Origin: an uncultured virus (IMG/VR IMGVR_UViG_3300034102_003702)
Lineage: Duplodnaviria > Heunggongvirae > Uroviricota > Caudoviricetes
Reading direction: 5' to 3' (one strand)
Length of the DNA stretch: 64,000 bases
Virus record (IMG/VR): IMGVR_UViG_3300034102_003702
Span: 1 to 64,000 of that record
A program made the translations under genes and the position numbers. The notes under the pieces were generated by a model. That model ran no database searches. It was not told where the DNA came from and was given only the letters and a program-made list of their open reading frames with translations. Below are positions 1-64,000 of this stretch, piece after piece. Numbering within the stretch: position 1 is the stretch's first letter; the number at the start of each line of letters is the position of its first letter.

Positions 1-2
1 AT

Positions 3-470
3 ATGATGGGAGTTGCTGGTATACTGGGTGGAGCACTTCTCTGTGCCATTCATGGAGCAACTGTAGAAAACACTCTATTTGAAGATAGTGAGCAAGCAAA
101 TACATTCAAAGCGTTTGAACCGACCCAGGAAGAAGAAACCTATTCAATGGTTACAGCAAATCGTTTTTGGTCACAGATTTTCGGCATTGCTTTTAGTAAT
201 AAGCGTTGGCTTCATTTTTTCATGCTGTTTGTACCTGTCATGGGGTTATGGACTAGTAGCATTGGTATTATTGGTTTGGCTCTTAATCTTCGTGCTTACG
301 ACTTTGTAAGTCAGGAGATTCGTGCAGCAGAGGACCCTGAGTTTGAAACCTTCTACACGAAGAACATTCTTCTGAATGAAGGTTTACGTGCTTGGATGGC
401 ACCCGCAGATCAACCTCACGAAAACTTTGTGTTTCCTGAGGAAGTTCTTCCTAGAGGAAATGCTCTTTGA
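3..470 (+). CDS. psbD: Photosystem II D2 protein, 3' part (runs off the window start)
   Basis: [31 protein letters not shown] and the C-terminal [10 protein letters not shown] are D2 signatures. Confidence 0.98.
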
Positions 471-476
471 TTTTAT

Positions 477-498
477 AAGACCCTTCGGGGTCTTTTTT
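477..498 (+). terminator. Intrinsic terminator after psbD
   Basis: AAGACCC-TTCG-GGGTCTT stem-loop followed by a T run. Confidence 0.9.
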
Positions 499-524
499 AT
501 TATGTCTTTAATTCATAACAAAAT

Positions 525-553
525 CTGACACCTTAGAAAGAACTCCGTATAAT
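525..553 (+). promoter_or_regulatory. Sigma70-like promoter upstream of talC
   Basis: CTGACA (525-530), 17 nt spacer, TATAAT (548-553). Confidence 0.6.
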
Positions 554-576
554 TACTTATGAGTTCTTACTTTTTT

Positions 577-1242
577 ATGAAGATCTTTTTAGATACCGCA
601 GATGTTTCAATGATTAGTCCAGCATATGAGACTGGACTATTAGATGGAGTTACTACAAATCCCACTTTGATTCTTAAAAGTGGTAGACAACTTCAAGAAG
701 TTATTGAAGAAATATCAAATTCTTTTTCAAAACTAGAAAGTATTTCTGCAGAAGTTGTTGCTGATACCGCAGAAGAAATGCTTTCCCAAGCACAAAATTA
801 TTACACAATTGCTCCTCCAGTTACAATCAAAGTTCCTTGTACTGTAGAGGGACTTAAGGTTTGTAAGACACTTTCCGATAAAGGAATTAAAGTTAATGTA
901 ACTCTTGTGTTCTCAGTGGCACAGGCAATTCTTGCATCTAAAGCAGGAGCAACATTCATCTCACCTTTCGTTGGTCGTTGGATGGACAATTCTGTAGATG
1001 GAATTGAACTCATCAAAAACATTCGTAAGGCATTTGATTACTCAGGAACATCTACACAAATTCTTGCAGCATCTCTTCGTGATGTAAGGCAGGTAGAACA
1101 ATCTGCTCTTGCTGGTGCTGATGTGGTTACAATTCCTCCCGTTGTATTCTGGGCAATGTATAAGAACATTATGACTGATAAGGGTCTAGAACTTTTTCAG
1201 AAGGATTGGGAATCTGTTTTAGATAAGAAAGATGAAATCTGA
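577..1242 (+). CDS. talC: Transaldolase (TalC/FSA family)
   Basis: MKIFLDTAD, GVTTNPTL, TIKVP (Schiff-base Lys), NVTLVFS, SPFVGR, ILAASLR. Start placed at ATG 577 (ORF open from 559). Confidence 0.96.
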   Translation: MKIFLDTADVSMISPAYETGLLDGVTTNPTLILKSGRQLQEVIEEISNSFSKLESISAEVVADTAEEMLSQAQNYYTIAPPVTIKVPCTVEGLKVCKTLSDKGIKVNVTLVFSVAQAILASKAGATFISPFVGRWMDNSVDGIELIKNIRKAFDYSGTSTQILAASLRDVRQVEQSALAGADVVTIPPVVFWAMYKNIMTDKGLELFQKDWESVLDKKDEI

Positions 1243-1438
1243 AGATCAATGTTGGCATTTTGTGATGTCATCGTTCTCCAGATTGTATGGTGTTAAAAGA
1301 GTTATAAGTGAAGAAAAGTTTCATGAGATTGCACTTCAGTGGTGTGATGATCATAATTATGTTTGTGATATTCATTTAGATAGTTTGTCAAAAGTTGATG
1401 TTTATTTTAGAAAAATTTACGAGGATTGGGAAAAATGA
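1232..1438 (+). CDS. Hypothetical protein
   Basis: 68-aa ORF overlapping the talC stop and the gnd start. Confidence 0.7.
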   Translation: MKSEDQCWHFVMSSFSRLYGVKRVISEEKFHEIALQWCDDHNYVCDIHLDSLSKVDVYFRKIYEDWEK

Positions 1439-2478
1439 GAGTTGGATTGATTGGACTGGGACGAATGGGTGAAGGTATGTCCCGTCGTATGATGAAGGCA
1501 GGAATAGAAGTTTGGGGTTATCGTAGGAACTATGAAAAAGCGCAAGAAGCATACGAAAACGGATATGTTAACGGTGTTACAACTTCTATACAAAGCCTTG
1601 CTCAAGTAGTAAAACATACTCAGAGCGGAGTATCAGACAAATATGGTCCAGGCATCTTCATGATGGTTGTGCCTGCAGAAACAGTAGAGGAGACAATCAA
1701 TGAGTTACTACGATATTGTGACGAAGGAGATATTATTATTGATCATGGCAATAGCAATTTTAAGGACAGTCGGAAGAGAGCAGAACGCTTGGCAAAACTT
1801 GGTATCCAATATATTGATTGTGGCACTAGCGGTGGTGTTTATGGTTTGGATCGTGGATACTGTCTTATGGTTGGAGGTGGAAATACTGCAGTCTCCACTT
1901 GTTCGCGCATTTTTGACGCACTCTCCCCAGGAATCAATGCTGCCCCCAGGACTCAGTTTGACTCAGACATAACTTCTGCTGAATATGGATGGTTGCATTG
2001 TGGTGGTCCAGGTGCAGGACACTTTGTAAAGATGGTGCATAATGGTATTGAGTATGGTATTATGCAAGCATACGCAGAAGGATTTAACATCATCAAGAAC
2101 GCTAATGCAGGTGCTCAGTATGTTAGAGAAGGTGATGCAGAGGTTGCCCCTATGGCAGACCCAGAATCCTATTGCTATGATATTGATGTTGCTGAGGTTG
2201 CTGAGTTATGGCGTCGTGGTAGCGTGGTTGGGTCTTGGTTACTTGACCTTACTGCTGATGTGCTACGCAGGGATGGTAGCCTTAAACAGTTCTCTGGAGG
2301 CGTATCCGACAGCGGTGAGGGTCGTTGGACTGTTTCTGCCGCTGTGGATTTGGGGGTTCCCGCTCCTGTCATTACTACTGCACTATTTGAAAGATTTAAC
2401 TCACGCAATCTCGGATCCTTCGGAGCAAAAATCCTGAACGGAATGCGTTATATGTTTGGAGGACACCACGTTAGGTGA
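1435..2478 (+). CDS. gnd: 6-phosphogluconate dehydrogenase (short, decarboxylating type)
   Basis: GLIGLGRMG dinucleotide fold, IIDHGNS, DCGTSGG, GAGHFVKMVHNGIEYG, SDSGEGRW, MRYMFGGH. Confidence 0.96.
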   Translation: MRVGLIGLGRMGEGMSRRMMKAGIEVWGYRRNYEKAQEAYENGYVNGVTTSIQSLAQVVKHTQSGVSDKYGPGIFMMVVPAETVEETINELLRYCDEGDIIIDHGNSNFKDSRKRAERLAKLGIQYIDCGTSGGVYGLDRGYCLMVGGGNTAVSTCSRIFDALSPGINAAPRTQFDSDITSAEYGWLHCGGPGAGHFVKMVHNGIEYGIMQAYAEGFNIIKNANAGAQYVREGDAEVAPMADPESYCYDIDVAEVAELWRRGSVVGSWLLDLTADVLRRDGSLKQFSGGVSDSGEGRWTVSAAVDLGVPAPVITTALFERFNSRNLGSFGAKILNGMRYMFGGHHVR

Positions 2479-2486
2479 AATAAATA
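2479..2486 (+). promoter_or_regulatory. T4-type late promoter upstream of the HNH gene
   Basis: AATAAATA immediately after the gnd stop, about 20 nt before ATG 2507. Confidence 0.55.
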
Positions 2487-2506
2487 TTCACAAGTCGCAG
2501 GTACTT

Positions 2507-2878
2507 ATGGATATTCTCCAGTCGCCTCAAGAATACTTGTTTAATTTGCAGACAACAAGTTCATCTGAAGCAAAACGATTATGGAGAAAACACATAAAAG
2601 AAAGTTGGAATCATAAATGTGCTTACTGCAACTCTGAAGAAAATCTAACATTAGACCACGTTGTTCCACAATCAAAAGGTGGTTTAGATATTACAAGAAA
2701 TGTGGTATGCTGTTGTCATTCTTGCAATCAATCCAAAGGACATGAATATTGGAAGTTGTGGTATGTCCAACAAGACTTCTATAATGAAGATAGTTTGGAT
2801 AAAATAGAGGACTGGATGAAACCACCAAAACCCACAAATCTTTATAGTTATCGCCCAAGAAGGAATAATGCTTCATGA
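2507..2878 (+). CDS. HNH endonuclease
   Basis: CAYC...LTLDHVVPQSKGG...NVVCCCHSCNQSKG zinc-bound HNH motif. Confidence 0.92.
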   Translation: MDILQSPQEYLFNLQTTSSSEAKRLWRKHIKESWNHKCAYCNSEENLTLDHVVPQSKGGLDITRNVVCCCHSCNQSKGHEYWKLWYVQQDFYNEDSLDKIEDWMKPPKPTNLYSYRPRRNNAS

Positions 2879-3018
2879 TAAATTCAACAACTCCATACAA
2901 ACTCGCAGAAATTATTAGAGACACTTGGCCTGGTCTTTACAATATGCCAAAAAAGACCTATAATGAGAAGCCACCATCTACATCAAATGAATCAGATACA
3001 AAAACTTCAACAGATTGA
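2875..3018 (+). CDS. Small hypothetical protein (47 aa, not in ORF track)
   Basis: ATGA overlap with the HNH stop; reads MINSTTPYKLAEIIRDTWPGLY... Confidence 0.5.
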   Translation: MINSTTPYKLAEIIRDTWPGLYNMPKKTYNEKPPSTSNESDTKTSTD

Positions 3019-3250
3019 ATATACTGATCACTATTCAGTCTTTGATAGGAATGGTAAGAAAATTTGTGATACTGCAACAATTCATGATGCCATGCTGATG
3101 GTATCTTTTGCAGAGGGGAGGACTTACAAGCAAGTTAAAATTCTTCTTGATCAAGTTGTAAATATTCCATCAACAAGAATGGAAGATGATAAACAACTTG
3201 AAGCACAAAATGTTTTGCCCGAAAGTATGGCAGAACCTGTAATCGTATAA
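2963..3250 (+). CDS. Hypothetical protein (start may be ATG 2987)
   Basis: Co-directional ORF filling the space before glutaredoxin. Confidence 0.65.
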   Translation: MRSHHLHQMNQIQKLQQIEYTDHYSVFDRNGKKICDTATIHDAMLMVSFAEGRTYKQVKILLDQVVNIPSTRMEDDKQLEAQNVLPESMAEPVIV

Positions 3251-3273
3251 ATTATCTTATATACTTAACAATC

Positions 3274-3513
3274 ATGAAATTTACAGTTTATTCAAAAGAC
3301 GGTTGCCCCTATTGCAGCAAAATTAAGCAGGTGTTAGAGTTGGCAAATCTTGAGCATGTAGTTTATACCCTAGGGACTAATTTTGATCGTGAAGGATTTT
3401 ATTCTGAATTTGGAGAAGGTTCTACATTTCCTCAAGTTATCCTGAATGATCAAACACATCTTGGTGGATGTACAGACACTGTTCAATATCTTAAGGAGCA
3501 AAATCTAGTCTAA
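3274..3513 (+). CDS. nrdC: Glutaredoxin (T4 NrdC-like)
   Basis: CPYC active site, TFPQV cis-Pro motif, GGC. Confidence 0.92.
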   Translation: MKFTVYSKDGCPYCSKIKQVLELANLEHVVYTLGTNFDREGFYSEFGEGSTFPQVILNDQTHLGGCTDTVQYLKEQNLV

Positions 3514-3872
3514 TGGAATCTACTTTTCACGAAGTTTATTTTGATGTTGAAAAGGCAATCGATCTTGCTTTCAATGGACAATTTGTTTTGAAGTTTTATG
3601 ATTACTTAAAAATTCGTGGAACACTTAGGCGTGAGGTAGAAGAGTTTATTGAAAGTGCCACCGCAAGTGAGATTAGTAATCTTGTTATGGATCTGGACGA
3701 ATACCTAGAAGGTGGTGCTGATGAAATACATAAACAATTGCGTGAAGGTTATGGTCATATTCCAAAACCGCAAGCAAGAAAGATAAGAAATTATCTTTAT
3801 GCAATTCTTGAAGACGCTTGGAAATATAATTATGATAAACGACCGGGAAGAAGGAAAAAACAAACTAAATAA
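3513..3872 (+). CDS. Hypothetical cyanophage protein
   Basis: TAATG coupling to glutaredoxin; 119 aa. Confidence 0.8.
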   Translation: MESTFHEVYFDVEKAIDLAFNGQFVLKFYDYLKIRGTLRREVEEFIESATASEISNLVMDLDEYLEGGADEIHKQLREGYGHIPKPQARKIRNYLYAILEDAWKYNYDKRPGRRKKQTK

Positions 3873-4041
3873 ACCAGAACCCCAGATTAATCGGGGTGTT
3901 GAACTGTTACTTAGGAATAGGAGGAAGAGAGAGTCATCAAAGCCAAAAACTTTTCAAGTGAAGTTTGGTAAAATGATTTCTCTCTTTCGTAGAGAGTTTC
4001 ATTTCTTCATTGAATTTCACTTCGATATTAGAAAAAAATAA
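3799..4041 (+). CDS. Small basic hypothetical protein (start uncertain)
   Basis: ORF fills the gap between neighbouring genes. Confidence 0.55.
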   Translation: MQFLKTLGNIIMINDREEGKNKLNKPEPQINRGVELLLRNRRKRESSKPKTFQVKFGKMISLFRREFHFFIEFHFDIRKK

Positions 4042-4059
4042 CTCTCTGGAGAAAGAAAA

Positions 4060-4290
4060 ATGTTAGCAGTAACTCTAACCATCGGCACATTAGTTTCAAT
4101 AATGTTCTTTTTTGTTGGTGGTATGTTAGGATGGATGGCAAAGCAACATTTCTATGAAAGAAATTATATTGCTTCACTAAACACACATCCAGAGATGTTT
4201 GATGAAAATGGGAATATTATTCCTGATGAAATTTTAGCAGTACGATTTGAGAATGACTATGACTACGACGAAGACGAAGAAGACGACTGA
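4060..4290 (+). CDS. Small membrane protein with acidic tail
   Basis: N-terminal hydrophobic helix; GGAGA upstream of the start. Confidence 0.75.
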   Translation: MLAVTLTIGTLVSIMFFFVGGMLGWMAKQHFYERNYIASLNTHPEMFDENGNIIPDEILAVRFENDYDYDEDEEDD

Positions 4291-4825
4291 AAAACCTATT
4301 GACAGTCTTCCTTCCAATCCATTTGTTTTTGAAATTCTAGAACTTGCTTCTAAGCAACGTTCTACAGAAAAGAAAATTGAGGTTCTTAAAACCTACGAAC
4401 ACGATTCTCTTAAGACTATTTTTATTTGGAATTTTGATGATACTGTAATCTCTCTTCTTCCTGAAGGAGATGTTCCTTATGGAGACCTAAAGGATCAGAA
4501 TGTATATTCTGGAACTCTGTCACAAAATCTATCTAGAGAAGCAGTTGGTGGCGAATCTGCTACTGGACAAGATTTAGATGGTAGGGGACGCACTTCTTTG
4601 CGTAAAGAATATCAAAATCTTTATCACTATGTAAAGGGTGGTAATAATACACTTTCTACTATTCGTAGAGAGATGATGTTTATCAATCTTCTTCAGGGTC
4701 TTCATCCGAAAGAAGCAGAACTTTTGATTCTTGTTAAAGATGGAAGACTTGTTGATAAATATAAAATCAATCATGAAATTGTAAAGAGTGCATATCCTGA
4801 AATTACTTGGGGTGGTCGTTCGTGA
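4253..4825 (+). CDS. Hypothetical T4-like phage protein
   Basis: About 190-aa ORF; LPEGDVPY and REMMFINLLQGLHPKEAE resemble a T4-like cyanophage core hypothetical. Confidence 0.8.
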   Translation: MTMTTTKTKKTTEKPIDSLPSNPFVFEILELASKQRSTEKKIEVLKTYEHDSLKTIFIWNFDDTVISLLPEGDVPYGDLKDQNVYSGTLSQNLSREAVGGESATGQDLDGRGRTSLRKEYQNLYHYVKGGNNTLSTIRREMMFINLLQGLHPKEAELLILVKDGRLVDKYKINHEIVKSAYPEITWGGRS

Positions 4826-5175
4826 GCAGACTTCGTAATGTTGTAAGAAATGAACAGGAGGAGCAACAATTGGATAAGGTAAATGAAAATTATATTGTTC
4901 CTTCTCAGTATGGTTGTGAGATTCTTTTAGAAAAAACTGCAATTGAAAAAACAAAAGATGCTTCTTTTCCCAGCGATGCATATCTAGTTTGGTATGTTGT
5001 TGATGGTAAAGAATGTATTGATCTTTGTCGTGCAGCGAAAAAAGTAAGTCTTTTTGATATGTACTATGACAAATATGGTCCAGGTTCTATTCAAAAAATT
5101 GACTTTGGTTATGGAAGAGTTAATCCCAAACTATGGGGTTACAAAGCACCTGAAGAAAAAAAGAAAAGAAAATGA
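4822..5175 (+). CDS. Hypothetical protein
   Basis: GTGA overlap with the upstream stop; ORF open from 4807. Confidence 0.75.
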   Translation: MSRLRNVVRNEQEEQQLDKVNENYIVPSQYGCEILLEKTAIEKTKDASFPSDAYLVWYVVDGKECIDLCRAAKKVSLFDMYYDKYGPGSIQKIDFGYGRVNPKLWGYKAPEEKKKRK

Positions 5176-5357
5176 GTGAAGGTTTTAGTGAAGAAAAGAT
5201 TGAAGTATCAATCTATAAAGATGAAGTTAAAAAATTACTGAAGAAGTATAAAAAAGTCAAAAAATATATGAAGTCTCCTCTGTTTACAGTTAGGACTATG
5301 GATGGAACTGAGACATATGTGAGTGAACTAATTAAAGAAGCAGAGGAGAATCCATAG
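5172..5357 (+). CDS. Hypothetical protein
   Basis: 61 aa; ATGA overlap with the upstream stop. Confidence 0.65.
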   Translation: MSEGFSEEKIEVSIYKDEVKKLLKKYKKVKKYMKSPLFTVRTMDGTETYVSELIKEAEENP

Positions 5358-5361
5358 TCTG

Positions 5362-5688
5362 ATGGGGAAGCATTACTTACTTAACTTGTACGGATGCTCG
5401 TTTGTCCTTTTGGATAACGAGCGTTGTCTTATAGACTTACTAGAAAACGCAGCAGTTGCAAGCGGTGCTACTGTGATTCAGACTATCTCAAAGAAGTTTG
5501 AACCACAAGGAGTCACCGTTATTTGTTTGCTTTCAGAAAGTCATATCTCAATTCATACTTGGCCTGAAGAAGGTAAAGCAGCAGTTGATGTCTACACTTG
5601 TGGTGATTGCAATCCTAAGATTGGTTGTGACATCATTATCCAACAACTTTATGCTCAGAATCATACTCTGAGTTATATTGAACGCTAA
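5362..5688 (+). CDS. speD: S-adenosylmethionine decarboxylase proenzyme
   Basis: GKH start, FEPQGVT, LSE/SHISIHTWPE pyruvoyl cleavage motif, DVYTCG. Confidence 0.95.
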   Translation: MGKHYLLNLYGCSFVLLDNERCLIDLLENAAVASGATVIQTISKKFEPQGVTVICLLSESHISIHTWPEEGKAAVDVYTCGDCNPKIGCDIIIQQLYAQNHTLSYIER

Positions 5689-5717
5689 AATAAATAACAC
5701 TATATCTGGTAAAGTTT

Positions 5718-6038
5718 ATGCTCTCTACACAATATCGTCTTCGACTTGAAGCAATATGTGAACGAATTGTAAAAGGTGAATCGGTAGAATTAAGTGAGAT
5801 GATCTGGGCAGAGAAACTTGCTCAGGCAAATAGAAGTGCTGGCACACTGCTTCGTCAGGCAAGACGTAAAGCAGAAAATCCTGATATGCAAGAAGGTGGA
5901 TTAGATGATTTTTTGAACCAACTTGATATTGGTGGAATTGGTCATGAGTCCAAAGGAGTATCTGGATTTAATACAGTTGATGATATTATAGATTTCTTCA
6001 CTGAAGATAAACCAGATGACTGGAGACAAAGAGATTGA
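5718..6038 (+). CDS. Hypothetical cyanophage protein
   Basis: 106-aa ORF preceded by an AATAAATA late-promoter-like motif. Confidence 0.8.
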   Translation: MLSTQYRLRLEAICERIVKGESVELSEMIWAEKLAQANRSAGTLLRQARRKAENPDMQEGGLDDFLNQLDIGGIGHESKGVSGFNTVDDIIDFFTEDKPDDWRQRD

Positions 6039-6041
6039 GAA

Positions 6042-6071
6042 AGAGGGGTACTTGACTACCCCTCTTTTTTT
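6042..6071 (+). terminator. Intrinsic terminator overlapping a promoter
   Basis: AGAGGGGTA-CTTGAC-TACCCCTCT stem-loop followed by a T run. Confidence 0.85.
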
Positions 6072-6080
6072 GTGTATAAT
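6052..6080 (+). promoter_or_regulatory. Sigma70-like promoter
   Basis: TTGACT (6052-6057), 17 nt spacer, TATAAT (6075-6080). Confidence 0.75.
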
Positions 6081-6103
6081 TACCTTTGTCCGGGTTGATA
6101 TGA

Positions 6104-6277
6104 ATGGATCAAGAAAAGCTTAAGTTAATTGTACAAAATCTTGAATCTCTGGTAGAATGTCTTAAGTCAGAGATTTGTTCTGATGTAGATGTAGATGAAT
6201 ATAAACCTCTACCATACGAACAGATTTCTCAGTACATTGCAGATTACGACGAAGTATTTTATGACGATGAAGTTTGA
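6104..6277 (+). CDS. Small acidic hypothetical protein (57 aa, not in ORF track)
   Basis: MDQEKLKLIVQNLESLVECLKSE...DDEV, directly downstream of the promoter. Confidence 0.65.
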   Translation: MDQEKLKLIVQNLESLVECLKSEICSDVDVDEYKPLPYEQISQYIADYDEVFYDDEV

Positions 6278-6290
6278 AGACTACGAACTT

Positions 6291-6980
6291 ATGAAACCAG
6301 AAGTAAAACTAATTAGTGTTACTCCTGATGCAGAGAAGCACATGGCATATTGTGCTCGTGTAAGTAATCCAAACAATCAAGAGAATGATAATTTCTCTGG
6401 ATTACTTAAGTATTGTATTAAGCACCAACACTGGAGTATTTTTGAACAGGCAACAATGACTGTTGAGATTAATACGACTCGTGGTATTGCAGCTCAGATA
6501 CTGCGACACAGGTCATTTACATTTCAGGAGTTTTCTCAACGATATGCAGATACGAATCTGCTTGGTGGAACTATTCCTCTACCAGAACTTCGTCGTCAGG
6601 ATACAAAGAATCGCCAGAACTCAATTAATGATATGGGCGATTATCTGAAACTGACATTGCTTGAAGATATTAGGATTCATTTTGCTGCTGCTCAGAGACT
6701 CTATGACCGCCTCCTAGAGGCAGGAGTGGCAAAGGAGTGTGCAAGGTTCGTCCTGCCTCTTGCAACGCCTACACGCCTCTATATGACGGGTTCTGTGAGG
6801 TCCTGGATTCACTATATCGACCTTCGCTCAGCACACGGTACTCAGAAAGAACATAAGGATATTGCAGAAGCAATTCGTTGCCTCTTTACTTGTCAGTTTC
6901 CTGCTGTATCTTCTGCACTTGAATGGACTCGTGAAGGTTGTACAGAATGTGTGGATGCACCCTCTATTTGCATAGAATAA
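6291..6980 (+). CDS. thyX: Flavin-dependent thymidylate synthase (start may be 6261)
   Basis: HWSIFE, QILRHRSFTFQEFSQRY ThyX motif, ECARFVLP. Confidence 0.96.
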   Translation: MKPEVKLISVTPDAEKHMAYCARVSNPNNQENDNFSGLLKYCIKHQHWSIFEQATMTVEINTTRGIAAQILRHRSFTFQEFSQRYADTNLLGGTIPLPELRRQDTKNRQNSINDMGDYLKLTLLEDIRIHFAAAQRLYDRLLEAGVAKECARFVLPLATPTRLYMTGSVRSWIHYIDLRSAHGTQKEHKDIAEAIRCLFTCQFPAVSSALEWTREGCTECVDAPSICIE

Positions 6981-7009
6981 ATACCCTTACATACTATGGA
7001 GTAATAAAG

Positions 7010-7258
7010 TTGGCAACTTATCCTGTTATTAATAAAGAAACTGGTGAACAAAAAGATGTTGTAATGAGTGTTCATGATTGGGATCAATGGAAAAAGGACA
7101 ATCCAGAGTGGGATAGAGATTGGTCTGATCCATCTACTTGCCCAAGTTCAGGAGAACTGGGAGAAGTTTATGATAGACTGAAGAAATCCCATCCAGGCTG
7201 GAATGATGTTCTTCATAGAGCATCAAAGGTTCCTGGTTCAAAAGTAAAATCTATCTGA
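7010..7258 (+). CDS. Hypothetical T4-like protein (TTG start)
   Basis: GGAG at 6998-7001 before TTG 7010; AATAAATA at 6976-6983. Confidence 0.75.
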   Translation: MATYPVINKETGEQKDVVMSVHDWDQWKKDNPEWDRDWSDPSTCPSSGELGEVYDRLKKSHPGWNDVLHRASKVPGSKVKSI

Positions 7259-7266
7259 CTCTTATT

Positions 7267-8019
7267 ATGGCAAGAAAAAATACTCCCAAGAATCCAGTTC
7301 CTTTTGGTATGAGTAATAGGCAAATGAAAAGGAAAAAACCAATTAGTCTTGATATTATAAGAGATATTGAACCTCTCACAGATAATCAAGAAGCACTATT
7401 TAAGTCTTATAAGTTAGAACAAAATATTGTTGCTTATGGATGTGCTGGTACAGGTAAGACATTTATTACCTTGTATAATGCTCTAAAAGATGTTCTTGAT
7501 GAAAAAACTCCTTATGAGAAAATCTATATTGTAAGGTCTCTTGTTGCAACTCGTGAGATTGGTTTCCTTCCTGGAGACCATGAAGATAAGTCTTCTCTTT
7601 ACCAAATTCCCTATAAGAATATGGTGAAGTATATGTTTGAGTTGCCTGATGAAGCATCGTTCGAAATGCTATATGGAAACCTCAAAACTCAAGGAACGAT
7701 TAGTTTTTGGAGTACTTCTTTTATTAGGGGAACTACTCTGGACAATGCAATCATTATTGTAGATGAGTTTCAGAATCTAAACTTTCACGAACTTGATAGT
7801 ATCATTACTCGTGTTGGTGAAAATTCTAAGATTATGTTCTGTGGTGATGCCACTCAATCTGACTTAGTTAAAACAAACGAAAAGAATGGTATTATTGATT
7901 TTATGAAGATTCTCCGTGTAATGCCTTCAATTGATATTGTTGAATTTGGTGTAGGAGATATTGTCCGCTCTGGATTTGTTAAAGAGTATATTATTGCAAA
8001 AATGGAATCTGGTCTATGA
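7267..8019 (+). CDS. phoH: PhoH-like ATPase
   Basis: GCAGTGKT Walker A, IGFLPG, IRGTT, IIVDEFQN, GDATQSD. Confidence 0.95.
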   Translation: MARKNTPKNPVPFGMSNRQMKRKKPISLDIIRDIEPLTDNQEALFKSYKLEQNIVAYGCAGTGKTFITLYNALKDVLDEKTPYEKIYIVRSLVATREIGFLPGDHEDKSSLYQIPYKNMVKYMFELPDEASFEMLYGNLKTQGTISFWSTSFIRGTTLDNAIIIVDEFQNLNFHELDSIITRVGENSKIMFCGDATQSDLVKTNEKNGIIDFMKILRVMPSIDIVEFGVGDIVRSGFVKEYIIAKMESGL

Positions 8020-8696
8020 GTTTTATTCATCATAATTATCTGGGTGACATTGAACTAGAATGTAAAACTACAGAAAGCATCCGTCTCTATAACCTACCCA
8101 ATGGAGAATGGGTGCCTTCTATTACTTCTGTAACTTCTTTTTATAACAAGGACATCTTTGTTAAGTGGAGACAAAGAGTTGGTCTTGAAGAAGCAAACCG
8201 TATTACTAAAAGAGCAACTGCAAGAGGAACAGATTTTCACCAAGTCTGTCAGGATTATTTGGAAAACAAGGAATTGGATTGGAACAATTACCAACCAATG
8301 ACAAAGATTATGTTCATTCATGCTAAGCCTTATCTTGATAAGATAAATAATATTCATGCAATTGAAAGGACTTTATACTCAGAATATTTTGGACTCGCTG
8401 GAAGAGTTGATTGTATTGCTGAATATGAAGGAGAACTTGCAGTTATAGACTTTAAGACATCGGATAAGATTAAACCTGAAGAGTGGATTGAAAATTACTT
8501 TGTTCAAGAAACATTTTATGCTGCTGCCTATTACGAACTAACGGATATTGCTCCAGTTAAATTGATTACTTTAATGGTTACTCCTAGTGGTGAAGTTAAA
8601 GTATTTGACAAAAGGAACAAAGGCGATTATATTAAGTTATTAGTTCGGTATATCAAAAAATTTGTACATCACAATACTGGGTCAGATGGAGAATGA
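8016..8696 (+). CDS. PD-(D/E)xK exonuclease
   Basis: PSITSV, RGTDFH, AGRVDCIAE...VIDFKTS. Confidence 0.88.
   Translation: MSFIHHNYLGDIELECKTTESIRLYNLPNGEWVPSITSVTSFYNKDIFVKWRQRVGLEEANRITKRATARGTDFHQVCQDYLENKELDWNNYQPMTKIMFIHAKPYLDKINNIHAIERTLYSEYFGLAGRVDCIAEYEGELAVIDFKTSDKIKPEEWIENYFVQETFYAAAYYELTDIAPVKLITLMVTPSGEVKVFDKRNKGDYIKLLVRYIKKFVHHNTGSDGE
8605..8633 (+). promoter_or_regulatory. Sigma70-like promoter inside the exonuclease gene, upstream of gp33
   Basis: TTGACA, 17 nt spacer, TATATT. Confidence 0.5.
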
Positions 8697-8943
8697 ACTA
8701 GAAAAGGTACTGGAAAGTAAATTCTTTTGCCCGTCAAGATTCGCTCAAGAGATTGAAAATCTTGTTCAAATTAATGGGGATATGAGTTACATTGATGCAA
8801 TCATTCACTTTTGTGAACTGAATAGTATTGATGTGGAGTCAGTCCCTAAACTTATTTCTAAACCTCTTAAGGAAAAGATTAAGTACGAAGCAATGGAACT
8901 TAATTTTCTCAAGAGAAGTTCCAGGGCAAAATTACCCCTCTAA
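8686..8943 (+). CDS. gp33: Late transcription coactivator gp33
   Basis: SYIDAIIHFCE...PKLISKPLKEKIKYEAMELNFL; position before gp59. Confidence 0.9.
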   Translation: MENELEKVLESKFFCPSRFAQEIENLVQINGDMSYIDAIIHFCELNSIDVESVPKLISKPLKEKIKYEAMELNFLKRSSRAKLPL

Positions 8944-9000
8944 TTCATTTTAGGGGCGAAATTTTTCCCGGCAAAAAATCACTATATTACTTTTTTAATG
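8944..9000 (+). repeat. Intergenic motif, copy 1 (similar to 30392-30451)
   Basis: TTCATTTT-AGGGG-CGAAATTTTT-CCCGG-CAAAAAA-TCAC...TACTTTTTT-AATG. Confidence 0.6.
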
Positions 9001-9594
9001 ATGCCCTTTGATGCCTATCGCGAATATCTTGCTCTAAAGAATCACTTTACAAAAGATTCTTATGACTATCATAAGTACTGCGGTAAAAGTAGAGCAACTC
9101 TTCAATCTTTCTATAAGCGTAAAGATCGTTTCTGGTTTGAAAAGGTTACTCGCCAAAAGACCGATAAAGAAATCGTAGAATTCTTTGTTGCAAATTTTGT
9201 ATCTTGTAATGATCCAGAATCTCTTTGGATTGGAGAGATTATGAAAGAAGGGGAAACAAGATATAAGGAATGGCAGAAGAAAGTTCAATCATTATCTTAT
9301 GTCTTTAAGGAAGAAACTCAAAAGATATTTGAAGAAAATAAGTTTGAGGAAGTCTTTGATTGTTCAAAAGGACACCCACCACTTCTTAAAAAATTCCTGA
9401 GCGGGAAGATTTCTCTAGAGACACTGGTGATTTGTGATAGAATCTTCCAGTACGGTAATAACTTTGATAAGAAACTCAAAGACCCAGTATGGGAAACCGT
9501 CAGTCGTAGAATTAAAAAGTACAACCCTTTTCTAAATATTGATGTATTTCGTTATAGGAAGATTTTGAAAGAAGTAATTTTAGGAGATTCATGA
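8998..9594 (+). CDS. gp59: Helicase loader gp59
   Basis: YLALKNHFT..YDY.KY, FYKRKDRFWF, ISLETL; gp33-gp59-gp32 synteny. Confidence 0.9.
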   Translation: MMPFDAYREYLALKNHFTKDSYDYHKYCGKSRATLQSFYKRKDRFWFEKVTRQKTDKEIVEFFVANFVSCNDPESLWIGEIMKEGETRYKEWQKKVQSLSYVFKEETQKIFEENKFEEVFDCSKGHPPLLKKFLSGKISLETLVICDRIFQYGNNFDKKLKDPVWETVSRRIKKYNPFLNIDVFRYRKILKEVILGDS

Positions 9595-9935
9595 GTTTCT
9601 TTAATTCTGAAATTGTTCGTGCAGAGATGGCAGAAATATCCGAACTGCAAGAGGAAGTTTATGGAAGTGTCTTTAAATTTCCCACAATGACAACTGATGA
9701 TAAAATTCGTCATGTTAATCTTTTAGATAAACTTCTAAGTAAACAGCAAGTTCTTTATACTCGCTTAAGTCTTTCTGATGACCCTGAAGCAATTGAAATG
9801 AAAGAACGCATTACGCAATCTGCAATTATGATGGGTATGCCACCAGGCACTGATATGAATATCATCTTGAACAATATGTCCAAGATGCTTGAAGTAATGA
9901 AAGAACAGATTGACAAAACTGGTTCTGACAAGTAG
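9591..9935 (+). CDS. Hypothetical protein (DUF1825-like)
   Basis: MSFFNSEIV...YTRLSLSDDPEA. Confidence 0.75.
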   Translation: MSFFNSEIVRAEMAEISELQEEVYGSVFKFPTMTTDDKIRHVNLLDKLLSKQQVLYTRLSLSDDPEAIEMKERITQSAIMMGMPPGTDMNIILNNMSKMLEVMKEQIDKTGSDK

Positions 9936-9938
9936 AAT
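9910..9938 (+). promoter_or_regulatory. Sigma70-like promoter for gp32
   Basis: TTGACA (9910-9915), 17 nt spacer, TAGAAT (9933-9938). Confidence 0.7.
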
Positions 9939-9982
9939 AACGAAGTACCAAAAGCCAAATCCAATTAATCCGAGGTATACAA

Positions 9983-10930
9983 ATGTCTTTTTCTGATCTC
10001 AAAAAACAATCCAAACTGGGTTCCCTCACTTCCAAACTGGTAAAGGAAGTTGAGAAGATGAGCACTACTTCTGGTGGTGCTGATGAGCGTCTCTGGAAAC
10101 CCGAGATGGATAAAACTGGTAACGGATTCGCAGTGATTCGTTTCCTGCCCGCCCCTGAAGGTGAAGAACTTCCCTGGGCAAAGATGTATTCTCACGCTTT
10201 CCAAGGTCCTGGTGGTTGGTATATTGAGAACTCTCTCACCACCATTGGAGGTAAAGATCCTCTTGGTGAATACAACCGCGAACTGTGGAACACTGGCACT
10301 GAATCAAATAAAGAAACTGTCCGTAAGCAGAAGCGTAAACTGTCTTACTACTCCAACATCTATGTTGTAAAGGATCCCGTAAATCCTGCAAATGAAGGTA
10401 AAGTCTTCCTGTTTAAGTATGGTAAGAAAATCTTTGATAAGGTTATGGAAGCTATGCAACCTGAGTTTGAAGATGAGACTCCTATCAATCCCTTTGACTT
10501 CTGGCAAGGTGCAAACTTCAAACTGAAGATTGTCAAGAAAGATGGTTACTGGAACTATGATAAGTCTGAGTTTGGTCCTGTAGAACCCCTACTGGATGAC
10601 GATGATGCTCTGGAAGCACTTTGGAAGAAAGAGTATTCTCTTGCTGCAGTAACTGCTCCTGACCAATTCAAGTCTTATGAAGATCTTGAGCGTCGTCTGA
10701 AGATGGTTCTGGGTCAGAAAGTTGCTCCTGCACAGTCTCGTGCTGTTGTTGAGCAAGAGGATGATTACGAGTCCTATTCAGTAACTCCTACTGCAGAAAG
10801 TCGTGTCGTAGAAGAACTGGAGCAGTCCTATGCTCGTTCTAAGTCTCCTTCACTTCCTGTAGTTACTAAGGAAGTTGATGATGATGAAGATGATGCTCTT
10901 TCCTATTTCCAAAAATTGGCGGAAGAGTGA
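9983..10930 (+). CDS. gp32: Single-stranded DNA-binding protein gp32
   Basis: DERLWKP, AVIRFLP, YGKKIFDK, GANFKLK, NYDKSEF, acidic C-terminus; GAGG RBS. Confidence 0.96.
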   Translation: MSFSDLKKQSKLGSLTSKLVKEVEKMSTTSGGADERLWKPEMDKTGNGFAVIRFLPAPEGEELPWAKMYSHAFQGPGGWYIENSLTTIGGKDPLGEYNRELWNTGTESNKETVRKQKRKLSYYSNIYVVKDPVNPANEGKVFLFKYGKKIFDKVMEAMQPEFEDETPINPFDFWQGANFKLKIVKKDGYWNYDKSEFGPVEPLLDDDDALEALWKKEYSLAAVTAPDQFKSYEDLERRLKMVLGQKVAPAQSRAVVEQEDDYESYSVTPTAESRVVEELEQSYARSKSPSLPVVTKEVDDDEDDALSYFQKLAEE

Positions 10931-11629
10931 TTAACTAGTTAAACGGATATTATCTGCTCTCTTAAGGGTCTCGCTAACATACTGCGAAGACCCTTTTTTG
11001 TATTGCATATTATCATTCATATCATCAAGAATAATATTTAAGTACGTAGATTTGAGAAGGTAGATATTTCTTTTATCATTATTCAATCTTTCTTCATACT
11101 CATAATTGGTGACAGGCACTGCAATATTTCCACTATCAACTTGATTGTCAATAAAGTAATCATAATAACTTACTGAATAGTCTGAAGAGACTTGGAGACC
11201 TGCAGGAACAATGACTACTCCTTGACTATTTTTTACTTCGGTTGTTTCGTAGTGATGTATTCCATTGTAGACTGAATTATAAACATCTTCTTCAGTATAA
11301 TCATCTTGTTGCATATACTTGTTAAAAAGACAATCATCAAATGAATTTTGTGTTAATGGCCATTCTGATTGAATATTTACAATATTATTTGATAGAAGAA
11401 CTACCCAATCTAATGTTGAATCTCCATAGACTTCAAATGCAACATTATCAGGTCTGTTATCTCCAAGAATCTTGTATTTCTCAAAGAATGCTAAGTTCTG
11501 AAAAATATCTTCTCTTAATTTTCCTTTCTTGAAAAGATTTTTTACTTGAATATAGTCTCCTATCTTAGCATTTGGAAGTCTGCTAACATAATCAAGATTT
11601 GGAACTTGACGGAAATATGGATTTGCCAT
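10931..11629 (-). CDS. gp53: Baseplate wedge protein gp53
   Basis: YF..P, RPDNVA..YG...WVVLLSNNI, HHYET, VTNYEYE..LN..KR.I. Confidence 0.88.
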   Translation of the reverse strand: MANPYFRQVPNLDYVSRLPNAKIGDYIQVKNLFKKGKLREDIFQNLAFFEKYKILGDNRPDNVAFEVYGDSTLDWVVLLSNNIVNIQSEWPLTQNSFDDCLFNKYMQQDDYTEEDVYNSVYNGIHHYETTEVKNSQGVVIVPAGLQVSSDYSVSYYDYFIDNQVDSGNIAVPVTNYEYEERLNNDKRNIYLLKSTYLNIILDDMNDNMQYKKGSSQYVSETLKRADNIRLTS

Positions 11630-11630
11630 T

Positions 11631-13001
11631 TTAGTAACCTATGTTTGAATCTGATTTACCATTATCAGCGTCAGTGTAATCATCATTAAAGATTGGCTCA
11701 AGTTCTTGGAATTGTAATTGCATCTCATAAGAAGTCATTGATTTTTCAGTAGCATAAGTCATGTACTGTCCATCAGGAGTGTAATTAACATTGCATTGAG
11801 TTAATGCACACTCCTTAAATTTATTTAAGTATGGGTGTGAATTTTGACCACTAGTTAGGTATTCTATACCAAAAGTATTTGGTGCTCTTAGAAGAAGAAT
11901 GGATTGACTTCTTTGAACTGACATTGCCTGTTTGAAGTATCTGATAATAGTTCTAACTATCTTTGCTTCACTTTCACTTCTTGGTGATAACCTAAATGAG
12001 AAACTAAAGGTTCTCAATGATGGTCCACTGAATAATAGTTCTGAGTTTGGGTTTAAGACCTGCCCATATGCTCTTGAAAGAACATTTGTATTGGTTACTG
12101 CTTGGGCAGTTTTTACTGCAACGATTGATGCAAGAGTTTTTGAATCAGTATCACTCAATGCACCAAGTGTTTCTTTTGCCGATGCAACACCCGCATCTTT
12201 GCCCTTAGAGACAAATTGTGTAATGAAGTCTGAAATTCCTGCAGTTGCAAGATCTAGATCATCTTTTTGCCAATCGGCAGTATTCGAATCACTAATTCCT
12301 GCAGGGACGGGAAGAACAATTGTTCCTATTGGAGTTTTTTTGTTTAGTCTTCTTCTCTCTCTATTTTCTACAAGACCCAATCCCCTTGGATCATATTTAA
12401 ATATGCTAAATTTTATACAATCTTGGTGTTCTAATTGAAGATTTTCTGGATATTTTAATATAGTTGTTCCATTGTAATTTTCTCTTGTTCCTTCCGCAGG
12501 ACCTTTATTAACTTCGTTCTCTGTCTCCTCAAAGTTTTTTGATTGTTCATCTTTTTTCGGCAATTCCGCAACATTTCCAACTCCCAATTGTTCTTGTTGA
12601 GGTTTGCTTGCTTCTGCTTTTTGTGCAGATGTTTGCCCAGCTTGTCTAGATCCTGTATATAATGATCCTCCAGGTTTTAATGCTTTAATTTGTTCTGCTG
12701 TTAAAATTTCCTGTTTAAGTGGAACTAGATTAGATTTTCCACCAGAAGAGGGATCGTACCAATTTCTTCCACCATCAAAAGAAACTGCAAGAGCCCTTTC
12801 TGTTTTTCCACTTCTTGCAGTTACAGTATCTTGTAATGTCAATTTTGACGCAATAATATTACCATCTTTATCTACATTCGCATCAGTTTTTACTGTGTAA
12901 TTGGTTACAGTATTTCCAACTTTTACTCGAAAGGGGTCGCTTGTATATCCTTTGGCACCAGGAGAAGAACCATCTTTAAAACTATAACTCGTTGCTGGCA
13001 T
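11631..13001 (-). CDS. gp48: Baseplate tail-tube cap gp48 with N-terminal extension
   Basis: LKYP, NPNSELLFSGPSLRTFSFSF..PRSE.EA, LQFQELEP. Confidence 0.8.
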   Translation of the reverse strand: MPATSYSFKDGSSPGAKGYTSDPFRVKVGNTVTNYTVKTDANVDKDGNIIASKLTLQDTVTARSGKTERALAVSFDGGRNWYDPSSGGKSNLVPLKQEILTAEQIKALKPGGSLYTGSRQAGQTSAQKAEASKPQQEQLGVGNVAELPKKDEQSKNFEETENEVNKGPAEGTRENYNGTTILKYPENLQLEHQDCIKFSIFKYDPRGLGLVENRERRRLNKKTPIGTIVLPVPAGISDSNTADWQKDDLDLATAGISDFITQFVSKGKDAGVASAKETLGALSDTDSKTLASIVAVKTAQAVTNTNVLSRAYGQVLNPNSELLFSGPSLRTFSFSFRLSPRSESEAKIVRTIIRYFKQAMSVQRSQSILLLRAPNTFGIEYLTSGQNSHPYLNKFKECALTQCNVNYTPDGQYMTYATEKSMTSYEMQLQFQELEPIFNDDYTDADNGKSDSNIGY

Positions 13002-13073
13002 TAAGATACCTCCCCAGAAGAGAGGATGTTTAGAATATGTTGTCTTATTGTTCTAAACATTGACACATAGTTT

Positions 13074-13460
13074 TTATTTATTTAGACGAAATTTTGCATA
13101 AGGTATTGAGAGTAATTCATCAAGTTCTTCATATTTAACAACATGAAGTTTTCCTGCAATTTCTTCCCAAGTATAGTTTCTAGATTTTCTCCAATGAAAA
13201 TTGATTGCCTTAAATCCCCATTTTTGTAACTCCATGCAGGCAATTAGTGGGTGCTGGTCATATCTAATATTTGGTGTTTTTGGATTGTATATAAAGGTAT
13301 AGAATTTTCCTGGTTCTGGATATAAAACTTCTTCCTTAAGAACATCCATGATGATGAGCATTAAGTCTTCTGGATCTTTTGTATTTGCTTTATCAATTCT
13401 TTTTTTAAGTTCTCTGACTCTTGGAGTAGATCCAACATACTGTCCAAATCCTTGTGCCAT
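13074..13460 (-). CDS. DNA end-protector-like protein (gp2-like)
   Basis: PGKFYTFIYNPKT..YDQHPLI...INFH; position next to gp4. Confidence 0.6.
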   Translation of the reverse strand: MAQGFGQYVGSTPRVRELKKRIDKANTKDPEDLMLIIMDVLKEEVLYPEPGKFYTFIYNPKTPNIRYDQHPLIACMELQKWGFKAINFHWRKSRNYTWEEIAGKLHVVKYEELDELLSIPYAKFRLNK

Positions 13461-13903
13461 TACTTGATGCCTAATTCGTTTTCGGTTATCACCTTAAACT
13501 CCAATCTCCTATCTTCGCACCATTCAACTGCAGCTTTCCACTTTGCCTGGTTGACTGCATATGTTTTTGCTTCATAAAGATATGATTTAGTCACTCTTGT
13601 TTTTTTCTTTGGAGGTTCCGTTTGTCTTTTTGGTTTGACTTCAATCACATATGTTTTAATCTGTCCAGTACTTTCTTTTACTTTAATTATAAAGTCTGGA
13701 AAATATCTATGAACCCTATTATCAACTGGAGAAAGATATGGAATCCAAAATTCTTCACTTCCCCATTCAATAATATTTTCGTTTAAATCGCACCAATGAC
13801 AAAATCGTCTTTCCCAACTACTTCTGCATATGATATTATTAGGATCACCTTTATACTTTTGTGGAAATGATGGTTTGTATTTGCTTTTAATACTTTCTGC
13901 CAT
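13460..13903 (-). CDS. gp4: Head completion protein gp4 (TnsA-like nuclease fold)
   Basis: KYKGD, RSSWE, WGSEE, HRYFPDF, IEVKP, NQAKW. Confidence 0.92.
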   Translation of the reverse strand: MAESIKSKYKPSFPQKYKGDPNNIICRSSWERRFCHWCDLNENIIEWGSEEFWIPYLSPVDNRVHRYFPDFIIKVKESTGQIKTYVIEVKPKRQTEPPKKKTRVTKSYLYEAKTYAVNQAKWKAAVEWCEDRRLEFKVITENELGIK

Positions 13904-13936
13904 TATCCTTACTACATAATATAACGGATCAAAAAG

Positions 13937-13944
13937 TATTTATA
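13937..13944 (-). promoter_or_regulatory. T4 late promoter for the gp4-gp53 operon
   Basis: Perfect TATAAATA on the minus strand about 33 nt upstream of the gp4 ATG. Confidence 0.8.
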
Positions 13945-13945
13945 G

Positions 13946-14794
13946 ATGCCTACTAATAGGACAGTAGACCAAATTAAGGCAAACCTTCTACAACCTGCTC
14001 TTACCTCTCATTTTGAGGTAAGTATTCCAAGACCTGGTGGATTAACGTCAGATTATTTGTCGAGTAATGGAGTCAAGTATGATCAAATCAAATTAAATTT
14101 ATTGTGTTCTGAGGCTTCTCTTCCTGGGTCAAGTCTAGCAACTCACGAAATCAATAATGATTTTACAGGAGTAACTGAAAGACATGTATATAGAAGATTA
14201 TATGATGATAGAATTGATTTAAGTTTTTATGTTGATGCAGAAAATTATCTTCCTATCAGATACTTTGAAACCTGGATGAAATATATTGTTGGGGAAAATA
14301 TTTCAGAAAAAGAAGGTGGTAGAGTGGGAACAACTGGTAGTAATTATTTTTATAGAATGAACTATCCTGAGGGAACTGGTGGAAAAAATCCAAGTGGTGG
14401 ATATGTTGCTGATGGAATGAAAGTTACAAAATTTGAAAGAACTGGTAAAAACTCAAACTATACTGGTGGGTCTTTGGAGTATACTTTTGTAAAAGTATTC
14501 CCTATCAGTGTTTCTTCAATACCTGTATCTTACGATACTGCTTCCTTATTAAAATGTACAGTTTCTCTTACATATCTTAGATATGTTGTAAATCCTGTCA
14601 TTACCCCAAATACTAATGTAAATGGATCAAGTCCACAACAACTTGCGGCAGCAAATAGTTTAATATTCAATCAATCTGTATTTACAAATCCACAGATTAT
14701 TCCAAACCAAACAATTGGTGGAGTTTCTTTGTCAGCATCTCAGTTATCTGGAAATTCTATTAATTTGCAACAGGCAGCAAATCTTAATCTTTGA
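13946..14794 (+). CDS. Tail tube/baseplate initiator-like protein (gp19/gp54-like)
   Basis: LLCSEASLPG, R.YDD.IDLSFYVD, FETWM, FPISV...TVSLTY resemble the tube-protein fold; synteny. Confidence 0.65.
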   Translation: MPTNRTVDQIKANLLQPALTSHFEVSIPRPGGLTSDYLSSNGVKYDQIKLNLLCSEASLPGSSLATHEINNDFTGVTERHVYRRLYDDRIDLSFYVDAENYLPIRYFETWMKYIVGENISEKEGGRVGTTGSNYFYRMNYPEGTGGKNPSGGYVADGMKVTKFERTGKNSNYTGGSLEYTFVKVFPISVSSIPVSYDTASLLKCTVSLTYLRYVVNPVITPNTNVNGSSPQQLAAANSLIFNQSVFTNPQIIPNQTIGGVSLSASQLSGNSINLQQAANLNL

Positions 14795-14838
14795 TTTTGA
14801 GAATAAATAATCATACCTGAAATTTTCTATAGGACATT

Positions 14839-15558
14839 ATGCCTTTACCAAAGATTAGTACGCCAATTTATCAACTTGAATTGCCATCAACAGGGGAAAC
14901 AGTTCAATACAGACCATTTCTAGTAAAAGAAGAAAAGGTACTAGTAATTGCTTTAGAGAGTGAAGATACTAAGCAAATTACTACTGCTATTAAGACAGTA
15001 ATTAAAAATTGCATTATCACAAAAGGTGTTAAGGTAGAATCTCTTCCTACTTTTGATATTGAATATTTGTTCTTAAATATTCGTGGAAAGTCGGTAGGAG
15101 AAGAAATCGAAGTTAATGTTATTTGTCCTGACGACGAAGAAACTAATGTTGCCGTCAGTATCAATCTAGACGACATTAAAGTTCAAAAGGAAGAAACTCA
15201 TACAAATAAAATTAAAGTAGATCCTACTATTATAATGGAAATGAAGTATCCTTCATTGGATCAATTTATTAAGACTAATTTTGATTTTAAAAATGATAAT
15301 GCAATGGATCAATCATTTGAATTGATTGCATCTTGTATTGATAAAATTTATACTGAAGATGAAGTGTGGGCAGCATCTGATGTAACTAAAAAAGAACTTC
15401 TTGAATTTTTAGAGCAGATGAATTCTGCTCAGTTCAAAGAAATTGAAAAATTCTTTGAAACAATGCCAAGACTTTCTCATAAAATTACAGTTACAAATCC
15501 AAAAACTAAAGTAGAGAGTGAAGTAGTTCTAGAAGGGTTAGCATCTTTTTTCGCATAG
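14839..15558 (+). CDS. gp26: Baseplate hub assembly protein gp26
   Basis: MPLPK, YRPFLVKEEK, FDIEYLFLNIRGKSVGE, ends LEGLASFFA; AATAAATA upstream. Confidence 0.9.
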   Translation: MPLPKISTPIYQLELPSTGETVQYRPFLVKEEKVLVIALESEDTKQITTAIKTVIKNCIITKGVKVESLPTFDIEYLFLNIRGKSVGEEIEVNVICPDDEETNVAVSINLDDIKVQKEETHTNKIKVDPTIIMEMKYPSLDQFIKTNFDFKNDNAMDQSFELIASCIDKIYTEDEVWAASDVTKKELLEFLEQMNSAQFKEIEKFFETMPRLSHKITVTNPKTKVESEVVLEGLASFFA

Positions 15559-15576
15559 CACTGGTCCATATGGACC
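15546..15576 (+). promoter_or_regulatory. Candidate -1 ribosomal frameshift signal
   Basis: Slippery heptamer T TTT TTC (15546-15552) and GGTCC-ATAT-GGACC hairpin (15563-15576). Confidence 0.55.
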
Positions 15577-15746
15577 TTGAGAACTACTTCAGACTTAACT
15601 TTGCTTTAATGCAGTATCATAAATACTCATTAACAGAGATTGAAAATATGATTCCTTGGGAAAGGGATGTTTATGTTGAATTATTGAAGCAACATCTGGA
15701 AGAAGAGAAACTCAAACAACAAGCAAATGGCGGTCAATCCTTCTAA
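15570..15746 (+). CDS. gp51: Baseplate hub assembly protein gp51-like (58 aa, not in ORF track)
   Basis: MDLENYFRLNFALMQYHKYSLTEIENMIPWERDVYV; directly after gp26. Confidence 0.85.
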   Translation: MDLENYFRLNFALMQYHKYSLTEIENMIPWERDVYVELLKQHLEEEKLKQQANGGQSF

Positions 15747-17868
15747 AATTAGTTCTCTAGTTCTCTCTAATGGGAAGAAGGTATCTACTGAAAAAATTGA
15801 TGAAAGGATTTTAGAACTGCTTGGTCTTCAGGATGAATATGAATTGTCCTATGATGAATATTCTGGACATTTAAAAGAAGCAATGGTTGCTTCCAGAATG
15901 TCTAAAACTAGATATTCAACCTTGGAAACAGAATTAATCACAAATGAATGGAAGAGAGTAAAATCAAAGAAAGGTAGATTTAAACCAAAAAAAATTAGTG
16001 TAGAAAGTTTTAAAAAAGGAAGTGCTGTAGGAATCCAATTAGGAAAACAAAAATTACTTAAGGGAATATCAACTAAAAGATTGGCATTGCCTTCAGCGAT
16101 TGATAATATGTCTGGGGCAAATGATATTAATAATATTAAAAATGCTCTATCTCAAATCATTGCCAATTTAACAGAACAGAATAAAATTCAGAAAAAGATA
16201 TTAGAAAGAGAAAGAATACAGAGTGAAAAGGAAAAAAGAGCAGGAGCAGAAGCACTTTTAGAAAAAGGATTTACTAAGGCACTTGGTGCAGCACAAAAGA
16301 TGTTGGCACCTATCAAGTCATTACTTGATAAAATTATTGATGCAATCATTGCTATTTTTATTGGAAGGTCTATTGTAAAACTAATTGAATGGTTTGGTAA
16401 TAAAGATAATCAAGAAAAAGTCAAGAGCATCTTTAAGTTTCTTGGTGAACATTGGCCAAAACTACTTGCACTGTATCTAAGATTTGGAACAGGTCTTGGT
16501 AAATTTATTGGAGGTTTATCTTCACTTCTAATCAGGGGAACTTTAAGACTTGTTCAAGCAGCAGCAGGATTGGCAGCAAGAGCAGGATTGAGAGGTGCTG
16601 GTAAGGTTGCAGGATTCCTTGGCGGTAGAGGTGGGAAACTATTAGGTGCTGGATTAGAAATTGGTACAGCAGTTGCCGGTACTATGGCACTGAGTAAAGG
16701 CATTGAAGATTTTGGTGGAGTTAAATTTGCTGGTGGTGGACTTGCAAACTTTAAAAAATTATTTGGATTTTTTGGTGGTGGTACAAGACCTGGATACATC
16801 AGTGGACAAAAGGGTGTAGATAAAATTCCCGCAATGTTGAGTGATGGTGAATTTGTTATGTCGCGTGGTGCTGTCCAGAAGTACGGTACAAGCACTTTAG
16901 AGGCAATGAATGCTTCTGGTGGAGGAACAAACAGACCAAGAATGATTACTGGAACAACTTATGCTGCAGGTGGTGGGCAGATTGGAACTCGTAGTGTTGA
17001 TCCTCCATTGGGCGGAAATGAAAAAATTGCATACAATCAACTCAAATTAAATTTCCCATCAGCAAAACCTTATCATATTGCTGCTGCTCTTGGCAATTTC
17101 TCAATTGAGGCACCTGGATTAAAACCAAATACTGCTCAAGACGGTGGAGGTCCTGGTAGAGGAGTGGCACAATGGGAAACTCCTGGAAGATGGGATACTG
17201 CAGTAAAGAGATATGGTCCTGGAGTTTTTAATAACCTGAAGCAACAAATGGATTATGTTAAGTATGAAATGGATACTGGCAATCCAGACTCTCAAGGAAG
17301 ACCTCAACTTCCTTGGGGAAGAGAAACGAAGAGTGCTTGGTTAGGTTCAAAAAATTTAAGTGAAGCAACCAAGAATTTTATGCTTGGATATGAAGCACCA
17401 AGCGTACCGCACGAATCTGCAAGAATGGCAGCGGCTAAAAGAATATTAAATTCAAGTTCATCTGCAAATATTGCATCAAAACCAAAACCAAAAGGTCAGC
17501 AACCAAATATTCTGCAGAAAGTTGGAACTGGTATTGCATCTATGTTTGGATTAAATCAACCAGCAAAAGCAGAACCAGTTTCCAAACCTAAACCAAGATT
17601 TGCAGGTGGACTTTCTCCAGATTCTTCTCAGAGAAAGTCATCATCAATTCCAACAATGACTTTCTCTGCTTCAAAATCTAGATCATCTCAAAGAAATATT
17701 TCTGCACCAACTAATTTTATGCCAGAAATAGTTTATGAAGTTGCTGTTCCAAGTTCAACAAAACCATCTGTAGGTGGTCTTGGTGGTTCTCCTCAAGTAC
17801 CATCATTTAGTAATGTTCATGCATCTAATAATGCAGTCAGAAATGCAAAGATATATGGAGTAAGATAA
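15727..17868 (+). CDS. Tape-measure-like virion protein with tail-lysozyme-like domain
   Basis: Helical N-terminal half, DKIPAMLSDGEFVM motif, AAALGNFSIE...GRGVAQW lysozyme-like motif. Confidence 0.65.
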   Translation: MAVNPSKISSLVLSNGKKVSTEKIDERILELLGLQDEYELSYDEYSGHLKEAMVASRMSKTRYSTLETELITNEWKRVKSKKGRFKPKKISVESFKKGSAVGIQLGKQKLLKGISTKRLALPSAIDNMSGANDINNIKNALSQIIANLTEQNKIQKKILERERIQSEKEKRAGAEALLEKGFTKALGAAQKMLAPIKSLLDKIIDAIIAIFIGRSIVKLIEWFGNKDNQEKVKSIFKFLGEHWPKLLALYLRFGTGLGKFIGGLSSLLIRGTLRLVQAAAGLAARAGLRGAGKVAGFLGGRGGKLLGAGLEIGTAVAGTMALSKGIEDFGGVKFAGGGLANFKKLFGFFGGGTRPGYISGQKGVDKIPAMLSDGEFVMSRGAVQKYGTSTLEAMNASGGGTNRPRMITGTTYAAGGGQIGTRSVDPPLGGNEKIAYNQLKLNFPSAKPYHIAAALGNFSIEAPGLKPNTAQDGGGPGRGVAQWETPGRWDTAVKRYGPGVFNNLKQQMDYVKYEMDTGNPDSQGRPQLPWGRETKSAWLGSKNLSEATKNFMLGYEAPSVPHESARMAAAKRILNSSSSANIASKPKPKGQQPNILQKVGTGIASMFGLNQPAKAEPVSKPKPRFAGGLSPDSSQRKSSSIPTMTFSASKSRSSQRNISAPTNFMPEIVYEVAVPSSTKPSVGGLGGSPQVPSFSNVHASNNAVRNAKIYGVR

Positions 17869-17872
17869 GTAA

Positions 17873-20602
17873 ATGGAACCAAAAGCACTAGCACCTGCAA
17901 AAATCAATCCAACAAAACTTCTAGGTGGTTCCTCCTTTGCAATTAAAAAAATTAGTGTATCAAACAATATTGGACCTCAAAAAGGTGATTTGGTAGTTAT
18001 TAAAACTCAAGTTATAGAAGTAAAAAACTTGATCAAAAGTTCTACTTTATTAAAGCAAGTAGAAATAACCAAAAAAAGAAAACAAGAAGAGAGGGATAAA
18101 TTTTCAAAAAAAGAAGCAGAACTTGAAACAAAAAAAGAACAACCAGGAACAGAAAAAGTTAAAGTTCCTGGGGTTCCCAAATTGGGATTTTTAGAAAGAA
18201 TTAAAAATATTATCTTCGCAGTTTTACTTGGAAGATTTGTTGTTAAGATGCTTCCAAATCTTCCAAAGTTACTTGGAGTAGTAAAAGTAGTTAGTACTGG
18301 TGTTGAATTTGCTGCAGATTTTTCTGTAGGATTGATTGATGCACTGGGAACTTTTATTCAAAAAACAGATGAAGCATCAAAACAAACTCGTGGATTTCTA
18401 AAGACCGTGGGTGGGGATAATGCAGTTAAAATTTTTGATGGATTTAATAATGCTGTTAATGCAGTTATTATTGCTGCAATTGCCGCAACACAATTACCCT
18501 CATTTGATAGGCCTAAAACTGAACCATCTGGCGGTGTTCCCTCATCAGGATCTGGTCAAACAGCATCAAGATTCGGCAAAAGAACATTAATAAGAACACT
18601 TGGTAGGGGCGGTGCAAAAGTAGCACTCAGGGCCGCAAGACCACTTTTAAAAGCAATTCCTATAATTGGAGGTCTTATTGATTTTGCAATAAATTATTTT
18701 ATTTTTAAAGAACCACTTGGAAGAGCAGCATTTAAATCTATTGGTGCTACACTTGGAGCGGTTCTTGGTGTAACACTTGGTTCTGCAATTCCTTTCTTTG
18801 GAAATATTGTTGGTGGTATTGCCGGTGGTAGTGTTGGTGATTGGTTAGGTGGACTTTTATACGATACTTTTTTTGGAAATAAAACCCCACAAAAACCAAA
18901 AGTTCAAGGTCGTGCTCAAGGTGGAGCAATAACAAGAGGTGGAAAGTTTACTGGTGGTCCTGCAAAAAGAGGAGTTTCCAAAACTAAAAAGAGAGGAGTA
19001 ACTGCACAACCAACAAAATTAAAACCAGGTGCTGACATTGGTGGTCAAAAAAATGTTGAAAAAGTTTTTCCATCTCCTCAAGGTAAAGATAAAAATAAGC
19101 AAGTAAATCCTCTTGGATATATTAAAAAATCCAATGAAAAAATTAAGAATGCACCATTCTTTGGAGCACTATTATCTCTCAGGGACAAGGCATTAGTTGG
19201 TCAAAAACCAACACCATTAGACTATAGTATTGCTGCACAAGGACTTAATGCCTGGATGAATATGACATTCAGTTCTGGTGTATTGAGAGGTGGTGCATTT
19301 GCTAGTGGTGGTGAAGTAAATGCCGATATGTTTTTACGGGGTGAAGACTTAACTCAAGTAATTGCCAAGTCTCTGCAAGATAATATTTCATCACAACTTG
19401 AAGGAAGTATCCAAGATTTGATGAAGCAGATGATGCTAAAACCTGCTGAAGGTGAAAAGAAAGAAAATGTTCCATCTACCACTCCAGATGTTGGTGGACA
19501 ATATTCTCCAGAAGGACTTCAGGGCGAAATATATCAATACCTTCTCTCAAAGGGAATGAGTGACACTCATGCATTAGGTCTTATGGCAAACATATCCAGA
19601 GAAAGTGGATTTAGACCTGGAGTTTCTGAAGCTGGAGGACCTGGAGTTGGTCTATTCCAATATTCAAGTGGTGGAAGAAAAGATGCTTTCCTAAAGGCAG
19701 TTCCTGATTATGCAACAAACTGGAAGGGGCAAATAGATTATGCACTGAGAGAACCGGGTGAACCTGGACAACAATATCTCTCTACAAAATTTTCTTCTCC
19801 ACAAGAAGCAGCAGATTGGTTTATGAGAAAATGGGAAAGACCTGCAGAATATATTCAAAATACAGAAGGTCCAAGAATACACAGAGAATATCTTGCTAGT
19901 TTGGAAAAATATAAAACTAAGAGTGGTTATAATATTCCAACCGGTGTTGCTCTTGGTGCTGGTGCAGGAAATCTTTCTGTAGTAAAAAGTCTTGCTGAAA
20001 GTATGGGAGTTCCTTTATATTCTCATGTAAGGAAAGATAATCCGGATAGTTATCATTATGATGGAAGAGCAATGGATTTTTCAAATGACAGTGTTGGTAA
20101 TGGAACACCACAACAACTTTCTCTGGCTAAAGAACTAATCAAGAGATATGGTGCCACAGCAAAAGAAATTTTTTATACTCCACTTGGATTTAGTATAAAG
20201 GATGGAAAGAAAGTTCCTCCAATTGCTGCTAGCACACACTACAATCATGTCCACGTAGCATTCTTTGGTGGTGGTTCGACTGGAAAGGGTGGAATTGTAA
20301 GAACACACCCCGGCGAATATATTATTGATAAAGATTCTGTAGATGCTTTTGGAATTGATTTCTTTGATATAATCAACCAAACTGAAAGTGTTGCACAAAG
20401 AAAAAATTCAGCAAAACAACTGATGAGTATTCTTCAGTTCTATGCAGGATATGAGGCAGGTGGAAGACAAAGAATTAAAGTCAAAGTTCCTGCACCACAA
20501 GTATCATATGTTCCTGTACCAGTTCCTGTTGGTGGTGGAATGCTGCCAGGAGGGTCTTCTGCAGTAGATTCTGATTATGATTCAACTTATATGGGCCATT
20601 AA
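17873..20602 (+). CDS. Tape-measure-like virion protein with tail-lysozyme-like and putative Zn-peptidase domains
   Basis: LGLMANISRESG...GLFQY; HYDGRAMD...HYNHVHV. Confidence 0.65.
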   Translation: MEPKALAPAKINPTKLLGGSSFAIKKISVSNNIGPQKGDLVVIKTQVIEVKNLIKSSTLLKQVEITKKRKQEERDKFSKKEAELETKKEQPGTEKVKVPGVPKLGFLERIKNIIFAVLLGRFVVKMLPNLPKLLGVVKVVSTGVEFAADFSVGLIDALGTFIQKTDEASKQTRGFLKTVGGDNAVKIFDGFNNAVNAVIIAAIAATQLPSFDRPKTEPSGGVPSSGSGQTASRFGKRTLIRTLGRGGAKVALRAARPLLKAIPIIGGLIDFAINYFIFKEPLGRAAFKSIGATLGAVLGVTLGSAIPFFGNIVGGIAGGSVGDWLGGLLYDTFFGNKTPQKPKVQGRAQGGAITRGGKFTGGPAKRGVSKTKKRGVTAQPTKLKPGADIGGQKNVEKVFPSPQGKDKNKQVNPLGYIKKSNEKIKNAPFFGALLSLRDKALVGQKPTPLDYSIAAQGLNAWMNMTFSSGVLRGGAFASGGEVNADMFLRGEDLTQVIAKSLQDNISSQLEGSIQDLMKQMMLKPAEGEKKENVPSTTPDVGGQYSPEGLQGEIYQYLLSKGMSDTHALGLMANISRESGFRPGVSEAGGPGVGLFQYSSGGRKDAFLKAVPDYATNWKGQIDYALREPGEPGQQYLSTKFSSPQEAADWFMRKWERPAEYIQNTEGPRIHREYLASLEKYKTKSGYNIPTGVALGAGAGNLSVVKSLAESMGVPLYSHVRKDNPDSYHYDGRAMDFSNDSVGNGTPQQLSLAKELIKRYGATAKEIFYTPLGFSIKDGKKVPPIAASTHYNHVHVAFFGGGSTGKGGIVRTHPGEYIIDKDSVDAFGIDFFDIINQTESVAQRKNSAKQLMSILQFYAGYEAGGRQRIKVKVPAPQVSYVPVPVPVGGGMLPGGSSAVDSDYDSTYMGH

Positions 20603-20624
20603 ATAGTGTAGGAAATAAAGTCTT

Positions 20625-21974
20625 ATGAATAATCAAGTATTAACTACAAGAGACGTTAGAAGTATTGATGTTCCAACCATCAATGTGATTTCAAATGATC
20701 AAAAAACAAATGCAGATATTAGAGATGTTTGGACTGACATCTACTACTATGAAAGTGTCTTGCAGGAAACGATCAGAGCATCTGTAATGTATGTTGATGC
20801 TGGTACATCTATTGAAAAGGATGGCAAACAAAAGACAATTCTTGAGGGATTGCCTATTGTTGGACAAGAAAAAGTATCTTTGGCAATAAAAGATGCTAAT
20901 AATGTTGAATTAAAACTAACTTTGTATGTTAATAAAATAACCCCAGTAAAACAAGACACCACAAAGTCTTTTGTAGGACTTGATTTAATTTCTAAAGAAG
21001 GAATCTTAAATCATCAAATAAGAATTAATACTAGATTTGATGGAAAAATATCTGATCATATTTCAAGAATTTTGACTGATTCAAAATATTTGAACACTCA
21101 AAAAAATATTGATATTGAAGAAACTAATAATACTTATAATTTTATAGGCAATAATAAGAAACCTTTTTATGCTGCCATCTGGTTGTCAAAAAAAGCAGTA
21201 CCAAAAGGAATTCAACCAGGAAATACTGCAGGTTATTTTTTCTATGAGACATCTGATGGATTTAAATTCAAATCTGTTGATAATCTTTTATCTACTACAG
21301 ATTCAAAAACTGGTAATAAAAAGGACATTAAAAGTTTAATTTACAATCAGACTCCAGATGGTTCTGGGCAAAATATTCCACCTGGATATAGTGCAAAAAT
21401 ATTGGAGCATAATGTTGATGACGTAAGTGGAAATGTTCAAACAAAACTTGAAATAGGAACATACTCAACAAAAACAATACTGTTTGATCCATTTAACTGT
21501 TACTATGAGGTAGTGTTACCAAAAACTGAGATTACTGAAGGAAATCTTAAACTTGCTGGGAAAGAACTTCCAAAGTTTAATCCAGAGTTTAAAACCAATT
21601 TTACAAGAACTCAATATATGTTGATTGATACTGGTGCTCTTCCTACAGGTGATACAAAACAGCAAATAGAAAAATCAAAATTAAAAAACTTTGACCCCAA
21701 AAATATCTTGAATCAATCGACAATGAGATATAATCAGTTGTTTAGTACAAGAACAACGATTACAATAGTTGCTGATTTTAGTTTGCACGCAGGAGATTTG
21801 GTTTTCATTGATGCTGGTGTTCCTGGACAAGAGTTAGGAACTCTTCATAGTGGTTCATATCTTATTGCAGATTTATGTCATTATATTAATAAGGCTCAGG
21901 GTGGGTATACAAAACTTACATTAGTAAGGGATTCTGTAGGTAAAAAGGGATCTCCAACTTATAATGCAATTTAA
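20625..21974 (+). CDS. Baseplate hub protein (gp27-like)
   Basis: YYESV, YFFYETSDGFKFKS, LHAGD...SGSYLI..LCH....T.L.LVRDS; lies before gp5. Confidence 0.65.
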   Translation: MNNQVLTTRDVRSIDVPTINVISNDQKTNADIRDVWTDIYYYESVLQETIRASVMYVDAGTSIEKDGKQKTILEGLPIVGQEKVSLAIKDANNVELKLTLYVNKITPVKQDTTKSFVGLDLISKEGILNHQIRINTRFDGKISDHISRILTDSKYLNTQKNIDIEETNNTYNFIGNNKKPFYAAIWLSKKAVPKGIQPGNTAGYFFYETSDGFKFKSVDNLLSTTDSKTGNKKDIKSLIYNQTPDGSGQNIPPGYSAKILEHNVDDVSGNVQTKLEIGTYSTKTILFDPFNCYYEVVLPKTEITEGNLKLAGKELPKFNPEFKTNFTRTQYMLIDTGALPTGDTKQQIEKSKLKNFDPKNILNQSTMRYNQLFSTRTTITIVADFSLHAGDLVFIDAGVPGQELGTLHSGSYLIADLCHYINKAQGGYTKLTLVRDSVGKKGSPTYNAI

Positions 21975-22008
21975 GTTTGTTAAATAGTAGTACAATACAA
22001 TCACTAAA

Positions 22009-22221
22009 ATGGATAGTGTAGAAAAGCATATAGAGTATGATAAAAAACTTCTTGACGATCCTTTAATTTCTCCACAATCTCGTCGTCATACTGAAGAGGA
22101 ATTGGAAGCATTAGAAAAGTGGGTTAAGAACCATCCAGAAGATCATCACGATCCATCTTCTTTGGAACTTTATTGTGATTCAAATCCTGAAGCACTGGAA
22201 TGTAGAGTATATGATTATTGA
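22009..22221 (+). CDS. cp12: CP12 Calvin-cycle inhibitor
   Basis: C-terminal LELYCDSNPEALECRVYD. Confidence 0.92.
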   Translation: MDSVEKHIEYDKKLLDDPLISPQSRRHTEEELEALEKWVKNHPEDHHDPSSLELYCDSNPEALECRVYDY

Positions 22222-23924
22222 TTATGTCTGAAGGAACATTATTTAATTCTGGATTTTTGGGTGCAGATTTCAATTGGTGGATTGGCCAAATTGCTGAGGA
22301 TTCCACTTGGAGAGATAATATTCTTCCTGGAAAGTTTGAAAATAAAGATCAAATTGTTGGGTGGGGTCGTAGGTATAAAGTAAGAATCATTGGTCTTCAC
22401 GACCAAGAGAGTACCATACTTCCTTCGGAACAACTTCCTTGGGCACAGGTAATGTATCCTGTGACTGCTGGTGGTGGTCAGTCAGGTTCTTCTGCAACTT
22501 CTGCATTAAGACAAGGAAATTTTGTATTTGGATTTTTCTTGGATGGACCTGACCAACAAGTTCCAGTTATTATGGGAGTTCTTGGTAACAACGCCCAAAC
22601 TCAACTTGGTGTTAAAACTGGCGATAAGGGATTTGTTCCTTTAACTGGATATAATCGTGTAGATGATCCTAATCCTGATCCAAACATTTCAGTTGCAGAT
22701 AAAAATCTTGCAATTACTAAACCAAAAGGTTCTGAACAATCACAGGAATGTTCGCCCATAGTATCTGGGGTTACTCTGGATAAGTATGGACTTCCGTATG
22801 GAAAAGCAACGAAAGCACAGTTGCAAGATATTCAAAGTGCATCTGCGGAAGCAAACGCAAGAAATTTAACTGGTAATGCTTTTGATGAGTTTGTCAAGAA
22901 TGCGGTTCAAAACGGAATCAAAAATCGTTGTGAGCAGGCAAACTCTTCAACATCTTCAGCAAGACCTGGAGCAACAATAGAGCAACCCGATAATCCTCAT
23001 CAACAAAGTGTTGCTGACGTAAAGAAGAATGATCTTTATCATAGAAAGGTTGTTCTAATGTCGCCTTGTGATGTTACAAATTCTGCATTAAAAGCAATGC
23101 AAGTTGTGATTGAAAATCTAACAAATGATATTAATAAAAAATTAAATGCTTTAGTAAGTTATATCGATGCTGCTACTGATATCCTTTCACAAATTCAAAC
23201 ATTAATTTCAAATGCTGCTTGCGAAATTGCAAAGTATATGAAAACAATCTTTGATAAAATTATGGAATATGTTTTGAAGAAAATTAATAAAGCAATGTCT
23301 CCAACTGTCAGTTTGATGTATCCAAATCAGAGACATAGGTACTTAGACATCAAAGAAAAGATTACTCAATTAATATACTGCCTATATCAAAAAATTACTA
23401 ATAACCTTTGTGCATTAATCCAAGGAATTCTTGATGGCGAACTCGATACAAAAACAATTCCACCAGAAACTTCTTCACCTACAACACCTATATGTTCTGT
23501 TGAATCTTTAACTGGTAAGGTAATTTCTGCAAATATGGATGCTATGAATCAGGGAATTGATGATGTCTTAGCAAGCATTAATGGATTCTTGGGCGATATT
23601 GTTGGGGAACTAAACGAAGTATCATCGGTAATAGGTAGCGTTAATGAATTGATTAATTCTATAAGTTCAAGTTTAACCTCCGCACTAAGTTTTCAAAATA
23701 TAAGTATCTCTATTTTTGGGTGTGATATAACTCCAAATTGTGCAGCATCATCCTATTATACACTTCAAATTGGAAGTGGTGACGCTAAAGATTGTCAGAT
23801 TCCCAAATTCCCGAATGTTGACTATCAGGCACAAATTTCCTTTAAGGCACCAAAAATTGGTAATGTTCAATTTGCAACTCCATCCACAAATGTTCAGGAT
23901 GTAAATGTCCAATTAGGATGTTGA
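22218..23924 (+). CDS. gp5: Baseplate central spike gp5-like protein (N-terminal OB domain)
   Basis: WWIGQI, RYKVRIIGLH, LPWAQV, VFGFFLDG..Q.PVIMG; no lysozyme motif recognised. Confidence 0.8.
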   Translation: MIMSEGTLFNSGFLGADFNWWIGQIAEDSTWRDNILPGKFENKDQIVGWGRRYKVRIIGLHDQESTILPSEQLPWAQVMYPVTAGGGQSGSSATSALRQGNFVFGFFLDGPDQQVPVIMGVLGNNAQTQLGVKTGDKGFVPLTGYNRVDDPNPDPNISVADKNLAITKPKGSEQSQECSPIVSGVTLDKYGLPYGKATKAQLQDIQSASAEANARNLTGNAFDEFVKNAVQNGIKNRCEQANSSTSSARPGATIEQPDNPHQQSVADVKKNDLYHRKVVLMSPCDVTNSALKAMQVVIENLTNDINKKLNALVSYIDAATDILSQIQTLISNAACEIAKYMKTIFDKIMEYVLKKINKAMSPTVSLMYPNQRHRYLDIKEKITQLIYCLYQKITNNLCALIQGILDGELDTKTIPPETSSPTTPICSVESLTGKVISANMDAMNQGIDDVLASINGFLGDIVGELNEVSSVIGSVNELINSISSSLTSALSFQNISISIFGCDITPNCAASSYYTLQIGSGDAKDCQIPKFPNVDYQAQISFKAPKIGNVQFATPSTNVQDVNVQLGC

Positions 23925-23972
23925 TGATAAATAAGGTTAATGGAAAGACTTTGAAATATAATACTACTAAAA

Positions 23973-26900
23973 ATGCCAAATAGTTTTAATACACCAATTA
24001 GTATAGATTCTATTAGAGTTGGATATGTTGATCCATCTCTTGGGTTTGTTGATGGCATTACAGTCTGTCAAGCAAATGATTATGCGTACAAAAATCCTGG
24101 AACAGTATTTGTTTTTAGGGATGGTAGCAATAATATTAAGTACTTAACTATTAATGAAGTTAATTTATTAACTACAAATGACATTGTATCTACAACAAGC
24201 ACTTGTGGTGGATATCAAGAAATAAAAGAATGCGGTCCACCAAAGATTCAAATTTTTGGTGGCGGTGGAGTAGGTGCTGTAGGAAATCCAGTTGTAGGAG
24301 AAGATGGTGCGATTCTTGCAGTAGATTTGGTAAGCGGTGGATTTGGATATCAGTTCCCTCCAATTACTCAAGCAAAAGATGAATGTCAATATGGAACTGG
24401 TTCAGTATTAAGAGCAATTCTTGGCGAAACTGTAGAAGAATATGAAACCTTTGAGGGAGAAGAAGACTTTGAAGAATATGAATTATGTGAGGATACTGAT
24501 GTTGGATATGGTATAAAATACGGACCCAATGGAGAAAATTTAGGTGATTGGGACCCAGATTCATACACAAGCACGGCAAAAGATCCCATTCAAAATGAGA
24601 TTGAAAAGTATCAAGAGTCACTTACAAAATATAAAAATCCTTTTTGGACAACAAGAAAAAAACTACCAGTAAGAATTAGTTCTTTAGGCAAAGATTTTTC
24701 TTCTTATGAGGTGACATTTCCTACTTGGAATGACTTTATGAATTCTTATGCAATTTCTCCAGTTGCTCCTTCAAATGTTGCTGGTAGTGATTTTGCAGGA
24801 AGAATATTTACATTTGAATGGGAAGAAAATTTTCCGTATGATGGCGAATATGTTTTTAGAGGACTATGTGATAATCTTGCAAAACTGTATATTGATGGTG
24901 ATTTAATCTCCGATTTAAAAGGATTTAATGATTCGGTGCAGCCAATTCAAAAAACATTAAAATCTGGTGTTTATCTTATTAGAATTGACTTATTGAATAT
25001 TCCAATAACAACAAATACTTCAACAACAACTTCAGTCACTTCTAAAATAAATGCTAAATTTGCAAAGAGAGGAAATGATTTTTATCTCGATGTTACTGGA
25101 AGTGGCACTGGTGAAGTAGATTTATTAATGGAAATTGATGATTCATCTTATATTGCAGGACTTGCTGCGAGAGAAATTATTATTCCTTCGGATAAGGGCA
25201 AAGTAAAATTTACAAGGGCAACTGGCACACCTAAAGTAGAAAACATTAAGAAGACTATTAATGTTACTGGAGGTCAATCTTATGGTCCAATACAAATATT
25301 AGGAGCAACTATTGGAGTTGCAAAACCAACTGTAAATAGCAACAAAATTGCTTTATATGATGCTGCTGGAACTGATGAAAATATCAAGTTTCTTATTACA
25401 AATGTGAAAGGAAATGCAACCACAACTTCAATTAATACGTCAGCATCTACCGCAAGTGTTGCATCAATTACTACTCAGAATCCTAAAGATTATGTACTAC
25501 CAGAAGCAAAAATTATTGAGAAGAAAGGTCAATATTATATTCAAGTTGGTGGAACAGGTGTAGTAAATATAACATTTAAAATGGATGTGAATGATGCCTA
25601 CTATATTGCAGGAATAGCAGCATCAGAAATTAGAGTTCCTTCTGAAAGTGGTACTATTTCATTAAAAAGAAAGTCAACTGTAAGTATCAACGGACAATAT
25701 TTTCCAAATGCATATGAAAAAGAAGAGACCATTAAAAAGTCTGGTAAATTTGCTGGAGGTAAAACTTATGGTCCTATTGAAATAATCAACCAAAATCCAA
25801 CAGGTCTTCCTCCAAAACTATCTGGTTCAAAAAAACTTGAACTCAGAGATGCTGAAGGAGATGATGCAAATATTAAGTTTGAAATTGATAACGTAGAACC
25901 ACAAAAATCTACAGTTTCAAATATTGCTACAGGTACAGTTGTATCATCAAAATCTTGGAATCAAAATCCAATGGGCATTTCAGTAACAATTGATGCTCCA
26001 CCACAACCTGTTCCTCAAGAAAAACCTCCTGTACAAGAAGGTAGATGTCCACCAAATCCTATTTGGTCTACAAGATTTCCAAGTGCAAAGGAAAATTGGT
26101 ATCCAGTTCGTTTTCCCAAATGGTCTAAATTTTTGAATAGATATGCACTATCTCCAGTAAAACCATTAGACACTCCTGGAAGTGATAGTGGTGGAATATC
26201 TTATTCAAATTCTTGGAATGTCAATGCTCCTTTTAGAGGATATTATAAGGTTCGTGGAGAGGTTGATGATATTGCAAAAATTTATGTTGATGGAAATTTA
26301 GTTCTGGATCTATCAAGAAGAGTTGGGAAAACTAGTGGTTCGGAAAAAGTTTTATTGGAAGAAGGTAATCATACGATAAAAGTTGAGGTTGAAAATTATT
26401 CTTCCGAATCTTTCTCAACAATAAATCAAAAAATCTTTAGTACTCTTGACTGGCAATCTCCTCTGGCATCTACATCTTCTAATATAAAGGCAAAGTTTAT
26501 TCAGAAAGGAAAAGATTATTATTTGGATGTATCTGGATTTGGATCTGGCGAAATTTCTTTTGTGATGGATGTCAATGACGCACCTTACATCGCTGGTCTT
26601 GCTGCGAAGGAAGTTATTATTCCTTCAGACGGTGGTAAGTTAATGTTTACTAGAACTGGTATATCTCAAAGAGATTCTATTGCATATTTTAGTATCCCAA
26701 AAGAAGAGACCATTAAAAAGTCTGGTAAATTTACTGGAGGTAAAATTTATGGACCAATACAAATATTAGGTGCTACAGTTGGTGCAGGAACTCCAAAAGT
26801 TTTCAATAATAAGTTATCTCTATTTGATGCTGCTGGAACTGATGAAAATATCAAACTTGAAATTTCTAAAATAGAACAAACTGCAAAAAATTCAGTTACG

Positions 26901-28076
26901 TCAAGTTCTGTTTCTTCTGGTACATCAAAGGATGGTGTAATATATCAGGGTCCAGAAATTTTTCATCACATTCAAACCACAGGTGGTTCAACAGGTAAGG
27001 GCTGGGGAGACTTTATGAATAAGTATTCAGTCTCTCCAAAAGTATTTAAGAGTATATCCGAACCTGACGAAAGAATAAATGGAACGTTTACTTTAACTTG
27101 GAAAAACGTAAAATTTCCTGAAGATGGGGATTACAGAGTTAGATTTCAGGCAGATAATATTGGTGTTCTTAAAATTGGTGATAAACAAGTTCAAAAGACC
27201 ACAGATTTTTATGGAGATCCTGCAACAATTCAAACAAATATAACTGCAGGAACATATGATATTGTAATTGAACTGACGAATATCAAAGATAGAACCAATA
27301 AGTTTTCAAATAATCCAACAGGAACTTCCTTGGTTATTGAAAAGGATATATCTGTAAGAGATAGTTCATCAAAATCTTGGACAGAAAATCCGATTGGAGT
27401 TTCTGCGGTTTTAATTTCTCCACCCTGTCCAAAGAAAATTAGTGGTAAGGGCGTAGTAGAAAAAATTATTATAGATGAACCTGGTAACGGATATCTTGCA
27501 CCACAAGATCCTACAATTGGATATCCAGTTATTGTTAAATTGAAAGAAGTACTTGTTGATAATGGTGGAATCAATTATAATTGTGGTGGCGATCAACTTA
27601 AAATTACACCAGATAATGGTGCAAAATTGAGTTATACCTGCAATGCCTTTGGTGTTATTAATACAGTGACTGTTGATGATTCTGGCACACCTTTTACAAG
27701 TTACCCAAGAATCACTCTTCCATCAGAAACCGGAGTAAATGCAAAGTTTACACCAGTCTTTGAAGTAATAAGAGATCCTTTAGATCCGGCAATATCTCCA
27801 AATAATATTATTCAAGTTACTGATTTGGTTGGTCTCAAGCAAACTGGATATGTCGATGGTCGTGCATATTATGGTGCAGTATATTATGATGGAGGTGTTA
27901 AGTATGCGGGATACTATAAGACAATTGGTACACCAATTCGTGTCTATAATACTCTTCAGGAGAGTATTACTACTAAGGTAACTACTCCTGCAAGTGCAAT
28001 TGAAAGATCTGGTACGGATGTTACAAGTAATGATCCACGTCTCAATATTCCAGGAACTCCAGAGAATCTAATTTAA
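23973..28076 (+). CDS. Large virion structural protein with PA14-like and other internal repeats
   Basis: Three W..F.N.Y..SP...G.Y.....D domains and three AK....G..YL.V.G.G...YIAG.AA.E repeats. Confidence 0.7.
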   Translation: MPNSFNTPISIDSIRVGYVDPSLGFVDGITVCQANDYAYKNPGTVFVFRDGSNNIKYLTINEVNLLTTNDIVSTTSTCGGYQEIKECGPPKIQIFGGGGVGAVGNPVVGEDGAILAVDLVSGGFGYQFPPITQAKDECQYGTGSVLRAILGETVEEYETFEGEEDFEEYELCEDTDVGYGIKYGPNGENLGDWDPDSYTSTAKDPIQNEIEKYQESLTKYKNPFWTTRKKLPVRISSLGKDFSSYEVTFPTWNDFMNSYAISPVAPSNVAGSDFAGRIFTFEWEENFPYDGEYVFRGLCDNLAKLYIDGDLISDLKGFNDSVQPIQKTLKSGVYLIRIDLLNIPITTNTSTTTSVTSKINAKFAKRGNDFYLDVTGSGTGEVDLLMEIDDSSYIAGLAAREIIIPSDKGKVKFTRATGTPKVENIKKTINVTGGQSYGPIQILGATIGVAKPTVNSNKIALYDAAGTDENIKFLITNVKGNATTTSINTSASTASVASITTQNPKDYVLPEAKIIEKKGQYYIQVGGTGVVNITFKMDVNDAYYIAGIAASEIRVPSESGTISLKRKSTVSINGQYFPNAYEKEETIKKSGKFAGGKTYGPIEIINQNPTGLPPKLSGSKKLELRDAEGDDANIKFEIDNVEPQKSTVSNIATGTVVSSKSWNQNPMGISVTIDAPPQPVPQEKPPVQEGRCPPNPIWSTRFPSAKENWYPVRFPKWSKFLNRYALSPVKPLDTPGSDSGGISYSNSWNVNAPFRGYYKVRGEVDDIAKIYVDGNLVLDLSRRVGKTSGSEKVLLEEGNHTIKVEVENYSSESFSTINQKIFSTLDWQSPLASTSSNIKAKFIQKGKDYYLDVSGFGSGEISFVMDVNDAPYIAGLAAKEVIIPSDGGKLMFTRTGISQRDSIAYFSIPKEETIKKSGKFTGGKIYGPIQILGATVGAGTPKVFNNKLSLFDAAGTDENIKLEISKIEQTAKNSVTSSSVSSGTSKDGVIYQGPEIFHHIQTTGGSTGKGWGDFMNKYSVSPKVFKSISEPDERINGTFTLTWKNVKFPEDGDYRVRFQADNIGVLKIGDKQVQKTTDFYGDPATIQTNITAGTYDIVIELTNIKDRTNKFSNNPTGTSLVIEKDISVRDSSSKSWTENPIGVSAVLISPPCPKKISGKGVVEKIIIDEPGNGYLAPQDPTIGYPVIVKLKEVLVDNGGINYNCGGDQLKITPDNGAKLSYTCNAFGVINTVTVDDSGTPFTSYPRITLPSETGVNAKFTPVFEVIRDPLDPAISPNNIIQVTDLVGLKQTGYVDGRAYYGAVYYDGGVKYAGYYKTIGTPIRVYNTLQESITTKVTTPASAIERSGTDVTSNDPRLNIPGTPENLI

Positions 28077-28113
28077 CTCTATTAAATAGTACTACATTGA
28101 ATTCACATTTCTG

Positions 28114-28740
28114 ATGGCAATTCCTCCAAATAGTAAACCAAATAATACGAGAGTAAATAACACTACATCAAAACAAAATTATACTGAAATTAGTTATGGA
28201 AATGACCATGGTTCAATTAACTTTGGTCATGTTTCGAAACAAGGGGATGTGACTGCTGACGTACAACTTCAAGCATCTGATGGTCGTCATCAAATCACTT
28301 TAGATAAAGATGGCCCAAGAAAAGGATGTACCTCAATAACATCTCCTGGTAATTTTCAAATTCAATGTGGTCTTGATAAGAATGAAGCAGAAGATACTCT
28401 GTTTATAAATGCTGTGAATGGTAATGTTTGTATCATTGCTAGTAATGGAAAACTGAGACTTCAGGGTACTGATATTGAATTAGTTGCAATTGGGGAGGGT
28501 GGAAGTAAAGGAAATATTCGTATGAATGCAAAAGGCGGTTCTATTGAAATGGACGCCAAAAAGGTCTTGATAAATGCCTCAAGTTTCTGTAAAATAGCAT
28601 CTAGTGGAAAGGTTGAAGTTGCAGCAAATAGTTGCTTAAGTATGTACGGTTCAATAATTAGAGGAGTTACTGACGCTTGTGCAGTAAAAGATTCTAAAGT
28701 TGGTGGAAGAAGATTCCAAGTAAGTCAAGAAATTTTTTAA
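28114..28740 (+). CDS. Putative gp5 C-terminal/spike-like beta-strand protein
   Basis: Repetitive short beta-strand pattern (INAVNGNVCIIASNGKLRLQG); location in the gp5 block. Confidence 0.5.
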   Translation: MAIPPNSKPNNTRVNNTTSKQNYTEISYGNDHGSINFGHVSKQGDVTADVQLQASDGRHQITLDKDGPRKGCTSITSPGNFQIQCGLDKNEAEDTLFINAVNGNVCIIASNGKLRLQGTDIELVAIGEGGSKGNIRMNAKGGSIEMDAKKVLINASSFCKIASSGKVEVAANSCLSMYGSIIRGVTDACAVKDSKVGGRRFQVSQEIF

Positions 28741-28751
28741 GGAGAAAATAA

Positions 28752-29411
28752 ATGTCATCTTGTCAAGACGATGTTGCAGTTGGCGGTCAATTAATGGTAG
28801 GTGCAGGATTACCTCCTTCACTTGGAGTTGGTCCCTCTAAAATTAATGGTTCTGCATTTGTTGAAGGACCAATGCAGGTTGGTGCAGCTCAGCAATTTGG
28901 AAAAGTTGATGCAACTTTAATGGTTGGTCAAACTTTTAATTCTGAATCTAAGTCTCCACTATATTCTTTATGGGCAAGACTTTATTCAAGGTTTCAAAAT
29001 TTTGTTCGCGTTGATGTTTTATTGAAATCAAAATACATAGAAGCAGAAACAATTTATTGCAAACACTTTTATTGTCCAGACAAACATTTCTTAATTGATC
29101 ACCCTTCAGAACAAGGAAAGAAATTAATTTATGGATGTTTGGAAGGACCAGAGAATGGTGTTTATGTTCGAGGAAAAGTTTTAAATAGAGATTATATTGA
29201 ACTTCCTCGTTATTGGAAAGATTTGGTGGATGAAACTACAATTACGGTTTCATTAACTCCGATTGGTTCTCATCAAGACGTTATTGTAAAAAGAATCGAT
29301 GAGAGTAAGGTATACTTGCAAGCAAAACCTGGTATGCCAATTCATTGTTTTTATCATATTTTTGCTACAAGAAAAGATATTCCTAGATTAGAAGTAGAGG
29401 TTCAAGAATAA
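28752..29411 (+). CDS. Virion protein with chaperone-like C-terminal domain
   Basis: KHFLIDHPS..GKKLIYGCLEGPENGVYVRG...LPRYWKDLVD. Confidence 0.6.
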   Translation: MSSCQDDVAVGGQLMVGAGLPPSLGVGPSKINGSAFVEGPMQVGAAQQFGKVDATLMVGQTFNSESKSPLYSLWARLYSRFQNFVRVDVLLKSKYIEAETIYCKHFYCPDKHFLIDHPSEQGKKLIYGCLEGPENGVYVRGKVLNRDYIELPRYWKDLVDETTITVSLTPIGSHQDVIVKRIDESKVYLQAKPGMPIHCFYHIFATRKDIPRLEVEVQE

Positions 29412-30154
29412 TGGCAATTACATTCCAAAAATCAGGTTCCTTTACGGGACCAGGATTTGATTTTGAATATAGAGATAATGATGATTTTTCTTTACAATTT
29501 ACTGACTTAACTTTTCCAGACGATGTTGGAATGATTCTTGTAAACACATTATCTTCTCCGAATGATTATGTGTATATGCATCTTGCAGGAACAAGCACTG
29601 CTAATGTAACGCTTGAAGCAAGTTATGGGAACATTCCTGTTTTCAATTTTAATGCAACACAAACTAATTTTAATGGCAATATTACTGCCACTGGAACAAT
29701 ATCTGCCCCTTCATTTGCAGGTGCTGCTTGGTCAAGTTTAGTTAGTGATGTAAATAGCAAAAAGTCTTTTGATATTTCTCATCCCTCAAAGGAAGGATAT
29801 AGACTCAGATATATCTGCGTAGAAGGTCCAGAGGCAGAAGTTTATTTTAGGGGAAAACTTTCTAATGGAAATGTTATAGAACTTCCAGATTATTGGAAAG
29901 ATTTGGTTGATATTGAAACTGTGGGCGTAACTCTAACCCCTATTGGGTGCTATCAAGAACTCTTCGTGGAAAAAATTGAGTGGGGGACCAAGATTATTGT
30001 AAAAAATAATGCAGGTGGTGCTGTTAATTGTTCTTATGTTGTCTATGGAGAAAGAAAGGATGTTGATAAGAATATTTCAGAATATCAAGGAACAAGTCCT
30101 GCCGATTATCCTGGTGACAATTCTCAATATGTGATTAATGGTATAAGGGCTTGA
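29411..30154 (+). CDS. Paralogue of the preceding protein (same C-terminal domain)
   Basis: KSFDISHPSK.GYRLRYICVEGPEAEVYFRG...LPDYWKDLVD. Confidence 0.6.
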   Translation: MAITFQKSGSFTGPGFDFEYRDNDDFSLQFTDLTFPDDVGMILVNTLSSPNDYVYMHLAGTSTANVTLEASYGNIPVFNFNATQTNFNGNITATGTISAPSFAGAAWSSLVSDVNSKKSFDISHPSKEGYRLRYICVEGPEAEVYFRGKLSNGNVIELPDYWKDLVDIETVGVTLTPIGCYQELFVEKIEWGTKIIVKNNAGGAVNCSYVVYGERKDVDKNISEYQGTSPADYPGDNSQYVINGIRA

Positions 30155-30180
30155 CACGCCTCTCCAGGACCTGCTATGAT
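30151..30180 (+). promoter_or_regulatory. Sigma70-like promoter with extended -10
   Basis: TTGACA, 18 nt spacer, TGcTATGAT; palindrome TACCTAGGTA at 30180-30189. Confidence 0.7.
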
Positions 30181-30206
30181 ACCTAGGTAATCACGAAACG
30201 AACCGA

Positions 30207-30389
30207 ATGCAAGGCGAGTACCTGACCCGCTGTGTCGTAGACCCTATTAAGCGTACCGTGTATCTTTATTCTAGTGAAGGGACAGAAAAGCAAGTGTCCT
30301 GTGATACTGTTGATGAGTTTATGAATGTGCTAGAATTTGTTCGTTCAACACTTGATGAAAGTACTCTCTCATACGCAAATCCACTTTAA
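30207..30389 (+). CDS. Small hypothetical protein
   Basis: 60-aa ORF downstream of the promoter. Confidence 0.7.
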   Translation: MQGEYLTRCVVDPIKRTVYLYSSEGTEKQVSCDTVDEFMNVLEFVRSTLDESTLSYANPL

Positions 30390-30391
30390 GT

Positions 30392-30451
30392 TTCATTTTT
30401 GGGGGTAAAAAAACCCGGTAAAAATTCTCACACGATACTTTTTTTAAAATG
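30392..30451 (+). repeat. Intergenic motif, copy 2 (similar to 8944-9000)
   Basis: TTCATTTTT-GGGGG-TAAAAAAA-CCCGG-TAAAAATTC-TCAC...TACTTTTTTT-AAAATG. Confidence 0.6.
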
Positions 30452-30628
30452 CGTCCAGAAACAAGAGAATCAATGGAAATGCTTTTCACAGCAAAGTGGA
30501 ACATTCCAAAGGCAGCAGAAAACTGTAATCTTACAAATAAAGAAATGAAGATTACCTTTAATGAATACTGCCGTTTACATCCTGCTACTTATATGGTAGA
30601 ATGTAGCAATCAACTCAGTCTTCTCTGA
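30449..30628 (+). CDS. Small hypothetical protein (59 aa, not in ORF track)
   Basis: MRPETRESMEMLFTAKWNIPKAAENCNLT... Confidence 0.6.
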   Translation: MRPETRESMEMLFTAKWNIPKAAENCNLTNKEMKITFNEYCRLHPATYMVECSNQLSLL

Positions 30629-30635
30629 GTTTTTT
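30612..30635 (+). terminator. Hairpin plus T run just upstream of tRNA-Leu
   Basis: AACTCAG-TCTTCT-CTGAGTT followed by TTTT. Confidence 0.45.
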
Positions 30636-30637
30636 AT

Positions 30638-30710
30638 GCCCGTGTAGTCCAGCGGAAGAGACAAACGACTTAAAATCGTTCCAGCGTCAGTTCGAATCTG
30701 ACCACGGGTA
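30638..30710 (+). tRNA. trnL: tRNA-Leu(TAA), short variable loop, CCA not encoded
   Basis: Acceptor GCCCGTG/CACGGGT, anticodon arm AACGA-CTTAAAA-TCGTT, T arm GTCAG-TTCGAAT-CTGAC. Confidence 0.85.
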
Positions 30711-30759
30711 TTAGAGGATATAAACTTCCTCTAAATAAACAAAAGTAGGAAAAGTTCCT

Positions 30760-31029
30760 ATGAAGTACAGAATTGATGCCAGGTATTGTTGGTATAATCA
30801 AGGAGCACAAATTGTTCTGATGTACTTTATAAATCAAGTTCCTTTTACTTTTGACGAACTTCCAGACGACTCAATTTATGATCTGGAACTAATCAAATTA
30901 GCAGATACAGAAAGAAGATTTGAACCAGAGGATTTATACAGAACATCATTCTATTTGATTGATGAAGAGTGTCATCCAATGTTGTTTGAACTTGAACTGG
31001 AAAATCCAGAAATGTTGCCTGTTGATTAA
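30760..31029 (+). CDS. Hypothetical protein
   Basis: 89-aa ORF between the tRNAs; AGGA RBS. Confidence 0.75.
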   Translation: MKYRIDARYCWYNQGAQIVLMYFINQVPFTFDELPDDSIYDLELIKLADTERRFEPEDLYRTSFYLIDEECHPMLFELELENPEMLPVD

Positions 31030-31031
31030 AT

Positions 31032-31103
31032 GCCCTTGTAGCTCAGTGGTAGAGCAACGGTTTTGTAAACCGTTGGTCGTCTGTTCGAATCAGATCGGGG
31101 GCT
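31032..31103 (+). tRNA. trnT: tRNA-Thr(TGT), CCA not encoded
   Basis: D arm GCTC-AGTGGTA-GAGC, anticodon arm ACGGT-TTTGTAA-ACCGT, T loop TTCGAAT. Confidence 0.9.
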
Positions 31104-31125
31104 TTGAGTTCTTTATAACTCCAAA

Positions 31126-31299
31126 ATGAACATTAATCTTTGGTATTGCGAGTCCATGAAACAATGGCGTTGGACTCTTACTGACAGTTCGCGTCCTATT
31201 CGCAGACAAGAATCAGGACAACAACCATTTCTTCGTGATGCTATGAATGATGTAGCAAATACTGTAGAATATATGTTAGAATGCAAACAAAATGAGTAA
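31126..31299 (+). CDS. Small hypothetical protein (57 aa, not in ORF track)
   Basis: MNINLWYCESMKQWRWTLTD...AMNDVANTVEYML. Confidence 0.6.
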   Translation: MNINLWYCESMKQWRWTLTDSSRPIRRQESGQQPFLRDAMNDVANTVEYMLECKQNE

Positions 31300-31309
31300 T
31301 AATACTTAA

Positions 31310-31939
31310 ATGAAATCGGATTTTTATATAGATAAAGTTGGAAAGGATGAAGTAAAAAACTTACTTTATACTCACCATTATCTAAAAGACAAATCCAAAG
31401 ATTTTAAATCAGGTTTCAATTATGGACTTTACCGCAATTGTTTCACAGATGTCCTTAGGATTGGCAACTGCCTTGGTGTTTGCATTTTTACTGGTCTCCC
31501 AGTTCCAGAAATTGCCGTAGGTGCTTTTGGATTGAAGAGAGATGAGCAAGAAGGTTTATTTGAACTTTCCCGTCTCTGTATTCATCCAGAAGTTCAGAAA
31601 GAAGAATATAATATCACATCTTGGTTTGTAAGTAGATGTATTAAGAGGTTTAGAAAAGATGCCACGGTTCGTGCTGTTCTTAGTTACGCTGACTCTAATC
31701 ACCACTCTGGAATTATATACAGAGCTTGTAATTTTCAGTACTACGGTTTAACTGACGCTAAAAAAGATTTCTACTATGCTGATGGAACTAAACATTCACG
31801 AGGTAGTGTCAAAGGTGCTGATGGTGAGTGGCGTGATAGGAGTCGTAAACATCGGTATCTTATGGTTTTCGACAAAAAACTTAAACAACAGTTGACTTGG
31901 AAAGAACAAGAATGGTATAATATTAAAGGCGATACTTAA
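31310..31939 (+). CDS. Mom-like (GNAT-fold) DNA-modification protein
   Basis: HHYL, ELSRLC, SWFVSRC, VLSYAD..H.G.IYRACNF.Y.G. Confidence 0.75.
   Translation: MKSDFYIDKVGKDEVKNLLYTHHYLKDKSKDFKSGFNYGLYRNCFTDVLRIGNCLGVCIFTGLPVPEIAVGAFGLKRDEQEGLFELSRLCIHPEVQKEEYNITSWFVSRCIKRFRKDATVRAVLSYADSNHHSGIIYRACNFQYYGLTDAKKDFYYADGTKHSRGSVKGADGEWRDRSRKHRYLMVFDKKLKQQLTWKEQEWYNIKGDT
31892..31921 (+). promoter_or_regulatory. Sigma70-like promoter within the 3' end of the mom-like gene
   Basis: TTGACT, 18 nt spacer, TGgTATAAT. Confidence 0.6.
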
Positions 31940-31963
31940 CCAAATCCCTTCCGTGTGCTTCAG

Positions 31964-31987
31964 AACCTCCCTTGTGGAGGTTTTGTT
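31964..31987 (+). terminator. Intrinsic terminator
   Basis: AACCTCC-CTTGT-GGAGGTT followed by TTGTT. Confidence 0.7.
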
Positions 31988-32028
31988 GTATGATAAATAA
32001 TCCATAACGGAACTTATAATAAAATAAG

Positions 32029-35000
32029 ATGGGTCTCTCTCGTTTAGATAATTTTCTAAAGTCTGTTCGTGGTACAATCATATATGTTGATCCAAACAGT
32101 CTTGATTCTACGGATAGTATTGAGAATCAAGGAAACTCACTGACTCGTCCATTTAAAACGATTCAAAGAGCACTAATTGAGGCATCAAGATTCTCTTACC
32201 AAAGAGGACTGAATAATGATAGATTTGGTAAAACAACAATTCTTCTATATCCAGGCGATCACGTTATAGATAATCGTCCAGGATGGATTCCTGATGGTTC
32301 AAATAATTTTAGACTTAGGAATGGTTCTACAAGTAATAATTTTCCTGCTTGGGATTTAACATCAAACTTTGATCTCACTACATCAGATAACGTACTTTAT
32401 AAAATGAATAGTATTCATGGAGGAGTTATTATTCCTCGTGGTACTTCAATTGTTGGACTCGATTTAAGAAAGACTAAAATTCGTCCAAAGTATGTTCCCA
32501 ATCCAACTAACGATAATATTGAAAGATCGACTATTTTCCGTGTAACCGGCGGATGTTATATATGGCAGTTTTCTTTATTTGATGCCGATCCAAATGGACA
32601 GTGCTATCTTGATTACACTGAAAATCTTTTTGTACCTAACTTCTCTCATCACAAATTATCTTGCTTTGAATATGCTGATGGAGTAAATGATGTAAATATT
32701 GATGATGTTTTTCAAACATATTCAACAGATCGTACTGACCTGGATATGTATTATGAGAAAGTTGGACTTGCATATGGACAATCATCTGGTCGTGCAATTG
32801 AACCAGATTATCCTTCATCTAGCATTGATATTCAACCCAAGATTGATGAATATCGTATTGTAGGTTCTACTGGAGCATCTGTTGGTATTTCAAGTATTAT
32901 TTCTGGTAATGGAATTACTCCATCAAAAATAATTACAGTTACTACTGAATCTGGCGTATCTGGCCTTGATGTAGATACTCCATTCAGAATTTCTGGTATT
33001 ATTGCAGAAGGTTATAACGGACAATTTGTTGTAACTGAAAAATTAAGTGACACTGTAATTAAATATCAAGTTCAAAATGCCCCATTGGTTGCTTTCCCAT
33101 CATCAACTGGGTCAACTTTATCACTTACTTCCGATACTGTAACTTCAGCATCTCCATACATCTTTAACATCTCTTTACGTTCTGTTTATGGAATGTGCGG
33201 AGTTCTTGCTGATGGTGATAAGGCATCAGGATTTAAATCAATGGTTATTGCCCAATTCACGGGTATTGGATTGCAGAAAGATGATAATGCGTTTGTATTG
33301 TACAATTCATCTACGGGAACTTATGATGATACTACAGTTCCTGGAAATGAGACAATTAGTACAAATTCAAGAGCAATCTTTAAACCCACATATAGGAATT
33401 TCCATATTAAGGCAATTAATGATGCATTTGTTCAGAATGTTTCAATCTTTGCGATTGGTTATGCTGAACATTTTGCTGTAGAAAGTGGTGGTGACTTTTC
33501 AGTTACCAACTCAAACTCTAACTTTGGAGCAAAGGCACTTGTTGCTTCAGGTTTTAGAAGAAATGCATTTCCTCAAGATGATCTTGGTTATATCACTCAT
33601 ATTATTCCACCAAAAGAAATTCCAAAGGTTGAAACCGCAATTGAATTTAATTCAATTGACGTAAGTAAGACCGTTGGGGTTGCTTCAACAGGATATCTCT
33701 ATCTTTATAATCAAACAAACTCTGATGTTGCACCAGAAAATGTTCTAGAAGGATATCGTATTGGTGCTAGAGAAAATGATACTCTAAAAGTTATAATTTC
33801 AGCAGGAAGCACTGCATCAGAATATAGTGCTCGTATTGTAATGCCTGGATCTCAGACAACTTCTGAGAAGAAATTCTATGTAAGTCGTAGTATTTCTGGT
33901 ATTAATAATATTTCCAGCAATACACTTTCATTAACACAAAATCATACATTTATAAATGGAGAATCAGTTCGCATATTGAGTGATAATGGACAACTTCCTG
34001 ATGGTTTGTTGCCAAATACAGTTTATTATGCAATTACGAGTAGTAATGCAAGCAGTGGACTTACAACAACTACGCAACTGAAACTTGCAAAAACTCAAAA
34101 CGATGCCATCAGTGCAAGTGAGATTTTAATTAACAACAAAGGTGGTATTTTAAGTGTTGTAAGTAGAGTATCTGATAAGAATTCTGGGGACATTGGACAC
34201 CCAGTTCAGTTTGATTATAGTAATTCGCAATGGTATATTCAGGTATCAAACAGTGAAACTGATAATAAGATTTATCCAGCAATCGTAAGTTTTGGTTCAA
34301 CTATTCTTGGTGCAGCAACTCCTAGAACATATATCAATCGTAAGCAAGATTCAAGAAATGCAAATGATACGATTTATCGTCTAAGATATGTAATTCCCGC
34401 ATCTTCTGGATTGTATGCAAGACCACCAAGTGATGGATTTGTTATTCAAGAATCTAATACCACTATTGGAGCAACTAGCGGAGAAATTCAAACTTATTTT
34501 GGTGCTGGTTCTATTTCAAATGTAAATCAGCAAAGAAACTTTAGATTCGTTGCTGATGCCCAGTGGCAAGCAGGTATTGCATATATCACTACAGAACTTC
34601 CTCATAATTTATCAGTAGGATCTGAAGTCACATTTTTTAATATTAAAAGTTCAAATAATGTAATTGGTGCAAGTAATTCTGGATATAATGGAACTTATGT
34701 AGTAAGTACAATTACAAATGCTAAAGTATTTACATTTGCTTTAGACACTGATCCAGGTGCATTAACAAATGATATTTCAGCAAGAGATTCTTCTCTTCCA
34801 TATTTTAAAAGAAGTAAGTATAAGAATACCTATTATAATCTCAAAACTCAAGAAGCACAAAAATATATTGCAGGGCAACAAGATGGTGTCTATTACTTAA
34901 CTGTTCTAAATTCCTCCAATTCCCCAAGTGTTGATCCTTTTACTGAGGAAAAATATTCTCAACCAGTAAAAGAACTTTATCCGCAAACAAATCGTGATAA

Positions 35001-37863
35001 TCCAGAATCAGATCCAGATGAGACTCAATCGTTTGCATCTTCATCAGTAATTGGTGAAGTTGTAGTTAATGATGTCCGTAAGAGTATTACAAAAGAAACA
35101 ATCTCCAAAGTTCTATCGGATAGTAATGTAGGCATTGCTATTACAGATATTACTTCAACAGATGCATCTACACATACTGTACATACTGCTATTGATCATG
35201 GATTAAATCGTATCACACAAGTCAGTATTACTAATGCTGGATCTGGATATGGGTATGGAAGTGCTACAAGTTTATATAATGCAAGTCTTGTTGGATTTGC
35301 TGGATCTGCTACAGGTGCCTTCGCTACTGCCAAAATATCAGTAGATGGATCAGGATCTATTTCTGATATTGTAATCATGGATGGTGGGTCTTCTTATGGA
35401 ATTGGAAATACTCTTTCTGTTGTAGGTGTTGCAACAACCACAGGATATTCTCCGGCAGTAGTAACAGTTACTCAAATCTATAATAATGTTGGAGATACTA
35501 TCAGAATTTCTGGAGTATCCTCCGAAGGTTATTCTACATTTAATGATCTTTATAGAATTACAAATGTTACTGTTGGAGCTGGGTATAGATTTGCAGTTTC
35601 TTCTGCATCTTCAATTTCAGTTGGTTCAACACTTGGTATTGGAACGCAATTTACATTAAATGCATTTGCTGACCTAACTGGAGAAGCAATTAGAGTTAGT
35701 TCATTGGCATATGATAATAATTCTGGAATTGCAACTATTACAACTTCTAACCGTCATGGGTTAAAGGTTGATAATAAGATTCGTTTAATAGGATCTACTG
35801 AAGAAATATATAACGGAGATTTTGTTGTCAAAGAAAATCTCAATCTAAATTCATTCTCCGTTACGATTGGTGTTGGAACATTTTCTCCTTCAGCAGCAGG
35901 AACTCTTTATGCATATCGCGAAGGTGTAACATCAAATGGTGGTACAATTACAGTTGATAATGAAAATTTAAATGGCAGAATGATTCCAACTTATGCTGGA
36001 ATTACAACTACTTTATCAGCACTTATTCCAGATGCACTTACGGACCAGATTAACATTCAAAATATTGAAAATCTTGATATTAAAATTGGTGATTATTTGG
36101 TAATTGACGAAGAAATCGTGAGAGTAAAAACAACTATTCCAAGTACTCCAACAAATCCAATTTATGTTTTCCGTGGAGTTCTTGGAACAAAAGCAGTTAG
36201 TCATTCAGTCAACTCTGTTGTAAGAAGAATTTATGCCAATCCAATTGAGTTCCGTAGGCATTCAATCATTCGTGCATCTGGTCATACATTTGAATATGTT
36301 GGATTTGGTCCTGGTAACTATTCAACTGCATTCCCAGATAAACAAGATCGTCAGATTTCTTCAATAGAGGAACTCCTTGCACAATCAACCAGAAAAGATG
36401 GTGGTATTAACTTCTATACTGGTATGAATGATAAGGGTATTTCATACTCAGGAAATAAGAGATTGAGTTCAGTTACAGGTCAAGAAGAAATCTTTGATAC
36501 TCCTGTCCAAACTGTAACTGGTGAAGATATTGGAGGACTTCCTGGATTAAATGTTATTACTCCAGTTCAAGGAACATTTAGTCGTTCAATTCGTGTTGAT
36601 GGTGGTAGTGATGGCAAATCAATTTCTGAGTTTAATGGACCTGTTGTATTTGGAAATAAGATAACATCAACTTCCAATAAAGGTATTGAAGCATTCTCGC
36701 TGTTCTTGCAGGGCGATGCTACAGTTTCTAGAAAATATACCGTTGGAGTTACTACACCAATACTTTCGGGTAATCCTGGAGATGTAATTTACTATCAAAA
36801 TCCAACGAAGGGTGGATATCTTGGATGGGTTTATACTACTGACAATGAATGGTATCGTTTTGGTGCTGTCAGCCTTTCCAAAGATTTAAATATTGCTCTC
36901 TTTGATCAGGTTGGTATTGCAACCACAAGTCCCGGTTCCAATCTTCTTCAGGTTGGTGGTGGATCTTCAATTGTTTCCATTAATTCAAGTGGTGGTGTTG
37001 GCATTGGAACCAGTGCAAATCAATTTAAACTTCAGATAAATGGCAGTACAAATTTCATCGGCACTTGCTACGGTTCTTACTTCTCTGGCGATGGAAGTGG
37101 ATTAACAAATATAAATGTAAGTGCTGCCGGGTGGTCTCAAATTAGTGGTGGAATTTATAATACATTATTGGGTACTGTTGGTATTGGTACATCAGTTCCT
37201 AGATTTAATCTTGAAGTTGGTCCTGTTGGAACATCTGCAACGACACTTTATGTTAATGGAGAGGCAGTATTTGCTGGAATTATCACCGCAAATAATGTAT
37301 TTGTAAGCGGAATGCTAACCGCAACGGCATTTGATCTAAAGTCAACATCGGGTCAAATTAGAGCAGGTATTGTTACTACAACAAATCTTATAGTTGGTAG
37401 TGCTGGAACTACGCTCACAACTAATGGTCCATTAATTGGTATTGGAACAGCAGTACCAAGAGCAAAACTTGACATTGAGGGGCATACAAGATTTAAGACA
37501 TATTCCGAAGTTGTTCAAACAATCTCAAGTTCGTCTAATATTGTCACAATTGATCTGTCTCAGGCACAGTCATTCGATTTTACATTATCGGAAACAGTTA
37601 ATCAATTTACGATTATTAATGCACCATCTGGAGCAAGTTCATTTGTTATTAAAATTGCACAAAATGCAATTGGTGGATATCTGGTTGATATTGATGACTT
37701 TAGAAATTCTAGTGGAGGAATTTTACCGGTTTATTGGCCTGGTGGTGGTGTTCTGCCAACCATAACACCAACTGCAAATAGAGCGGATATATATTCATTC
37801 AAGACTTTTGATGGTGGAGTATCTTGGTACGGTTTCGTTGACGGACAAAACTTTGTTAACTAA
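32029..37863 (+). CDS. Very large tail/fibre structural protein (1944 aa)
   Basis: YVDP...PFKTIQRAL beta-helix-type N-terminus, repeated T...H.L..G beta modules, VGIGT fibre repeats; GATAAATA late-promoter motif at 31992. Confidence 0.8.
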   Translation: MGLSRLDNFLKSVRGTIIYVDPNSLDSTDSIENQGNSLTRPFKTIQRALIEASRFSYQRGLNNDRFGKTTILLYPGDHVIDNRPGWIPDGSNNFRLRNGSTSNNFPAWDLTSNFDLTTSDNVLYKMNSIHGGVIIPRGTSIVGLDLRKTKIRPKYVPNPTNDNIERSTIFRVTGGCYIWQFSLFDADPNGQCYLDYTENLFVPNFSHHKLSCFEYADGVNDVNIDDVFQTYSTDRTDLDMYYEKVGLAYGQSSGRAIEPDYPSSSIDIQPKIDEYRIVGSTGASVGISSIISGNGITPSKIITVTTESGVSGLDVDTPFRISGIIAEGYNGQFVVTEKLSDTVIKYQVQNAPLVAFPSSTGSTLSLTSDTVTSASPYIFNISLRSVYGMCGVLADGDKASGFKSMVIAQFTGIGLQKDDNAFVLYNSSTGTYDDTTVPGNETISTNSRAIFKPTYRNFHIKAINDAFVQNVSIFAIGYAEHFAVESGGDFSVTNSNSNFGAKALVASGFRRNAFPQDDLGYITHIIPPKEIPKVETAIEFNSIDVSKTVGVASTGYLYLYNQTNSDVAPENVLEGYRIGARENDTLKVIISAGSTASEYSARIVMPGSQTTSEKKFYVSRSISGINNISSNTLSLTQNHTFINGESVRILSDNGQLPDGLLPNTVYYAITSSNASSGLTTTTQLKLAKTQNDAISASEILINNKGGILSVVSRVSDKNSGDIGHPVQFDYSNSQWYIQVSNSETDNKIYPAIVSFGSTILGAATPRTYINRKQDSRNANDTIYRLRYVIPASSGLYARPPSDGFVIQESNTTIGATSGEIQTYFGAGSISNVNQQRNFRFVADAQWQAGIAYITTELPHNLSVGSEVTFFNIKSSNNVIGASNSGYNGTYVVSTITNAKVFTFALDTDPGALTNDISARDSSLPYFKRSKYKNTYYNLKTQEAQKYIAGQQDGVYYLTVLNSSNSPSVDPFTEEKYSQPVKELYPQTNRDNPESDPDETQSFASSSVIGEVVVNDVRKSITKETISKVLSDSNVGIAITDITSTDASTHTVHTAIDHGLNRITQVSITNAGSGYGYGSATSLYNASLVGFAGSATGAFATAKISVDGSGSISDIVIMDGGSSYGIGNTLSVVGVATTTGYSPAVVTVTQIYNNVGDTIRISGVSSEGYSTFNDLYRITNVTVGAGYRFAVSSASSISVGSTLGIGTQFTLNAFADLTGEAIRVSSLAYDNNSGIATITTSNRHGLKVDNKIRLIGSTEEIYNGDFVVKENLNLNSFSVTIGVGTFSPSAAGTLYAYREGVTSNGGTITVDNENLNGRMIPTYAGITTTLSALIPDALTDQINIQNIENLDIKIGDYLVIDEEIVRVKTTIPSTPTNPIYVFRGVLGTKAVSHSVNSVVRRIYANPIEFRRHSIIRASGHTFEYVGFGPGNYSTAFPDKQDRQISSIEELLAQSTRKDGGINFYTGMNDKGISYSGNKRLSSVTGQEEIFDTPVQTVTGEDIGGLPGLNVITPVQGTFSRSIRVDGGSDGKSISEFNGPVVFGNKITSTSNKGIEAFSLFLQGDATVSRKYTVGVTTPILSGNPGDVIYYQNPTKGGYLGWVYTTDNEWYRFGAVSLSKDLNIALFDQVGIATTSPGSNLLQVGGGSSIVSINSSGGVGIGTSANQFKLQINGSTNFIGTCYGSYFSGDGSGLTNINVSAAGWSQISGGIYNTLLGTVGIGTSVPRFNLEVGPVGTSATTLYVNGEAVFAGIITANNVFVSGMLTATAFDLKSTSGQIRAGIVTTTNLIVGSAGTTLTTNGPLIGIGTAVPRAKLDIEGHTRFKTYSEVVQTISSSSNIVTIDLSQAQSFDFTLSETVNQFTIINAPSGASSFVIKIAQNAIGGYLVDIDDFRNSSGGILPVYWPGGGVLPTITPTANRADIYSFKTFDGGVSWYGFVDGQNFVN

Positions 37864-37874
37864 AGGAGATTGAT

Positions 37875-40800
37875 ATGTTAAACAAACAGACAACTTTAGA
37901 TCTAAACGGTCCAATTCTATCATTTACTACAAATCCAGTTGGAGCAGCAACTACTAATGGTGGATCTGCAACTTTTATCGGTATTGCAACAGCAACATTT
38001 CCCATACAAACTCCACCAAATCCTGCAATACCCACTGGATATATTTCTTATCGATGGTATGATCAAAATGGACCATTAACTGATGGTGCAAATGTAACTG
38101 GATCTGCAACTACGACATTAACTATTTCTAATGTCGTTAGTCCAACTGATCATAATAAACAGTTTTATTTAAATGCAGATTATATACCATCTGCATATGG
38201 AGAAAATCCAATTACAGTTGGTACTGCCAGATCAACTGGAAATGCAATAAATGATCCAATTTCATCTAGTAGTGCAGTTTTAACAGTCTATCCAACATTA
38301 TCGGTAACAAAACAACCTGGCATTAGTACTATTGGACAAAACTCATATACAAGATTTGTTACTAATGCATCAATTACAGATACTAGTCAAGGAAATATTT
38401 CTTATCAATGGCAATTAAATGGTTCTGATCTTTCGGACAGTGCAACTATACAAGGTTCTAAAACAAATGAACTTTTAATTTCTTTACCAAATATTGGGAT
38501 TAATACTGTTAGAGCAAAAATTACTCATCCCACTGCTTCAAACTCTCCATTATATACAAATAATGCCAATCTTGATGTAGTTGCTCCTAGAAAAATACTT
38601 AACGTTGAAGTAATTCCGGATGATAACAGTACTGAGGCACTATTATATTCTTGGAATATTGTTACTCAAGGTCCATATACAATAAATCCAGATCAAATAC
38701 CACCTGGAAGTATTCTTACATTTTATGCACCAGAACTAAGTATTGAGGCATATATTGATATGTACGGAACTGCTGGAGCAGATTATGGAACTTTTGTTGG
38801 AGGAAGAGGTGGAGTATCTACAATCAGATTAACATTAAATAAAAATGAAGAATATGCTGTCACGCCTCTTTCTCTAACTAAAAATGGTGGAGGTGTTTTT
38901 CTATATAAAAAAGCAAAATTAATTGCTGTTGCTGGTGGAGGAGGAAATGCAGGAAAAAATGGTAGTGGCGGTGACGGTGGTGGCGTTAACGTAGCAGGTC
39001 TTACTGCCAGTGGGTCTGGTGGAAGTCTTTATGCTGCAGGAACATTACCCTCAAATGGTATATTTGGTTCTAGTGTTCAATTCGTAACACTTAAATCTGG
39101 AGATACTTTAGCAATTGCTCCCAACGGAGGTAGAGTACTACCTTGCACTAAAGGTGAATATTGGGCCACTCTAGGATTTTCTGCATGTGCTGATGTTGGA
39201 AATACAAAGTACTATACACCTACTGCAGGAGTAAGTACAAATACGGCAACAATTGCAAGAGGATATAAACCAGGATATGGAATTAATGGCACTGCAGGAC
39301 AAGGAATAAATTCTGGAGGCAATGGCGGCAGTGGTGCAACTGGCGGCAATGGTGGTAACGGTGGAGGTGGTGGAGGTGGAAGTGGATATAGTGATGGGTC
39401 TGTAATAATTACTTCTACGCAACAAGGTGGTAATGCCGGTCTTGGAAAAGTTGTAATTCGCGAATATGTACCACCCCCACCACCTCCTCCACCACCGCCG
39501 CCACCACCACCATCTTGTCCTGCTCCATGGACAAAGATCTTAATGGCAGATGGAACTCTTAAGAATGCAGGCGATTTAGTGGTTGGAGATATTCTTAAAA
39601 CGCAGCATAAAAATACTTTAGAATGGGGAGAGTATCCAATTACTTATAAAAAAGTAAGTCCTTCAGAAAGATTAAAACTCACTTTTGAAGAGTCTAACTT
39701 TACTTGCTCTCCAACTCATAAAATGTATGTTGATGGTAAAGGTTGGATATTAGTTACCGATATGGTAATTGGTGATGTTATAAGTAATCAAAAACTATTG
39801 TCAGTAGAACCTGCTGAAAGTGGAGATGTTATTGTTATTGAAGTTGATGAGGCATATACTTTTATTGGTGAAGGATTGTTATCGCGTACAGTGAAGATTG
39901 AATTAACAGAATCTCCACTGCCAATTTTTAATCCATTTCCAAAGATTTTGATGTCAGATAAGACTCAAAAAAATGCTAGAGATTTGAAAGTTGGTGATTT
40001 AATTAAAACTCAACATGAACATACTTTAGAATGGGGAGAGTATCCAATTACACATAATTCAACCTTACAGTCGGAAAGATTAAAACTTACTTTTGATAAT
40101 GCTAAGGTTATTTTTTCTCCAACTCATAAAATGTATGTTGAAAATAAAGGTTGGACTAGAGTTTGTGATATGGCAATTGGTGATGTTGTAAGTAATCAAA
40201 AATTAATAAGTGTGGAGAGTGTTGAATATGGTGATGTTGTTTCAATTGAAGTTGATGATGCACATACTTTTATTAGTGACGGATTATTATCGCACAACAG
40301 AAGAAATCCTCCTCCACCACCGCCACCACCGCCAAAATCACCGCCACCACCTCCATTTGTTCTCCCACGAACACAGCAAGACCCCTTGTTAGCATTTGTG
40401 TCACCACCACCGCCACCGCCACCACCAAAAGCACCACCACCAAAAGCGCCAAAGCCACCCGCACCAGTTGCGCCACCAGTTGCGCCACCAGTTGCGCCAC
40501 CAGTTGCGCCACCATCACTGGCACCATCTTGTCCTGCACCATGGGCAAAGATATTAATGTCTGACGGGACTCTTAAGAATGCGGGTGATCTAAAAGTTGG
40601 TGATTTAATAAAAACTCAAGATGAACACACTTTAGAATGGGGTGAATACTCTGTATTAAAAGTTTCTATCGTTCAAGAAGATAGATTTAAAATGAAATTT
40701 GACCACAAAGATTTGGTCTGCTCAACATCTCATAAAATGTATGTTGAAAATAAAGGTTGGACTAGAGTTTGTGATATGGTAATTGGGGATATTATAAGTG

Positions 40801-41378
40801 GACATACCTTACTTGAAATTGATGATTATGAATATGGAGATGTCGTTGCAATTCAAATTAAGGGTGCTCACACTTATATCTGTGAAGGATTATTATCTCA
40901 CAATTTAAAGATAGTTACTCCACCAGTAACGAATCCACCTGTAACGAATCCATCACCACCAATTACATCCTGTCCTGCTCCATGGACAAAGATCTTAATG
41001 GCAGATGGAACTCAAAAGAATGCAGGTGATCTAAAAGTTGGTGATTTAATTACAACTCGACATGAACATACTTTAGAATGGGGTGAATACTTAATTGATT
41101 ATGTTAAGCAAGTTGATTCTGAAAGATTGAAAATTATCTTTGATCATGTTGAATTTACCTGCTCACCTACTCATACATTTTATAGTGAAGAAAGTGGTTG
41201 GGTTTTAGCTTGTAGTTTAAAAGTTGGTGATATTATTTCTGGGCATACAATTATAAAAATTGAAAGTGCAGAACCTGGAAAGGTTGTTGCAATTCAAGTT
41301 GATGGTGGTCACACCTATATCTCAGAAAACTTATTATCTCACAATAAACTAGTCTCACCACCACCAACAGGCAAATAA
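37875..41378 (+). CDS. Ig-like + Gly-rich protein with four tandem Hint domains and proline-rich linkers
   Basis: ISYRWY/ISYQWQ Ig-like strands, Gly-rich block, then four KILM.D...GD...S..H...LLS(HN/RT) units; AGGAG RBS. Confidence 0.85.
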   Translation: MLNKQTTLDLNGPILSFTTNPVGAATTNGGSATFIGIATATFPIQTPPNPAIPTGYISYRWYDQNGPLTDGANVTGSATTTLTISNVVSPTDHNKQFYLNADYIPSAYGENPITVGTARSTGNAINDPISSSSAVLTVYPTLSVTKQPGISTIGQNSYTRFVTNASITDTSQGNISYQWQLNGSDLSDSATIQGSKTNELLISLPNIGINTVRAKITHPTASNSPLYTNNANLDVVAPRKILNVEVIPDDNSTEALLYSWNIVTQGPYTINPDQIPPGSILTFYAPELSIEAYIDMYGTAGADYGTFVGGRGGVSTIRLTLNKNEEYAVTPLSLTKNGGGVFLYKKAKLIAVAGGGGNAGKNGSGGDGGGVNVAGLTASGSGGSLYAAGTLPSNGIFGSSVQFVTLKSGDTLAIAPNGGRVLPCTKGEYWATLGFSACADVGNTKYYTPTAGVSTNTATIARGYKPGYGINGTAGQGINSGGNGGSGATGGNGGNGGGGGGGSGYSDGSVIITSTQQGGNAGLGKVVIREYVPPPPPPPPPPPPPPSCPAPWTKILMADGTLKNAGDLVVGDILKTQHKNTLEWGEYPITYKKVSPSERLKLTFEESNFTCSPTHKMYVDGKGWILVTDMVIGDVISNQKLLSVEPAESGDVIVIEVDEAYTFIGEGLLSRTVKIELTESPLPIFNPFPKILMSDKTQKNARDLKVGDLIKTQHEHTLEWGEYPITHNSTLQSERLKLTFDNAKVIFSPTHKMYVENKGWTRVCDMAIGDVVSNQKLISVESVEYGDVVSIEVDDAHTFISDGLLSHNRRNPPPPPPPPPKSPPPPPFVLPRTQQDPLLAFVSPPPPPPPPKAPPPKAPKPPAPVAPPVAPPVAPPVAPPSLAPSCPAPWAKILMSDGTLKNAGDLKVGDLIKTQDEHTLEWGEYSVLKVSIVQEDRFKMKFDHKDLVCSTSHKMYVENKGWTRVCDMVIGDIISGHTLLEIDDYEYGDVVAIQIKGAHTYICEGLLSHNLKIVTPPVTNPPVTNPSPPITSCPAPWTKILMADGTQKNAGDLKVGDLITTRHEHTLEWGEYLIDYVKQVDSERLKIIFDHVEFTCSPTHTFYSEESGWVLACSLKVGDIISGHTIIKIESAEPGKVVAIQVDGGHTYISENLLSHNKLVSPPPTGK
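39516..41345 (+). repeat. Four Hint-domain repeats (39516-39890, 39924-40298, 40530-40904, 40971-41345)
   Basis: Each is 375 nt (125 aa); shared DNA blocks such as ACTTTAGAATGGGG in all four. Confidence 0.9.
40464..40514 (+). repeat. 12-bp tandem repeat CCAGTTGCGCCA x4 (encodes PVAP)
   Basis: Four perfect copies read directly. Confidence 0.9.
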
Positions 41379-41382
41379 AAAT

Positions 41383-41952
41383 TCAATCGTTATAAACGGG
41401 AGCGGCATGTGGATCATAAGTCAAAAAAACGCTTAATGTCTGCCTAACGCCGCTCTCAACTTTTTTAACTCCATGTGTGAATTTTAAATCTGCTGGATGA
41501 ACAACTAGCATTCTTGGTTCTGGTTTAACTTCTATATTCAAATTTGGATAATATAATTCTCCACCAACAAAAGAACTATTAAAATAAAGAACACTTCCGT
41601 GCGATCTCCAAGGAGATGAGTTTGGAGTAACTCCATCTTGCTCAATATTATCTGCATGTGGAGTAAGTTCTACTTTATTTTCCCACCTAACAAATTGTGG
41701 ATATTCTATAAAAAGTTTTTGGTCAGATATAGAAGTTTTCTCTACAACACTTCTAATTGATACAATTAACTTAATTAATTTTTCTCTAACTTCTTCTTCC
41801 TTAATTGAAGAATAATATATGCATCTTTTGGACCAGTAATCTTCTGAACTTATATGTTGATCATATGAAGATTTATTTTCTTCTATCCAGTTTAAAAAAT
41901 AATCATTTTCTTCTTCTGTAATAAAATTTCTAATTACCAATGGATAAGACAT
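41383..41952 (-). CDS. 2OG-Fe(II) oxygenase, prolyl-4-hydroxylase-like
   Basis: PHAD (HxD), SVLYFN..F.GGEL, THGVKKVESGVR (distal His and Arg). Confidence 0.88.
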   Translation of the reverse strand: MSYPLVIRNFITEEENDYFLNWIEENKSSYDQHISSEDYWSKRCIYYSSIKEEEVREKLIKLIVSIRSVVEKTSISDQKLFIEYPQFVRWENKVELTPHADNIEQDGVTPNSSPWRSHGSVLYFNSSFVGGELYYPNLNIEVKPEPRMLVVHPADLKFTHGVKKVESGVRQTLSVFLTYDPHAAPVYND

Positions 41953-41982
41953 AAATGTGAATTTTAAAATTGTTCATATTCG

Positions 41983-42005
41983 TATTTATTTCTTTATTAT
42001 AAATA
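41983..42005. promoter_or_regulatory. Divergent pair of late promoters
   Basis: AATAAATA on the minus strand (41983-41990) and TATAAATA on the plus strand (41998-42005). Confidence 0.7.
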
Positions 42006-42033
42006 CTTAAAATAAGGTTGGCGTTCTCCACCT

Positions 42034-43650
42034 ATGGCAATTAAAAAAGCGTTTGTTATAAAAGACGGATTAGAAGTTAATTCTGACGTTCTTATTGTAA
42101 GCGGTCAAACTAAAAATGTTGGCATAGGTTCTACTATTCCAAGAGTGGAATTAGATCTACGTGGTAGGTTTATTGCAACAGATTCTTATCTAACAGGAAT
42201 CTCAACTGTTATAAACGAACTAAACGTCGGAACGAATGGAACGGTTCTTACAGCATTAGGTAGTGGTTCTGTTGGTGTAGGAACAGCACTGCCAAACTAC
42301 TTATTAGATGTTCGTTCTTCAGTCTCTACAGGACAAACAGCACTTTATGTTCAAGGCGATACAAGTGTTACTGGAAAGTTGGATATTGGGGGTAGTATAT
42401 CCTTTAGTGGGTTTACTGCACTTAATGCCAATATCACTGGTATTGCAACAATTGGGACGGTAAAAATATTTTCTGGTATTGTAACTGCCACAAGTACAAG
42501 TGGTGTTGTAACTTATTATGGTGATGGTTCTAAACTTACTAATATTTCTGCTTCTTCTGCTGTCTATGCCATAAATTCTGGTATAGCAACTTATGCAACC
42601 TCTAGTGGTATTTCTAGTACTGCTACTTATGCATTAACTGCAGGAATTTCTACTGCTGCAACTTATGCGACTAGTGCTGGTATAGCAACTTATGCAACCT
42701 CTAGTGGTATTGCAACTTATGCAACTAGTGCTGGAATTTCTTCTGCACTTACGGCAGCAGCATCAGTTAATACTACTGGTATCATAACCGCAGCATCATT
42801 TGTTGGAAATGGTTCTGGATTAACAAATGTTCCTATAAGTGGTATTGCTACTTATGCAACCTCTAGTGGTACAGCAACTTATGCTACTTCTAGTGGTATT
42901 GCTACATCAGTTATGGGTGGTATTGCATCTGTTGCACAATTAAATGTTTCTGGTGTTTCTACCTTCTCTGGAATAACAACTTATACAGCATCCTTATTTG
43001 GAACTACCGCAAGTTTTACTGGCGTTGTTACCGCATTATCATTCTCTGGCTCTGGCGCAAACTTAACTGGACTTGTTGCTGGTGTCGGAATTGCAACTGC
43101 TGGAGGAACAGTAGGAACTGGAGCAACATTCTTAGACTTTAGAGGTTCGGGAATTTCTACTGTAACAGTTAGTTCTGGAATCGCAACTATTAATATTAGT
43201 GGAGGTGGTGGAGGTGGAGTAACAATAAGCGATGATATCTCAACAAATGCAACTAGGTATCTTACATTTACTGACTCTACATCAGGATCTATTTCTGCAG
43301 CAAATGTTTCTTCAACAAATCTCCAATTTAATCCACTATCTGGAAACCTAGCAGCAACTCAATTTACATCACTATCAGACGCAACTCAAAAAACTAACGT
43401 AAGACCTATAGAAAATCCGATTGAAATTACGAAACAACTTGATGGAGTTAGGTTTGATTGGATAAATAACAATAAACCTTCACTTGGTTTGATTGCTCAG
43501 GAAGTAGAAAAAGTACTTCCTGAACTCGTTGAGACCAATAGCGATGGCATTAAGTCAGTAAGTTATTCCAATATGGTTGGACTTTTAATTGAAGCAATCA
43601 AAGAACAACAAGTTCGTATTGAAGAACTGGAGAGAAAATTAGATGCCTAA
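42034..43650 (+). CDS. Tail fibre with C-terminal intramolecular chaperone (peptidase S74-like)
   Basis: VGIG repeats, GIATYATSS repeats, SD...K.N.RPI...W...GLIAQEVEKVLPELV...LIEAIKE coiled coil. Confidence 0.88.
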   Translation: MAIKKAFVIKDGLEVNSDVLIVSGQTKNVGIGSTIPRVELDLRGRFIATDSYLTGISTVINELNVGTNGTVLTALGSGSVGVGTALPNYLLDVRSSVSTGQTALYVQGDTSVTGKLDIGGSISFSGFTALNANITGIATIGTVKIFSGIVTATSTSGVVTYYGDGSKLTNISASSAVYAINSGIATYATSSGISSTATYALTAGISTAATYATSAGIATYATSSGIATYATSAGISSALTAAASVNTTGIITAASFVGNGSGLTNVPISGIATYATSSGTATYATSSGIATSVMGGIASVAQLNVSGVSTFSGITTYTASLFGTTASFTGVVTALSFSGSGANLTGLVAGVGIATAGGTVGTGATFLDFRGSGISTVTVSSGIATINISGGGGGGVTISDDISTNATRYLTFTDSTSGSISAANVSSTNLQFNPLSGNLAATQFTSLSDATQKTNVRPIENPIEITKQLDGVRFDWINNNKPSLGLIAQEVEKVLPELVETNSDGIKSVSYSNMVGLLIEAIKEQQVRIEELERKLDA

Positions 43651-44857
43651 TCAGTTTAATTCTCCAGAAGGAGATTTAGAAAATTACTTTGTGAGTGAGT
43701 ATTGGTTAATTGACCAATGGGTTGGTGATACTTTATGGACTTGGGGAGAAGGATTTAATGGACGGTTAGGAAATAATGCAACATCCAATAGATCCACTCC
43801 AGTCACTACATTTGAGGGAGGAACCAACTGGAAACAGGTTTCTTATGGATATGGACATGCAGCAGCAGTGAAAACTGATGGAACTTTGTGGGTATGGGGA
43901 GGACGTTTTGGTGGAGCACTGGGAACAAACGATTTAGCTTCCAATAGATTAGTTCCCGTTCAAACATTCGCAGGAGGAACCAACTGGAAACAAGTTTCTT
44001 GTGGTTATAAAAGAACAGCAGCAATTAAGACAGATGGAACTTTGTGGGTGTGGGGAGACAATACTGCAGGAGTATTAGGAACCAATGATACAACACAAAG
44101 AAACACACCAGTAACCACATTCGCAGGAGGAACCAACTGGAAACAGGTTTCTTTAGGATATGGTAGTAGTATGGCAGCAATCAAAACTGACGGAACTTTG
44201 TGGGTTTGGGGTGGTAATGATGCAACTTTGGGAACTAATGATGCAATATTCAGATACACTCCAGTCACAACATTCGCAGGAGGAACCAACTGGAAACAAG
44301 TTTCTTCCGGCGCTTCATTTCTTGGTTGCAGTGCAGCAATTAAAACTGATGGAACTTTATGGGTTTGGGGAGATAATTCTTATGGAGGACTAGGAACCAA
44401 TGACACAAATAAAAGATCAACTCCAGTCACAACATTCGCAGGAGGAACCAACTGGAAACAAGTTGATGTTAGTCCGGGCAATATGGCAGCAATCAAAACC
44501 GATGGAACTTTATGGACTTGGGGCCGTAATCTTTATGGGCAACTAGGAATCAATAACACAACTGCAAGATGCACTCCAGTCACTACATTCGCAGGAGGAA
44601 CTAACTGGAAACAAGTTGCTGTTGGAATTGGTGGATCATCAACGACATTTAGTATGATATCAATTAAAACTGATGGAACTCTATGGACATGGGGCGCAGA
44701 TTTAGGCACGGGGATGTTGGGAACTAATGATGCAACACAAAGAAACACACCAGTAACCACATTCGCAGGAGGAACCAACTGGAAACAGGCTACATCTGGC
44801 AGGACCTCTAAAGGCGCAATCACATCAGGCACTGATCCTACCTACTTCATCGCATAA
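43643..44857 (+). CDS. RCC1/BLIP-II-like seven-bladed beta-propeller protein 1
   Basis: Seven repeats of PVTTFAGGTNWKQV...AAIKTDGTLW.WG. Confidence 0.88.
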   Translation: MPNQFNSPEGDLENYFVSEYWLIDQWVGDTLWTWGEGFNGRLGNNATSNRSTPVTTFEGGTNWKQVSYGYGHAAAVKTDGTLWVWGGRFGGALGTNDLASNRLVPVQTFAGGTNWKQVSCGYKRTAAIKTDGTLWVWGDNTAGVLGTNDTTQRNTPVTTFAGGTNWKQVSLGYGSSMAAIKTDGTLWVWGGNDATLGTNDAIFRYTPVTTFAGGTNWKQVSSGASFLGCSAAIKTDGTLWVWGDNSYGGLGTNDTNKRSTPVTTFAGGTNWKQVDVSPGNMAAIKTDGTLWTWGRNLYGQLGINNTTARCTPVTTFAGGTNWKQVAVGIGGSSTTFSMISIKTDGTLWTWGADLGTGMLGTNDATQRNTPVTTFAGGTNWKQATSGRTSKGAITSGTDPTYFIA

Positions 44858-44874
44858 ATAATTAAAAAAGTCAT

Positions 44875-45528
44875 ATGTACGCACTCGTTAATGGTCAGGA
44901 ATTACTTTTAGGACCAATCGCATTCAACTATAGAATGATTAATGATGAACTAGAAGAACTTGAAGTAGATTATAGAGTGACTTCACAAGATTATCAAAAT
45001 GTTCCTATTGTGATCACAGAGGATATTAAGATTCTTCCTGCAAGAAATGAGATCCCAGAGTATAATCCAAGATTTCAAACAGCATCTCAAACAAGTCATA
45101 CAATTGCAGATGATGAAGTAGTCTTTGTTTATACTGTTGAAGATAAAACACTTGGGCAAATTAAAGAAGAATATAAATTAGGTGTAAAACCAGAAAGACA
45201 AAGAAGAGAAAATACATCAATTGAAGTTACTATTAATAATTCTGGAATTACAGTATCAACAGATAGAGAAAATCGTCTAGCACTTATTGCAAAATATATT
45301 GCTGGACCTGGACCTCATAACTTTAAGTTTGATAATGGAACTTGGTTGCAAATTACAACAGAAGATTTACAAACCATTATTCAAGCAGTGGATACAAAAG
45401 TCCAAGAAGCATATGATTGGGAACTTGCAAAACTTCAAGAGATTGATGCTTGTGAAACTAAAGAAGAAGTTTATGAAGTAGAGATTGTTCCTGCTATAAA
45501 AAGACCTGGAGTAGTTGGAGATGCCTAA
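44875..45528 (+). CDS. Tail fibre assembly/adaptor-like protein (DUF4376-like C-terminus)
   Basis: R..RE....V.TDRE.R...FKF..G.W...L......V...VQ.AYDWE; position after fibre. Confidence 0.55.
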   Translation: MYALVNGQELLLGPIAFNYRMINDELEELEVDYRVTSQDYQNVPIVITEDIKILPARNEIPEYNPRFQTASQTSHTIADDEVVFVYTVEDKTLGQIKEEYKLGVKPERQRRENTSIEVTINNSGITVSTDRENRLALIAKYIAGPGPHNFKFDNGTWLQITTEDLQTIIQAVDTKVQEAYDWELAKLQEIDACETKEEVYEVEIVPAIKRPGVVGDA

Positions 45529-46768
45529 TCCTAATACCAACTTTAAAAACAGTAGTGGTCTTGATTTAGGTAATGTATTAATTACCAAAGAATACTTGAT
45601 GACTGTGTATCCGCAGATTGCAAATCAGTTGATTACTCCAGAATTATGGAGTTGGGGTCGTAACAGTGCTGGACAACTCGGAGACAATACAACAACCAAT
45701 AGAGTGACTCCAGTTACAACTATTGGGGGAGGAGCAAATTGGAGACAAGTTTCTTGTTCAGGTGTCGGTAATGCCATCACTGGAGCAATCAAACTTGATG
45801 GAACACTATGGACTTGGGGTTGGGGACAAGACGGGATTCTGGGGAATAATAACGGTGGGTCTTTTGCATGGCCCTCACCATCCACAACATTTGCTGGAGG
45901 AACCAATTGGAAACAAGTTTCTGTTTCTCGTAGTCATTCTGCAGCAATCAAAACTGATGGAACCTTATGGACTTGGGGACTTAATAGTAATGGTCGGCTA
46001 GGAGACAATACATCATCCACTAGACTCACTCCAGTCACCACATTTGCAGGAGGAACCAACTGGAAACAAGTTTCTTGTGGATGTAATCCATATGATGTAT
46101 TCATGGGATGCACTGCAGCAATCAAGACTGATGGAACTTTATGGACTTGGGGTCGCAATGCTTATGGGCAACTCGGAGACAATACAACAACCAATAGAGT
46201 GACTCCAGTCACCACATTTGCAGGAGGAAACAACTGGAAACAAGTTTCTTGTGGAGGACAATTTGTTTCAGCAATCAAAACCGATGGAACTTTGTGGGGT
46301 TGGGGGTATAATAATTTAGGGCAACTGGGAACCAATAATACAACTAATAGACCTACACCAGGCACAACATTTGCAGGAGGAACCAACTGGAAACAAGTTT
46401 CTTGCGAAGGTGGATTTTCTTCATCTGCAATCAAAACTGATGGAACTTTATGGGTTTGGGGAGTTAATTCCGGAACTTTGGGGACTGGCAGTGATGTAAG
46501 TATTAAACTTACTCCAGTAACTACATTTGCTGGAGGAACGAACTGGAAACAAGTTTCTATGGGAGAAGGGACTACGGCAGCAATCAAAACTGATGGAACT
46601 TTGTGGGGTTGGGGTCGCAATGCTTATGGTCAGTTAGGAACTAGTAGCGCAATAACCCCAATATGTTCACCAGTCATAATATTCGGAGGAACTAATTGGA
46701 AACAAATTTCTTCTAATGCAGTGAACATGTCGGCAATAAGAACTTCAGATGATTTACAAGGTATCTAA
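45521..46768 (+). CDS. RCC1/BLIP-II-like seven-bladed beta-propeller protein 2
   Basis: Seven repeats of the same framework. Confidence 0.88.
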   Translation: MPNPNTNFKNSSGLDLGNVLITKEYLMTVYPQIANQLITPELWSWGRNSAGQLGDNTTTNRVTPVTTIGGGANWRQVSCSGVGNAITGAIKLDGTLWTWGWGQDGILGNNNGGSFAWPSPSTTFAGGTNWKQVSVSRSHSAAIKTDGTLWTWGLNSNGRLGDNTSSTRLTPVTTFAGGTNWKQVSCGCNPYDVFMGCTAAIKTDGTLWTWGRNAYGQLGDNTTTNRVTPVTTFAGGNNWKQVSCGGQFVSAIKTDGTLWGWGYNNLGQLGTNNTTNRPTPGTTFAGGTNWKQVSCEGGFSSSAIKTDGTLWVWGVNSGTLGTGSDVSIKLTPVTTFAGGTNWKQVSMGEGTTAAIKTDGTLWGWGRNAYGQLGTSSAITPICSPVIIFGGTNWKQISSNAVNMSAIRTSDDLQGI

Positions 46769-46792
46769 ATACCTTCAAATACATTATTTTAT

Positions 46793-48142
46793 ATGAACCC
46801 CATTGAGTTAGTTGCAAAAACATTATATTCCTTTCAAGAACATCAACTTACATTTGAACTTCTAGATGCTTTTGGTAAAAGAGCACAAGTATTCTCACAA
46901 TATGATGAGATTGCAAAGTGCTTCTTTGAACTCAAGAACTTCTCCAAAGCAATTGAGTATGGAGAAAAAGGTCTTAAATTAGCAAAGTCAAAAGAAGAAC
47001 TTTATATCACTACAAAGAATTTGATTAATGCTTATAATCAAAACAACTATCCAGAAAAAGCAATAACACAAATTTCAAAAATCAAATCACAAAATCCTCA
47101 AGATACTGAACTTCTTCTTGAGGAAACTTTTGCTTATTCTGCAATTAATCAAAAAGAAAAATCAGAAAAACTTTTATTCAATCTTCTTCAAAAGAAACTA
47201 CCAGAAGAAATTGAAAGAAAAGCATATCACAACTTATCTGGACATTATTTCCGCAAGAATGATATTCGTACAGGACTTCAACATTTTCTCAAAGCAGGAG
47301 AAGTAGAAGCATATAAGAATAGAAAACTTCCTGAATATGAGAAATGGGATGGAACCATCACACCTGGAAGAACTATTATTGTAGATAATGAATGTGGTGC
47401 TGGTGATGAAGTGATTCATATCAGGTTTATGAAGCATCTCAAAGAACTTGGAATGAAACCTATCTGGAGTTCAACCAGAAGAGAACTTGTAGAACTCTTT
47501 CAACATAATGGATATGATGCTGTTTGTGTTTATGACAATCCAGAGTTTCCTAAAGATTCCTGTTGGGTTTATGGACTTGCACTTCCTTATTATCTCAATC
47601 TAACAATAGAAGATTTGGGACAAGAACCTTATCTTCAAACCATTCCAAAGTATGATGAGAAATGGAAATGGATGCAGGAAGATACTGAATACAAAATTGG
47701 AATGTTCTGGGCATCTAGTTCTGGATTTGAACAGAACTCATTTAGAAGTGTAGAACTTAAAGACTATATGAGTGTTCTTGGAAATAAAGGATACTCGTTA
47801 TATTCATTACAAACTCATAGTGATAATAAGGATGCTAATGAGTATCCAGAAATCAAACAATCACTATCAGTTCAAGGTAGAGAATTTGCTGATACATTCT
47901 CTATCATTAAGAACCTTGATATGGTTGTGACTTCTTGTAGTTTTGTATCTCACGTTGCAGCATCATTAGGTAAAGAAGTCTGTGTCTTTGTTCCTATTAT
48001 GGAATATTATGTTTGGACAAGTTCAACAGGAAAATCTATGTGGTATGGGGATAATGTTCATCTATTCAGACAAAAGAAACCAAGAACCTGGGATGCACCA
48101 ATTAAAGAGTTTGGAGAGTTTATGAATGATAGAGGAGTATGA
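46793..48142 (+). CDS. TPR-repeat protein with C-terminal GT-B (GT9-like) glycosyltransferase domain
   Basis: TPR helices; WDG, ECGAGD..H.RF; FADT..II.NLDMVVTSCS.VSHVAASLGK; WYG...LFRQ...W. Confidence 0.75.
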   Translation: MNPIELVAKTLYSFQEHQLTFELLDAFGKRAQVFSQYDEIAKCFFELKNFSKAIEYGEKGLKLAKSKEELYITTKNLINAYNQNNYPEKAITQISKIKSQNPQDTELLLEETFAYSAINQKEKSEKLLFNLLQKKLPEEIERKAYHNLSGHYFRKNDIRTGLQHFLKAGEVEAYKNRKLPEYEKWDGTITPGRTIIVDNECGAGDEVIHIRFMKHLKELGMKPIWSSTRRELVELFQHNGYDAVCVYDNPEFPKDSCWVYGLALPYYLNLTIEDLGQEPYLQTIPKYDEKWKWMQEDTEYKIGMFWASSSGFEQNSFRSVELKDYMSVLGNKGYSLYSLQTHSDNKDANEYPEIKQSLSVQGREFADTFSIIKNLDMVVTSCSFVSHVAASLGKEVCVFVPIMEYYVWTSSTGKSMWYGDNVHLFRQKKPRTWDAPIKEFGEFMNDRGV

Positions 48143-48584
48143 TTTATCTTTTCTGAATCTCAATACTATTAAGAGTAAACTTTTACAGATAGAAACCAAT
48201 TCTCACGGACTTGTAAGCAAAGGTGCTTCTACTTATAATCACGGAATGCCTGTTCTAATGTATCCAGAATTAACTGGATTAAAAAATACAATCAAACAAT
48301 ATGTGAGATTGTATTGCAATAAGTATGAGATTCCTCCACTCAAGTTTATCAACAGTTGGTTCAATATTTCACAACCAGGAAATAAACTCAAAGCACATAA
48401 GCACGAAGAAAGTATTGTAAGTGGAGCATTTTATATTTCTGGAAAAACTCCTTTAATATTTCCAGATACATCAATCAATCCTTATCCAGGATTATTAGTC
48501 ATCTTCTCAAGTGATTTGGTTCATTATACAGAAGAAGAAACAGAAGAACGAATTATTATTAGTTTTAATACAGATTACCTATGA
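48126..48584 (+). CDS. 2OG-Fe(II) oxygenase (HxH type)
   Basis: SWFN, HKH, VSGAFY, LVH, RIIISFN. Confidence 0.8.
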   Translation: MIEEYDLSFLNLNTIKSKLLQIETNSHGLVSKGASTYNHGMPVLMYPELTGLKNTIKQYVRLYCNKYEIPPLKFINSWFNISQPGNKLKAHKHEESIVSGAFYISGKTPLIFPDTSINPYPGLLVIFSSDLVHYTEEETEERIIISFNTDYL

Positions 48585-49261
48585 AATTTCATACATTTTA
48601 TACAGATAACCTTCCTAAGCAACTGATAGAAGACCATAAAAAAGTTTGTAATCATATAGGTATTGAAGTTCAATATCATAGTGAAGAATTTACTGATTAT
48701 GAGGGTGTTTATACTGCTCACGGAAAGTTTATGACTTCTGTGATGGAAAAGGAAGAGGTTGCTTGTTTTTTGGATATTGATTGTCTTCCTCACAACAAAG
48801 AACTTCTGGAGAAAGCATATTCCTGGGCAGTAGAAAATCAATCATTTGTGGGCAATGCTCAAAATATTTCTCATACACAAATGAGAAATCACATCTATGC
48901 GGCTGCTTCTTGTTTGATTGTAACAAAAGATGCTTGGAATACATTAGGTAATCCAGACTTTTCTTGGTTTATGCAAAATGGAGTACAGATAGATACTGCA
49001 CAACTTTTAACTTTAAGAGCAGACCAAATTGGAATGTCTTATCAGTTAATGTATCCAGTTGGTTATGATGGTCCTGAAGAATATAAACTTTCTGGTTATG
49101 GAATGTATGGAACAGGAACTTTATATCCAGCAACCTGGCATTATTTTAGAATTAGTAGATTTAAAGATTCAATTCCAGACCTTTGGACAACTCGTGTAAA
49201 TAATATATTAGAAGACCAAAAAATCATTCCACATCATTCATCGTGTTTTTATGAACTATAA
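48581..49261 (+). CDS. Putative GT-A glycosyltransferase-like protein
   Basis: FLDIDC DxD motif; cluster context. Confidence 0.5.
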   Translation: MKFHTFYTDNLPKQLIEDHKKVCNHIGIEVQYHSEEFTDYEGVYTAHGKFMTSVMEKEEVACFLDIDCLPHNKELLEKAYSWAVENQSFVGNAQNISHTQMRNHIYAAASCLIVTKDAWNTLGNPDFSWFMQNGVQIDTAQLLTLRADQIGMSYQLMYPVGYDGPEEYKLSGYGMYGTGTLYPATWHYFRISRFKDSIPDLWTTRVNNILEDQKIIPHHSSCFYEL

Positions 49262-50018
49262 GTTTTTGTTTTTAGTTGGGTCTGCAATCAATCATTTCAA
49301 CGAAGAACATATAAGTGCTTTCAAAGCAGAAGAAAGATTTCAGCAGACATTAGACACCATTCAATCTATTAGAGATAAATCTCCTGATGCTTATGTTTTA
49401 ATCTATGAAGCATCAGAAACTTCTATTAAAGAAGAATACAAAGACATCTTAAGAGAAAAGTCTGATTTATTTCTTGAGTGTGGAAATGACCCATATATGA
49501 AGTCACTCTATGAAAATGTTCATAGAGACCCAGATAAATTTACATTTGTAAAGTCTATGCTTGAGTGTAGATGTTTAGAACTTGTTCTTCAACATATGGT
49601 AGAACATAATGTCTTTAGTGATGTAACCAGAGTATTCAAGTTAAGTGGTAGATATAAACTGAACGAATACTTTGATATTAATGACTATAAGACTAGGTTT
49701 TTAACAAATAAGTATGTGATGAAGTATTATGATTATGAGGAAAGATTTGAAGATATTGAAAACATTTACTCACTTCTTTATGGGTGCAAAGGAAGTGTCG
49801 TGACTGGGTTGTGGTCCTTTGATAGATTCTTATTTAATGATATTTTTAGTGTTCTTCAAAGAAGTTTTCAGTATATGGAAAGAGCAATTCAACTGACTGC
49901 TGGAATTGATATTGAACACTCTTTCTATCATTTTATTGATAGGGATAAAATTCTAAATGTTCCTGTTCTTGGTCTAGATTTAATCAAAGGTATGGATGGA
50001 GATAGGTTCTCATTATGA
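49251..50018 (+). CDS. Hypothetical protein, possibly glycosyltransferase-related
   Basis: ERF.QT..TI.SI and FKLSGRY motifs; cluster context. Confidence 0.5.
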   Translation: MNYKFLFLVGSAINHFNEEHISAFKAEERFQQTLDTIQSIRDKSPDAYVLIYEASETSIKEEYKDILREKSDLFLECGNDPYMKSLYENVHRDPDKFTFVKSMLECRCLELVLQHMVEHNVFSDVTRVFKLSGRYKLNEYFDINDYKTRFLTNKYVMKYYDYEERFEDIENIYSLLYGCKGSVVTGLWSFDRFLFNDIFSVLQRSFQYMERAIQLTAGIDIEHSFYHFIDRDKILNVPVLGLDLIKGMDGDRFSL

Positions 50019-50719
50019 AAATTGCAATCTTCTATCATACCTTTCAATCTGGTATGAGTGCTTTTGTCTATCAATCTCAAATTCATAGGTTGTATTGTTC
50101 TGGATTAATTGATGCTGCCGATTATATTCATATTGGAGTGAATGGTGACCAGGAAATGTTTAATGTTCCGGAAAAAGCAAAAGTTGTTTATAACAGTAAC
50201 TGGAAAGAAGAAACAGAAACTCTAATTGCACTCAAGAACTTTGCATATGAAAATCCAGATTATAAGATTTTATATTTTCATATGAAGGGAACAAGTAAAG
50301 AAACTCTTGTTGCCAATTCTTGGAGATTGATGATGGAATATTTTGTAATTGATAAATGGAAAGAATGTGTAGAGTATCTAAATGATTATGATTGTGTTGG
50401 ACAGACATTTAAACCACTAGGGCCAACTATATGGGGCGATGGGTCTATTACTTCTAATGAGGGTATAAGTTGTTATTGCGGAAACTTCTGGTGGGCAAAT
50501 GCATCTTATATTCAAACACTAGACCATAATTATTTGAATACTGATTATCGTTTTGATAGAGAGTTCTGGATAGGAACTAATAAGAATGCAAAAGCAAAAT
50601 CTTTTATGGAATATGGACAAGATGATTATATTGCAGACAATCATCCAATTCCATTAAAGAAAGGTATGAGTGATTATGAACCTTATACTTATTACTTTAA
50701 AGAGGTAGAATACTTATGA
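50015..50719 (+). CDS. Putative glycosyltransferase-like protein
   Basis: LYFHMKG, WR..MEYF, GNFWWA, R...EFWIG. Confidence 0.5.
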   Translation: MKIAIFYHTFQSGMSAFVYQSQIHRLYCSGLIDAADYIHIGVNGDQEMFNVPEKAKVVYNSNWKEETETLIALKNFAYENPDYKILYFHMKGTSKETLVANSWRLMMEYFVIDKWKECVEYLNDYDCVGQTFKPLGPTIWGDGSITSNEGISCYCGNFWWANASYIQTLDHNYLNTDYRFDREFWIGTNKNAKAKSFMEYGQDDYIADNHPIPLKKGMSDYEPYTYYFKEVEYL

Positions 50720-51084
50720 GACCCTGTGGAGACTGTACTGCTTGCTGCACTTGGTTAAAAGGAAGTGCTTATGGTTATGAGTTTGGTGGTGGAAAGTCCT
50801 GCAAATTCTTATGTGAAAGTGGATGTAGTGTTCATAAGGCAAGACCGAAGGTATGTGAGGGGTATTTTTGTGCTTGGTCTCAAGAATTAATATCAGAAGA
50901 ACTGAGACCTGATAAATGCGGAGTTCTTGCTTCTGTTGAAAATAATGAGAATGGTCAGTATTTGAGATTGACTTTAATGGGAAAAGAGATAAATACAGAT
51001 ATATTAGAATATTTTAAGGAGTGGAGTATTAAGATGAACACTCCAGTTTTGTATTTAAACAATCATATCTGGGAAGTTCTCTAA
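50716..51084 (+). CDS. CxxCxxCC metal/Fe-S-binding protein (YkgJ-like)
   Basis: CGDCTACC...CKFL...CSVH..RP.VC..YFC. Confidence 0.8.
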   Translation: MRPCGDCTACCTWLKGSAYGYEFGGGKSCKFLCESGCSVHKARPKVCEGYFCAWSQELISEELRPDKCGVLASVENNENGQYLRLTLMGKEINTDILEYFKEWSIKMNTPVLYLNNHIWEVL

Positions 51085-51085
51085 A

Positions 51086-52273
51086 ATGCCTACTTTTTAC
51101 AACTATACGGAAGGTGGTCAAGTATATTCTTTTGATGATGTCTTTGTACCTGCTGAGGCTTTTAGGCAAGGGACTTTATTTACTTGGGGTTCTAATGATG
51201 ACCCCTTCGAGGGTAATGGATTTTTAGGAACCAATGATTCAACCAATAGACGCACTCCAGTCACCACATTTGCTGGTGGAACAAACTGGAAACAAGTTGC
51301 TACTGGAAGTTTTCACACAGCAGCAATCAAGACTGATGGAACCTTATGGACTTGGGGAGTTAATTATAGTGGACAACTAGGAGTAGATGGTTCATCCAGT
51401 CAAATTCCAATCACCACATTCAACGGAGGAACCAACTGGAAACAAGTTTCTTGTGGAGTTAAACATACAGCAGCAATCAAGACTGATGGAACCTTATGGA
51501 CTTGGGGACGCAATGCTTATGGAGAACTAGGAATCAATACACCAACCCAAATAAACACTCCAGTCACAACATTTACAGGAGGAACCAACTGGAAACAAGT
51601 TGCTTGTGGATATGATCATACAATAGCAGTCAAAACTGATGGAACCCTATGGACTTGGGGTAATAATAGTAGTGGACAACTAGGAAACAATACAACAACC
51701 ACTAGATCCACTCCAGTTACTACATTTGCAGGAGGAACCAACTGGAAACAAGTTGCTGCTAAAGCGTCTTATACGTTTTATAATGCGGCAATCAAGAATG
51801 ATGGAACTTTATGGACTTGGGGAGATAATTCTAATGGACAACTAGGAGACAATACAACAACCCAAAGACTCACTCCAGTCACCACATTTGCAGGAGGAAC
51901 CAACTGGAAACAAGTTGCTTGTGGTAGTGGTCATAGTGCGGCAATCAAAACTGATGGAACTTTATGGACTTGGGGGTATAATTATGGAAGTCTAGGAGAC
52001 AATACAACAACCCAAAGACTCACTCCAGTCACCACATTTGCAGGAGGAACCAACTGGAAACAAGTTGCTGCTGGTAGTGGTCATTGTGCGGCAATCAAAA
52101 CTGATGGAACTTTATGGACTTGGGGTGCGAATAATGGTGCTGGACAACTAGGAATTAATAATACAAGCACTAGACTCACGCCAGTCACCACATTCGCAGG
52201 AGGAACCAACTGGAAACAAGTTGCTTGTGTATCTCATACAGCAGCAACCACATACATAGATAGTTACCAATAA
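51086..52273 (+). CDS. RCC1/BLIP-II-like seven-bladed beta-propeller protein 3
   Basis: Seven repeats of the same framework. Confidence 0.88.
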   Translation: MPTFYNYTEGGQVYSFDDVFVPAEAFRQGTLFTWGSNDDPFEGNGFLGTNDSTNRRTPVTTFAGGTNWKQVATGSFHTAAIKTDGTLWTWGVNYSGQLGVDGSSSQIPITTFNGGTNWKQVSCGVKHTAAIKTDGTLWTWGRNAYGELGINTPTQINTPVTTFTGGTNWKQVACGYDHTIAVKTDGTLWTWGNNSSGQLGNNTTTTRSTPVTTFAGGTNWKQVAAKASYTFYNAAIKNDGTLWTWGDNSNGQLGDNTTTQRLTPVTTFAGGTNWKQVACGSGHSAAIKTDGTLWTWGYNYGSLGDNTTTQRLTPVTTFAGGTNWKQVAAGSGHCAAIKTDGTLWTWGANNGAGQLGINNTSTRLTPVTTFAGGTNWKQVACVSHTAATTYIDSYQ

Positions 52274-52289
52274 AATATTATTCTTTATT

Positions 52290-53072
52290 ATGAAAACATT
52301 ATTTTTTCTTTCTGGTCTTCCAAGATCAGGTTCTACTTTACTTGGATCAATTCTTTCACAACATCCAAAACTACAAGCAACTCCAACATCGCCACTTGCG
52401 GATTTGCTTTGTTGGATTGATGAAGGTTTCTCTAAACTAGATCTTCAACACACTTATGATAAGCAACAAATTCAATACAATACTTATAATTCAATTCTAG
52501 AAAACTTTTATAATCACGTAGAGAAACCTTACATCCTTGATAAGCATCGTGGTTGGTGTAAGAATGTACCTTCTATTGAAAAGTTTCTACATCAAACTCC
52601 AAAGATTATAGCAACCAATCGCAGAATAAGTGAAGTTCTTGCTTCTTACATTCTACTCATTCAAAGAAATAATGAAGCAGATAATTTTGTAGATGCTCAT
52701 TTAAGAAGAGAAGGAAAACCAATTACAACAGATAATCGTATTGAATGTCTTTGGAAGAATTATGTCTGCGATCCTTATGAAAGTTTGGTTTATGGATTGA
52801 CACATAACAGATCAAATATTCATCTAGTAGATTATAATGATCTTACACAAAAACCAGAAAGAGAACTGAATAAAATCTATGAGTTTCTGGGAATAGAATC
52901 TCATTCGCACGATTTTTCGGACATTCTAAATACCTGCAAGGAAGACAAAGACCACGAATGGGGTCTTGATAATCTTCATCAAATTCGTTCAAAACTTCAA
53001 AGAACTTCACCACCTCCTGAAGAAGTGATTGGTGAAGAAAACACTAAACTTTATGATAAATTTAATATATGA
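52290..53072 (+). CDS. Sulfotransferase
   Basis: GLPRSGSTLL 5'-PSB loop, DK.R.W, R...E..AS, YNDL...P...L..IYEFLG. Confidence 0.85.
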   Translation: MKTLFFLSGLPRSGSTLLGSILSQHPKLQATPTSPLADLLCWIDEGFSKLDLQHTYDKQQIQYNTYNSILENFYNHVEKPYILDKHRGWCKNVPSIEKFLHQTPKIIATNRRISEVLASYILLIQRNNEADNFVDAHLRREGKPITTDNRIECLWKNYVCDPYESLVYGLTHNRSNIHLVDYNDLTQKPERELNKIYEFLGIESHSHDFSDILNTCKEDKDHEWGLDNLHQIRSKLQRTSPPPEEVIGEENTKLYDKFNI

Positions 53073-53755
53073 TTGAAGTATTTTTAAGACATTGTTATAC
53101 ATCCAAAGTTAATCTTTCTGGAGCAAATCGTCCAGATTGGTGGGATAAAGAAAAGGTATTCCAGAATTTCAAGAATACACTCAACCAAGAAACCACCAAC
53201 TACACAATCATCTTTGATGAGTGTTATGGAAAGCAAGAAGACACTTTCCTCAAAGATGAAAGTTCAATCACAATTAACTGTGGTAAAGAAAGTTCTAGTT
53301 TTTGTAAGACACTAGACCATATTCTTTCTCAAGACTTTGATGATGATACAATCATCTATTTTCTTGAAGATGACTATGTACACCGTCCAGAATGGGATAG
53401 GGCTCTCATAGATGCATTTACTCTTCCAGTTCAGTACGCAACCTTGTACGACCACGGAGATAAGTATCAGGAGATGTATAAGGACTTTATGACTAAAGTT
53501 CTAGCAACAAAATATTCTCATTGGATGCCAACTCCTTCAACAACAAATACTTTTGCAGTAAAATTCAAAACACTCAAAGAAGATAAAGAAATTCATAGAC
53601 ACTTCTCAACAGGATTTGAACCTTCTGCAGACCACGGTAAATTTTTAGAACTACATAAGAAAGGGAGGAATTTAATCTCAAGTATTCCTGGTTATTCTAC
53701 ACATTGTCATTCACAATTTTTATCACCTTGTATTGATTGGAGCACATACTTATGA
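53069..53755 (+). CDS. Putative GT-A glycosyltransferase
   Basis: IYFLEDDYVH motif, STT.TF, PGYSTH. Confidence 0.6.
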   Translation: MIEVFLRHCYTSKVNLSGANRPDWWDKEKVFQNFKNTLNQETTNYTIIFDECYGKQEDTFLKDESSITINCGKESSSFCKTLDHILSQDFDDDTIIYFLEDDYVHRPEWDRALIDAFTLPVQYATLYDHGDKYQEMYKDFMTKVLATKYSHWMPTPSTTNTFAVKFKTLKEDKEIHRHFSTGFEPSADHGKFLELHKKGRNLISSIPGYSTHCHSQFLSPCIDWSTYL

Positions 53756-55287
53756 AAGTTACACTATACGCAATTGCAAAGAACGAAGAAAAGAATATTG
53801 AAAAGTTTCTCAAGAATGCAGAGAAGTTTGATGATGTAGTTGTAGTTGATACTGGAAGTACAGATGATACAGTTCAACTGCTGAAAGATGCTGGTGTTAA
53901 AGTTTATGAGCATCCACAAACTCGTGAGGAGTTTGATTTTTCAGTTGCAAGAAATCAGGCACTTTCTTATGTAGAAACTGATTGGGCATTTGCACTTGAT
54001 TTTAATGAGGATGTTGCTGAGTTTCATCCAGAAGGTTTTGGTGTTATTGCTGGGGAATTTACCACATTCAGACATTTGAGATATGATGATAATGGTGGTG
54101 ATGAACCTGTTCAATCTAATGAGGTTCATACTCGTCTTCATAGAACCAAGAATTATACTTGGGTGAATGCTGTTCACGAAGTTCCAAACTTTATTCCAAC
54201 AGAAGAATATCCGAATGAAGTTGGTGTAGATACTACCATTAAGATTACTAAGAAGATTAATAAGACTGTAGATAAGGAATTATTCTATTTTAATATTTGC
54301 GAAAGGGAGTATAAAAAAGACCCAACTAATTGGTATTGGATTTGGTTTATTTTCAACCATTATTATAATGTTCAAAATTTCCAAAAAGCACTTGAATATG
54401 GTCAAGAGTTTCTAAACGTATCTAAACCTTACTTTGATAGTTTTAGAATTCTTGCTTTTATTCGTTGTAGTCAAATTCTACTGAATACGGGTGATATGCA
54501 ACGAGGAATGAATTATGCATTCCACGCAGTTAGTGAAGGAATGAATATGGGAGGTTCTCATTTATCTCAAGCATTCCAATACTTGTTTGAACTTTCTAAG
54601 AGATTGAATAATCCCAATCTTACAATCTTTGCAACTGGTTTCAATCCAGATATGCTTTCATCACCAGAAAGAATTGATGCGATTGATAAACTATTCTTAA
54701 CCAATCTTGAAGATATTCCTTCTTGCTGGAGAGGTCACCGTAGATTTGCTGAGTGGTTAGTAACGCAAGTCAACCCAGAAGTAACTGTGGATCTTGGAGT
54801 TGATTGGGGATTCTCAACTTTCTGTTTTGCGATGCCTCGTATTGGACAAGTTTATGGTGTTGATACTTTTGAAGGAGACCAATTTACTGGCGGAAATCAC
54901 GGATCTTATGAGTATGTTCTTAATAAGCAAGAGAAACTGTTTATGAATGACAATGTGACTTTCATCAAAGGACTTTTTGATGAGGTTGCAAAGACTTGGG
55001 ATAAGCAAATTGACATTCTTCATATTGATGGTGATCACGCATATGAATCAGTAAAGCACGATTATGAAACTTGGAGTCCATTTGTAAAAGAAAATGGTGT
55101 GATACTATTCCACGATACTTGTATTGAAGAACTGAATGGAAATCAATATGGCGTGAAGAAATTCTTTGATGAACTTGATCTTCCAAAAGTAACATTTACT
55201 CATACTTTTGGTCTTGGAGTTGCTTCAAAAAATAAGGATCTGATTGAGTTTATCAAGAATAACTTTGATTTGAATAATCCACTATGA
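53752..55287 (+). CDS. GT2 glycosyltransferase + TPR + class I SAM methyltransferase fusion
   Basis: AKNEE, VDTGSTD, FDFSVARN, VHE; helical middle; VDLGVDWGFS, LHIDGDHAYE, ILFHD. Confidence 0.85.
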   Translation: MKVTLYAIAKNEEKNIEKFLKNAEKFDDVVVVDTGSTDDTVQLLKDAGVKVYEHPQTREEFDFSVARNQALSYVETDWAFALDFNEDVAEFHPEGFGVIAGEFTTFRHLRYDDNGGDEPVQSNEVHTRLHRTKNYTWVNAVHEVPNFIPTEEYPNEVGVDTTIKITKKINKTVDKELFYFNICEREYKKDPTNWYWIWFIFNHYYNVQNFQKALEYGQEFLNVSKPYFDSFRILAFIRCSQILLNTGDMQRGMNYAFHAVSEGMNMGGSHLSQAFQYLFELSKRLNNPNLTIFATGFNPDMLSSPERIDAIDKLFLTNLEDIPSCWRGHRRFAEWLVTQVNPEVTVDLGVDWGFSTFCFAMPRIGQVYGVDTFEGDQFTGGNHGSYEYVLNKQEKLFMNDNVTFIKGLFDEVAKTWDKQIDILHIDGDHAYESVKHDYETWSPFVKENGVILFHDTCIEELNGNQYGVKKFFDELDLPKVTFTHTFGLGVASKNKDLIEFIKNNFDLNNPL

Positions 55288-55640
55288 AGTTAGTAGTTCC
55301 TATATCAGTTGGAGAACTTTTAGATAAGATTACTATCTTAGAAATCAAATCTATGTTCACCAATGATGAATATGTATCTAAAGAACTGAATGATTTGAAT
55401 GTTATCCGTAGTACTATAACTTCTTATACTACGGATAATATGAATCAGTTAAGAGAGGTAAATAAAAAACTTTGGAAAATAGAAGATAGACTCAGAGAAA
55501 AAGAAAAATTACAACAGTTTGATGATGAATTTATTGAACTTGCTCGTAGTGTTTATATCACTAATGATGAACGAGCAAGAATTAAAAAAGAAGTTAATGA
55601 GTTGTGTAATTCTGATTACAGAGAAGTAAAGGTATACTAA
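55284..55640 (+). CDS. Conserved hypothetical protein (DUF6165-like)
   Basis: PISVGELLDKITILEIK...LWKIED..R...FIELARSVY..ND.R..IK. Confidence 0.75.
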   Translation: MKLVVPISVGELLDKITILEIKSMFTNDEYVSKELNDLNVIRSTITSYTTDNMNQLREVNKKLWKIEDRLREKEKLQQFDDEFIELARSVYITNDERARIKKEVNELCNSDYREVKVY

Positions 55641-55664
55641 ATATTTAAAAATATATTCAATCTA

Positions 55665-56000
55665 ATGGCAGCAGTAAGTGCAGTTAATCTCACAATACAT
55701 AAAGGTACTTATTTTGAGGAAACTTTTCAGTTAGCTGCTGAAGATAATAGTGGATTGAATTTAACTAACAATATTGCGACTGCTAAATTAAGAAAGCATC
55801 CGTCGTCACCTACTTCACATACATTCAGTACAACTCTTACTGTTGCAGATAGCACAGTAAAAATTTCGATGGGATCTACAATTACTGCAGCACTTCCAAG
55901 TGGTAGATGTTATTATGATGTAATTTTGACTACTAGTGGTGGAATGATTTCAAAAGTAGTTGAAGGAAATGTAATCGTAGAGGAGACTGCTTCCGTATGA
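55665..56000 (+). CDS. Small virion structural protein
   Basis: NLTI.KG..F, AKLRK, G.YYDV....VVEG; CTAAATA upstream. Confidence 0.65.
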   Translation: MAAVSAVNLTIHKGTYFEETFQLAAEDNSGLNLTNNIATAKLRKHPSSPTSHTFSTTLTVADSTVKISMGSTITAALPSGRCYYDVILTTSGGMISKVVEGNVIVEETASV

Positions 56001-56296
56001 CTTACCAAGTAAGAGTTGCAGGTAGAGGAACTAACATCAAAACAACAGTAGCTTCGGGGGTAATTATGGCAAGAAACCTAAGCGAACTTTTGGATGTTGA
56101 TATCGTTGGAAAAAGTGACAAGTATGTATTAATGTATGATAATGCAACTAAAAAATGGACTGCGGTAAATCCAGATGAAGTTTTATCTGCAGCATCAACA
56201 ACTGAGACGACTCAACCGGGTCTTCCTACTAATTTTGTTGACGAACTTGATGTAGACCTAGATGATAAAATTGATCTTGATGCAGGAAGTTTTTGA
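55997..56296 (+). CDS. Small fibre-associated protein
   Basis: LSELLDVD..VLMYD...KW; ends DAGSF like the next gene (DAGTF). Confidence 0.65.
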   Translation: MTYQVRVAGRGTNIKTTVASGVIMARNLSELLDVDIVGKSDKYVLMYDNATKKWTAVNPDEVLSAASTTETTQPGLPTNFVDELDVDLDDKIDLDAGSF

Positions 56297-56329
56297 ATCA
56301 ATAAATAATAAAAAAAGAGTATAAAGAAG

Positions 56330-58372
56330 ATGGCAGCTCCTGTTTTACAGTTTAAGAGAGGTCTTCTTGCTAATCTTCCCGGTTTAAGGGTAGGTGAACC
56401 TGGTTTTACAACTGATTCATACGACCTTTATGTAGGTATTGATAGTTCTGCAAATAATAATAAGTTCTTTGGTTCTCATAGATATTGGACCAAAGGAACT
56501 GCTTCTACAGGTAGCGGCGTAAATCTTGTAGAAGGAACTTCAAATGGCACTTCATATATCACACTAAAGTCACCAGATTCTCTTGCTGGAATTGTAACTT
56601 ATACACTTCCAGCAACTCCGGTAAATGGTGATGTTCTCACAACAGATGCTAATGGTGTTCTTTCTTGGACATCAGCTCTAGATGAATTAGCAATTACTAA
56701 TCTTGTAAGTGGGATTGGAACTTTTTCAAACAATGTTGCTTTTACTACTACTACTGACAATACTCTTGGTGATGTTAATACTGGTGCGGTTCAAATTGAT
56801 GGTGGAGTAGGAATTGCCAAAAATGTAACTATTGGTGCAGGTCTTTCTGTTACTGGACAATCACATTTTATTGGTACGGCAACATTTTATGGTGGGCAGA
56901 TTAACCTTGGTGATAGTGACACTGACGATATTGTAGTTGCTGGAGAATTTAAGTCTAACTTAATTCCAAGTGATGATGCAACTTATAATCTTGGAAATAT
57001 ATCAAAGAGATGGAATAATGCATCCTTTGCCGGAGTAGGTACATTTGCTACGGGAGCAGTTGTTGATGCTGTTCAGATTGGTATTAGTAATGGCAATACA
57101 ATTGATACTACAATAGGAAAATTAACTCTTAATTCTATAATTGGACTTGTAGAAGTCGCACAACATCTTGATGTTCTTGGTGATTTAGATGTAACTGGTA
57201 ATGTTTATATTGGCGGAACAACAGTTACTCTTCGCGGAACTGATGTCTTTATCGAGAACAAAGATATTGTTCTTGGTTATACAACGACCTCTACACCAAA
57301 TGACACAACTGCAAATCACGCAGGTGTTGCAATTGCATCAACGGAAGGAACTCCATTAGCAAACTTTGATGCTTCTGGAATTAATACTCTTCCAAGCACA
57401 TACAAGCAAATGATGTGGTTCAAGAGTGGAACTCTTGGATTCAGCACTGATGCATTTGGTTTTAACTATGGTGTTGCGATTGGAACCACAACAATGGCGA
57501 ATGGAGTTCGCCTGGCCGTTGGTTCTGGTGTTACTGTTAGTGATACTTCAGTATCTGCTACAACCTTCTACGGTTCTGTAGTTGGTAATGTTTCTTCTGC
57601 AGACCAAGTTAAGACGGTAGATGCGGGTAGTGCAAATGCAGATTATTATCTAACCTTTGTAAATTCAAATAATGGTTCTTCAACCAATGAGATTGTTTAT
57701 ACTGATGATGGCGTTTACTACAATCCAGGTACAAATACTTTTACGACACAATATGGACGTTTTACTGGTAATTTGATAGTTGATGGTGATATTAAAGTTG
57801 GTGGTAATGATATCCAGGCAAGTGATGGCACAACTGCCATTACTTTAAGTGGTGCAGATGTAACTATTGCTGGTGATTTGCAAATTACTGGTAATGATAT
57901 TAAATCAAGCACCGGTGCTACAGCTATTACTCTTGCGGCAAATGATGTTACAATTGCCGATGACTTAACTGTTCAAGGTAATCTTTATGTAAATGGAAGC
58001 ACGACTCAAGTTAATACAACTGCATTAACTGTAGAAGATCGTACTATTGAACTTGGTCGTGTTGATGGAGCTGTTCCATCGTCATCAACTACTTGGGACC
58101 TTGGAGTTCTCTTTAATTATAATGCATCAGGTGCCAAGAAGTCCGCTGTTGTTTGGGAACATTCTGCAACAAGATTCCAGTTTGCAAGTGTTCTTGGTTC
58201 TGATACTGATGGTACTGATGTAAACACTCCTCAACTTTCAGTAACTACCTTTGCTCCTATTGAAATTGGTTCTCTGTGGGTGACTGACTGTGCAGGAACA
58301 TCTCAAGTTATTTCTTGCACTGGAACAACAAGAAATCTTGAGAACATTACGATTGATGCTGGAACTTTTTGA
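56330..58372 (+). CDS. Tail fibre-like protein
   Basis: LQFKRG..L..GEPGFTTD..LYVG N-terminal module; GDL.V.GN fibre repeats. Confidence 0.75.
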   Translation: MAAPVLQFKRGLLANLPGLRVGEPGFTTDSYDLYVGIDSSANNNKFFGSHRYWTKGTASTGSGVNLVEGTSNGTSYITLKSPDSLAGIVTYTLPATPVNGDVLTTDANGVLSWTSALDELAITNLVSGIGTFSNNVAFTTTTDNTLGDVNTGAVQIDGGVGIAKNVTIGAGLSVTGQSHFIGTATFYGGQINLGDSDTDDIVVAGEFKSNLIPSDDATYNLGNISKRWNNASFAGVGTFATGAVVDAVQIGISNGNTIDTTIGKLTLNSIIGLVEVAQHLDVLGDLDVTGNVYIGGTTVTLRGTDVFIENKDIVLGYTTTSTPNDTTANHAGVAIASTEGTPLANFDASGINTLPSTYKQMMWFKSGTLGFSTDAFGFNYGVAIGTTTMANGVRLAVGSGVTVSDTSVSATTFYGSVVGNVSSADQVKTVDAGSANADYYLTFVNSNNGSSTNEIVYTDDGVYYNPGTNTFTTQYGRFTGNLIVDGDIKVGGNDIQASDGTTAITLSGADVTIAGDLQITGNDIKSSTGATAITLAANDVTIADDLTVQGNLYVNGSTTQVNTTALTVEDRTIELGRVDGAVPSSSTTWDLGVLFNYNASGAKKSAVVWEHSATRFQFASVLGSDTDGTDVNTPQLSVTTFAPIEIGSLWVTDCAGTSQVISCTGTTRNLENITIDAGTF

Positions 58373-58391
58373 AGTTTAACTGAAAACTAAT

Positions 58392-58421
58392 AAATAGACC
58401 CAGAGATGGGTCTATTTTTTT
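58392..58421 (+). terminator. Intrinsic terminator
   Basis: AAATAGACCCA-GAGA-TGGGTCTATTT followed by a T run. Confidence 0.75.
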
Positions 58422-58607
58422 ATGAGTGAAGAAGATTTGAAGTTGGTTCTTTCAAAGTATCAACAAAAAACTTTTGAGTTATTCAATCAAAATATCGTAT
58501 TAGAAACTCAAGTAGAAAAACTCAATATTACAGTAAGTGATTTGAGTGCAGAAATTGAGAAACTGAAGAAACCAAAAAGAGGAACAAAAACAGAAGAAGA
58601 TTTTTGA
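58422..58607 (+). CDS. Small coiled-coil protein
   Basis: Heptad-like pattern over 61 aa. Confidence 0.65.
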   Translation: MSEEDLKLVLSKYQQKTFELFNQNIVLETQVEKLNITVSDLSAEIEKLKKPKRGTKTEEDF

Positions 58608-58667
58608 TAAATAATAGAAACTCTTATATAAGAGTTCTACGGTATATACCATCAATGAGAGGATTGA

Positions 58668-60530
58668 ATGGCGGATCCAAATATTAAGATAAAAAGGTCA
58701 GCAGTTCCCGGTAAATCGCCGCAGGTAAGTGATTTGCCTTTGGGAGAACTTGGGCTTAATACATATGATGCAGAGTTATATGCCCGTAGAGAAAGAGCAG
58801 GTATCGGCACCGATATTGTAAGACTTGGTGCTGGAGCAACAGTTACTAATATACTTTATGTTACGCAAGATGGAAGCGACACCAATACAGGAAAAAAACT
58901 TGGAGACGCAAAAAGAACAATCGGAGCAGCACTTACAACAGCAACAACAGGAACAGTTATTAAAATTAGTGCTGGATCTTATCTAGAAAATAATCCTCTC
59001 ACTATTCCAGAGCAAGTATCAATTGTTGGAGATAGTTTAAGAGAAGTATCAGTATCTCCACAGAATGCAAATCAAGACTTGTTCTATGTTTCTAATGGAA
59101 ATTATATTGCAGAGATGTCTTATACAGGCACTCTGAATTCTGGTAAAGCAATCTTTGCATTCAATCCAACTCAAGTAGGATATTTCAATCAGTCACCTTA
59201 TATACAGAACTGCACTAACTTTATTCCAAACAGTATTGGACTAAAGATTGATGGATCAAAGGCAATAGGACCATTAAAGTCAATGGTCCTAGATTCTTAT
59301 ACACAATACAATCAGGGTGGTATTGGTTGCTCAATTACCAATGAAGGTTATGCCCAGTTAGTATCACTATTTACAATTTGCAATGAGACTGCAGTTTATT
59401 GTGGTTCTGGTGCTGCTTGTGATTTAACAAACTCCAACTCTTCATTTGGAAATTATGCACTAGTTGCTGATGGAAGAGGTCCCCTTAAATATACTGGTAT
59501 TGTTACCAGTGCATCTGCAGAGAATTCAGATACTTTTGTTCTAGATTTAAATGTCCCAACTTTAAATGTAACAAATGCTTCTTATAATAATGTAACTGGA
59601 TTAACCACCATTACGGTAGGTTCAAATCATAACTTCAATGTTGGAATGGGAGTTTCGATTGTTGGACTTGCATTTACTTGTTCTTCTGGTCCAGGAATTG
59701 TAACTTATCCCTCAGGAAATAAAGGATATATTTTTGAGGTTGCAGGAGTTCCTTCACCAACTTCTTTTGAAGTTTATGTCGGAGTTTCTACTTTATCACA
59801 TACTTATCAGTCAGGCGGAATAGTAAAAATAAATGTAGTAAGACCTTTTGACGGTCAAGTGATTTACTTTGATACTCTTTATTATACTGTTGGTGGAGTA
59901 ACTGTAAGTTCTGGTGGAACAGGTTACTCCCAGAATGTTGATATTACTTTTGACAATCCTTCTACGCCTTGGGGAATTCCTGCAACTGCCGTAGGAGAAG
60001 TTAAAAATGGTTCTGTAACTTCTGTTGAAATGGTCTCAAATGGTCGTGGTTATACAACGGCACCAGTACTAACCTTCAATTCTCCCGATGTTGGAATAAA
60101 TTCGGCAACAGGAACAGCAAATCTTGTTCCGTCTTATTACGTAATACAATCATCAACACCAATTTCTGCTGGAATCTGTACTATAACTATTACTGATAAT
60201 GTTCCTTATGCAATTGGCGTTGGAACAACAGTTCCTTTCTTTAAGCAAAGTAGAGTATTAGCATCGGGACATTCTCTTGAATATATTGGTTCGGGAACAA
60301 ACATTGCAGCTGCACTTCCACAAAATGGTGGTGTACCAATTCAAGGAAATGAAACTGATTCTCTCAATGGTGGTCTTGTAGTATTTACTTCAACTGACCA
60401 ATCTGGTAATTTTAGAATTGGTGATGGTGTTGTAATTAATCAGCAAACAGGAACCATTAGTGGAACATTCTATTCTAAGAGTTTGTTTTCAACAATGACA
60501 CCATTCATACTCGCACTAGGAGGAGATTAA
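58668..60530 (+). CDS. Tail/fibre structural protein sharing modules with 32029-37863
   Basis: IKIKRS..G..P...L.LGEL.LN, YV...G.D...G...AKRTI..A, SPYIQN, ASGHSLEYIG. Confidence 0.75.
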   Translation: MADPNIKIKRSAVPGKSPQVSDLPLGELGLNTYDAELYARRERAGIGTDIVRLGAGATVTNILYVTQDGSDTNTGKKLGDAKRTIGAALTTATTGTVIKISAGSYLENNPLTIPEQVSIVGDSLREVSVSPQNANQDLFYVSNGNYIAEMSYTGTLNSGKAIFAFNPTQVGYFNQSPYIQNCTNFIPNSIGLKIDGSKAIGPLKSMVLDSYTQYNQGGIGCSITNEGYAQLVSLFTICNETAVYCGSGAACDLTNSNSSFGNYALVADGRGPLKYTGIVTSASAENSDTFVLDLNVPTLNVTNASYNNVTGLTTITVGSNHNFNVGMGVSIVGLAFTCSSGPGIVTYPSGNKGYIFEVAGVPSPTSFEVYVGVSTLSHTYQSGGIVKINVVRPFDGQVIYFDTLYYTVGGVTVSSGGTGYSQNVDITFDNPSTPWGIPATAVGEVKNGSVTSVEMVSNGRGYTTAPVLTFNSPDVGINSATGTANLVPSYYVIQSSTPISAGICTITITDNVPYAIGVGTTVPFFKQSRVLASGHSLEYIGSGTNIAAALPQNGGVPIQGNETDSLNGGLVVFTSTDQSGNFRIGDGVVINQQTGTISGTFYSKSLFSTMTPFILALGGD

Positions 60531-60534
60531 TCAA

Positions 60535-60864
60535 ATGGCACTAGCACTTAACGTATTCAAGACAGTTACTACAGTTGTAAATACAAATCCAACAGAGGTT
60601 TATTCGGCACCTGTCGGATATACGGGTGTCGTCCTTTTAGCGCAAGTTGCAAATATTGGAGTAATTTCTGCAGATGTAACTTTAGTTCATCGTAGAAGTT
60701 CTACTGATACTGAAATGTTAAGGGAATATCCAATCTCAGCAAATGATACTGCAAATCTTCTAGCAGGAAAATTAGTATTAGAAAGTGGAGATAAATTAGT
60801 TCTATCAGGTAGTAATGGAATTACTTTGAAGTTTATTGCAAGTATTCTAGAAACACTTAACTAA
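60535..60864 (+). CDS. Small virion protein
   Basis: YSAP...VVLLAQVAN...GKLVLESGD...SILE; GGAGG upstream. Confidence 0.7.
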   Translation: MALALNVFKTVTTVVNTNPTEVYSAPVGYTGVVLLAQVANIGVISADVTLVHRRSSTDTEMLREYPISANDTANLLAGKLVLESGDKLVLSGSNGITLKFIASILETLN

Positions 60865-60873
60865 TATAAAGAA

Positions 60874-63800
60874 ATGGCAAAGTTCATCAGTAATCGTCAA
60901 AAAAATCTTAAGATTGGTATTAGTTCATATACCGAAAGTCAGACAGTGCTTGAGGTTACTGGTAAGGTTGGTATTGGAAACACAAATGCAACACAAGAAT
61001 TAGATGTTGATGGAAATGTTAGAATTCGTGGTGCAATCTACGATAATAATAATAGTCCCGGAAATAATACATATGTTCCTGTTGCAGATGGTAGTGGTGG
61101 TTGGAGTTGGCAACCAGTTACTCAAGCAGGTGCAGGAACTCTTGATGGCATTGTAGTAAGAGAAGAAGGAAATATTGTAGGAACTGCTGGTAGCGTAACA
61201 AATTTAGACTTTAGAGGAAATAACATAATTGCTATTTCCACTACTGGAGGTGCTATTGCAACGATAAGGGTTTCCGATACTCCAACATTCAATAGTTTGA
61301 CGGTTTCTGGAATTTCTACATTTAATGGATTAGTAGAACTTGATAGTTCTTTAAGAGACTTTTATGGAAATGTAGGTGCTGCAGGTAGTGTTTTAATTGC
61401 TATTGGAGCTGGTGTTTCTTGGGCGGCGCCGGCATCTGTAGGAACGCAAGGTATTCAAGGAACTCAAGGCACTCAAGGTATTCAAGGCACTCAAGGACTT
61501 CAGGGTACTCAGGGAACTCAAGGTGTCCAAGGAACTCAAGGTATCCAAGGAACTCAAGGTATCCAAGGCATTCAAGGATCCACAGGCACTCAAGGTACTC
61601 AAGGAACCCAAGGCATCCAAGGAACTCAAGGTATCCAAGGAACTACTGGAACTCAAGGAACTGATGGAACTCAAGGAACCCAAGGTACTCAAGGTGTCCA
61701 AGGTACTCAAGGTATCCAAGGAACTACTGGAACTCAAGGAACTGATGGAACTCAAGGAACCCAAGGTACTCAAGGAACCCAAGGCATCCAAGGAACTCAA
61801 GGTATCCAAGGAACTACTGGAACTCAAGGAACTCAAGGAACCCAAGGTACTCAAGGTGTCCAAGGTACTCAAGGTATCCAAGGAACTACTGGAACTCAAG
61901 GAACTGATGGAACTCAAGGAACCCAAGGTACTCAAGGTGTCCAAGGTACTCAAGGTATCCAAGGTATCCAAGGAATTACTGGAACTCAAGGTGTTCAAGG
62001 AACTCAAGGTATTCAAGGTGTCCAAGGTACTCAAGGTATCCAAGGAACTACTGGAACTCAAGGAACTCAAGGAACTCAAGGAACTGATGGAACTCAAGGT
62101 ACTCAAGGTACTCAAGGTATTCAAGGTGTCCAAGGTACTCAAGGTATTCAAGGTGTCACAGGTCCAGTAGCAGGTTCTGCCAATCAAATTGTTTATAAAG
62201 ATGGATCAAATAATCCTACCGGGTCTACCAATTTAACTTTTGATGGTTCTAATCTTTATGTTGGTGGAAATATCACAATTGGGGGTACATCATCATATAT
62301 TATATCTAACGAACTTAGAATCAAAGATAAGGATCTTGTAGTTGGTATTGTTACCGATGGTCTTGGTAATGATACCTCTACAGATACAACAGCTAACACG
62401 GGTGGTATTGCAATTGCATCCACAGAAGGTAGTCCATTAGTTAGTTTAAGTTCTGCTGGAGAAGTAACACCAGATACCTATAAGCAGTTAATGTGGTTTA
62501 AGTCTGGTTCCTTTACTGGTCTCAATACTGATGCTTGGATATTTAATTATGGTGTTGGTATTGGTTCTACACAAATTCCATTAGGAGTTAGACTTGCTGC
62601 TGGAGGAATGCAGGTTACTGATTCTACAGTAAGCACTCCACAATTGAGTGTTTCTGGGAGTTCTACATTCACTAACGGACCTGTATTAATAGGTTCAGCA
62701 ACATCAACAGGAACAGCAGATCAAGATCTTCAAGTTACTGGTGGTGCTTATGTTTCTGGTTCTGTTGGAATAGGAACCACAAATGCAACAACAAAATTAC
62801 AAGTTAATGGAACCACAAAGGTAGAAACTTCAATAGGAAGCACTCAATCAGTTTGGTTCAATACATTAGACAGTAAGAGTTATACTGCACAAAATGTTTC
62901 TTTATTAGTTCAACCAGAAACTGTATATAGTTTTGATGCTTCTCAAACTGCTTTTAGATCTTATGAACCAGCAATATTCAGTTCTGCATTAACTTCTGCA
63001 AATGGAAGTTATAATTCAACTCTATATGGACTTGATAACCTTACTAATGTTGCAGGAACTTCATCTGCTGCAAGACTTACTGGAATTGGATTTTATAATT
63101 ATGTTGCTAGAAACAGCACCACTGATGTTTCTTCTTATGCATCTAATTTGCTTTATGGAATTTCTAACATCGTTTTTCAAGGATCTAATGTAGACCAATC
63201 TGTTGTAACTGGATTTGCGTATGGAAATCGTAATCTTGTAGGAGTCCAAAAAGCAACTGCAACTACCATTTATGGAAATTTTACTACAACAAATATTGGT
63301 GCAACAGCAAACTACTCTGCATCATCAACCAGTGCATATGGTCATTATAACCTTATGCAGGTTGGTGCTGCATCAGGAACTGGTATTGGAACTCTCACCA
63401 ATTACTATGGATATTATGGAGCACCAACAGTAGCACTTACAGGACAACTTACAAATTATTATGGTGTATATCTAGCAACTCCAATTGTAAATGGAACTCT
63501 AACCAACCGTTATTCCATTTATAGTTCTGATACATCTTCACAGATGTATCACGCAGGTTCTATTGGAATAGGAACCACAAATCCAACATCAAAACTTACG
63601 GTTCAAGGTGATGTAAGAGTTTCTGGTGCTTCTACATTTGTTGGATTAGTAGAACTTGATAGTTCTTTAAGAGACTTTTATGGAAATGTAGGTGCTGCAG
63701 GTAGTGTTTTAATTGCTACTGGTGCTGGTGTTTCTTGGACAACTCCATTTGCTGCCGGAATTCAAGGTGTCCAAGGAACTCAAGGAATCCAAGGAATCCA

Positions 63801-64000
63801 AGGTGTCCAAGGAACTCAAGGAATCCAAGGTGTCCAAGGAATCCAAGGTGTCCAAGGAACTCAAGGAATCCAAGGTGTCCAAGGAACTCAAGGAATCCAA
63901 GGTGTCCAAGGTATTCTTGGAACTCAAGGAACTACGGGAACACAAGGTATCCAAGGTATTCTTGGAACTCAAGGAACTACGGGAACACAAGGTATCCAAG
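60874..64000 (+). CDS. Collagen-like tail fibre protein (runs off the window end; not in ORF track)
   Basis: Starts [19 protein letters not shown] fibre repeats; G-X-Y tracts at 61441-62160 and from 63757; frame stayed open wherever I translated it. Confidence 0.88.
61441..62160 (+). repeat. Collagen-like tract, 80 G-X-Y triplets ([15 protein letters not shown])
   Basis: 9-bp periodic GGNACTCAA-type repeat with a higher-order unit of about 81 bp. Confidence 0.92.
63757..64000 (+). repeat. Second collagen-like tract (truncated by the window end)
   Basis: GIQ GVQ GTQ repeats. Confidence 0.9.

Follow-up and report, generated by a model that had tools for sequence, protein, structure and literature searches.

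The open reading frame at 37875..41378 on the + strand of the window (the whole stretch of 64,000 nucleotides that was analysed) encodes 1167 amino acids plus a stop codon, and the protein carries at its C-terminus an array of four Hint domains that probably acts as three self-processing units, removing themselves from the fibre protein mainly by cleavage. The gene probably encodes a conserved structural protein of the fibre region of a T4-like, cyanomyovirus-related lake phage, as the frame and the gene order of its orthologues suggest. Along the chain, two Ig-like domains are followed by a glycine-rich domain of the ALK type, a polyproline run, and the four Hint units of 125 residues each; all features described below lie on the + strand.

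Regarding the stretch itself, the Hint1-Hint2 junction is crossed by single contigs, with zero differences, in four lake or freshwater metagenome runs, so that the array is not an assembly artefact. In the contig alignment, many "joints" run from one polyproline-coding tract to the next and leave out about 800 nt (39509 to 40311); a real deletion of Hint1-Hint2 was considered and rejected, and the joints were treated as a low-complexity artefact, since their flanks consist of just 18-30 nt of CCN repeat, the depth jumps 30-fold from unrelated contigs, and the contig likeness threshold of the sequencing-run check was 88%. No RNA is listed among the sequencing runs carrying the sequence. The phage's own 74-kb record holds no further Hint copies, its 4 matches all falling inside this reading frame; a megablast search with the gene returned no match among 50,697 phage records, and by tblastn the Hint part matched just a single faecal phage record (31.8% identity).

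As for the body of the protein, the AF2 model of the N-terminal part (pLDDT 88) shows two tandem I-set Ig-like domains (amino acids ~11-238, 37905..38588), matched by Foldseek and VIA-align to tandem Ig domains such as those of MuSK (Ig1-2, Z 13.4) and Robo2. The Gly-rich domain (amino acids ~261-533, 38655..39473) has the ALK glycine-rich fold: residues 265-533 of the AF2 model gave Z 14.6 with human ALK (7ls0_C; VIA-align), with an rmsd of 2.6 Å over 187 aligned residues and 24% identity. phrog_24848 matches amino acids 189-530 with an E of 1.7e-124, and Pfam PF12810 gave no match to the protein. An earlier note on this DNA had proposed two Ig-like domains and a Gly-rich domain, as the models confirm, and had called the protein adhesin-like; the protein is more accurately described as belonging to the fibre region and conserved in cyanomyovirus-like phages, given that the orthologues in Bellamy, P-TIM68 and S-SM2 adjoin a ~1940-aa "fiber" gene, downstream of it. 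These orthologues, from cultured cyanomyoviruses, stop right behind the Gly-rich domain, where the array begins; at this point the window has a polyproline run (P533-P546) and S547 (39471..39515), which precede Cys1 of Hint1 and are the predicted end of the mature body.

The region C-terminal to the Gly-rich domain is highly variable among the 120 listed body relatives, of which one (P0324) carries a Hint. A highly variable C-terminal module is typical of receptor-binding tips, and the predicted architecture is one of folded domains and Pro-rich spacers; both features would suit a display without cleavage, in which the Hints are strung like beads along rigid polyproline rods at the tip of the fibre, either to bind or, as latent thioester "warheads", to react with nucleophiles of the host surface. 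In either mode, such a display is very improbable, as residues with no role but self-cleavage in known Hints are almost completely conserved, and Hint3 and Hint4 bear no sign of a variable surface (dN/dS 0.06-0.09). Moreover, in characterised Hints, such thioesters are lost to hydrolysis within hours.

An HMM made from the four Hints locates them at amino acids 546-681, 682-817, 884-1019 and 1031-1167. By catalytic limits, Hint1 (C548-T672, 39516..39890) has Cys1 and the block-B SPTH; its C-terminal site is predicted to be dead, with Tyr at the block-F His (AYTF) and Arg-Thr at the terminal His-Asn (LLSRT). The inner linker of 11 aa, VKIELTESPLP (39891..39923), predicted to be uncleavable from both sides, leads to Hint2 (I684-N808, 39924..40298), where Ile replaces Cys1 and Phe replaces the Cys preceding S-x-x-H; its N-terminal site is predicted to be dead, and the block-B His (SPTH), the block-F His (AHTF) and the terminal LLSHN are retained. 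Then, the Pro-rich linker A (R809-S885, 77 aa, 40299..40529), with a conserved island, FVLPRTQQDPLLAFVS, precedes Hint3 (C886-N1010, 40530..40904), and the Pro-rich, fast-evolving linker B (L1011-S1032, 22 aa, 40905..40970) precedes Hint4 (C1033-N1157, 40971..41345). Both Hint3 and Hint4 align with the full catalytic set, namely C1, S-x-x-H, AHTY or GHTY, and LLSHN. The protein closes with a 10-aa tail, KLVSPPPTGK, and the stop codon (41346..41378), with no cargo domain, and Pfam found no domains between the Hint units. At +1, Hint2, Hint3 and Hint4 are followed by R, L and K, respectively; Hint3 has Lys at +2, and the flank of Hint2, RRN, contains no Lys. The HMM is silent in linker A and the island is restricted to this lineage (9 hits in 1476 sequences), so the idea of a relic fifth Hint there was discarded. 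The unit lengths, linker lengths and residues named in the earlier note were reproduced exactly, as were its complementary losses (the C-terminal residues of Hint1, Cys1 of Hint2) and the missing +1 nucleophile.

The identification of all four units as Hints, also proposed from the first reading, agrees with the profile matches and with the fold of Hint1-Hint2, the part covered by the prediction; Hint3 and Hint4 are 55-61% identical to these two. In Pfam, Hom_end_hint (4.3e-12, 46.9 bits) and Intein_splicing (2.1e-10, 41 bits) exceed their cut-offs of 32.1 and 35.8 bits; in NCBIfam, the intein-containing model matches in 4 stretches and intein_Cterm at 790-808 (23 bits, cut-off 15.6). A Pfam AXH match at amino acids 892-964 (33.3 bits) was taken as cross-matching rather than as a domain, given that the same model recurs on the Hint domains of many relatives. 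The AF2 model of Hint1-Hint2 (pLDDT 90.4, and above 90 for Hint1) shows two distinct domains, its junction being of low confidence and its pTM 0.59; nothing in the structure thus points to a merged pair, and a domain-swapped or merged fold was rejected. Its best solved match is BIL2 of the Tetrahymena BUBL1 locus (target TM 0.77, rmsd 1.9 Å), and target TM values of 0.74-0.83 were obtained with Foldseek for BIL2, gp41-1, the DnaB and RecA mini-inteins, the Cth BIL and Hedgehog.

The catalytic layout of the family to which these units belong is that of type-A bacterial intein-like (BIL) domains, for which His-Asn without a +1 nucleophile, dominant cleavage and possible splicing by aminolysis are described (PMC4031507). 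The likeness includes the mini Hint fold with no endonuclease insert (for example, Clostridium thermocellum BIL 2lwy), the N-terminal Cys/Ser with the block-B T/S-x-x-H (in Hint1, Hint3 and Hint4; the block-B His is in all four units, Hint2 having Ile for Cys1), the C-terminal His-Asn (in Hint2, Hint3 and Hint4, with Hint1 ending Arg-Thr), a +1 position without Cys, Ser or Thr, and a place in the variable parts of extracellular or structural proteins. Sequence similarity is weak, the four-unit profile matching 2lwy with an E of 9.5e-5; moreover, the window family has hallmarks of its own, and its carriers are phage fibre and giant structural proteins. The BIL/Hedgehog-type reading already advanced for this locus, in which the domains cleave or transfer instead of splicing canonically, fits this layout and the R, L and K at +1.

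Among solved structures, BIL2 (6y75, 6tmm) is the best match by sequence (E 2.7e-7) as well as by fold, and BUBL genes also encode polyproteins with repeated BIL domains; in ciliates, the BIL2 thioester forms Lys isopeptide conjugates without ATP (PMC8616854), and the idea of a repeated-BIL polyprotein has a precedent there. However, a ubiquitin-like cargo flanks each BIL in BUBL, whereas the window has Pro-rich spacers of 11, 77 and 22 aa; BUBL is eukaryotic, and no fused half-dead pair is reported for it. PT-HINT (PF07591), the releasing protease of polymorphic toxins, is likewise a Hint with a structural or trafficking part ahead of it and a C-terminal module behind it, and HINT proteases appear together with tail-fibre repeats in toxins in tables of PMC3482391; but the window protein has no PF07591 match at E up to 1, and the short tail after Hint4 leaves no toxin module. 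With Hedgehog/Hog (fold matches 1at0 and 6tyy) the array shares an architecture in which the functional part is N-terminal and is set free through the Cys1 thioester of the Hint behind it; Hedgehog proteins, however, have one Hint instead of four and perform no terminal His-Asn reaction. Of the four window units, three keep His-Asn, and none has the sterol-recognition region. Finally, class 1 inteins need Cys, Ser or Thr at +1 on the C-extein and sit in a conserved site of a host protein, which their excision restores, whereas here R, L and K occupy this position, the orthologues end where the array starts, and nothing conserved comes after it.

On the cleavage reading, the lineage would have gained one phage-borne, type-A-BIL-like Hint behind a polyproline spacer, later amplified to four, and the present array would comprise the fused pair Hint1-Hint2, Hint3 and Hint4. 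Each of these three units would have a single site at either end: at the N-terminal one, a thioester would form by an N-to-S acyl shift that depends on Cys1 and the block-B His, and at the C-terminal one, the Asn would cyclise through the action of the block-F His and the terminal His-Asn. Since no terminal Asn is followed by Cys, Ser or Thr, the array cannot splice canonically. The main outcome would be cleavage, as in type-A BILs, with the S547|C548 thioester resolved by water or a thiol; the freed mature protein, of 547 residues, would equal the cultured cyanomyovirus orthologue plus a short polyproline tail, and the Hints and spacers would be released as by-products. The occurrence of cleavage, its timing and its purpose are points that we infer.

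The window units are members of a large family found in giant and tail proteins of uncultured phages, for which residues were counted over 214 units in 194 proteins. Cys1 is present in 178/180 units, the block-B His in all 214, the block-F His in 202/214 and the terminal His-Asn in 210/212; just 7/212 have Ser or Thr at +1, and none Cys. A further 66 viral loci gave a Cys start in 66 of 68 evaluable units and, at all 69 evaluable ends, His-Asn followed by K or xK. The hallmarks of the family are a CP[AD]P start, an LLSHN end and Lys at +1 or +2. Its carriers, for the 21 considered, are giant proteins of phrog_358 (11), tail proteins (2) and proteins with no PHROG match (8), and the Pfam model most often matched by relatives is PF07591 (18 of 37 scanned, several below the cut-off). 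A tail of 15 residues or less follows 26 of 192 units, and the Hint is at the extreme C-terminus, with a tail of up to 6 aa, in L060, L064, L071, L085, L087 and L090; with many members C-terminal and short-tailed, a cargo-free Hint at the end of a fibre is a recurrent design. By eye, some members of the family appear to precede S74-like starts.

Tandem copies arose repeatedly in this family, and more distant four-Hint arrays exist, so the layout is not unique. The other tandem junctions evaluated, 16 of 16, keep His-Asn and Cys1 on the two sides, with linkers as short as 4-7 aa; inner cleavage is therefore not generally dispensable, and the inner-end loss is private to this lineage and not, contrary to what the earlier note expected, conserved in homologues. 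Outside the window, Cys1 is absent in 1/176 units and His-Asn in 1/208, both losses being in P0123; in the window the two dead ends face each other across one junction, a pattern that exceeds chance against the family background. A cluster look-up of eight relatives gave no informative names. In the literature searched, which left subscription journals outside its coverage, no paper dealt with Hint/BIL arrays in cyanophage or phage-fibre proteins, and no description of a family with the LLSHN-K signature was found; PMC5259590 and PMC7824862 mention Hint for classical inteins only.

Lys at +1 or +2 occurs in 201/210 family units (96%), and it persists with His-Asn even where the tail has just 2-6 residues, which cleavage alone leaves unexplained and which hints at a coupled reaction. 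Ligation in the style of type-A BILs or BUBL BIL2, instead of plain cleavage, is hence a possibility, though a doubtful one. The α-amine freed by cyclisation could attack the upstream thioester, or the ε-amine of the +1/+2 Lys, or of a Lys in a neighbouring chain or protein, could do so; the product would be a 656-aa protein made of body, linker A, linker B and tail, with a polyproline-type tail of ~120 aa, or an isopeptide cross-link of the body to another virion protein. It would suit ligation that each family unit, and each of the three window units, has one N-site and one C-site, that the closest solved relative by structure and sequence, BIL2 of BUBL1, is itself a Lys-isopeptide former, and that type-A BILs can splice by aminolysis. 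On the other hand, cleavage products dominate in the latter (PMC4031507), no Lys follows Hint2, the linkers that would be joined evolve fast and vary in length, and the thioester and Asn sites of Hint1-Hint2 lie in separate domains whose relative position is undefined at this pTM. A bolder version, rather unlikely as a whole, would make the LLSHN-K family an ATP-independent protein ligase module, with the +1/+2 Lys, or a Lys from an adjacent chain, resolving the Cys1 thioester; the fibre protein would thereby be joined to its own proline-rich segments or become covalently cross-linked into the virion, and Hint1-Hint2 would be a natural two-domain version in which the thioester-forming site stands apart from the amine-releasing one.

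In a tree of 179 units, those of the window group as a single clade (support 0.977), the first and the second being sisters; on this phylogeny all four arose by duplication within the lineage. The Hint of P0324 falls in a different clade, so its gain at the same position was an independent event. A second allele (~95% identical) has the same layout, the same four dead-end substitutions and an identical inner linker. Comparison of the two alleles, with few substitutions, gave dN/dS values of 0.095 for Hint1, 0.36 for Hint2 (from 4 synonymous and 6 non-synonymous changes), 0.06 for Hint3 and 0.088 for Hint4, or 0.12 for the four pooled; by this allele comparison, purifying selection acts on all four units. 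Linker B, instead, has a dN/dS of ~1.3, and both Pro-rich linkers have indels between the alleles, with only the 16-aa island of linker A conserved. From their substitutions and indels, these segments evolve fast and look like spacers rather than the defined 77-aa and 22-aa products that had been suggested. The proposal that Hint1 and Hint2 form one unit active at its outer ends gains from the second allele, from purifying selection and from the five further active ends, all retained though the units are just 55-63% identical to each other; the separate domains of the AF2 model speak against it.

The same data bear on the idea that the array is a neutral self-removing passenger, recombined at Pro-rich spacers, multiplied by slippage, harmless and without function for the phage. 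Low-complexity Pro-rich DNA does flank the family units (15-18% Pro in the 30 residues on either side, against 6% overall), tandem copies have arisen repeatedly, P0324 acquired its Hint independently at the same point, and the orthologues manage without a Hint. Nevertheless, a mere passenger is distinctly unlikely, given the purifying selection on all four units, including those irrelevant to freeing the body, and the catalytic residues retained at the five further ends despite such divergence; BIL-type Hints, having no homing endonuclease, are not known to spread selfishly. A model of release only predicts free decay beyond Cys1 of Hint1; contrary to this, Hint3, Hint4 and the C-terminal site of Hint2 are intact and under strong purifying selection.

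As for the purpose of self-removal by cleavage, the next fibre gene (42034-43650 of the window) carries a C-terminal Peptidase_S74 self-cleaving chaperone, a kind of module with which phage fibres and tailspikes end and which cuts itself off once its work is done. The Hints may similarly be a removable aid to folding or assembly, or, alternatively, a self-removing appendage. The chaperone role is only an analogy, the two modules having unrelated folds and distinct chemistry, a Ser-Lys dyad for Peptidase_S74 versus Cys thioester and Asn cyclisation for the Hints.

In conclusion, the purpose of bacterial intein-like domains has been an open question since their first description, and this locus offers a natural experiment, with three intact processing units, one of them built from two half-dead domains, in a protein whose Hint-free orthologues are known. 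If ligation via the conserved Lys were true, it would represent a new protein-ligation chemistry that protein engineers could use, as well as a new step in the maturation of virions.

The Hint array is encoded by an open reading frame at 37875-41378 (+ strand; 1167 aa). Upstream of this frame is a 1944-aa ORF; downstream come a 189-aa gene in convergent orientation and then further fibre-like genes. The window belongs to a 74-kb viral record with an estimated completeness of 33%, and its GC content is 32-40%. In tblastn searches of phage records, the first ~470 residues of the protein matched hypothetical proteins of the Synechococcus/Prochlorococcus myoviruses Bellamy, P-TIM68, S-SM2 and SynMITS9220M01 at 33-40% identity; inspection of three of these records (Bellamy, P-TIM68 and S-SM2) showed the match immediately downstream of a ~1940-aa gene that carries the annotation "fiber" or "tail fiber". 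Among the matches listed, the stretch itself occurred in 24 lake or freshwater metagenome runs, 21 of which contained at least half of its words. The phage is thus an uncultured relative, living in fresh water, of the T4-like cyanomyoviruses.

As for the body of the protein (aa 1-547), its AF2 model (pLDDT 88; 54 aligned sequences as input) and structure comparison indicated two I-set Ig-like domains at residues ~11-238, while residues ~261-533 fold like the glycine-rich domain of human ALK (Z 14.6, rmsd 2.6 Å, 187 aligned residues, 24% identity). The body family is very large (of 8000 candidates scored, 1277 proteins reached E ≤ 0.001), and the orthologues in three cultured phages (821, 564 and 845 aa) each stop a few residues past the glycine-rich domain. 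Among the best 120 metagenomic relatives of the body, the region behind this domain is highly variable: the tails vary in length between 0 and more than 300 aa, fall into several unrelated types and are often introduced by Pro-rich spacers; a Hint is present in just one of the 120, P0324, and there as a single unit.

In the window protein, 14 prolines and Ser547 precede four 125-aa Hint units (C548-T672, I684-N808, C886-N1010 and C1033-N1157), separated by linkers of 11, 77 (Linker A) and 22 aa (Linker B) and closed by a 10-aa tail after Hint4. Alignment of the units and their residue limits showed that the Hint coordinates and residues assigned in the earlier note were exact, and the fold that it proposed found agreement in both profiles and structure prediction. 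Hint/intein profile models matched the protein above their cut-offs, and a profile of the four units compared with solved structures retrieved the bacterial intein-like domain (BIL) BIL2 of the Tetrahymena BUBL1 locus (E 2.7e-7), a C. thermocellum BIL (9.5e-5) and the gp41-1 intein. Modelled by AF2, Hint1-Hint2 (pLDDT 90.4, pTM 0.59) forms two distinct all-beta domains whose junction is of low confidence, and Foldseek ranked BIL2 first, followed by mini-inteins, the Cth BIL and Hedgehog. Cys1 sits 11 residues ahead of the first-strand Asp-Gly, as it does in inteins. The Pfam AXH model (PF08517) matched Hint domains repeatedly (aa 892-964 of the window protein and the relatives P0064, P0164, P0202 and P0105), with scores reaching 123 bits in distant multi-Hint proteins, which suggests that this model cross-matches the Hint fold or is related to it.

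Regarding the neighbouring genes, the one directly behind the array gene and convergent with it (41383-41952, - strand) encodes a 2OG-Fe(II) oxygenase (PF13640, E 4e-7), whose nearest solved sequences are prolyl 3-hydroxylase 1 (E 4e-4) and bacterial prolyl 4-hydroxylases (E 0.05); the polyproline spacers are a possible target of hydroxylation by this enzyme. In S-SM2, however, a 2OG oxygenase also lies a few genes downstream of the orthologue, which is spacer-free. The product of the next gene (42034-43650, + strand) is fibre-like, 538 aa long and rich in Gly, Ser, Thr and Ala; at its C-terminal end stands a self-cleaving intramolecular chaperone of the Peptidase_S74 type (aa 448-499, E 3e-14), a second and unrelated self-processing module of the same fibre gene cluster. 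The fibre region further holds two RCC1-like beta-propeller-repeat proteins (PF25390) at 43643-44857 and 45515-46768 (+ strand; E 1e-55 and 3e-64). Upstream, 31310-31939 (+ strand), just before the 1944-aa fibre gene, encodes a 209-aa protein whose whole length matches the Mom protein family (PF25680, E 2e-22), and the 1367-aa structural-region protein at 23973-28076 (+ strand) has a PA14 domain, a carbohydrate-binding module (E 7.9e-12).

When 1.84 billion representative proteins were searched with a profile of the Hint family, 2830 matched at E ≤ 0.001; of these, 514 were at or below 1e-10 and 91 at or below 1e-30. A census built on the best 150 of these proteins and 64 from a word-based search counted 214 units that scored 80 bits or more, spread over 194 proteins, window included. 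Block-B His is present in all 214 units, Cys1 in 178 of 180, block-F His in 202 of 214 and the terminal His-Asn in 210 of 212; Cys1 or His-Asn is missing only in Hint2 and Hint1 of the window and in the fragment P0123. Behind the Asn, Ser or Thr occupies +1 in 7 of 212 units and Cys in none, while Lys stands at +1 in 166 of 210 and at +1 or +2 in 201 of 210, and Ser or Thr at +2 in 101 of 210. An IMG/VR scan found 77 loci with the family, 11 of them of the window's own lineage; the remaining 66 have 69 ORFs with 70 units, starting with Cys in 66 of 68 evaluable cases and ending in His-Asn followed by K or xK in 69 of 69. This catalytic layout is that of the type-A BILs as given in PMC4031507: His-Asn and no +1 nucleophile, with cleavage dominant and splicing possible when the freed amine attacks the thioester.

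The carriers are very large proteins. Pfam assigned PT-HINT to 18 and DUF4815 to 8 of 37 relatives, and among 21 viral carriers PHROGs gave phrog_358 (giant protein, function not known) in 11, tail proteins, central tail fibre J among them, in 2, and no match in 8. Their Hints are placed between modules or at the extreme protein end: at most 15 residues lie behind the last Hint in 26 of 192 proteins, and in six viral ORFs it is at most 6 residues from the end. The 30 residues flanking the units on each side contain 15-18% Pro, compared with 6% in these proteins overall. In P0069, P0036-P0042, P0091, P0094 and P0096, the post-Hint tails of 38-63 residues start, as judged by eye, like a Peptidase_S74 chaperone (SDIRLKTNI in P0069); one group has Cys at the putative Ser-nucleophile position (CDIRTKDDI).

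Two of the eight catalytic ends of the window array are dead, and both face each other over the shortest linker. Random loss of two ends would place them face to face across any of the three junctions in 3 of 28 cases and across the inner one in 1 of 28; taken alone, the arrangement speaks weakly against random loss. Measured against the family outside the window, where the losses amount to 1 in 176 and 1 in 208 ends, the loss of two in a single protein is striking. The inner-end loss, which the earlier note expected to be conserved among homologues, was not: the 16 other evaluable tandem junctions, with linkers of 4 to 478 aa and leaving aside one unreadable junction in P0073, all have both His-Asn and the facing Cys1 intact. 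The loss is thus private to the window lineage and no rule of tandem Hints. Distant metagenomic arrays of three to five Hints (P0105, P0164, P0064, P0202) have intact catalytic ends, and P0164, P0202, P0205 and P0105 range from two to five; in some distant arrays the terminal His-Asn abuts the next Cys1 directly or within a few residues, so that the next Hint could act as +1 nucleophile of the preceding one.

A tree of 179 units groups all four Hints of the window in a single clade (support 0.977), within which Hint1 and Hint2 are sisters; the Hint of P0324 falls in another clade (0.934). A Hint was thus acquired at this position of the body family on at least two occasions and multiplied to four copies in the window lineage. 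IMG/VR holds two alleles of the gene, the window-like one (L008-L010, L016, L018) and a variant (L011-L015, L017) ~95% identical in protein; both carry four Hints with identical dead residues (Tyr for block-F His, Arg-Thr for His-Asn, Ile for Cys1), and in both the Cys preceding S-x-x-H is replaced by Phe. Single contigs from four runs of different studies span the inner junction with zero differences. Between alleles, dN/dS was 0.095, 0.36, 0.06 and 0.088 for Hint1 to Hint4, based on small counts of 5 to 18 substitutions per unit, and 0.12 for the four pooled; it was 0.23 for the body, 0.31 plus indels for Linker A and ~1.3 for Linker B. Such fast spacer evolution argues against the 77-aa and 22-aa peptides as the defined products that had been proposed. 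The only conserved part of Linker A is the island F[VT]LPRTQQDPLLAFVS, found nowhere outside the window lineage in the sequences searched.

The Hint fold, its chemistry and the idea of repeated BILs within one polyprotein are already known. New are the phage fibre-region carrier, Lys at +1 or +2 as a signature of the family, and the fusion of two half-dead Hint domains into a pair, and no description of them was found in the literature searched.

Plain cleavage leaves unexplained why downstream units are retained under selection and why Hints with a trivial tail retain His-Asn and Lys. Both features are better accommodated by a coupled, ligating reaction, an alternative that we consider rather improbable; its precedents are the type-A BILs, able to splice by aminolysis according to PMC4031507, and the closest solved relative, BUBL BIL2, which forms Lys isopeptide conjugates (PMC8616854, section 2.4). 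The cleavage reading is the one that we favour, with some reserve: the array probably amounts to three self-processing units, which would cut six peptide bonds (S547/C548, N808/R809, S885/C886, N1010/L1011, S1032/C1033 and N1157/K1158) and would leave a mature protein that corresponds to the orthologues without Hints.
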